The notes under the pieces were generated by a model. The model was not told where the DNA came from and ran no database searches. It saw nothing but the letters and a program-made list of their open reading frames with translations. 524 bases of DNA, taken from the NCBI RefSeq assembly GCF_003334385.1, contig NZ_QOWN01000171.1; one strand, written 5' to 3'. Position numbers and translations under genes: made by a program. Shown here piece after piece: positions 1-524 of this stretch. How positions within the stretch are numbered: position 1 is the stretch's first letter; every line of letters begins with the position of its first letter. Origin of the DNA: Escherichia coli. GTDB taxonomy: Bacteria > Pseudomonadota > Gammaproteobacteria > Enterobacterales > Enterobacteriaceae.

Positions 1-1
1 T

Positions 2-25
2 CCGCGATCACTGCGGGATTTTTTT
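2..25 (+). terminator. Putative intrinsic-terminator-like element: short GC hairpin followed by a T7 tract, oriented for plus-strand (antisense/convergent) transcription. Truncated by the window edge, so highly tentative.
   Basis: Plus strand 2..16 is ccgcg-atcac-tgcgg: pairs 2-16, 3-15, 4-14, 5-13 are Watson-Crick and 6-12 is a G-U wobble, with a 5-nt loop. It is followed by 'ga' and then ttttttt (19..25). The stem is short and may extend past the window. On the minus strand the same region reads A-run then hairpin, which is not terminator polarity for the gpI-like transcript. Confidence 0.25.
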
Positions 26-32
26 ATTCTTT

Positions 33-524
33 TTACCCCTGCCGCCCGATAACCACGACCTTTCCGCCCCCGCCTTCATCACGGGTACTGATGTCCTGGG
101 ATATACGGCGGGAGCCAACCAGCATTTCCCCGTAAGGCACCGGCATCGGGTTACCCTGGGCAATCATGTTGTCCAGTGACGAAAAATACGTGTTCTGTCT
201 GCCGTTATCCGTTGCGCGGTAATCCGGTGTTTTTGCCTTCGGGGCCAGCATCTGGGCCACACCACCCAGAATCATGCTGGCTCCAAGTGAAAACAGCATC
301 GTGGTGGCAGAAAAACCACCGGCTGCCAGGGCTGAACCCCATAACGCCATCGAGGCACCGGCAGTGAGGAAAGAGCCCACGATGGCTGCCGCCCCCAGCA
401 CAATCTGCAGTCCACCCTTTCCGGCCCCGGCCAGTCGCGGCACAATGTGGATGACCGTTCCCTCACCCAGCTGTTCGTGAAGACGGGCGTACACCGCCTC
501 CGGTGCCGTGTCATCACCGGCAAT
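33..524 (-). CDS. Tail tip assembly protein I, phage lambda gpI family; partial, with the N-terminal part beyond the window edge at 524. TAA stop at 33..35.
   Basis: The 153-aa ORF on the minus strand (33..494) reads ...GTVIHIVPRLAGAGKGGLQIVLGAAAIVGSFLTAGA...LFSLGASMILGGVAQMLAPKAKTP...DNGRQNTYFSSLDNMIAQGN...YGEMLVGSR...DEGGGGKVVVIGRQG. This is collinear with, and closely similar to, the C-terminal roughly two-thirds of lambda tail assembly protein I as I recall it (...GAVIHIVPRVAGAKSGG.FQIVLGAAAIAGSF...LFSLGASMVLGGVAQMLAPKARTP...DNGKQNTYFSSLDNMVAQGN...YGEMRVGSR...VVVIGR). I translated codons 495..524 by hand: the frame stays open (...IAGDDTAPEA-V-YARLHEQL), and the 'M' at 492..494 is a GTG (plus-strand cac), so the true start is upstream of the window. 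The stop at 33..35 (plus tta = TAA on minus) was checked by hand. Confidence 0.9.
   Translation of the reverse strand: MAGDDTAPEAVYARLHEQLGEGTVIHIVPRLAGAGKGGLQIVLGAAAIVGSFLTAGASMALWGSALAAGGFSATTMLFSLGASMILGGVAQMLAPKAKTPDYRATDNGRQNTYFSSLDNMIAQGNPMPVPYGEMLVGSRRISQDISTRDEGGGGKVVVIGRQG

Follow-up and report, generated by a model that had tools for sequence, protein, structure and literature searches.

A terminator-like hairpin after a lambdoid prophage tail gene is very probably the 3' end of the Hfq-dependent sRNA gene pasB

The question raised by this locus is why a hairpin and a run of seven T residues lie directly behind the stop codon of a prophage tail gene, with the polarity of the opposite strand. 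The window, meaning the entire 524-nucleotide stretch of Escherichia coli DNA analyzed here, contains a minus-strand open reading frame (33..494, with its TAA at 33..35, in the ORF list), and the gpI-type product matches PHROG 32 (phrog_32, "tail assembly protein") with an E value of 7.7e-55. In phages and E. coli prophages, DNA that is 96% to 99% identical to the window carries the annotation "tail assembly protein" or "tail tip assembly protein I." The original prediction, made from the window alone, placed a hairpin at 2..16 and a T7 tract at 19..25. It read them as an intrinsic terminator of plus-strand transcripts that enter from the left and are antisense to the tail operon, perhaps at the edge of an inserted, convergently transcribed gene (a moron), or else as a structured element of the I-J intergenic region. 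We conclude with high confidence that positions 1-25 are the 3' end of the sRNA gene pasB, which lies in the I-J gap of a lambdoid prophage and is convergent with I. The element is already known: it is the published PasB terminator, and the additions made here are a corrected stem and a set of diverged relatives at the same site. The features of the window and of the surrounding gap are collected in Table 1.

Table 1 Features of the pasB 3' end in the window, and of a second hairpin in related loci
Feature	Position	Strand	Description
PasB terminator loop	1..10	+	Last 10 nt of the 11-nt loop CUCCGCGAUCA; the first C of the loop lies just left of the window
Inner alternative 5' arm	1..6	+	UCCGCG; pairable with 12..17 (UGCGGG) across a 5-nt loop
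3' arm of the PasB terminator stem	11..17	+	CUGCGGG; its partner CCCGCAG is outside the window
A and U7 tract	18..25	+	Published PasB 3' end at position 25; presumed Hfq proximal-face tail
Spacer	26..32		A/T spacer of 7 nt that separates the PasB 3' end from the gpI stop codon; varies, including a 2-nt indel
Stop codon	33..35	-	TAA that ends the gpI-type tail assembly gene, also the end of the annotated CDS in L001, L002, and L004
gpI-type gene	36..524	-	163 codons for the C-terminal part of a lambda gpI-type tail tip assembly protein; the rest of the gene lies beyond the right edge
Second tail-strand hairpin	L004 1931..1954	+	
Second tail-strand hairpin	L002 4833..4856	-	
Second tail-strand hairpin	L007 and L008 349..372	-	
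Second tail-strand hairpin	Lambda (L005) ~765..790		

The abrupt change in base composition behind the tail gene is confirmed by measurement. GC content is 60.7% at 36..524, where about 58% had been roughly estimated, and 5.6% at 18..35, and the lowest GC content of any 18-nt segment within the coding part is 33%. The description of all 32 bp after the TAA as AT-rich is correct for 18..35, which is almost pure A/T, but not for 1..17, the GC-rich loop and arm, in which 12 of 17 residues are G or C (37% GC for 1..35 as a whole). The T7 tract is present as described and is the sole T run of at least six in the window. A pattern scan reports one terminator-like site, on the plus strand, made up of a stem at 1..17 and then ATTTTTTTAT. 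Folded by itself, this in-window stem has an energy of -7.1 kcal/mol (z = -2.29), and 6 of 200 shuffles fold as well; the same scan is expected to return 0.6 sites per shuffled window. On the evidence of the window by itself, the terminator exceeds chance only slightly. That expectation is what would recommend a functionless chance hairpin beside the A/T-rich context of a stop codon, but the site matches the 3' end of a Northern-validated sRNA exactly, and the hairpin arms and the T run are invariant across classes that are 73% to 81% identical overall, so that a chance origin is hardly credible. The site is accepted here as a real terminator because of this homology, not because of the statistics of the window.

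The sequence to the left of the window was read in relatives, of which the best match (L001) is 99.0% identical to the window. The start codon of J lies 344 nt beyond the stop codon of I in L001 and in the PPompW prophage (L003), and 240 nt beyond it in phage PhiR5_1 (L002) and in EPEC E2348/69 (L004), the gap being ~100 bp longer in the first pair than in the second. In lambda, the I-J gap is 60 bp and contains neither pasB nor a plus-strand promoter or plus-strand terminator. The short, lambda-type spacer that had been considered for this locus is therefore not what the relatives have, and because J starts 240 to 344 nt away the region is not the ribosome-binding spacer of J. J is not adjacent; a plus-strand gene abuts the window instead, and the hairpin is stable in this context. 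A scan found a sigma-70 promoter on the strand of the hairpin (TTCACA-16-TATAAT, 11 of 12 consensus positions), ~80 nt upstream of the stem, in L001, L002, and L004, and the same promoter is given for L003. Promoter and terminator bound a transcription unit of ~100 nt that contains no ORF, and no conserved ORF was found on either strand of the I-J gap in the variants compared. The palindrome folds on both strands, with -7.1 kcal/mol on the plus strand and -6.1 kcal/mol on the tail-operon strand, where it is followed by GCTGCGGGGACAGAC and has no U-tract. Because only the plus strand has a U-tract, the element is oriented as a plus-strand terminator, which upholds the original assignment and speaks against a structured I-J element of the tail mRNA.

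The plus-strand gene corresponds to a known sRNA. PasB is an 83-nt Hfq-dependent sRNA of EPEC E2348/69 that was identified by RIL-seq and Northern blot (Pearl Mizrahi et al. 2021, Sci Adv, PMC8550237), and its distribution has been studied by Zhu, Shabalina and Storz (2026, bioRxiv 10.64898/2026.05.13.724894). It is located on the minus strand of NC_011601.1 at 1466343 to 1466261 (83 nt), in prophage PP6 between E2348C_1436 and E2348C_1437 with the orientation "(> <) >", and was detected with the Northern probe AATCCCGCAGTGATCGCGGAGCT (Table S6, PMC8550237). Window positions 1-20 are the exact reverse complement of nucleotides 1-20 of this probe, and the remaining 3 nt of the probe match the bases left of the window edge in the 99%-identical L001. 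In the alignment, positions 1-27 are identical to E2348/69 at the PasB 3' end, 25 of the 83 PasB nucleotides being comparable. The E2348/69 record has the end of the I-type gene at 1466255 and the start of gpJ at 1466496, and when the published coordinates are mapped, the PasB end at 1466261 is the last T of T7, that is, window position 25. The PasB RIL-seq read ends examined span 1466260-1466305, in agreement with this 3' end (PMC8550237). The RNA 3' end expected at the T run of a plus-strand terminator is thus the published PasB 3' end of E2348/69.

The window holds the last 25 nt of PasB; the body, the 5' arm of the stem, and the promoter were read from relatives that are at most 99% identical, and the body and promoter region are present in every close relative examined. 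At least 80% of the PasB region is found in 1,791 genomes and at least 80% of the window in 1,837, and the left flank of the window is taken to be PasB because the PasB region is also present in nearly all genomes that have the window. The locus resembles PasB of E2348/69 PP6 in the sequence of window 1-27, in the T7 tract, and in its convergent position directly after a gpI-type gene. It differs in the spacer to the stop codon (ATGTT in E2348/69, ATTCTTT here) and in the gpI gene, which is ~94% to 99% identical, but not identical, to that of the window. Searches of Rfam 15 returned chance-level matches only (E <= 1 for the extended locus and E <= 10 for the window), and no matching sequence strings were found in the supplements of the EHEC Hfq-CRAC study (PMC4104026).

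The 5' end of the RNA is less simply placed. The published 5' end is 22 nt downstream of the perfect -10 hexamer TATAAT (L004 1844 versus 1866..1871; L001 4943 versus 4916..4921). This distance is too long for a start from that promoter, which leaves three explanations: processing of the RNA, an approximate 5' end (taken from coverage), or a wrong promoter call. The positions suggest processing of a primary transcript of ~98 nt or an imprecise published 5' end. With a start at the usual distance, the RNA would be ~15 nt longer, and in the 98-nt fold this extension, GCUGCGUUAGUGUUUUUUU, can form pairs with the CA-rich region.

Although the terminator is real, the hairpin that was reported at 2..16 is probably not its functional stem: it folds and is found by the scan, but its 5' arm is not conserved. 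In folds of the full-length RNA (83 or 98 nt, from E2348/69 or L001), the minimum free energy (MFE) structure pairs CUGCGGG at window 11..17 with CCCGCAG, which sits 2-8 nt left of window position 1 (L001 4993..4999). Window 1..10 then falls inside an 11-nt loop, and the same outer stem is found in the centroid. This stem, half of which is outside the window, has 7 bp, 6 of them G-C, and an energy of -12.2 kcal/mol, which makes it ~5 kcal/mol more stable than the in-window stem. The comparison was extended to an alignment of 20 variants over the promoter-to-stop region, comprising classes that are ~99%, 91%, 80%, and 73% to 76% identical to L001. The outer stem has -10.5 to -14.5 kcal/mol in all 20 variants; when its arm is forbidden, the best structure has 0 to -8.1 kcal/mol across the 20, with ST866 (L016) and several Stx-phage variants reaching only -2.2 to -3.6 kcal/mol. 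The outer arms are kept in 20 of 20 with one deviation (G to A at the loop-proximal base in L014), and the 5' arm is invariant despite the variable sequence around it. The segment between the arms varies in sequence and in length (2-16 nt), and in L014 the inner arm is deleted and a clean outer hairpin remains. A T run of 6-10 nt (U6-U10) is present in all 20 variants.

These data bear on the rival reading that the in-window helix (1-6/12-17) is the functional terminator stem and CCCGCAG a part of the unpaired sRNA body. Besides its energy, its z score, and its appearance in the pattern scan, this helix retains pairable bases in 89.6% of the aligned cells, compared with 99.3% for the outer stem. 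It can be formed in 12 of the 20 variants. It is, however, 4-10 kcal/mol weaker than the outer stem in each variant, while the outer stem is both MFE and centroid, and its 5' arm is mismatched at the center in 7 of 20 variants, is weak in the Stx-phage classes, and is lost in L014, all of which makes it quite unlikely as the functional stem. Compensatory changes are absent from both stems, the outer one being invariant and the inner one having one-sided changes only. The outer stem is therefore chosen because of the energies and the loop variation, covariation giving no discrimination. According to these folds, the 2..16 stem is probably largely an artefact of the window edge, and may exist as a minor conformer in the PasB class.

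In Hfq-dependent sRNAs, the terminator hairpin and U-tail have two roles, ending transcription and anchoring the RNA to the proximal face of Hfq. In the scheme proposed for this locus, RNA polymerase would start at the near-consensus sigma-70 promoter seen in the relatives, ~80 nt upstream of the stem, and produce a transcript of ~83-98 nt that would be stopped at the intrinsic terminator, as judged from the structure and, for the 3' end, from the published data. The predicted terminator consists of the 7-bp CCCGCAG/CUGCGGG stem, the 11-nt loop (mostly window 1-10), and A plus U7 (18-25), and the RNA would end 7 nt short of the gpI stop codon. By analogy with Hfq-dependent sRNAs in general, the hairpin and U-tail would also be the Hfq-binding module. 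On the tail strand no U residues follow the palindrome, so late transcription into J should continue.

A band of the predicted size is seen on the Northern blot of E2348/69. PasB abundance falls when hfq is deleted, with log2 fold changes of -6.8 (activating conditions) and -2.4 (non-activating conditions); the non-activating conditions give the higher expression, and the longest U tract is 7 (PMC8550237). By RIL-seq, PasB has 37 distinct partners, given as 30 CDS/5'UTR, 4 3'UTR/IGR, and 0 sRNA, and in 100% and 98.7% of chimeric fragments it takes the second position (PMC8550237). These traits are hallmarks of a canonical trans-acting, Hfq-dependent sRNA. A mutational or in vitro test of PasB termination was not found in PMC8550237 or in 10.64898/2026.05.13.724894.

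The location of pasB inside the late operon, on the opposite strand and fully complementary to the I-J intercistronic mRNA, raises the possibility of an action in cis on the tail-operon transcript. Besides or instead of regulating in trans, PasB might pair with the I-J late mRNA and influence its processing, its stability, or the translation of J, or the hairpin might itself be a structure of that mRNA. The folding of the palindrome on the tail strand and the retention of the position across diverged classes are compatible with such a role. PasB is, however, detected in lysogens, in which the late genes are silent, and has its 37 partners in trans. The tail-strand hairpin is without a U-tract and lies 240-344 nt from the ribosome-binding site of J, and lambda builds its tails without the element. 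Together these observations make a cis action unlikely.

A second possibility is that the I-J gap codes for a small protein, either from a plus-strand moron or from a tail-strand ORF like MKINVKELFLLLGQKNTNAAKL, the one annotated in phage PhiR12_4, and that the hairpin is the terminator or flank of that gene. An ATG-initiated tail-strand ORF of 22-32 aa (MKIN...) is indeed present in about half of the variants, and one such ORF, opposite pasB, is annotated as a "hypothetical protein" of 32 aa in phage PhiR12_4 (L006 403..501, minus strand). Other variants lose the ORF, shift its frame, or change its C-terminus, while the nucleotides TTAATCTTC stay invariant; the indels are not multiples of three, the variants have no plus-strand ORF in common, and the product that has been detected is an 83-nt RNA. 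A small protein is thus very improbable here, and judged from the sequences the PhiR12_4 annotation is probably a spurious gene call. The suggestion that the window touches an inserted convergent gene was correct as to the gene, which is pasB, but not as to a protein-coding moron, for which a conserved ORF is absent. We return in the following to pasB as an sRNA gene and to its relation to known systems.

Work by Otaka, Ishikawa and Aiba on SgrS reportedly provides an example of a Rho-independent terminator that serves as an Hfq-binding 3' module. PasB resembles the canonical enterobacterial module in its GC-rich stem, its 3' U7, and the U-rich UCAUUUGUCUGU just before the stem, as well as in its Hfq-dependent abundance and its position as RNA2 in RIL-seq chimeras. 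Its 11-nt loop, however, is longer than is typical of canonical terminators, and the arm inside the loop can form a competing 6-bp helix. Like the anti-sRNAs AgvB and AsxR of EHEC, PasB is a short, Hfq-bound RNA encoded by a prophage, and its 3' terminator is conserved while its 5' region varies more. AgvB and AsxR are 51-60 nt long and are located downstream of PR' at the moron site (Tree et al. 2014, PMC4104026), whereas PasB is in the tail operon, is 83 nt long, has no match to their Rfam models, and has 0 sRNA partners. In lambda, the I-J region has the same flanking genes in the same order, and both there and here a tail-strand hairpin with a T-run lies shortly before the ribosome-binding site of J; the lambda gap of 60 bp is, however, ~180-280 bp shorter than the pasB loci.

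Two other identities were considered and rejected. AgvB was the first idea, from the CA-rich AACAAAAACAAC, but it belongs to the PR' moron site, measures 51-60 nt, and gave no Rfam match. The CA-rich 5' stretch of PasB is also what prompted the idea of a GcvB mimic. As a GcvB sponge, PasB does not stand out: RNAduplex pairing of PasB with E2348/69 GcvB is no better than that of dinucleotide shuffles, which did as well or better in 264 of 300 cases for the 83-nt RNA, 255 of 300 for the 98-nt RNA, and 356 of 500 for the 50-nt body (a crude comparison that ignores accessibility), and the RIL-seq partners include 0 sRNAs.

Matches to the window are widespread, occurring in 1,922 complete E. coli genome records and 151 phage records. 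The promoter-to-terminator region is matched in 1,796 of 5,426 complete E. coli genomes and in 128 phage records; the E. coli genomes carry the pasB-like region at 4,452 places, with up to 9 per genome, and it adjoins the tail assembly gene in all loci examined. The preprint reports 24 phage and 1,158 bacterial matches for PasB under stricter filters (bioRxiv 10.64898/2026.05.13.724894). Many Stx1, Stx2, and other lambdoid phages (L002, L007-L012, and L015-L019) have, at the I-J position, elements that share only 73% to 81% identity with PasB. These diverged classes have invariant terminator arms, an invariant UUAAUCUUC core, and an invariant upstream box, TTCACATTTT, together with class-specific 5' regions and loops. 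The upstream box is just upstream of and overlapping the -35 hexamer (alignment columns ~8-17; L001 ~4886..4895). Within the sRNA body, TTAATCTTC forms an invariant block amid variable surroundings (columns ~104-112; L001 ~4982..4990), and its conservation marks it as a candidate seed or Hfq site. A consensus promoter was absent in the two Stx-phage classes scanned, so that expression of these classes is uncertain.

It is conceivable, though in our view rather doubtful, that the I-J element constitutes a modular sRNA family whose breadth exceeds what the published PasB counts imply, an idea drawn from the comparison of the diverged classes. If this were true and the classes were expressed, the prophages within one cell would furnish sRNAs that share an Hfq module but differ in their targeting regions. 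All of these RNAs would be antisense to the late I-J mRNA, and might therefore also act in cis on tail gene expression. Two remnant contexts were noted among the variants. In E. coli C7 (L020 360..512), the sRNA body and terminator persist beside sodC and the promoter region is replaced, and in Stx2a_1447 (L012 1..284), an IS66 transposase is found in place of J upstream of the element.

The proper label for this site is the 3' end and terminator of the sRNA gene pasB, not an element of the tail operon or a protein-coding moron, and beyond correct annotation the distinction matters little. In RefSeq/PGAP and phage records the I-J gap is unannotated or, in one case, carries a spurious small ORF. 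Because the gap is unannotated and Rfam 15 has no model for it, automated scans will keep flagging the site. Because the loop contains a decoy arm, a window that cuts through the terminator can show a plausible but wrong hairpin. PasB occurs in a third of complete E. coli genomes, and its seed could reasonably be sought in the invariant UUAAUCUUC core.

The I-J gap contains further palindromes. In the extra DNA at L001 4791..4822, which is the same in L003, a 14-bp perfect hairpin, GAAACCCCGGTATCAGCAGATACCGGGGTTTT, is flanked by A/T and looks bidirectional; it is upstream of the pasB promoter. A second hairpin is present on the tail-operon strand shortly before the ribosome-binding site of J in every locus, for example ACAGGCATCCTCCGGGGTGCCTGT then TGTTTTTGTG (Table 1). 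Located between pasB and J, it resembles a terminator within the late operon. Its variants display an apparent compensatory change (GCAT..ATGC versus GCAC..GTGC), and the analogue in lambda is AAACCGCCTGCGGGCGGTTTTGT.

Follow-up and report, generated by a model that had tools for sequence, protein, structure and literature searches.

The window analysed here is a stretch of DNA of 524 nucleotides, and it carries two features that converge on each other. Positions 33-524 of the minus strand are occupied by the 3' part (72%) of a homolog of the lambda gene I, whose product is the tail tip assembly (or insertion) protein gpI; 163 of approximately 226 codons and the stop codon TAA (33-35) are included, and the 5' part lies beyond the window edge. 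Positions 1-25 of the plus strand are where a PasB-family sRNA gene ends: these 25 nt consist of a part of the terminator loop, the 3' arm CTGCGGG and a U7 run, and are identical to nucleotides 59-83 of PasB. The two features are separated by a 7-nt spacer, ATTCTTT (26-32, read from the sequence), which extends from the U-tail of the sRNA to the stop codon of gene I. Together with the mechanism described below, we regard as the best explanation, and hold with very high confidence, that positions 33-524 (minus strand) encode the C-terminal 163 residues of gpI of a lambda-like prophage or phage and that positions 1-25 (plus strand) are the 3' end of a PasB-family sRNA gene. Both the tail-tip gene and the sRNA end are ordinary and have already been described.

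Translation of the minus strand from 524 to 36 gives 163 sense codons with zero internal stops followed by TAA, in exact agreement with the coordinates of the open reading frame (ORF) reported in the first-pass annotation of this DNA. In the ORF list of the window, gene I is given only as 33-494, from an internal GTG, because ORFs running off the window edge go unlisted. The first-pass annotation had assigned the ORF to lambda gpI and proposed a BLASTP check, and the assignment was confirmed by several searches. A phmmer search against PDB sequences found the chain 8iyk_I, “Tail tip assembly protein I”, at E = 2.3e-64, with residues 1-161 of the query aligned to gpI 64-223, which is the entire rest of lambda gpI up to the C-terminus. 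Identical gpI chains are present in the entries 8iyl, 8k35 and 8xcg of the PDB sequence set. In BLASTP against gpI translated from the lambda sequence J02459, 109 of 162 positions were identical (67%, E = 2e-69, three gapped positions), and among PHROGs the 163-aa fragment was assigned to phrog_32, “tail assembly protein”, at E = 7.7e-55. Of its 163 residues, 161 are identical to RefSeq WP_047665647.1, “tail assembly protein”, and 160 to “tail tip assembly protein I” of phage PhiR5_1.

A Pfam search with the 163-aa fragment, which had been proposed as a further check, gave no match at E <= 0.001. This is because the family PF06805 (Lambda_tail_I) models the N-terminal domain only, which lies mostly outside the window; approximately 34 of the 83 model positions are inside it, and the missing match does not speak against homology. 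The match was obtained instead with a 99%-identical full-length relative, at E = 1.8e-9 over model positions 26-83 when the annotated 193-aa protein was used, and at E = 9.4e-16 over model positions 3-83 of 83 when the 226-aa ORF was used. Among the NCBIfam curated tail-protein models, 0 families scored above the cut-off for the 163-aa fragment. PGAP names the full-length relatives “tail assembly protein”, although NCBIfam is silent on the fragment. At the level of sequence, every gpI-family feature that can be tested on the fragment is found in it, and the others are found in near-identical full-length relatives.

The two lengths of the relatives reflect a question of the start codon. In RefSeq entries, gene I is annotated as 193 aa starting from a GTG located at the stop codon of gene K, and upstream of this GTG there are 33 more open codons with homology to lambda (MATTNAFCLASPPLARICLHGNLQRFGRR... 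against lambda MAATHTLPLASPGMARICLYGDLQRFGRR...). Because of this homology and the full coverage of PF06805, a product of 226 residues is favoured, and the RefSeq start is probably placed 33 codons too late. WP_047665647.1 and its relatives, nearly identical to the window protein, are thus annotated with 193 aa against the favoured 226 aa. The 193-aa database starts probably cost 33 N-terminal residues, and this is relevant to modelling of the N-terminal domain. With 226 aa, gene I and the end of K would share 103 nt, read in different frames, and the overlap in lambda is identical in length (14773-14875).

By alignment with lambda gpI, four segments can be distinguished in the encoded fragment. 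Codons 1-37 (414-524, minus strand), equivalent to gpI 64-100, are the C-terminal end of the N-terminal PF06805 domain; in the 226-aa relative, this domain spans residues 15-97, and residue 64 is the first one inside the window. The equivalent part of gpI (64-100) is unresolved in the lambda cryo-EM structures. Codons 38-96 (237-413, minus strand) form a Gly/Ala-rich hydrophobic segment assigned by hydropathy and alignment to the gpI helices H1/H2 (approximately 101-158); the Kyte-Doolittle means over 19 residues form a plateau of 1.1-1.85 over fragment residues 33-95, and the segment is aligned by phmmer with lambda QIVLGAAAIAGSF...GILFSLGASMVLGGVAQ. Codons 97-113 (186-236, minus strand) are the putative equivalent of the gpI “plug” (159-175), assigned by homology only, with the phmmer alignment KAKTPDYRATDNGRQNT against KARTPRIQTTDNGKQNT. 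Codons 114-163 (36-185, minus strand) correspond to the C-terminal beta-strand region, gpI 176-223 (42-185 of the window), followed by an additional QG. The plug and beta regions are the parts best conserved against lambda.

The predicted helices H1/H2, plug and C-terminal beta-strands thus match gpI 101-223 residue by residue in sequence. The window protein resembles lambda gpI (PDB 8IYK, 8IYL, 8K35, 8XCG and 9E7M) in being collinear with it from residue 64 to the C-terminus and in having the Gly/Ala-rich hydrophobic segment, the plug equivalent and the C-terminal beta region. It differs from lambda gpI in 33% of residues, in indels near gpI 103 and 133-134 and in the additional QG at the C-terminus. 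The first-pass annotation had taken this divergence as a sign of a related lambdoid phage or prophage rather than lambda itself, which agrees with the amino-acid identity of 67% and a dS of approximately 1.5.

Function has been studied for lambda gpI, which was detected in the virion by mass spectrometry; in the published model its residues 135-223 form a trimer in the tail-tip lumen, and the plug of this trimer supports the coiled coil of gpH and guards against early release of gpH and DNA (PMC10721106). The requirement of gpI for tail assembly and its trimeric state in the tail tip are known for lambda only (PMC10721106). Its C-terminal strands thread between the gpJ hub domains via beta-sheet augmentation (PMC10721106, PMC11101478). 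In a comparison of closed lambda tails with open, LamB-bound tails, the closed state resolved gpI from residue 101 and showed two hydrophobic helices, H1/H2, then the plug 159-175 closing the lumen, and then the beta-strands; on opening, the hub domains shift outward, the plugs part and H1/H2 turn disordered (PMC11101478). Insertion of H1/H2 into the outer membrane is a hypothesis of the authors (PMC11101478).

From these published lambda structures, we infer how the present gpI would work. By homology to lambda gpI, three copies would be located inside the tail-tip cone, with their C-terminal beta-strands threaded between the hub domains of gpJ, the central fibre protein, and the plug would shut the lumen beneath the coiled coil at the C-terminus of the tape-measure protein. 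Upon receptor binding, the gpJ hub domains would swing out and the plugs separate; the Gly/Ala-rich hydrophobic helices would then be freed toward the outer membrane and the exit for DNA would open. A functional analogue is the plug domain of phage T5 pb3, which is also a trimeric plug at the same lumen location with a hydrophobic membrane-facing part (PMC10721106). The T5 plug is, unlike gpI, a domain within the hub protein and not the product of a separate gene, and the two are likened by function only.

The position of gene I between K, encoding a protein with JAB and NlpC/P60 domains, and J on one strand, which had been expected in the first-pass annotation from lambdoid phages, was found in five relatives: E. 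coli S1-CAM-02-A (99.0% identical to the window), phage PhiR5_1, prophage PP6 of EPEC E2348/69, and the Sakai prophages Sp14 and Sp15. In S1-CAM-02-A, the minus strand carries the order V-G-T-H-M-L-K-I-J-lom-tail fibre, with annotations, in this order, of major tail, chaperones G/T, tape measure, M, L, “C40 family peptidase”, gene I, gpJ, Lom-family protein and tail fibre. The order V-G-T-H-M-L-K-I-J-lom is also present in PhiR5_1, whose genes are named after lambda, and in PP6, Sp14 and Sp15. The neighbour at the K position in relatives has Prok-JAB (PF14464, E 9e-15) and NlpC/P60 (PF00877, E 3e-13) domains. In the relatives, the K-I-J order and the 103-nt overlap of I and K are likenesses to lambda, and the window can be placed confidently within the lambdoid tail module.

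From these relatives we infer that the window is flanked by K and J and also by the sRNA body with its promoter. The first-pass annotation had predicted a K-like gene just past position 524 and a J-like gene just past position 1, and both predictions hold in the relatives as to the neighbours and need correction as to the distances. K is located upstream in the relatives, but approximately 190 nt (63 codons) of gene I would come first beyond position 524, and the stop codon of K would be found, within the overlap, approximately 87 nt past 524. J is the next tail gene, also on the minus strand in the relatives, but it is preceded by a spacer of 240-344 bp with the sRNA gene in the opposite orientation, and its start codon would lie approximately 208-313 nt to the left of position 1. 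The I-J spacer is 240 bp in PP6, PhiR5_1 and Sakai, and 344 bp in S1-CAM-02-A and in the relatives L005-L007. In this respect lambda differs from the relatives, as its I-J spacer has 60 bp.

Among 5,426 complete E. coli genomes, 1,910 contain DNA matching the window, at 5,938 places in total, and so do 151 phage records, mostly of Stx-converting and other lambdoid Escherichia phages; the matches are annotated either as “tail assembly protein” or as “tail tip assembly protein I”. The DNA identity is 99.0% to the best E. coli relative and 96.8% to PhiR5_1; an exact match was found in none of the collections searched (the 5,426 complete E. coli genomes and phage records). The source is thus a lambdoid element, either a prophage or a phage, of E. 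coli or of a very close relative. In the gpI frame, there are 12 synonymous and 3 non-synonymous substitutions against PhiR5_1, and 14 and 4, respectively, against E2348/69 PP6. The dN/dS values are 0.235 (S1-CAM-02-A), 0.084 (PhiR5_1), 0.095 (E2348/69) and 0.151 (lambda), the last being based on a saturated dS. Since the change is mostly synonymous and dN/dS is within 0.08-0.24, gene I is under purifying selection. With respect to gene I itself, nothing is new: roughly one in three complete E. coli genomes has this tail-tip gene, and structures of its lambda homolog have been solved.

These data also bear on the most serious rival explanation, that gene I survives as a relic, no longer used for tails, in a prophage that is cryptic and defective, its frame being intact by chance or because decay is recent. 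The tail module of S1-CAM-02-A is bracketed by IS21-family insertions, one directly after the major tail gene and another after the tail-fibre genes, so that the source prophage may be defective even with gene I intact; E. coli genomes hold up to 11 copies of gene I; and PasB is located outside PHASTER-defined prophages more often than other Pas sRNAs (Zhu et al.). A relic is, however, not what the 163 codons with neither a stop nor a frameshift and the low dN/dS against both near and distant relatives suggest, and near-identical genes are present in the isolated plaque-forming phages PhiR5_1 and vB_EcoS-569R3. We therefore consider this explanation possible but unlikely, and it bears on the state of the host element and not on the identity of the gene.

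The second feature, the sRNA end at 1-25, was missing from the first-pass annotation. On the plus strand, these positions read TCCGCGATCACTGCGGG followed by T7, with a terminator-like site at 1-17 aimed into the 3' end of gene I. They match exactly the end of PasB of EPEC E2348/69 (NC_011601.1, 1466343->1466261), and 20 of the 23 nucleotides in the published Northern probe are complementary to positions 1-20. PasB is an sRNA of 83 nt located, at these coordinates, in prophage PP6, with the probe AATCCCGCAGTGATCGCGGAGCT (Table S6, PMC8550237). It is registered as E2348CN_0006 and was validated by Northern blot, with 37 RIL-seq interactions (Pearl Mizrahi et al. 2021, PMC8550237). Its log2FC values of -6.8 and -2.4 (Table S2, PMC8550237), read here as hfq mutant against wild type, represent a strong drop without Hfq, and the RNA is more abundant in non-activating conditions (PMC8550237). 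PasB has further been described as embedded in a phage structural-gene operon, usually single-copy and common beyond EPEC/EHEC (Zhu, Shabalina and Storz 2026 preprint).

The PasB locus is the I-J spacer of PP6, where the sRNA gene is convergent with gene I and has the strand and position of 1-25 of the window. The window therefore resembles PasB in nucleotides 59-83, in strand and in I-J position, and differs in that it holds the terminator end only: 30% of the RNA (25 of approximately 83-98 nt) is inside the window, and the 5' arm, body and promoter are to the left of position 1. In S1-CAM-02-A, the hairpin is complete (CCCGCAG-loop-CTGCGGG, then U7), and its 7-bp stem requires the 5' arm outside the window. 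In relatives, a predicted sigma-70 promoter, TTCACA-16-TATAAT (11/12 match), is located approximately 100 nt upstream on the sRNA strand, and the promoter, a TTAATCTTC core and a body are present in every relative examined. Judged from these sequences, the sRNA gene is predicted to occupy a moron-type slot between I and J, with its own putative sigma-70 promoter and with transcription toward gene I. The 7-nt spacer ATTCTTT is identical in S1-CAM-02-A and L005-L007, and different in E2348/69 PP6 and PhiR5_1. Only 25 nt of the sRNA gene are in the window, common to at least four body alleles, and in principle the source could carry a decayed copy of it.

We scanned viral contigs with the 3' arm of the terminator and obtained at least 125 matches. 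A convergent gpI-like ORF adjoins the terminator in 111 of the 125 matches listed, and among these matches there are 107 complete copies in 44 sequence versions, which share the -35 region, the TATAAT-like -10, CTGCGTTA, the U-run, AAYTCC, TTAATCTTC and the terminator, and differ in between. The terminator stem is invariant in all copies listed, where the 3' arm was fixed by the scan pattern itself.

For the sRNA of window 1-25, RefSeq annotation is absent among the rows listed. In Rfam, with AgvB (RF02702), AsxR (RF02703), Esr41 and STnc100 included, no family came near its gathering score for the window and the I-J spacer of S1-CAM-02-A, and at a permissive E-value only chance-level matches far under the gathering scores appeared (e.g., Hrs1 and SSRC34_2). 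Folding energy of the 83-nt form of PasB is not unusual (z -0.7 to -1.1). Other sRNAs were also considered as the antisense sRNA and ruled out by location: AgvB and AsxR (Tree et al. 2014) are sited downstream of PR' at the Q/stx moron, and PasA, PasC and PasD near Q, holin-lysozyme or esterase genes.

Another explanation of the hairpin and T-run at 1-25 is a terminator of gene I or of the tail operon, or a chance hairpin, with no sRNA. The site lies just 7 nt from the stop codon of gene I, and the window itself holds a partial hairpin of 6 bp, a single site being near the shuffle expectation of 0.6. The T-run, however, follows the hairpin on the plus strand only, antisense to gene I. On the strand of gene I there is no T-run after the hairpin, only an A-run before it and GACAGACAAATG after it, so that the hairpin should not stop transcription of the late operon, and J is located downstream in this same operon. 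Furthermore, the 25 nt exactly match an RNA found by Northern blot and RIL-seq, an 11/12 promoter is present at the right distance in relatives, and promoter, core and terminator are conserved over the 44 sequence versions among the matches listed. A plain terminator or chance hairpin is therefore very improbable, and the end of a PasB-family sRNA gene is the reading adopted here. Still less probable, to a negligible level, is that the window encodes another gene on the plus strand or in another minus frame: the ORFs 176-367 (+), 274-480 (+) and 272-523 (-) exist with 63, 68 and 83 aa, but GC-rich coding DNA is expected to contain ORFs of this kind, a PHROG family at E <= 0.1 was found for none of them, and the dominance of synonymous changes in the gpI frame argues against a second constrained frame.

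At the I-J slot, one promoter and one 25-nt end are joined to differing bodies. For canonical PasB, 1,007 places were counted across 961 complete E. coli genomes, and 16 phage records also carry it. PhiR5_1 gave the first example of a sibling body, which is commoner than canonical PasB, with 1,749 places in 1,253 genomes. PasB prevalence counts obtained by BLAST with one allele would thus underestimate the family. Sakai Sp14 and Sp15 carry a third allele, of which the terminator loop is GCTAACT against GCGATCA in the window, and therefore the window is not of the Sakai-type allele. The 7-nt spacer and the loop do not separate the two main alleles, as both share the junction. The exact junction, positions 1-60 of the window, is present at 1,028 places; three sampled genomes with this junction carry the sibling allele, and the best overall match, S1-CAM-02-A, carries canonical PasB. 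Of the 61 viral-contig copies with window 1-27 among the matches listed, 28 have the sibling (allele-2) body and approximately 25 that of canonical PasB. The source genome may carry the sibling allele rather than canonical PasB.

The Sakai allele leads to sRNAs that have been reported under other names. EcOnc22, EcOnc23 and EcOnc24 were described in Sp15, Sp14 and Sp11, respectively, of EHEC O157:H7 Sakai, antisense to tail genes (Tree et al. 2014, PMC4104026), and give a Northern band of approximately 85 nt that is destabilised in an hfq mutant (PMC4104026). Accumulation that depends on Hfq, and targets in trans, have been published for E2348/69 and Sakai only. We confirmed the I-J position and strand for Sp15 and Sp14 only. 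In the Sakai allele, the EcOnc probe, GGGAGAGAACGATGAAGATTAAC..., finds an exact target of 23 nt immediately ahead of the terminator stem. When the published coordinates of EcOnc22 are applied unchanged to the present Sakai record, they point to a hairpin by the J start, approximately 130 nt from the probe target, and this offset may be due to a change of assembly version. EcOnc22-24 resemble the present sRNA in the I-J slot, strand, promoter layout, TTAATCTTC core and CCCGCAG/CTGCGGG-U7 terminator, and differ in the body and the terminator loop. EcOnc22-24 and PasB thus appear to be alleles of one locus, a link resting on the probe sequence. This link is absent from the PasB papers considered here: the column “homologues in EHEC” for PasB is blank in the 2021 table (PMC8550237), and the 2026 preprint is without EcOnc. 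The shared-locus relationship, with several putative alleles at one slot, is well supported by the comparison of these copies.

A broader proposal is that the I-J spacer is a dedicated slot for sRNA cassettes, in which promoter, TTAATCTTC core and terminator are fixed and bodies are exchanged (canonical PasB, the unnamed sibling, EcOnc22-24 and others), and that the RNA has a cis action as well. The cassette part of this proposal is well supported by the sequences compared. Cis action is conceivable because, between I and J, the late tail mRNA is the perfect complement of the sRNA. If this is true, the sRNA in lysogens could silence leaky read-through into J, lom and the tail fibre genes or guide how the late transcript is processed. 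A cis-antisense function, on top of Hfq-dependent trans targets, is purely conjectural, and we regard the combined proposal as unlikely.

In the O157:H7 strain F8492, the slot also carries a prophage sodC gene, on the same strand as the sRNA; the sRNA body follows it immediately, and there is no TATAAT box. The presence of sodC in this slot fits a moron insertion site.

At its left edge (1–25, plus strand), the window matches the 3′ end of the gene for PasB, an 83-nt, Hfq-dependent sRNA from prophage PP6 of EPEC E2348/69 (PMC8550237), and comprises the loop and 3′ arm of the sRNA terminator plus the U7 tail. The whole gene lies at 6262–6344 (minus strand) in this PP6 prophage (L004) and at 8943–9025 (plus strand) in the closest E. 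coli relative of the window (L001). This PasB-family gene is convergent with gene I, the lambda gpI homolog, and only 7 nt separate the sRNA end from the I stop codon. Among the RefSeq rows listed, none gives an annotation beneath the PasB match.

At least three main sRNA alleles occupy the slot between tail genes I and J, and the promoter, the TTAATCTTC core and the terminator are common to all of them. Alleles are located in the Sakai Sp15 spacer (L009 1128–1224), in the Sakai Sp14 spacer (L010), at 7929–8025 in L002, and at about 350–475 in three relatives with the 344-bp spacer (L005–L007). At least 44 sequence versions with these shared elements were found among the viral-contig matches listed, and in E. 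coli genomes an unnamed sibling allele, with the same last 25 nt as PasB and another body, is more frequent than canonical PasB (1,749 vs 1,007 places). Four viral contigs among the matches listed (L015, L030, L035, and L081) each have two same-strand sRNA terminator motifs 213–453 nt apart, and these may represent tandem sRNA genes or the sRNA together with another moron in the slot.

Judged from the probe sequence, EcOnc22/23/24 of EHEC (Tree, 2014) are one allele of this I–J sRNA locus, a link to PasB that is made neither by Pearl Mizrahi et al. (2021) nor in the Zhu preprint (2026). The EcOnc22 cluster was published at 2902714–2902774 (Tree, 2014; PMC4104026), whereas in NC_002695.2 the probe target lies about 130 nt further to the right (L009 1015–1075 vs 1175–1197); a change of coordinates from one assembly version to another may account for this offset.

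In E. coli O157:H7 F8492, a prophage sodC gene (superoxide dismutase) is present in the sRNA slot on the sRNA strand (L008 1–352, plus strand), with the sRNA body and terminator immediately downstream and the TATAAT promoter replaced. In this strain the sodC 3′ UTR might be the source of the sRNA, or the terminator might be common to the sRNA and sodC.

The stretch from the sRNA promoter to the start codon of J contains a conserved GC-rich hairpin (CAGGCACC...GGTGCCTG; about 6425–6455 in L004 and 1041–1064 in L009), and the 344-bp spacer type has a different and longer one (L001 8791–8822). Because its T-rich tail is on the tail-gene strand, the hairpin resembles a terminator located within the late operon a short distance upstream of J.

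Both RefSeq and GenBank register gene I as 193 aa, with a GTG start located at the stop codon of K. This start is probably too far downstream: for 33 codons upstream the frame is open to an ATG and the lambda gpI homology continues (L001 9615–9713, minus strand, equivalent to 615–713, beyond the window). From this ATG the product is 226 aa with PF06805 (Lambda_tail_I) covered in full, and its overlap with K is 103 nt, identical to that in lambda. Since IS21-family elements (ISSso4-like and ISEc10-like; 1–2255 and 16289–18524) bracket the tail module of L001, this prophage is probably rearranged or defective.

Follow-up and report, generated by a model that had tools for sequence, protein, structure and literature searches.

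[quoted passage not shown] For the F-pyocin of Pseudomonas aeruginosa, where PA0640 is the homologous plug protein and PA0639 the gpK homolog, a preprint describes an N-terminal region of PA0640 that is removed in mature particles and present in the precursors of assembly-stalled mutants; the particle shows the C-terminal part of the protein only. On the cleavage itself our literature search found just these two sources, and neither a full paper on cutting of gpI by gpK nor a published site. Given the 2006 prediction, the 2025 report and the F-pyocin preprint, removal of the ubiquitin-like leader of protein I by protein K is already known. An earlier note on the DNA studied here credited the idea accurately to the 2006 study and called the cleavage a prediction, a description now overtaken by the conference report for lambda and the preprint for its homolog.

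Structures of the lambda tail tip resolve only part of gpI. By cryo-EM, gpI in the virion is a trimeric plug with residues 134/135-223 resolved, its C-terminal domain sitting in the tail-tip lumen beneath the C-terminus of the tape measure, and in purified closed tails gpI was reported as resolved 'from position 101 onward'. gpK was not found in lambda virions (lambda cryo-EM study). Mass spectrometry of lambda virions in a PLoS Biology supplement lists a single gpI peptide with 9.87% coverage, which by our own count equals the 22-residue C-terminal tryptic peptide.

The window analysed here is a 524-nt stretch of Escherichia coli DNA whose minus strand carries the 3' part of gene I, encoding residues 64-226 of a lambdoid prophage tail-tip protein I (tail tip assembly or plug protein, a lambda gpI homolog; 33..524, assigned from the open reading frame, its translation and homology). 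Gene I is the sole long open reading frame; its stop codon occupies 33-35, it runs off the window at 524 and its 5' end lies outside. Residues are numbered on a 226-residue protein whose residues 1-63 were borrowed from the closest matching prophage locus, L001. Short plus-strand open reading frames in the window overlap the strongly conserved minus-strand gene and were treated as spurious. The window DNA is 99% identical to genes annotated 'tail assembly protein' in E. coli prophages, is present in 1,910/5,426 complete E. coli genomes, and reaches 96-97% identity with Stx-converting and other lambdoid phages. It is an ordinary prophage copy of the lambda tail-tip gene I, one among thousands of near-identical copies in E. 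coli.

Protein I is 66% identical to lambda gpI over its full length (BLASTP, E = 1e-103), so that the 'diverged homolog' of the earlier note is not very diverged. It matches the gpI chain of a lambda structure (8iyk_I, E = 6e-94) and shares the domain order of the lambda gpI/gpK system (PDB 8IYK, 8IYL, 8XCG, 9E7M). The Pfam family PF06805 (Lambda_tail_I) spans residues 15-97 (E = 9e-16) and the PHROG profiles phrog_4244 (E = 3e-86) and phrog_32 (E = 8e-79) also match; NCBIfam has no model for the protein. The profile matches and the full-length homology place it in the lambda I family (PF06805; PHROG 32 / 4244).

Locus L001, 99% identical to the window, has a lambda-type tail module in the order tape measure (H)-M-L-K-I-J-lom, in which I lies between K and J, as in the L-K-I-J order of lambda; the window itself carries only gene I. 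Among diverse viral loci with sufficient upstream DNA, a K homolog lies directly upstream of I in all 34+9. The spacer between I and J is about 60 nt in lambda and 345 nt in L001, and no convincing open reading frame was seen in the latter. A terminator-like hairpin with a T-run, located by a consensus scan at 1..27 on the plus strand, opposite to gene I and just beyond its stop codon, falls within this spacer (L001 5689-6032); the scan returned 1 site in the window against 0.6 expected in shuffles. RefSeq starts L001 gene I (6033-6713, minus strand) at a GTG that yields 193 residues. With a lambda-like ATG 33 codons upstream the protein has 226 residues and regains the first strand of its ubiquitin-like fold. 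Many database entries for protein I, with lengths of 207-212 residues, may have the same truncated start.

AlphaFold2 models the N-terminal part of protein I as a beta-grasp domain with strands at 14-19, 29-33, 60-64 and 87-92 and a helix at 37-47 (pLDDT 87-96). When this model was compared with the PDB using Foldseek, the top matches were all MoaD, SAMP1, CysO, ThiS, Urm1, NEDD8 or ubiquitin, with probability 1.0 and target TM scores of 0.64-0.75, at E-values of only ~1e-3. The predicted domain thus falls among the ThiS/MoaD/ubiquitin-like beta-grasp folds, in agreement with the earlier proposal of a lambda-type protein I with a ubiquitin-like domain. Its C-terminal part in the window (residues 64-92; 438..524, minus strand; Pfam, AlphaFold2 and Foldseek) closes with the last strand VIHIVP, which ends at P92 (codon 438-440). 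In the model of I alone, residues 93-100 form a coil linker made up of the segment R93-L94-A95-G96-A97 (423..437, minus strand; G96 at 426-428, A97 at 423-425) and the start of a variable Gly/Lys stretch, G98-K99-G100-G101 (411..422, minus strand). Two Gly/Ala-rich hydrophobic helices are predicted to follow (246..413, minus strand): H1 at residues 101-129 (327-413) and H2 at 135-156 (246-311). According to the lambda cryo-EM papers, H1 and H2 are predicted to be transmembrane and move out of the tip when it opens, and they are proposed to insert into the outer membrane. The remaining C-terminal plug and beta-strand domain (residues 157-226; 36..245, minus strand) aligns to lambda gpI residues 134/135-223 as resolved in PDB 9e7m and 8iyk.

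The earlier note had drawn attention to a Gly-Gly pair encoded at 411..416, between PRLAGAGKGG and LQIVLGAAA, and read it as a ubiquitin-style di-glycine placed exactly where the ubiquitin-like domain meets the hydrophobic core. The reverse complement of 408-440, CCG CGA CTG GCC GGG GCC GGA AAG GGT GGA CTG, encodes PRLAGAGKGGL and bears out the position, with G100 at 414-416 and G101 at 411-413 and LQIVLGAAA next. The placement at the junction holds on one side only: H1 is modelled to start at G101, but the ubiquitin-like fold ends at P92, the Pfam match ends at A97 and residues 93-100 are coil. Nor is the pair statistically notable given the composition: glycine makes up 16% of the translated window, 6 overlapping GG occur where shuffles give 4, and 22% of shuffles place a GG within the 12 residues around the junction.

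To assess conservation, a homolog search over 1.84 billion representatives yielded 3,273 relatives of protein I, from which 74 full-length representatives, each from a separate 50%-identity cluster, were aligned. An additional alignment-based search gave mainly close relatives from enterobacteria, with little gain in diversity, and a scan for related loci with one protein representative (P0101) gave no matches. P92 and G107 are invariant in the 74 homologs. G96 is glycine in 97% of them, and position 97 is A in 74%, S in 15%, G in 5% and R in 5%. The flagged residues are less uniform: G101 is glycine in 89%, and G100 is glycine in just 39% and a gap in 27%. The first glycine lies at exactly +4 from P92 in 67/74 homologs, while the distance from P92 to G107 varies from 14 to 18 residues, and insertions and deletions therefore fall between position 97 and the helix, where the flagged Gly-Gly is located. 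In lambda gpI, P92, G96, A97, G100 and G101 occupy identical residue numbers; its linker reads AGAKSGGVF, compared with AGAGKGG-L here, with a one-residue deletion in the prophage protein just after the Gly-Gly. Invariance of the pair across homologs had been put forward as a check on the ubiquitin-style reading; Gly-Gly is not conserved as a unit, and its distance to P92 varies.

The register of the linker against known ubiquitin-like proteins points to the same upstream position. When a profile of the ubiquitin-like domain was aligned by hhalign with single sequences, G96 lay opposite the penultimate glycine of MoaD (G80 of 81 residues), CysO (G92 of 93) and ubiquitin (G75 of 76), so that G96-A97 falls opposite the C-terminal Gly-Gly in the same register in all three; the hhalign probabilities are low (MoaD 12%, CysO 51%, ubiquitin 2%). 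The MoaD and CysO sequences used were confirmed against PDB chains 1fm0_D and 3dwg_C, both of which were also matches in the fold search. Motif comparison gives IVPRLAGA for protein I, ILPAVAGG for CysO, FPPVTGG for MoaD and LVLRLRGG for ubiquitin. The Gly-Gly of the three known proteins lies 4-5 residues past the P92 equivalent, and the flagged Gly-Gly 8-9 residues past the last strand. At the place directly after that strand where a strict Gly-Gly would be expected (4-5 residues past the equivalent of ubiquitin L71 or the MoaD Pro), protein I has Gly-Ala, and across homologs the aligned pair is G followed by A, S, G or R, with only the first glycine conserved. The di-glycine of ubiquitin, MoaD and CysO therefore most likely has its counterpart in G96-A97 and not in G100-G101; the flagged pair is probably four to five residues off the ubiquitin-equivalent cut site, which would lie upstream. 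With G96-A97 as that counterpart, we place the scissile bond, by position and with some preference, within G96-A97-G98, and R93-A97 is most likely the segment that the JAB protease of K recognises and cleaves.

The likeness to MoaD, ThiS, CysO and SAMP, which are associated with JAMM proteases (for example Mec+ with CysO), comprises the beta-grasp fold, the JAB family association (Iyer 2006) and the C-terminal motif, P-x-hydrophobic-x-G-small here and PAVAGG or PPVTGG in CysO and MoaD. It has clear bounds. The motif in protein I ends in Gly-Ala and not Gly-Gly, and is internal, with a structural domain after it. The L001 tail module holds no E1-like or sulfur-transfer genes. Sequence similarity is too weak for HMM detection against the PDB, where the profile of the ubiquitin-like domain matched only gpI-type chains and neither MoaD nor ThiS. 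A further PDB chain, 25vf_9, matches protein I (E = 1e-13) and is likely PA0640, judging by its length and molecule name; its linker reads IGSKQSGLFQ, with the conserved G-S and no Gly-Gly.

Cleavage directly after G100-G101 (...AGKGG / LQIVLG), giving a mature start at L102, was the site favoured in the earlier note. JAMM proteases canonically have Gly-Gly at P2-P1, and glycine at G101 is common among homologs, as given above; 59% of homologs have a GG at some point from position 98 to the helix, and nearly all enterobacterial relatives have xGG at the flagged position. G96, in turn, is not absolute. In a T1-like Webervirus (PIPRARKNGG) and in one further representative (VVTAAQKGG) G96 is missing, the Gly-Gly is kept and K has the JAB motif, so both lineages without G96 retain the downstream pair; the arginine found at position 97 in 5% of homologs would also be an odd P1 for a ubiquitin-type JAMM protease. 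These exceptions and the frequency of G101 leave some probability to alternatives to the G96 site. Against the downstream cut stand the low frequency of glycine at G100, the variable distance of the Gly-Gly from the last strand, and several homologs without any glycine at 100-101 (GAGKYTQ, GAGNAAR, VDGQ-FIVAP, KLAG-IEIG) that are still paired with a JAB-intact K. In addition, lambda gpI modelled 'from position 101 onward' in mature tails would make G101 part of the mature protein. Loss of one or the other glycine did not go along with loss of a JAB partner; every K examined retains the motif. On balance we regard a cut after G101 as unlikely.

Since the window contains no K gene, its partner was taken from the 99%-identical loci. 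There the adjacent K carries Prok-JAB (E = 9e-15 in L001) and NLPC_P60 domains with an intact JAMM motif, the upstream Glu within AESCG and then HSHPGGLPWLSEAD, the same motif as in lambda K; the pattern used was Glu ... His-x-His-x7-Ser-x2-Asp. The earlier note had assumed a neighbouring K with an intact JAB/MPN domain, and the closest locus supplies one. Across 23 diverse paired loci E19, H68, H70 and D81 of the JAB domain are invariant and S78 is at least 90% conserved; C121, H187 and H199 of the NlpC/P60 domain are likewise invariant. Some lineages have an x9 JAB spacing in place of x7. In Webervirus, protein I of Klebsiella phage NJS3 (L130, 753-2079) and of a second locus (L129) has Ala-Arg in place of Gly-Ala, and the JAB spacing of K is longer (HSHTGDGATTVPSATD; His-x-His-x9-Ser-x2-Asp).

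We modelled the complex by folding K, a (G4S)6 linker and residues 1-135 of I as one chain (AlphaFold, with 23 paired K-I sequences) and assessed it by pLDDT and secondary structure. The fused model has a pTM of 0.65. L94-A97, coil in I alone, forms a short strand in it, and pLDDT drops below 50 from G100 onward. Whether the Gly-Gly tail sits in the JAB active site was the question that the earlier note had posed for such a model; the model is compatible with docking of a ubiquitin-like tail to K and with an ordered part that ends before the Gly-Gly, and loss of order already at G100 argues against a cut after G101. Taken together, the conservation, the register, the JAB-intact homologs that lack Gly-Gly, the model and the reported resolution of lambda gpI from residue 101 make a cut at G96-A97-G98 likelier than one after G101.

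We therefore considered the following scheme, for which cleavage in this prophage is taken by analogy from the lambda conference report and the proteomics of the F-pyocin homolog. Protein I would be made as a precursor consisting of the beta-grasp domain (~14-92), a tail or linker (93-100), the hydrophobic helices (101-156) and the C-terminal plug domain, and the gene just upstream would provide K, in which a zinc metalloprotease of the JAB/MPN type is joined to an NlpC/P60 peptidase. While the tail tip assembles, the JAB domain would bind the beta-grasp domain in the manner of a deubiquitinase on ubiquitin and cut it off. The structural part, from about residues 98-101, would stay as the trimeric plug holding the C-terminus of the tape measure and would later insert into the host membrane, with G100-G101, where the structural domain starts, as a flexible hinge or a helix cap and not as the cut site. 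That the JAB domain of K removes the ubiquitin-like leader of I we consider very probable, and the whole account, with a precursor, removal by K and a cut within G96-A97-G98, is probably the best explanation of the data.

Two separately conserved glycines (G96 and G101), the invariance of both K active sites and the reported first residue of the lambda structure (101) would also fit two cuts, in which JAB cleaves at G96-A97, the papain-like NlpC/P60 domain trims at G101 and a short Gly/Lys peptide is released. If true, Gly-Ala would be a non-canonical P1 for a JAMM enzyme and a phage NlpC/P60 domain would gain a role in protein processing rather than at the cell wall. Residues 98-100 could, however, simply lack order in the cryo-EM maps, and the usual substrates of NlpC/P60 domains are peptidoglycan peptides. 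The K homolog of one locus (L124) is JAB-only, with 114 residues and without NlpC/P60, and the latter is therefore dispensable in some lineages. We consider this double processing very unlikely.

An absent domain and a disordered one are indistinguishable by cryo-EM, and the window is silent on whether its prophage is functional. The Gly-rich stretch could serve as a hinge only, with the ubiquitin-like domain staying on the protein, or the prophage could be defective, so that protein I of this copy is not cleaved at all. Removal is described, however, both in the conference report and by the F-pyocin proteomics, the family as a whole conserves G96, and the reading frames and catalytic motifs of I and K are intact in ~70 near-identical loci, which leaves an uncleaved protein I the least probable outcome.

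Processing by K would resemble that of eukaryotic ubiquitin precursors (polyubiquitin and ubiquitin-ribosomal protein fusions), in which a ubiquitin-fold domain is fused ahead of another protein and removed by dedicated proteases, the deubiquitinases, that recognise the fold and a small-residue tail. In the phage the fold lineage is a different one, a neighbouring gene supplies the protease, a prokaryotic JAB, and tail-tip assembly reportedly gates the cleavage. Phage T5 shuts the tail-tip lumen at the same place with the trimeric plug domain of pb3, whose hydrophobic segments are likewise proposed to enter the outer membrane; the T5 plug, in contrast, is inserted into the hub protein and has neither a ubiquitin-like leader nor a K-type protease. 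In the scheme a bacterial virus would control its assembly by a checkpoint that consists of a ubiquitin-fold leader and a protease of the deubiquitinase type, and the phage I/K pair would be a clear example of the prokaryotic antecedents of ubiquitin processing. Our addition is a narrow one: the comparative and modelling evidence suggests that the cut should be sought at G96-A97 and not at the Gly-Gly, and this assignment affects the design of mass-spectrometry searches and point mutants.

Several loci depart from the common arrangement of I and K. Diverged viral contigs (L119-L124) carry in-frame fusions of gene I with J, the central fibre gene, as open reading frames of >2.5 kb. Zinc-ribbon and KilA-N genes precede I in Vibrio phage P2 (L132, 1-2103), with no K homolog within 1.5 kb, and in the HK022-type phage mEp235 (L131, 1215-1477) a small open reading frame and an annotated terminator lie between K and I. 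In some database proteins (P0216, P0248, P0254, P0004, P0009; phrog_28576) I is combined either with L (PF05100 + PF06805, 394 residues) or with the NlpC/P60 portion of K (351-382 residues). They may be genuine fusions, of the kind that Iyer et al. noted, or may result from frameshifts or errors in gene calling.

The lambda reference sequence NC_001416 (L125, 1113-1361 and 1259-1873; record ~14130-14875) annotates K with 199 residues, without the first ~47 residues of the JAB domain, the catalytic Glu included. A different frame directly upstream encodes the missing residues, and relative to the prophage the reference has a 1-nt gap (GAGGC-TATTTCC). In independently sequenced lambdas and close relatives a 301-nt query is spanned by 302 nt, and the frameshift in NC_001416 is therefore probably an old sequencing error, the real gpK having ~247 residues.

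Follow-up and report, generated by a model that had tools for sequence, protein, structure and literature searches.

The 524-nucleotide stretch of Escherichia coli DNA analyzed here, referred to as the window, carries what its sequence identifies as the C-terminal portion of gene I of a lambdoid prophage. The long uncharged segment that it encodes corresponds to a pair of hydrophobic helices already known from the tail tip protein gpI of phage lambda, and the window is one more copy of that element, not a new kind of element. We consider it virtually certain that the segment is the gpI-family helix pair and that this pair is buried in the tail tip, with burial and location in this copy resting on homology to the lambda and F-type pyocin structures. 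[quoted passage not shown] Taken as a whole, this explanation seems to us probable. As for its separate parts, insertion of the helices into the outer membrane is the reading that we favor by a small measure, while removal of the Ub-like domain by K is a possibility to which we give slightly less than even weight.

The only long open reading frame (ORF) of the window lies on the minus strand (33..524) and is open at the 524 end. It is a partial coding sequence for a lambdoid tail tip protein I (a gpI/TAPI homologue), comprising its last 163 codons and the stop codon (33-35), while the first 63 codons lie past base 524; the 163-residue translation ends in KVVVIGRQG. In a phmmer search of the PDB sequences, the fragment matched the lambda gpI chains (8iyk_I/8iyl/8k35/8xcg) with E = 2e-64; 9E7M was also among the lambda gpI cryo-EM entries matched, and two F-pyocin “putative tail assembly proteins” matched more weakly. 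The protein also matches PHROG 32, “tail assembly protein”, with E = 9e-79. Pfam recognizes only its N-terminal domain, and a search of NCBIfam returned no matching family. By megablast, the window matches 151 phage records at 90-97% identity, annotated as tail (tip) assembly protein I, most of which belong to Stx-converting and other lambdoid phages. The stretch is present in 1910 of 5426 complete E. coli genomes, about a third, with up to 11 copies per genome; none of these genomes contains an exact match, the best one being 99.0% identical. Two further plus-strand ORFs that cross the segment (176-367 and 274-480) were rejected as spurious, being antisense to a well-supported gene.

The window ends short of the neighboring genes, and the gene neighborhood was read from two relatives 97-99% identical to it, phage PhiR5_1 (L001) and an E. 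coli prophage (L002). In both, the gene order is H-M-L-K-I-J-lom, H being the tape measure gene, with I located between K and J; this is the tail-tip block of lambda. To number the residues, we rebuilt a full-length protein of 226 amino acids from the N-terminus of the 97-99% identical relatives and the window's own C-terminal 163 residues, in which window residue i is full-length residue i+63. A full-length relative aligns with lambda gpI over residues 1-224 (E = 4e-95) and is collinear with it from residue 1. Judged by its sequence, the protein belongs to the lambda gpI/TAPI family by each feature that could be tested.

Concerning the start of gene I, both PGAP and the PhiR5_1 record begin it at a GTG, which yields a protein of 193 amino acids with the first strand of the Ub-like domain cut away. 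An ATG located 33 codons upstream yields 226 amino acids, collinear with lambda gpI from residue 1 (6612 versus 6711 in PhiR5_1, 5614 versus 5713 in the prophage). With this start, genes K and I share about 100 nt, as they do in the annotation of lambda and of phage YYZ-2008. The GTG start, and with it the shorter protein, is probably an annotation error. Relatives of much greater length also exist (295-432 amino acids; P0004, P0008, P0045, P0046, P0054, and P0077), with the I-like part at either end. Two further PHROG families also match, namely PHROG 28576, whose I-like part occupies positions 193-393 of 399, and PHROG 31 (central fibre J), at positions 151-276. Iyer et al. 2006 mentioned fusions of K with I and of I with J, and these matches are probably such fusions.

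The protein begins with a domain of the MoaD/ThiS-type beta-grasp fold, of which the window carries only the last ~34 residues (411..524, minus strand), ending in a Gly-rich tail, VPRLAGAGKGG. This assignment relies on Pfam, AF2, and Foldseek: PF06805 (Lambda_tail_I) covers residues 15-97 of the rebuilt protein (E = 2.4e-16), AF2, run with an alignment of 61 sequences, models the domain with a pLDDT of 95-98, and Foldseek relates it to MoaD, SAMP1, and ThiS (TM 0.65-0.74). The domain ends in IVP92-RLA-G96-AGK-G100-G101, where the conserved G96 (window G33) is encoded at 426-428 and the di-glycine G100-G101 (window G37-G38) at 411-416, both on the minus strand, and the hydrophobic segment begins at residue 102. 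The first helix, H1 (LQIVLGAAAIVGSFLTAGASMAL), is encoded at 342..410 (window residues 39-61, full-length 102-124). An uncharged connector (WGSALAAGGFSATT), variable in the alignment, follows at 300..341 (window 62-75, full-length 125-138), and the second helix, H2 (MLFSLGASMILGGVAQMLAP), at 240..299 (window 76-95, full-length 139-158). Both helices were assigned from hydropathy, AF2, and the literature. The remaining 36..239 (window residues 96-163) encodes, also on the minus strand, the C-terminal “plug” and beta-strand region, aligned to residues 159-223 of lambda gpI; the equivalent of the lambda plug itself (residues 159-175) lies at about bases 183-233.

The initial annotation had suggested predicting the structure of the protein alone. 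The two helices do appear in the AF2 model (residues 101-130 and 135-156); the confidence is low to moderate, with a pLDDT of 52-73. In the same monomer model, the C-terminal 70 residues are without regular structure (pLDDT 45-56). A Foldseek search of the model against the PDB found matches for the Ub-like domain only, and none for the hairpin or the C-terminal part; the search missed the experimental gpI chains, since the monomer model lacks structure in those regions. The C-terminal 68 residues (36-239, minus strand) are as conserved as the rest of the protein despite this low pLDDT, and the unstructured prediction would be consistent with folding that takes place only in the assembled tip, through beta-sheet augmentation with gpJ.

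Translated from the minus strand, bases 410..240 give exactly the 57-residue stretch quoted in the initial annotation, LQIVLGAAAIVGSFLTAGASMALWGSALAAGGFSATTMLFSLGASMILGGVAQMLAP (window residues 39-95). It had been described as nearly uncharged and dominated by small and aliphatic side chains, and the description is accurate: the stretch contains no D, E, K, R, or H, and G, A, and S make up 49% of it. The charge-free run extends over 59 residues, bounded by K36 and K96, while 25% of the residues outside it are charged; when the 163-residue translation was shuffled 200,000 times, the longest charge-free run averaged 21 residues, and runs of at least 59 were obtained with P = 7.5e-5. The 19-residue Kyte-Doolittle mean shows two peaks, of 1.85 (residues 41-59) and 1.66 (residues 76-94), both above the threshold of 1.6 that was used for transmembrane (TM)-like stretches, with a dip to 0.9 between them. 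Two hydrophobic stretches are thus present. Its hydrophobicity is marginal, not strong. The best 19-mers reach -2.7 and -3.9 kcal/mol on the Wimley-White octanol scale, a crude sum on the biological scale of Hessa gives a marginal +1.2 to +2.9 kcal/mol, and only 56% of the homologues reach the Kyte-Doolittle value of 1.6 in the H2 half. Two further possibilities were considered and rejected. The helices are not amphipathic, the hydrophobic moment being low throughout (0.06-0.27), and an internal duplication relating H1 to H2, which both carry LGAxxIxG with an invariant glycine, gave an unremarkable profile self-comparison (offset 37, z = 0.84). No DNA repeats were found beneath the segment.

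To analyze conservation, a search of 1.84 billion cluster representatives returned 3223 relatives at E <= 1e-3, and 61 near-full-length homologues, 30-69% identical to the query, were aligned. Charged residues make up 1.5% of the segment in these homologues, compared to 24% of the Ub-like domain and 16% of the C-terminal part; the value is 1.1% in H1 and 0.9% in the connector, and columns 104 to 157 are essentially all charge-free. Three glycines are invariant, G107 in H1 and G144 and G151 in H2, and in H2 L156 and Q154 are conserved at 88% and 69%; in the tail of the Ub-like domain, P92 is conserved at 100%, G96 at 97%, and G101 at 96%. The column entropy is 1.9 in H1 and 1.8 in H2, versus 2.2 and 2.1 in the flanking globular parts. 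The connector, with an occupancy of 0.2-0.6 and a column entropy of 2.7, varies in both length and sequence, and charge stays absent from it. At the codon level, comparison of the segment with phage YYZ-2008 gave 12 synonymous versus 1 non-synonymous changes (dN/dS 0.03) and comparison with lambda a dN/dS of 0.19, the informative comparisons spanning 0.03-0.2. The segment is under purifying selection, and 42 of its 55 compared residues (76%) are identical to lambda gpI; the earlier claim of conservation with gpI under functional constraint is borne out by these values and by the invariant glycines.

An alternative version of the end of H1 and the connector was observed in phage cdtI (L006, gene 497-1144), where it reads ...AVAWWNPVGWLGAAAVSGMY..., and also in representatives P0021, P0022, P0024, and P0126. 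This version is 10 residues shorter, contains a Trp-rich Asn-Pro turn (WWNP), and is still uncharged; in cdtI it is joined to otherwise lambda-like flanks, and the segment has a dN/dS of 0.47. The sequences suggest a mosaic exchange within the hairpin.

The protein to which the window is compared appears in the literature and databases as tail tip assembly protein I, “insertion protein”, “baseplate hub protein”, TAPI, or TIPI_LAMBD, with structures under PDB 8IYK, 8IYL, 8K35, 8XCG, and 9E7M. Its Ub-like domain was identified by Iyer, Burroughs and Aravind in 2006, who predicted that the JAB domain of the neighboring K frees this domain at a C-terminal glycine, and who considered TAPI absent from the mature tail (PMC1779556). 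Goulet et al. 2020 obtained two TM helices in gpI with TMHMM, at residues 68-91 and 96-118 of a 190-residue version, equivalent to 101-124 and 129-151 of the 223-residue gpI (PMC7291167); these are the hydrophobic segment of the window. Xiao et al. 2023 detected gpI in virions by mass spectrometry and cryo-EM and resolved residues 135-223 of a gpI trimer, which forms a tripod in the tip lumen, supports the C-terminal coiled coil of gpH, and plugs the tube (PMC10721106). They flagged the hydrophobic stretch 137-GILFSLGASMVLGGVA-152, which is resolved in their structure and is the equivalent of H2, as a possible membrane-interacting element. Their virion mass spectrometry is uninformative on the N-terminus of gpI, with a single peptide and 9.9% coverage. 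In the closed state reported by Ge and Wang 2024, gpI is resolved from residue 101 and includes H1, H2, the plug (159-175), and beta-strands, while in the LamB-bound open state it is visible only from residue 167 onward; H1 and H2, called TM by TMHMM, were proposed to insert into the outer membrane (PMC11101478). The plug and the beta-sheet augmentation of gpI with gpJ are described in both studies (PMC11101478, PMC10721106). The Ur-lambda study of 2025 resolved residues 134-222, confirmed the complex of gpI with the gpH C-terminus, and repeated the insertion proposal (PMC12617516). H1 (101-133) is thus resolved in just one of three independent lambda reconstructions (PMC11101478 versus PMC10721106 and PMC12617516). 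Two F-type pyocin preprints of 2026 describe a homologue with the same architecture; one of them reports that its N-terminal region is proteolytically removed in mature particles, and the visible helices of PA0640 encircle the C-terminal coiled coil of the tape measure. The F7 pyocin homologue also has two predicted TM helices (PMC12874032).

These studies bear directly on what the initial annotation had supposed. It asked whether gpI density is present in the cryo-EM models of the lambda tail tip, and the published models contain it, as a trimer in the lumen. It placed the part that follows the Ub-like domain either in a membrane or buried in the tail-tip complex; burial agrees with the three gpI copies seen in the tip lumen (PMC10721106, PMC12617516, PMC11101478), and insertion is a proposal drawn from the lost density of H1 and H2 and from TMHMM. 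In the literature searched, gpI was found in a membrane as a proposal only, and no observation of it there was found (PMC11101478, PMC12617516). The view of gpI as a soluble assembly chaperone, against which the segment had been judged unusual, is outdated, gpI being a virion component.

The main rival to outer-membrane insertion is that the helices are a packing module only, which is buried in the lumen, clasps the C-terminus of the tape measure, holds the plug, and is expelled on the trigger without ever being embedded in a membrane. The buried state is the sole one directly observed, and the hydrophobicity is marginal for a true TM helix. The small conserved residues, moreover, lie at heptad-like spacings (107/114/121, 144/151, and 146/153, a spacing of 7 being the commonest, with 5 pairs), which suggests tight helix-helix packing, although this signal consists of few positions and is statistically weak. 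However, helices packed in a lumen usually keep a polar surface, whereas columns 104-157 are free of charge across the family; the connector is not conserved for contacts and yet is uncharged; and the density of H1 and H2 is lost as the tip reaches the membrane (PMC11101478). On balance, we regard packing alone as unlikely, while giving it more weight than any other rival. The same two TMHMM helices (PMC7291167, PMC11101478, PMC12874032) might instead indicate an integral anchor in the inner membrane of the producing cell, with gpI inserted co-translationally and tips assembled at the membrane. This is very improbable: the tails of lambda are put together as soluble particles, and the final location of gpI is the tip lumen, the estimates of insertion free energy are marginal or unfavorable, a folded soluble domain precedes the segment, and no membrane localization of gpI was found in the literature searched.

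The remaining two readings concern the composition of the segment, and we give both hardly any credence. That glycine-zipper or GxxxG motifs drive oligomerization and pore formation was implicit in the “many small-xxx-small spacings” noted at the outset, and 13 such pairs do exist in the segment. Nevertheless, shuffles of the same 57 residues yield 12.6 +/- 1.9 (P = 0.51), GxxxG occurs 0 times versus 1.2 expected, zipper-like patterns occur 2 times versus 2.0, and the mean z-score of small-xxx-small pairs over the 61 homologues is -0.15. Spacings of 1 to 8 between small residues are all equally common in the segment. The argument from spacings is a by-product of composition, and the sequence gives it no support. 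The other reading is that of Iyer et al. 2006, who described the segment as a glycine-rich low-complexity flexible linker (PMC1779556), a structureless connection between the Ub-like and C-terminal domains. It agrees with the high content of Gly, Ala, and Ser, with the variable length and sequence of the central 14 residues, and with the modest AF2 confidence. Against it, the conservation of H1 and H2 equals or exceeds that of the globular domains on either side, and the two helices contain the three invariant glycines; the dN/dS of the segment is as low as that of the C-terminal domain, the helices are seen by cryo-EM and predicted by AF2, and aliphatic residues are no less prominent than the small ones (mean Kyte-Doolittle value of 1.33). 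The linker reading is already largely refuted.

[quoted passage not shown] As in the published lambda and F-pyocin structures, three copies of the protein would sit inside the tail-tip cone, where the helices would touch the C-terminal coiled coil of the tape measure and the plug downstream of them would close the tube. Binding to LamB would open the plug and release H1 and H2, the density of which is lost at this step in lambda in vitro. [quoted passage not shown] The absence of charge in divergent homologues, on every face and in the variable connector as well, argues for exposure to an apolar environment. Before assembly, the Ub-like domain may keep the hydrophobic hairpin in solution up to its enclosure in the tip, after which the domain would be cut at G96 or G101; the JAB domain of the K product is the probable protease.

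This last step can be compared with the K protein of the E. coli prophage (L002 5611-6354, minus strand, adjoining I), which matches Prok-JAB (E = 9e-15) and NlpC/P60 (E = 3e-13). Its JAMM motif is intact, with E19 and H67-S-H69-P-x7-S78-xx-D81 (HSHP-x7-S-xx-D), and C121 (DCYTLF) and H188 (NHAAIY), identified by eye from the translation, are candidate catalytic residues of the NlpC/P60 domain. The predicted domains and the intact JAMM motif fit the proposal of 2006 that K processes the Ub-like domain of I, and the lambda closed-state model starts exactly at the di-glycine. With more reserve than for processing by K as such, we put forward a tentative reading in which the Ub-like domain is a cleavable, built-in solubility chaperone. 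Enclosure of the hairpin in the tip would be followed by a cut at the conserved G96 or G101, made by the JAB domain of gpK, so that mature gpI would start with H1; after the trigger, three hairpins would form a conduit or an anchor in the outer membrane for the tape measure protein and DNA. The pieces of this reading are known separately, from the 2006 prediction (PMC1779556), the 2026 F-pyocin preprint, and the lambda density that begins at residue 101 (PMC11101478).

Compared with lambda gpI, the protein is collinear throughout, with the same succession of Ub-like domain, GG, H1-connector-H2, plug, and C-terminal strands, and with the same K-I-J order. Unlike lambda gpI, it has a deletion of one residue after the GG, an insertion of two residues in the connector, and a C-terminus longer by two residues (QG). 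At the nucleotide level, the identity to lambda is ~70%, compared to 90-97% to Stx-phage/PPompW-like sequences; the window therefore belongs to a different lambdoid lineage, Stx-phage/PPompW-like. The tip plug protein (THIP) of F-type pyocins (PA0640 and its F7 homologue; PDB 25VF chain 9 and 9L9P chain A) is a homologue, with E = 1e-13 and 1e-20, and shares the motifs GG-[LF]-Q-x-VLGAA and GASM-x-LGGV-x-QML-x-P. Like gpI, it plugs the tip lumen as a trimer, and its helices surround the C-terminus of the tape measure; two TM helices are predicted in it, and its N-terminal region is missing from mature particles. In contrast, its connector is 8-13 residues shorter, and F-pyocins are tailocins, which kill and inject no DNA. 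The plug domain of T5 pb3, likened to gpI by position and role, occupies the same place in the tip as a tube-closing tripod, with a proposed outer membrane contact after opening (PMC10721106); it is a domain within one large protein and not a separate gene product, and it lacks a Ub-like domain. Systems that pair a MoaD/ThiS/SAMP-type Ub-like protein with JAB (JAMM) peptidases share the fold found upstream of the segment, the conserved C-terminal glycines, and the intact JAMM motif of K. Unlike in those systems, the Ub-like domain, instead of being a free modifier, is here fused to the hydrophobic hairpin that follows it, and cleavage by K is a prediction (PMC1779556).

A further likeness, by character, is that between the hydrophobic hairpin of the pore-forming colicins and the segment studied here, both Ala/Gly-rich and charge-free. 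The colicin hairpin, of ~40 residues, is shielded within a protein until its release into a membrane. The two are not known to be homologous, and in the colicins the shield is formed by eight amphipathic helices of the same domain and not by the lumen of a virion.

The sequences behind gene I also differ from those of lambda, in which the spacer between I and J is 60 nt long. In four relatives it measures 240-345 nt and is AT-rich (L001, 5791-6030; L002, 4689-5032; L004; and L005). Just past the stop codon, gene I is followed by an A7 run and then by a hairpin, CCCGCAG-N10-16-CTGCGGG; read on the plus strand, the order is hairpin and T7. The window edge cuts this feature, which occupies 1..27 of the plus strand, antisense to gene I, and is not part of the protein feature; the full CCCGCAG...CTGCGGG stem is found in L001 (about 5985-6035), L002 (about 4985-5035), L004, and L005. 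From its sequence, it resembles an intrinsic terminator, for transcription in the direction opposite to the tail operon; on the sense strand, the hairpin past the stop codon folds no better than shuffles (z = -0.6). A second hairpin with a T-run, in the sense orientation (CAGGCAyCCTCCGGGGTGCCTG TCGTTTTTG), stands just before J in three of the four relatives, and only two of the four have a small ORF of 21-28 amino acids in the spacer. A scan of the spacer against Rfam gave nothing near the gathering scores. The spacer could be a moron or a small RNA unit.

What the family-wide comparison adds to the known helix pair is modest: the absence of charge is conserved, three glycines are invariant, and the length of the connector is free. 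The property that the family conserves is the lack of charge itself, and not any small-xxx-small motif. The passage of lambda-type phages across the outer membrane, once LamB has been bound, is a long-standing question, and the hydrophobic hairpin of gpI is the leading current candidate for the element that inserts into this membrane. The window contributes another, strongly constrained copy of a gene carried by about a third of the complete genomes of E. coli.

Follow-up and report, generated by a model that had tools for sequence, protein, structure and literature searches.

A lambda-like block in a prophage gpI homologue overlaps the left edge of a longer core conserved across the tail-tip protein family

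When a short stretch of a prophage protein is almost identical to its phage lambda counterpart, does it mark a functional surface that sets it apart from the rest of the protein? The question is raised by a 524-nucleotide stretch of Escherichia coli DNA, referred to below as the window. A first-pass annotation had singled out a 20-residue block encoded there at 150-209 as strongly conserved against a more divergent background, and had proposed that it is an interaction site with another tail-tip protein and a signature for finding distant homologues of lambda gpI. We examined the block against lambda gpI, against the wider gpI family and against the published structures of the lambda tail tip.

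The sole long open reading frame of the window is a gpI-family frame on the minus strand (33..524), which enters at base 524 and runs through 163 codons to a stop at 33-35. It represents the 3' part of a gene for tail tip assembly or insertion protein I, the 5' end lying outside the window. Judged from sequence comparison, its product is the C-terminal 163 residues of a gpI homologue from an E. coli-type lambdoid prophage. The protein aligns with residues 64-223 of lambda gpI at 67% identity (109/162, E=2e-69 by BLASTP), matches chain I of PDB 8IYK (8iyk_I, E=2.3e-64 by phmmer) and is recognized by the PHROG 32 'tail assembly protein' profile (E=7.7e-55). At the DNA level the window is 96-97% identical to genes annotated as 'tail tip assembly protein I' in Escherichia phage PhiR5_1 and many Stx-converting phages, and at most 99.0% identical to E. 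coli chromosomal prophage genes; 1910 of the 5426 complete genomes searched contain a match. Homologues were detected by tblastn in 1473 phage records. The reading frame extends upstream in relatives that are 98-99% identical, where it aligns with lambda gpI from residue 1.

A Pfam search with the 163-residue fragment returned no match, because PF06805 (Lambda_tail_I) covers only the ubiquitin-like (Ubl) domain, being matched in lambda gpI by residues 14-97 only. PF06805 thus leaves the block outside, unlike PHROG 32, which spans it. NCBIfam gave no match for either the window protein or lambda gpI. The PHROG 31 profile of gpJ also includes an I-like stretch, in keeping with the fusions of I to J that Iyer et al. 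had observed in 2006 (PMC1779556). The sequences P0001, P0056, P0057, P0061, P0063 and P0074 were considered as natural I-J fusions and rejected; they consist of gpI pieces joined to J, K or L fragments and are probably prophage deletions or misassemblies.

The TAPI family, whose C-terminal domain was named TAPI-C by Iyer, Burroughs and Aravind in 2006 (PMC1779556), is defined by a Ubl domain, a Gly-rich linker and TAPI-C, and the window protein resembles it in having the end of a Ubl domain with its conserved glycine, a Gly-rich hydrophobic region and TAPI-C. Only the last 34 or so residues of the N-terminal Ubl beta-grasp domain are kept. This remnant includes the domain end VIHIVPRLAG (426..455, minus strand; protein 24-33), with P29 and G33 falling in the near-invariant columns of lambda P92 (95%) and G96 (96%). 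Cleavage of gpI by the JAB peptidase of gpK has been proposed to occur at the conserved glycine that ends the Ubl domain (PMC1779556), and G33 is a candidate for this glycine. The cryo-EM maps show lambda gpI from residue 101 onward only (PMC11101478).

An AlphaFold2 model of the monomer (163 residues, 61-row alignment) places two helices at residues 38-68 and 72-93, so that the Gly/Ala-rich two-helix region typical of gpI/TAPI proteins is found here as well. The first, H1 (321..413, minus strand), is hydrophobic, contains the invariant G44 and corresponds to the H1 described for lambda (PMC11101478). The second, H2 (246..311, minus strand), is hydrophobic and Gly/Ala-rich, contains the invariant G81 and G88, and is predicted with a pLDDT of about 76-84; it has been described as a putative membrane-inserting helix (PMC11101478). 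At the other end, the window protein terminates in VVVIGRQG, where lambda gpI terminates in VVVIGR, the two additional residues (162-163) being encoded at 36-41 on the minus strand. The last residue of proteins of this type varies between G, A and R among close relatives.

The genomic neighbourhood, as seen in relatives of the window, is that of a lambdoid tail module. In the gpI family, the gene is expected between K, which encodes an NlpC/P60 protein with or without JAB, and J, which encodes the central fibre or hub protein. The gene order in PhiR5_1 is H-M-L-K-I-J-lom, and relatives at 96-99% identity carry an M-L-K-I-J-lom module; the window itself ends 32 nt past the stop of gene I. We extended the comparison to 20 diverse loci, 18 of them carrying annotation. 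Gene I immediately follows K in all but one of the 18 annotated loci (17), the exception being Vibrio pVa-6, in which other genes intervene, and a lambda-J-like gene detectable by phmmer lies directly downstream of I in 17 of the 20. In Ralstonia YO080_4 the J-like gene starts about 0.7 kb downstream of I. For Serratia phage Ulliraptor and Klebsiella phage KLB29, no lambda-J N-terminus was detected by phmmer in the 3 kb fetched; these two loci carry tailspike or tail-fibre genes after gene I, unlike the other 18.

The I-J intergenic region differs in length between the two lineages, measuring about 216-240 nt in that of the window (L002:3791-4030, L004) and 60 nt in lambda (L001:2446-2505). 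The part of it that falls inside the window holds a terminator-like hairpin, TCCGCGATCACTGCGGG followed by T7, at 1..27 on the plus strand, antisense to gene I and 6 nt beyond its stop. One such site was found where 0.6 were expected from shuffled sequences, which is not significant alone. Read on the sense strand, the same element is an A-run followed by a hairpin. The lambda I-J gap has a sense-strand hairpin with a T-run, GAAACCGCCTGCGGGCGGTTTTG, and in phage ETEP102 a terminator is annotated immediately downstream of I.

The block itself, DNGRQNTYFSSLDNMIAQGN (150..209, minus strand), comprises residues 106-125 of the window protein and is equivalent to residues 168-187 of lambda gpI, which read DNGKQNTYFSSLDNMVAQGN when gene I is translated from NC_001416. 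The two are identical at 18 of 20 positions, with R in place of K171 and I in place of V183. The near identity that had been reported is thus real, and the lambda strings on which it was based all proved exact. The flanking differences are real in the case of KTPDYRAT (window 210-233), which replaces RTPRIQTT at lambda 160-167. The second example, DEGGGGK against DEGDGGQ (lambda 211-217), had been misplaced: DEGGGGK is encoded at 60..80, and bases 57..74 encode GGGGKV.

How unusual is such a block in a pair of proteins this similar? In our own alignment, the window protein and lambda gpI are 71% identical overall (113/159). The best 20-residue stretch of the pair is not the block but helix H2, where LFSLGASM[IV]LGGVAQMLAPKA (window residues 77-97, about lambda 139-158) is identical to lambda at 19 of 20 positions; it lies 27 residues upstream of the block. 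When the 159-column identity string was shuffled, a 20-residue window with at least 18 identities appeared somewhere in 70% of 20,000 permutations, and at least eight such windows, as observed, appeared in 25% of the trials. The pairwise island is thus no more than chance would produce. Among 80 near-identical IMG/VR relatives (loci at 96-99% identity, retrieved with a 10-sequence alignment), the block holds 1 of the 22 variable sites (R109K only) for 2.7 expected, which is unremarkable.

The wider family was sampled by an exhaustive phmmer search of a 50%-identity representative library, which yielded 2755 matches. We aligned 80 of the top 150 matches, namely those spanning lambda 95-205, with a median pairwise identity of 34%. 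The representatives were therefore picked for alignability through residue 205, and conservation was measured as column entropy, not as a tree-aware rate. The block has a mean column information of 2.19 bits, compared with 1.89 for lambda 64-223, and ranks 60th of 141 sliding windows. We then filtered the set by dropping two artefactual sequences and a further two rows that were truncated or chimeric, and by collapsing redundancy at 60% or 50%. In this filtered set the block ranks 68th or 72nd of 141, and its identity to lambda is 0.38 or 0.35, compared with 0.39 in the rest of 87-212. These conservation figures rest on 65-80 diverse family members. Across the family the block is ordinary, its conservation not exceeding that of the remaining protein, and the strong conservation that had been claimed for it holds only within the lambda clade, where it is not statistically distinctive.

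Two library sequences left out of the filtered set, P0019 and P0131, are lambda-type gpI proteins in which S>F/L, P>L/F, A>V, R>C and T>I/M replacements recur systematically. C-to-T conversion of DNA gives this pattern, and the two sequences most likely stem from assemblies of a bisulfite-treated lambda spike-in.

Conservation along the family alignment has a clear shape, and the block straddles one of its boundaries. Its first residues, DNGKQ in lambda (168-172), average 1.3 bits, similar to the variable linker at 160-167. Lambda 160-172 and 210-223 average 0.8-1.2 bits, compared with 2.6 bits for 173-209. Inside the block, F176 (93%), N181 (97%), Q185 (86%) and G186 (99%) are near-invariant, and the series continues past it with P190 (96%), Y193 (93%), G194 (100%), G199 (99%) and S204 (90%). 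The best-conserved windows begin at lambda 181-186. These columns delineate a family-wide core of TAPI-C at 84..194 on the minus strand (protein 111-147, lambda 173-209), with F, N, Q, G, P, Y, G, G and S at 86-100% in the 80 representatives and the consensus [NS]xxF[SG]xLxNxxAQGxPVPxxYGExxVGSxVISxGI. The window protein carries the TAPI-C motif F-x4-N-x3-QG-x3-P-x2-YG-x4-GS-x3-S at F114, N119, Q123, G124, P128, Y131, G132, G137, S138 and S142. The conserved segment starts inside the block and extends 22 residues beyond it, the last 12-15 residues of the block lying within the core. The block is thus the left shoulder of a longer family-wide core and not a special island, and its first five to eight residues (DNGKQNTY in lambda, the tail of the plug described below) are peculiar to the lambda clade. 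Outside the core, islands of conservation occur where the Ubl domain ends (P92, G96), at G108 and in H2 (G143, G150, L155).

The same profile bears on one alternative, namely that identities happen to bunch up here in two proteins about 70% identical, the block carrying no information beyond homology. The permutations, the better stretch in H2, the middling family rank (60-72 of 141) and the unexceptional variation among close relatives all agree with it. However, conservation in the family is clearly uneven, as the contrast between 173-209 and its two flanks shows, and nine columns reach 86-100%, which places the C-terminal 12-15 residues of the block in a constrained segment. We therefore consider it unlikely that chance accounts for the block as a whole.

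A second alternative is that the block is DNA recently exchanged between phages, its identity owing to recombination and not to selection. Lambdoid tail genes are known mosaics, and the block has the lowest nucleotide divergence from lambda of the segments compared, 0.167 compared with 0.321 overall. Nevertheless, 10 of its 60 nucleotides differ (16.7%), silent substitutions occur in 7 of its 18 identical codons (0.39, compared with 0.51 over the whole alignment), no run of identical DNA extends beyond a few codons, and the H2 segment is similarly diverged (0.183). The silent changes, together with the overall divergence of the block, point to selection on the protein and not to a recently shared patch of DNA, and exchange is a very improbable explanation. 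Constraint on the nucleotides themselves, whether from a regulatory signal inside the gene, from RNA structure or from an overlapping gene on the other strand, is hardly credible: open reading frames overlap the block on both strands (176..367, plus; 164..265 and 8..163, minus), but they are short, out of frame and without support from any search run, no promoter-like site was found in the window, synonymous sites in the block vary freely, and it is the amino-acid pattern (F, N, QG, P, YG) that is conserved across relatives 30-40% identical in protein. Recombination and nucleotide-level constraint were both rejected on this silent-site variation.

The reading that we favor places the block in the C-terminal 'insertion' domain (TAPI-C) of a lambdoid prophage tail-tip protein of the gpI family, where it very probably has the plug and gpJ-threading role that it has in lambda. 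Our own contribution to this assignment consists of sequence identity, the family profile, silent-site divergence and synteny; the location of lambda 159-175 and of the residues from 167 onward was established by others. Lambda gpI is present in PDB entries 8IYK, 8IYL, 8K35, 8XCG and 9E7M. Residues 159-175 form the plug of the tail-tip lumen, under the C-terminus of the tape-measure protein, and the beta strands of gpI thread gaps in the hub domains of gpJ (Ge et al., PMC11101478). In the LamB-bound open state, gpI is ordered just from residue 167 onward and this segment moves together with the gpJ hub domains, the residues from 167 onward being ordered among these domains in both the closed and the open state (PMC11101478). 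Xiao et al. [quoted passage not shown] In the published structures, the region that contains the block is thus bound to the hub domains of gpJ, to the other chains of the gpI trimer that forms the plug, and to the C-terminus of the tape-measure protein (PMC11101478, PMC10721106, PMC12617516).

Mapped through the alignment, the lambda plug corresponds to 186..236 on the minus strand (protein 97-113) and overlaps the first eight residues of the block, and the start of the block nearly coincides with the onset of order in the open state at 167. The plug-equivalent stretch is the least conserved of the C-terminal half, with a mean information of 1.0-1.4 bits. Since the plug half of the block varies across the family, any contact that it makes would be specific to the lambda clade. 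The suggestion that the block is an interaction site with another tail-tip protein therefore agrees with the published cryo-EM structures, which show gpJ, gpI and gpH bound to this part of the protein. The conservation argument from which that suggestion was drawn does not hold, as the block is an island neither in the pair nor in the family; the route to function failed although the guess fits the structures (PMC11101478, PMC10721106, PMC12617516).

By homology to lambda gpI, the first eight residues of the block (DNGRQNTY) would form the distal half of the plug. With two other gpI copies, this plug would seal the tail-tip lumen under the coiled coil at the C-terminus of the tape-measure protein. 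The other twelve residues, FSSLDNMIAQGN, would begin the loop and strand segment that passes between the gpJ hub domains and is held there by beta-sheet augmentation. Upon receptor binding the cone would open, and the threading segment would stay attached and move as a rigid body with gpJ. The identity of the block with lambda very probably reflects ordinary purifying selection on packed contacts within the lambda clade. That the prophage protein acts as lambda gpI does, and which partner each block residue would touch, are deduced by homology, the contacts being taken from the residue ranges quoted in the papers.

The monomer prediction is consistent with such a role. In the AlphaFold2 monomer the block is coil with a pLDDT of about 53-61, and low confidence in the lone block is expected for a segment that becomes ordered only on a partner. 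We also modelled a single-chain chimera, in which the C-terminus of I was joined by a 30-residue linker to residues 1-720 of J, using 17 paired rows (the window lineage, lambda and 14 diverse phages). The J part of the chimera is folded and matches the lambda gpJ chains, with a TM score of 0.74 to 8xcg_F and of 0.57 to 8k35_A and 8iyk_F. In this model, a weak test for the block given 17 alignment rows and a single chain in place of the trimer with gpH, the block has a pLDDT of 26-42, which neither lends independent support to a contact with gpJ nor counts against one. Window residues 129-149 (lambda 191-211) are predicted as beta strands, with a mean pLDDT of 83 for 129-138 and 57 for 139-148. 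The chimera lends mild support to lambda 188-209, and not 168-187, as the main single-chain anchor on gpJ.

The closest known system is lambda gpI itself. Over the 160 residues compared, the window protein is 67-71% identical to it and has the two hydrophobic helices, the C-terminal motif and every near-invariant residue; near-identical relatives of the window share the K-I-J gene order. Apart from the K171 to R and V183 to I replacements, the window protein differs from lambda gpI in the plug-proximal linker (KTPDYRAT for RTPRIQTT), in a two-residue insertion between H1 and H2 and in the C-terminal QG, and its lineage has the longer I-J gap. A more distant homologue (E=1.3e-15) is the 'insertion protein' gp34 of phage T1 (PDB 9L9P), which retains F, N, G, P and YG from the core motif. 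As in lambda, its trimer builds a tripod below the C-terminus of the tape-measure protein, within a cone that resembles that of lambda (PMC11945409). It is only about 35% identical, and its equivalent of the block, SSKNKPSYAFGGAVNTTAAG, has about 5 of 20 residues in common; residues 92-163 alone were modelled, the strands beyond the plug being unresolved in that structure (PMC11945409). A functional analogue is the plug domain of T5 pb3, present in three copies, whose tripod shuts the tail-tip lumen at the same position and for which an interaction with the outer membrane upon opening has been proposed (PMC10721106). Unlike gpI, it is an insertion within a single hub protein and not the product of a separate gene, and no sequence similarity to it was detected here.

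A further idea concerns the division of the block into two halves. The clade-specific DNG[KR]QNTY may co-evolve with the cognate tape-measure C-terminal helix or with the neighbouring gpI chains, and so set the compatibility of tail-tip modules, and the invariant F-x4-N-x3-QG may act as a hinge or latch that, by coming free of gpJ, sets the moment at which the plug opens and DNA leaves. We regard this as speculative and rather doubtful. Neither the co-evolution nor the hinge or latch is stated in PMC11101478, PMC10721106, PMC12617516 or the other papers cited here.

The place of the block in the virion was already known, as several structures of lambda gpI in the virion have appeared since 2023, and nothing new is added in this respect; the finding matters little beyond annotation. 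For annotation, it carries three practical points. Islands of identity in a pair of proteins about 70% identical are expected by chance. C-terminal fragments of gpI such as that of the window get no Pfam match, Lambda_tail_I modelling the N-terminal Ubl domain alone. Finally, with its present borders the 20-mer serves poorly as a signature of distant homologues, contrary to what had been proposed, because diverse relatives match it at just 4-11 of 20 residues. The strict motif F-x4-N-x3-QG-x3-P-x2-YG is present in 58 of the 80 representatives, and a relaxed form extended to G-[STGA] in 72 of them. In a six-frame translation of 22 diverse tail loci, the relaxed motif picked out 21 of 570 open reading frames of at least 80 residues, where by count about one gpI per locus is expected. 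Searches for distant gpI proteins are thus better served by the F-x4-N-x3-QG-x3-P-x2-YG-x4-GS core or by PHROG 32 than by the 20-residue block.
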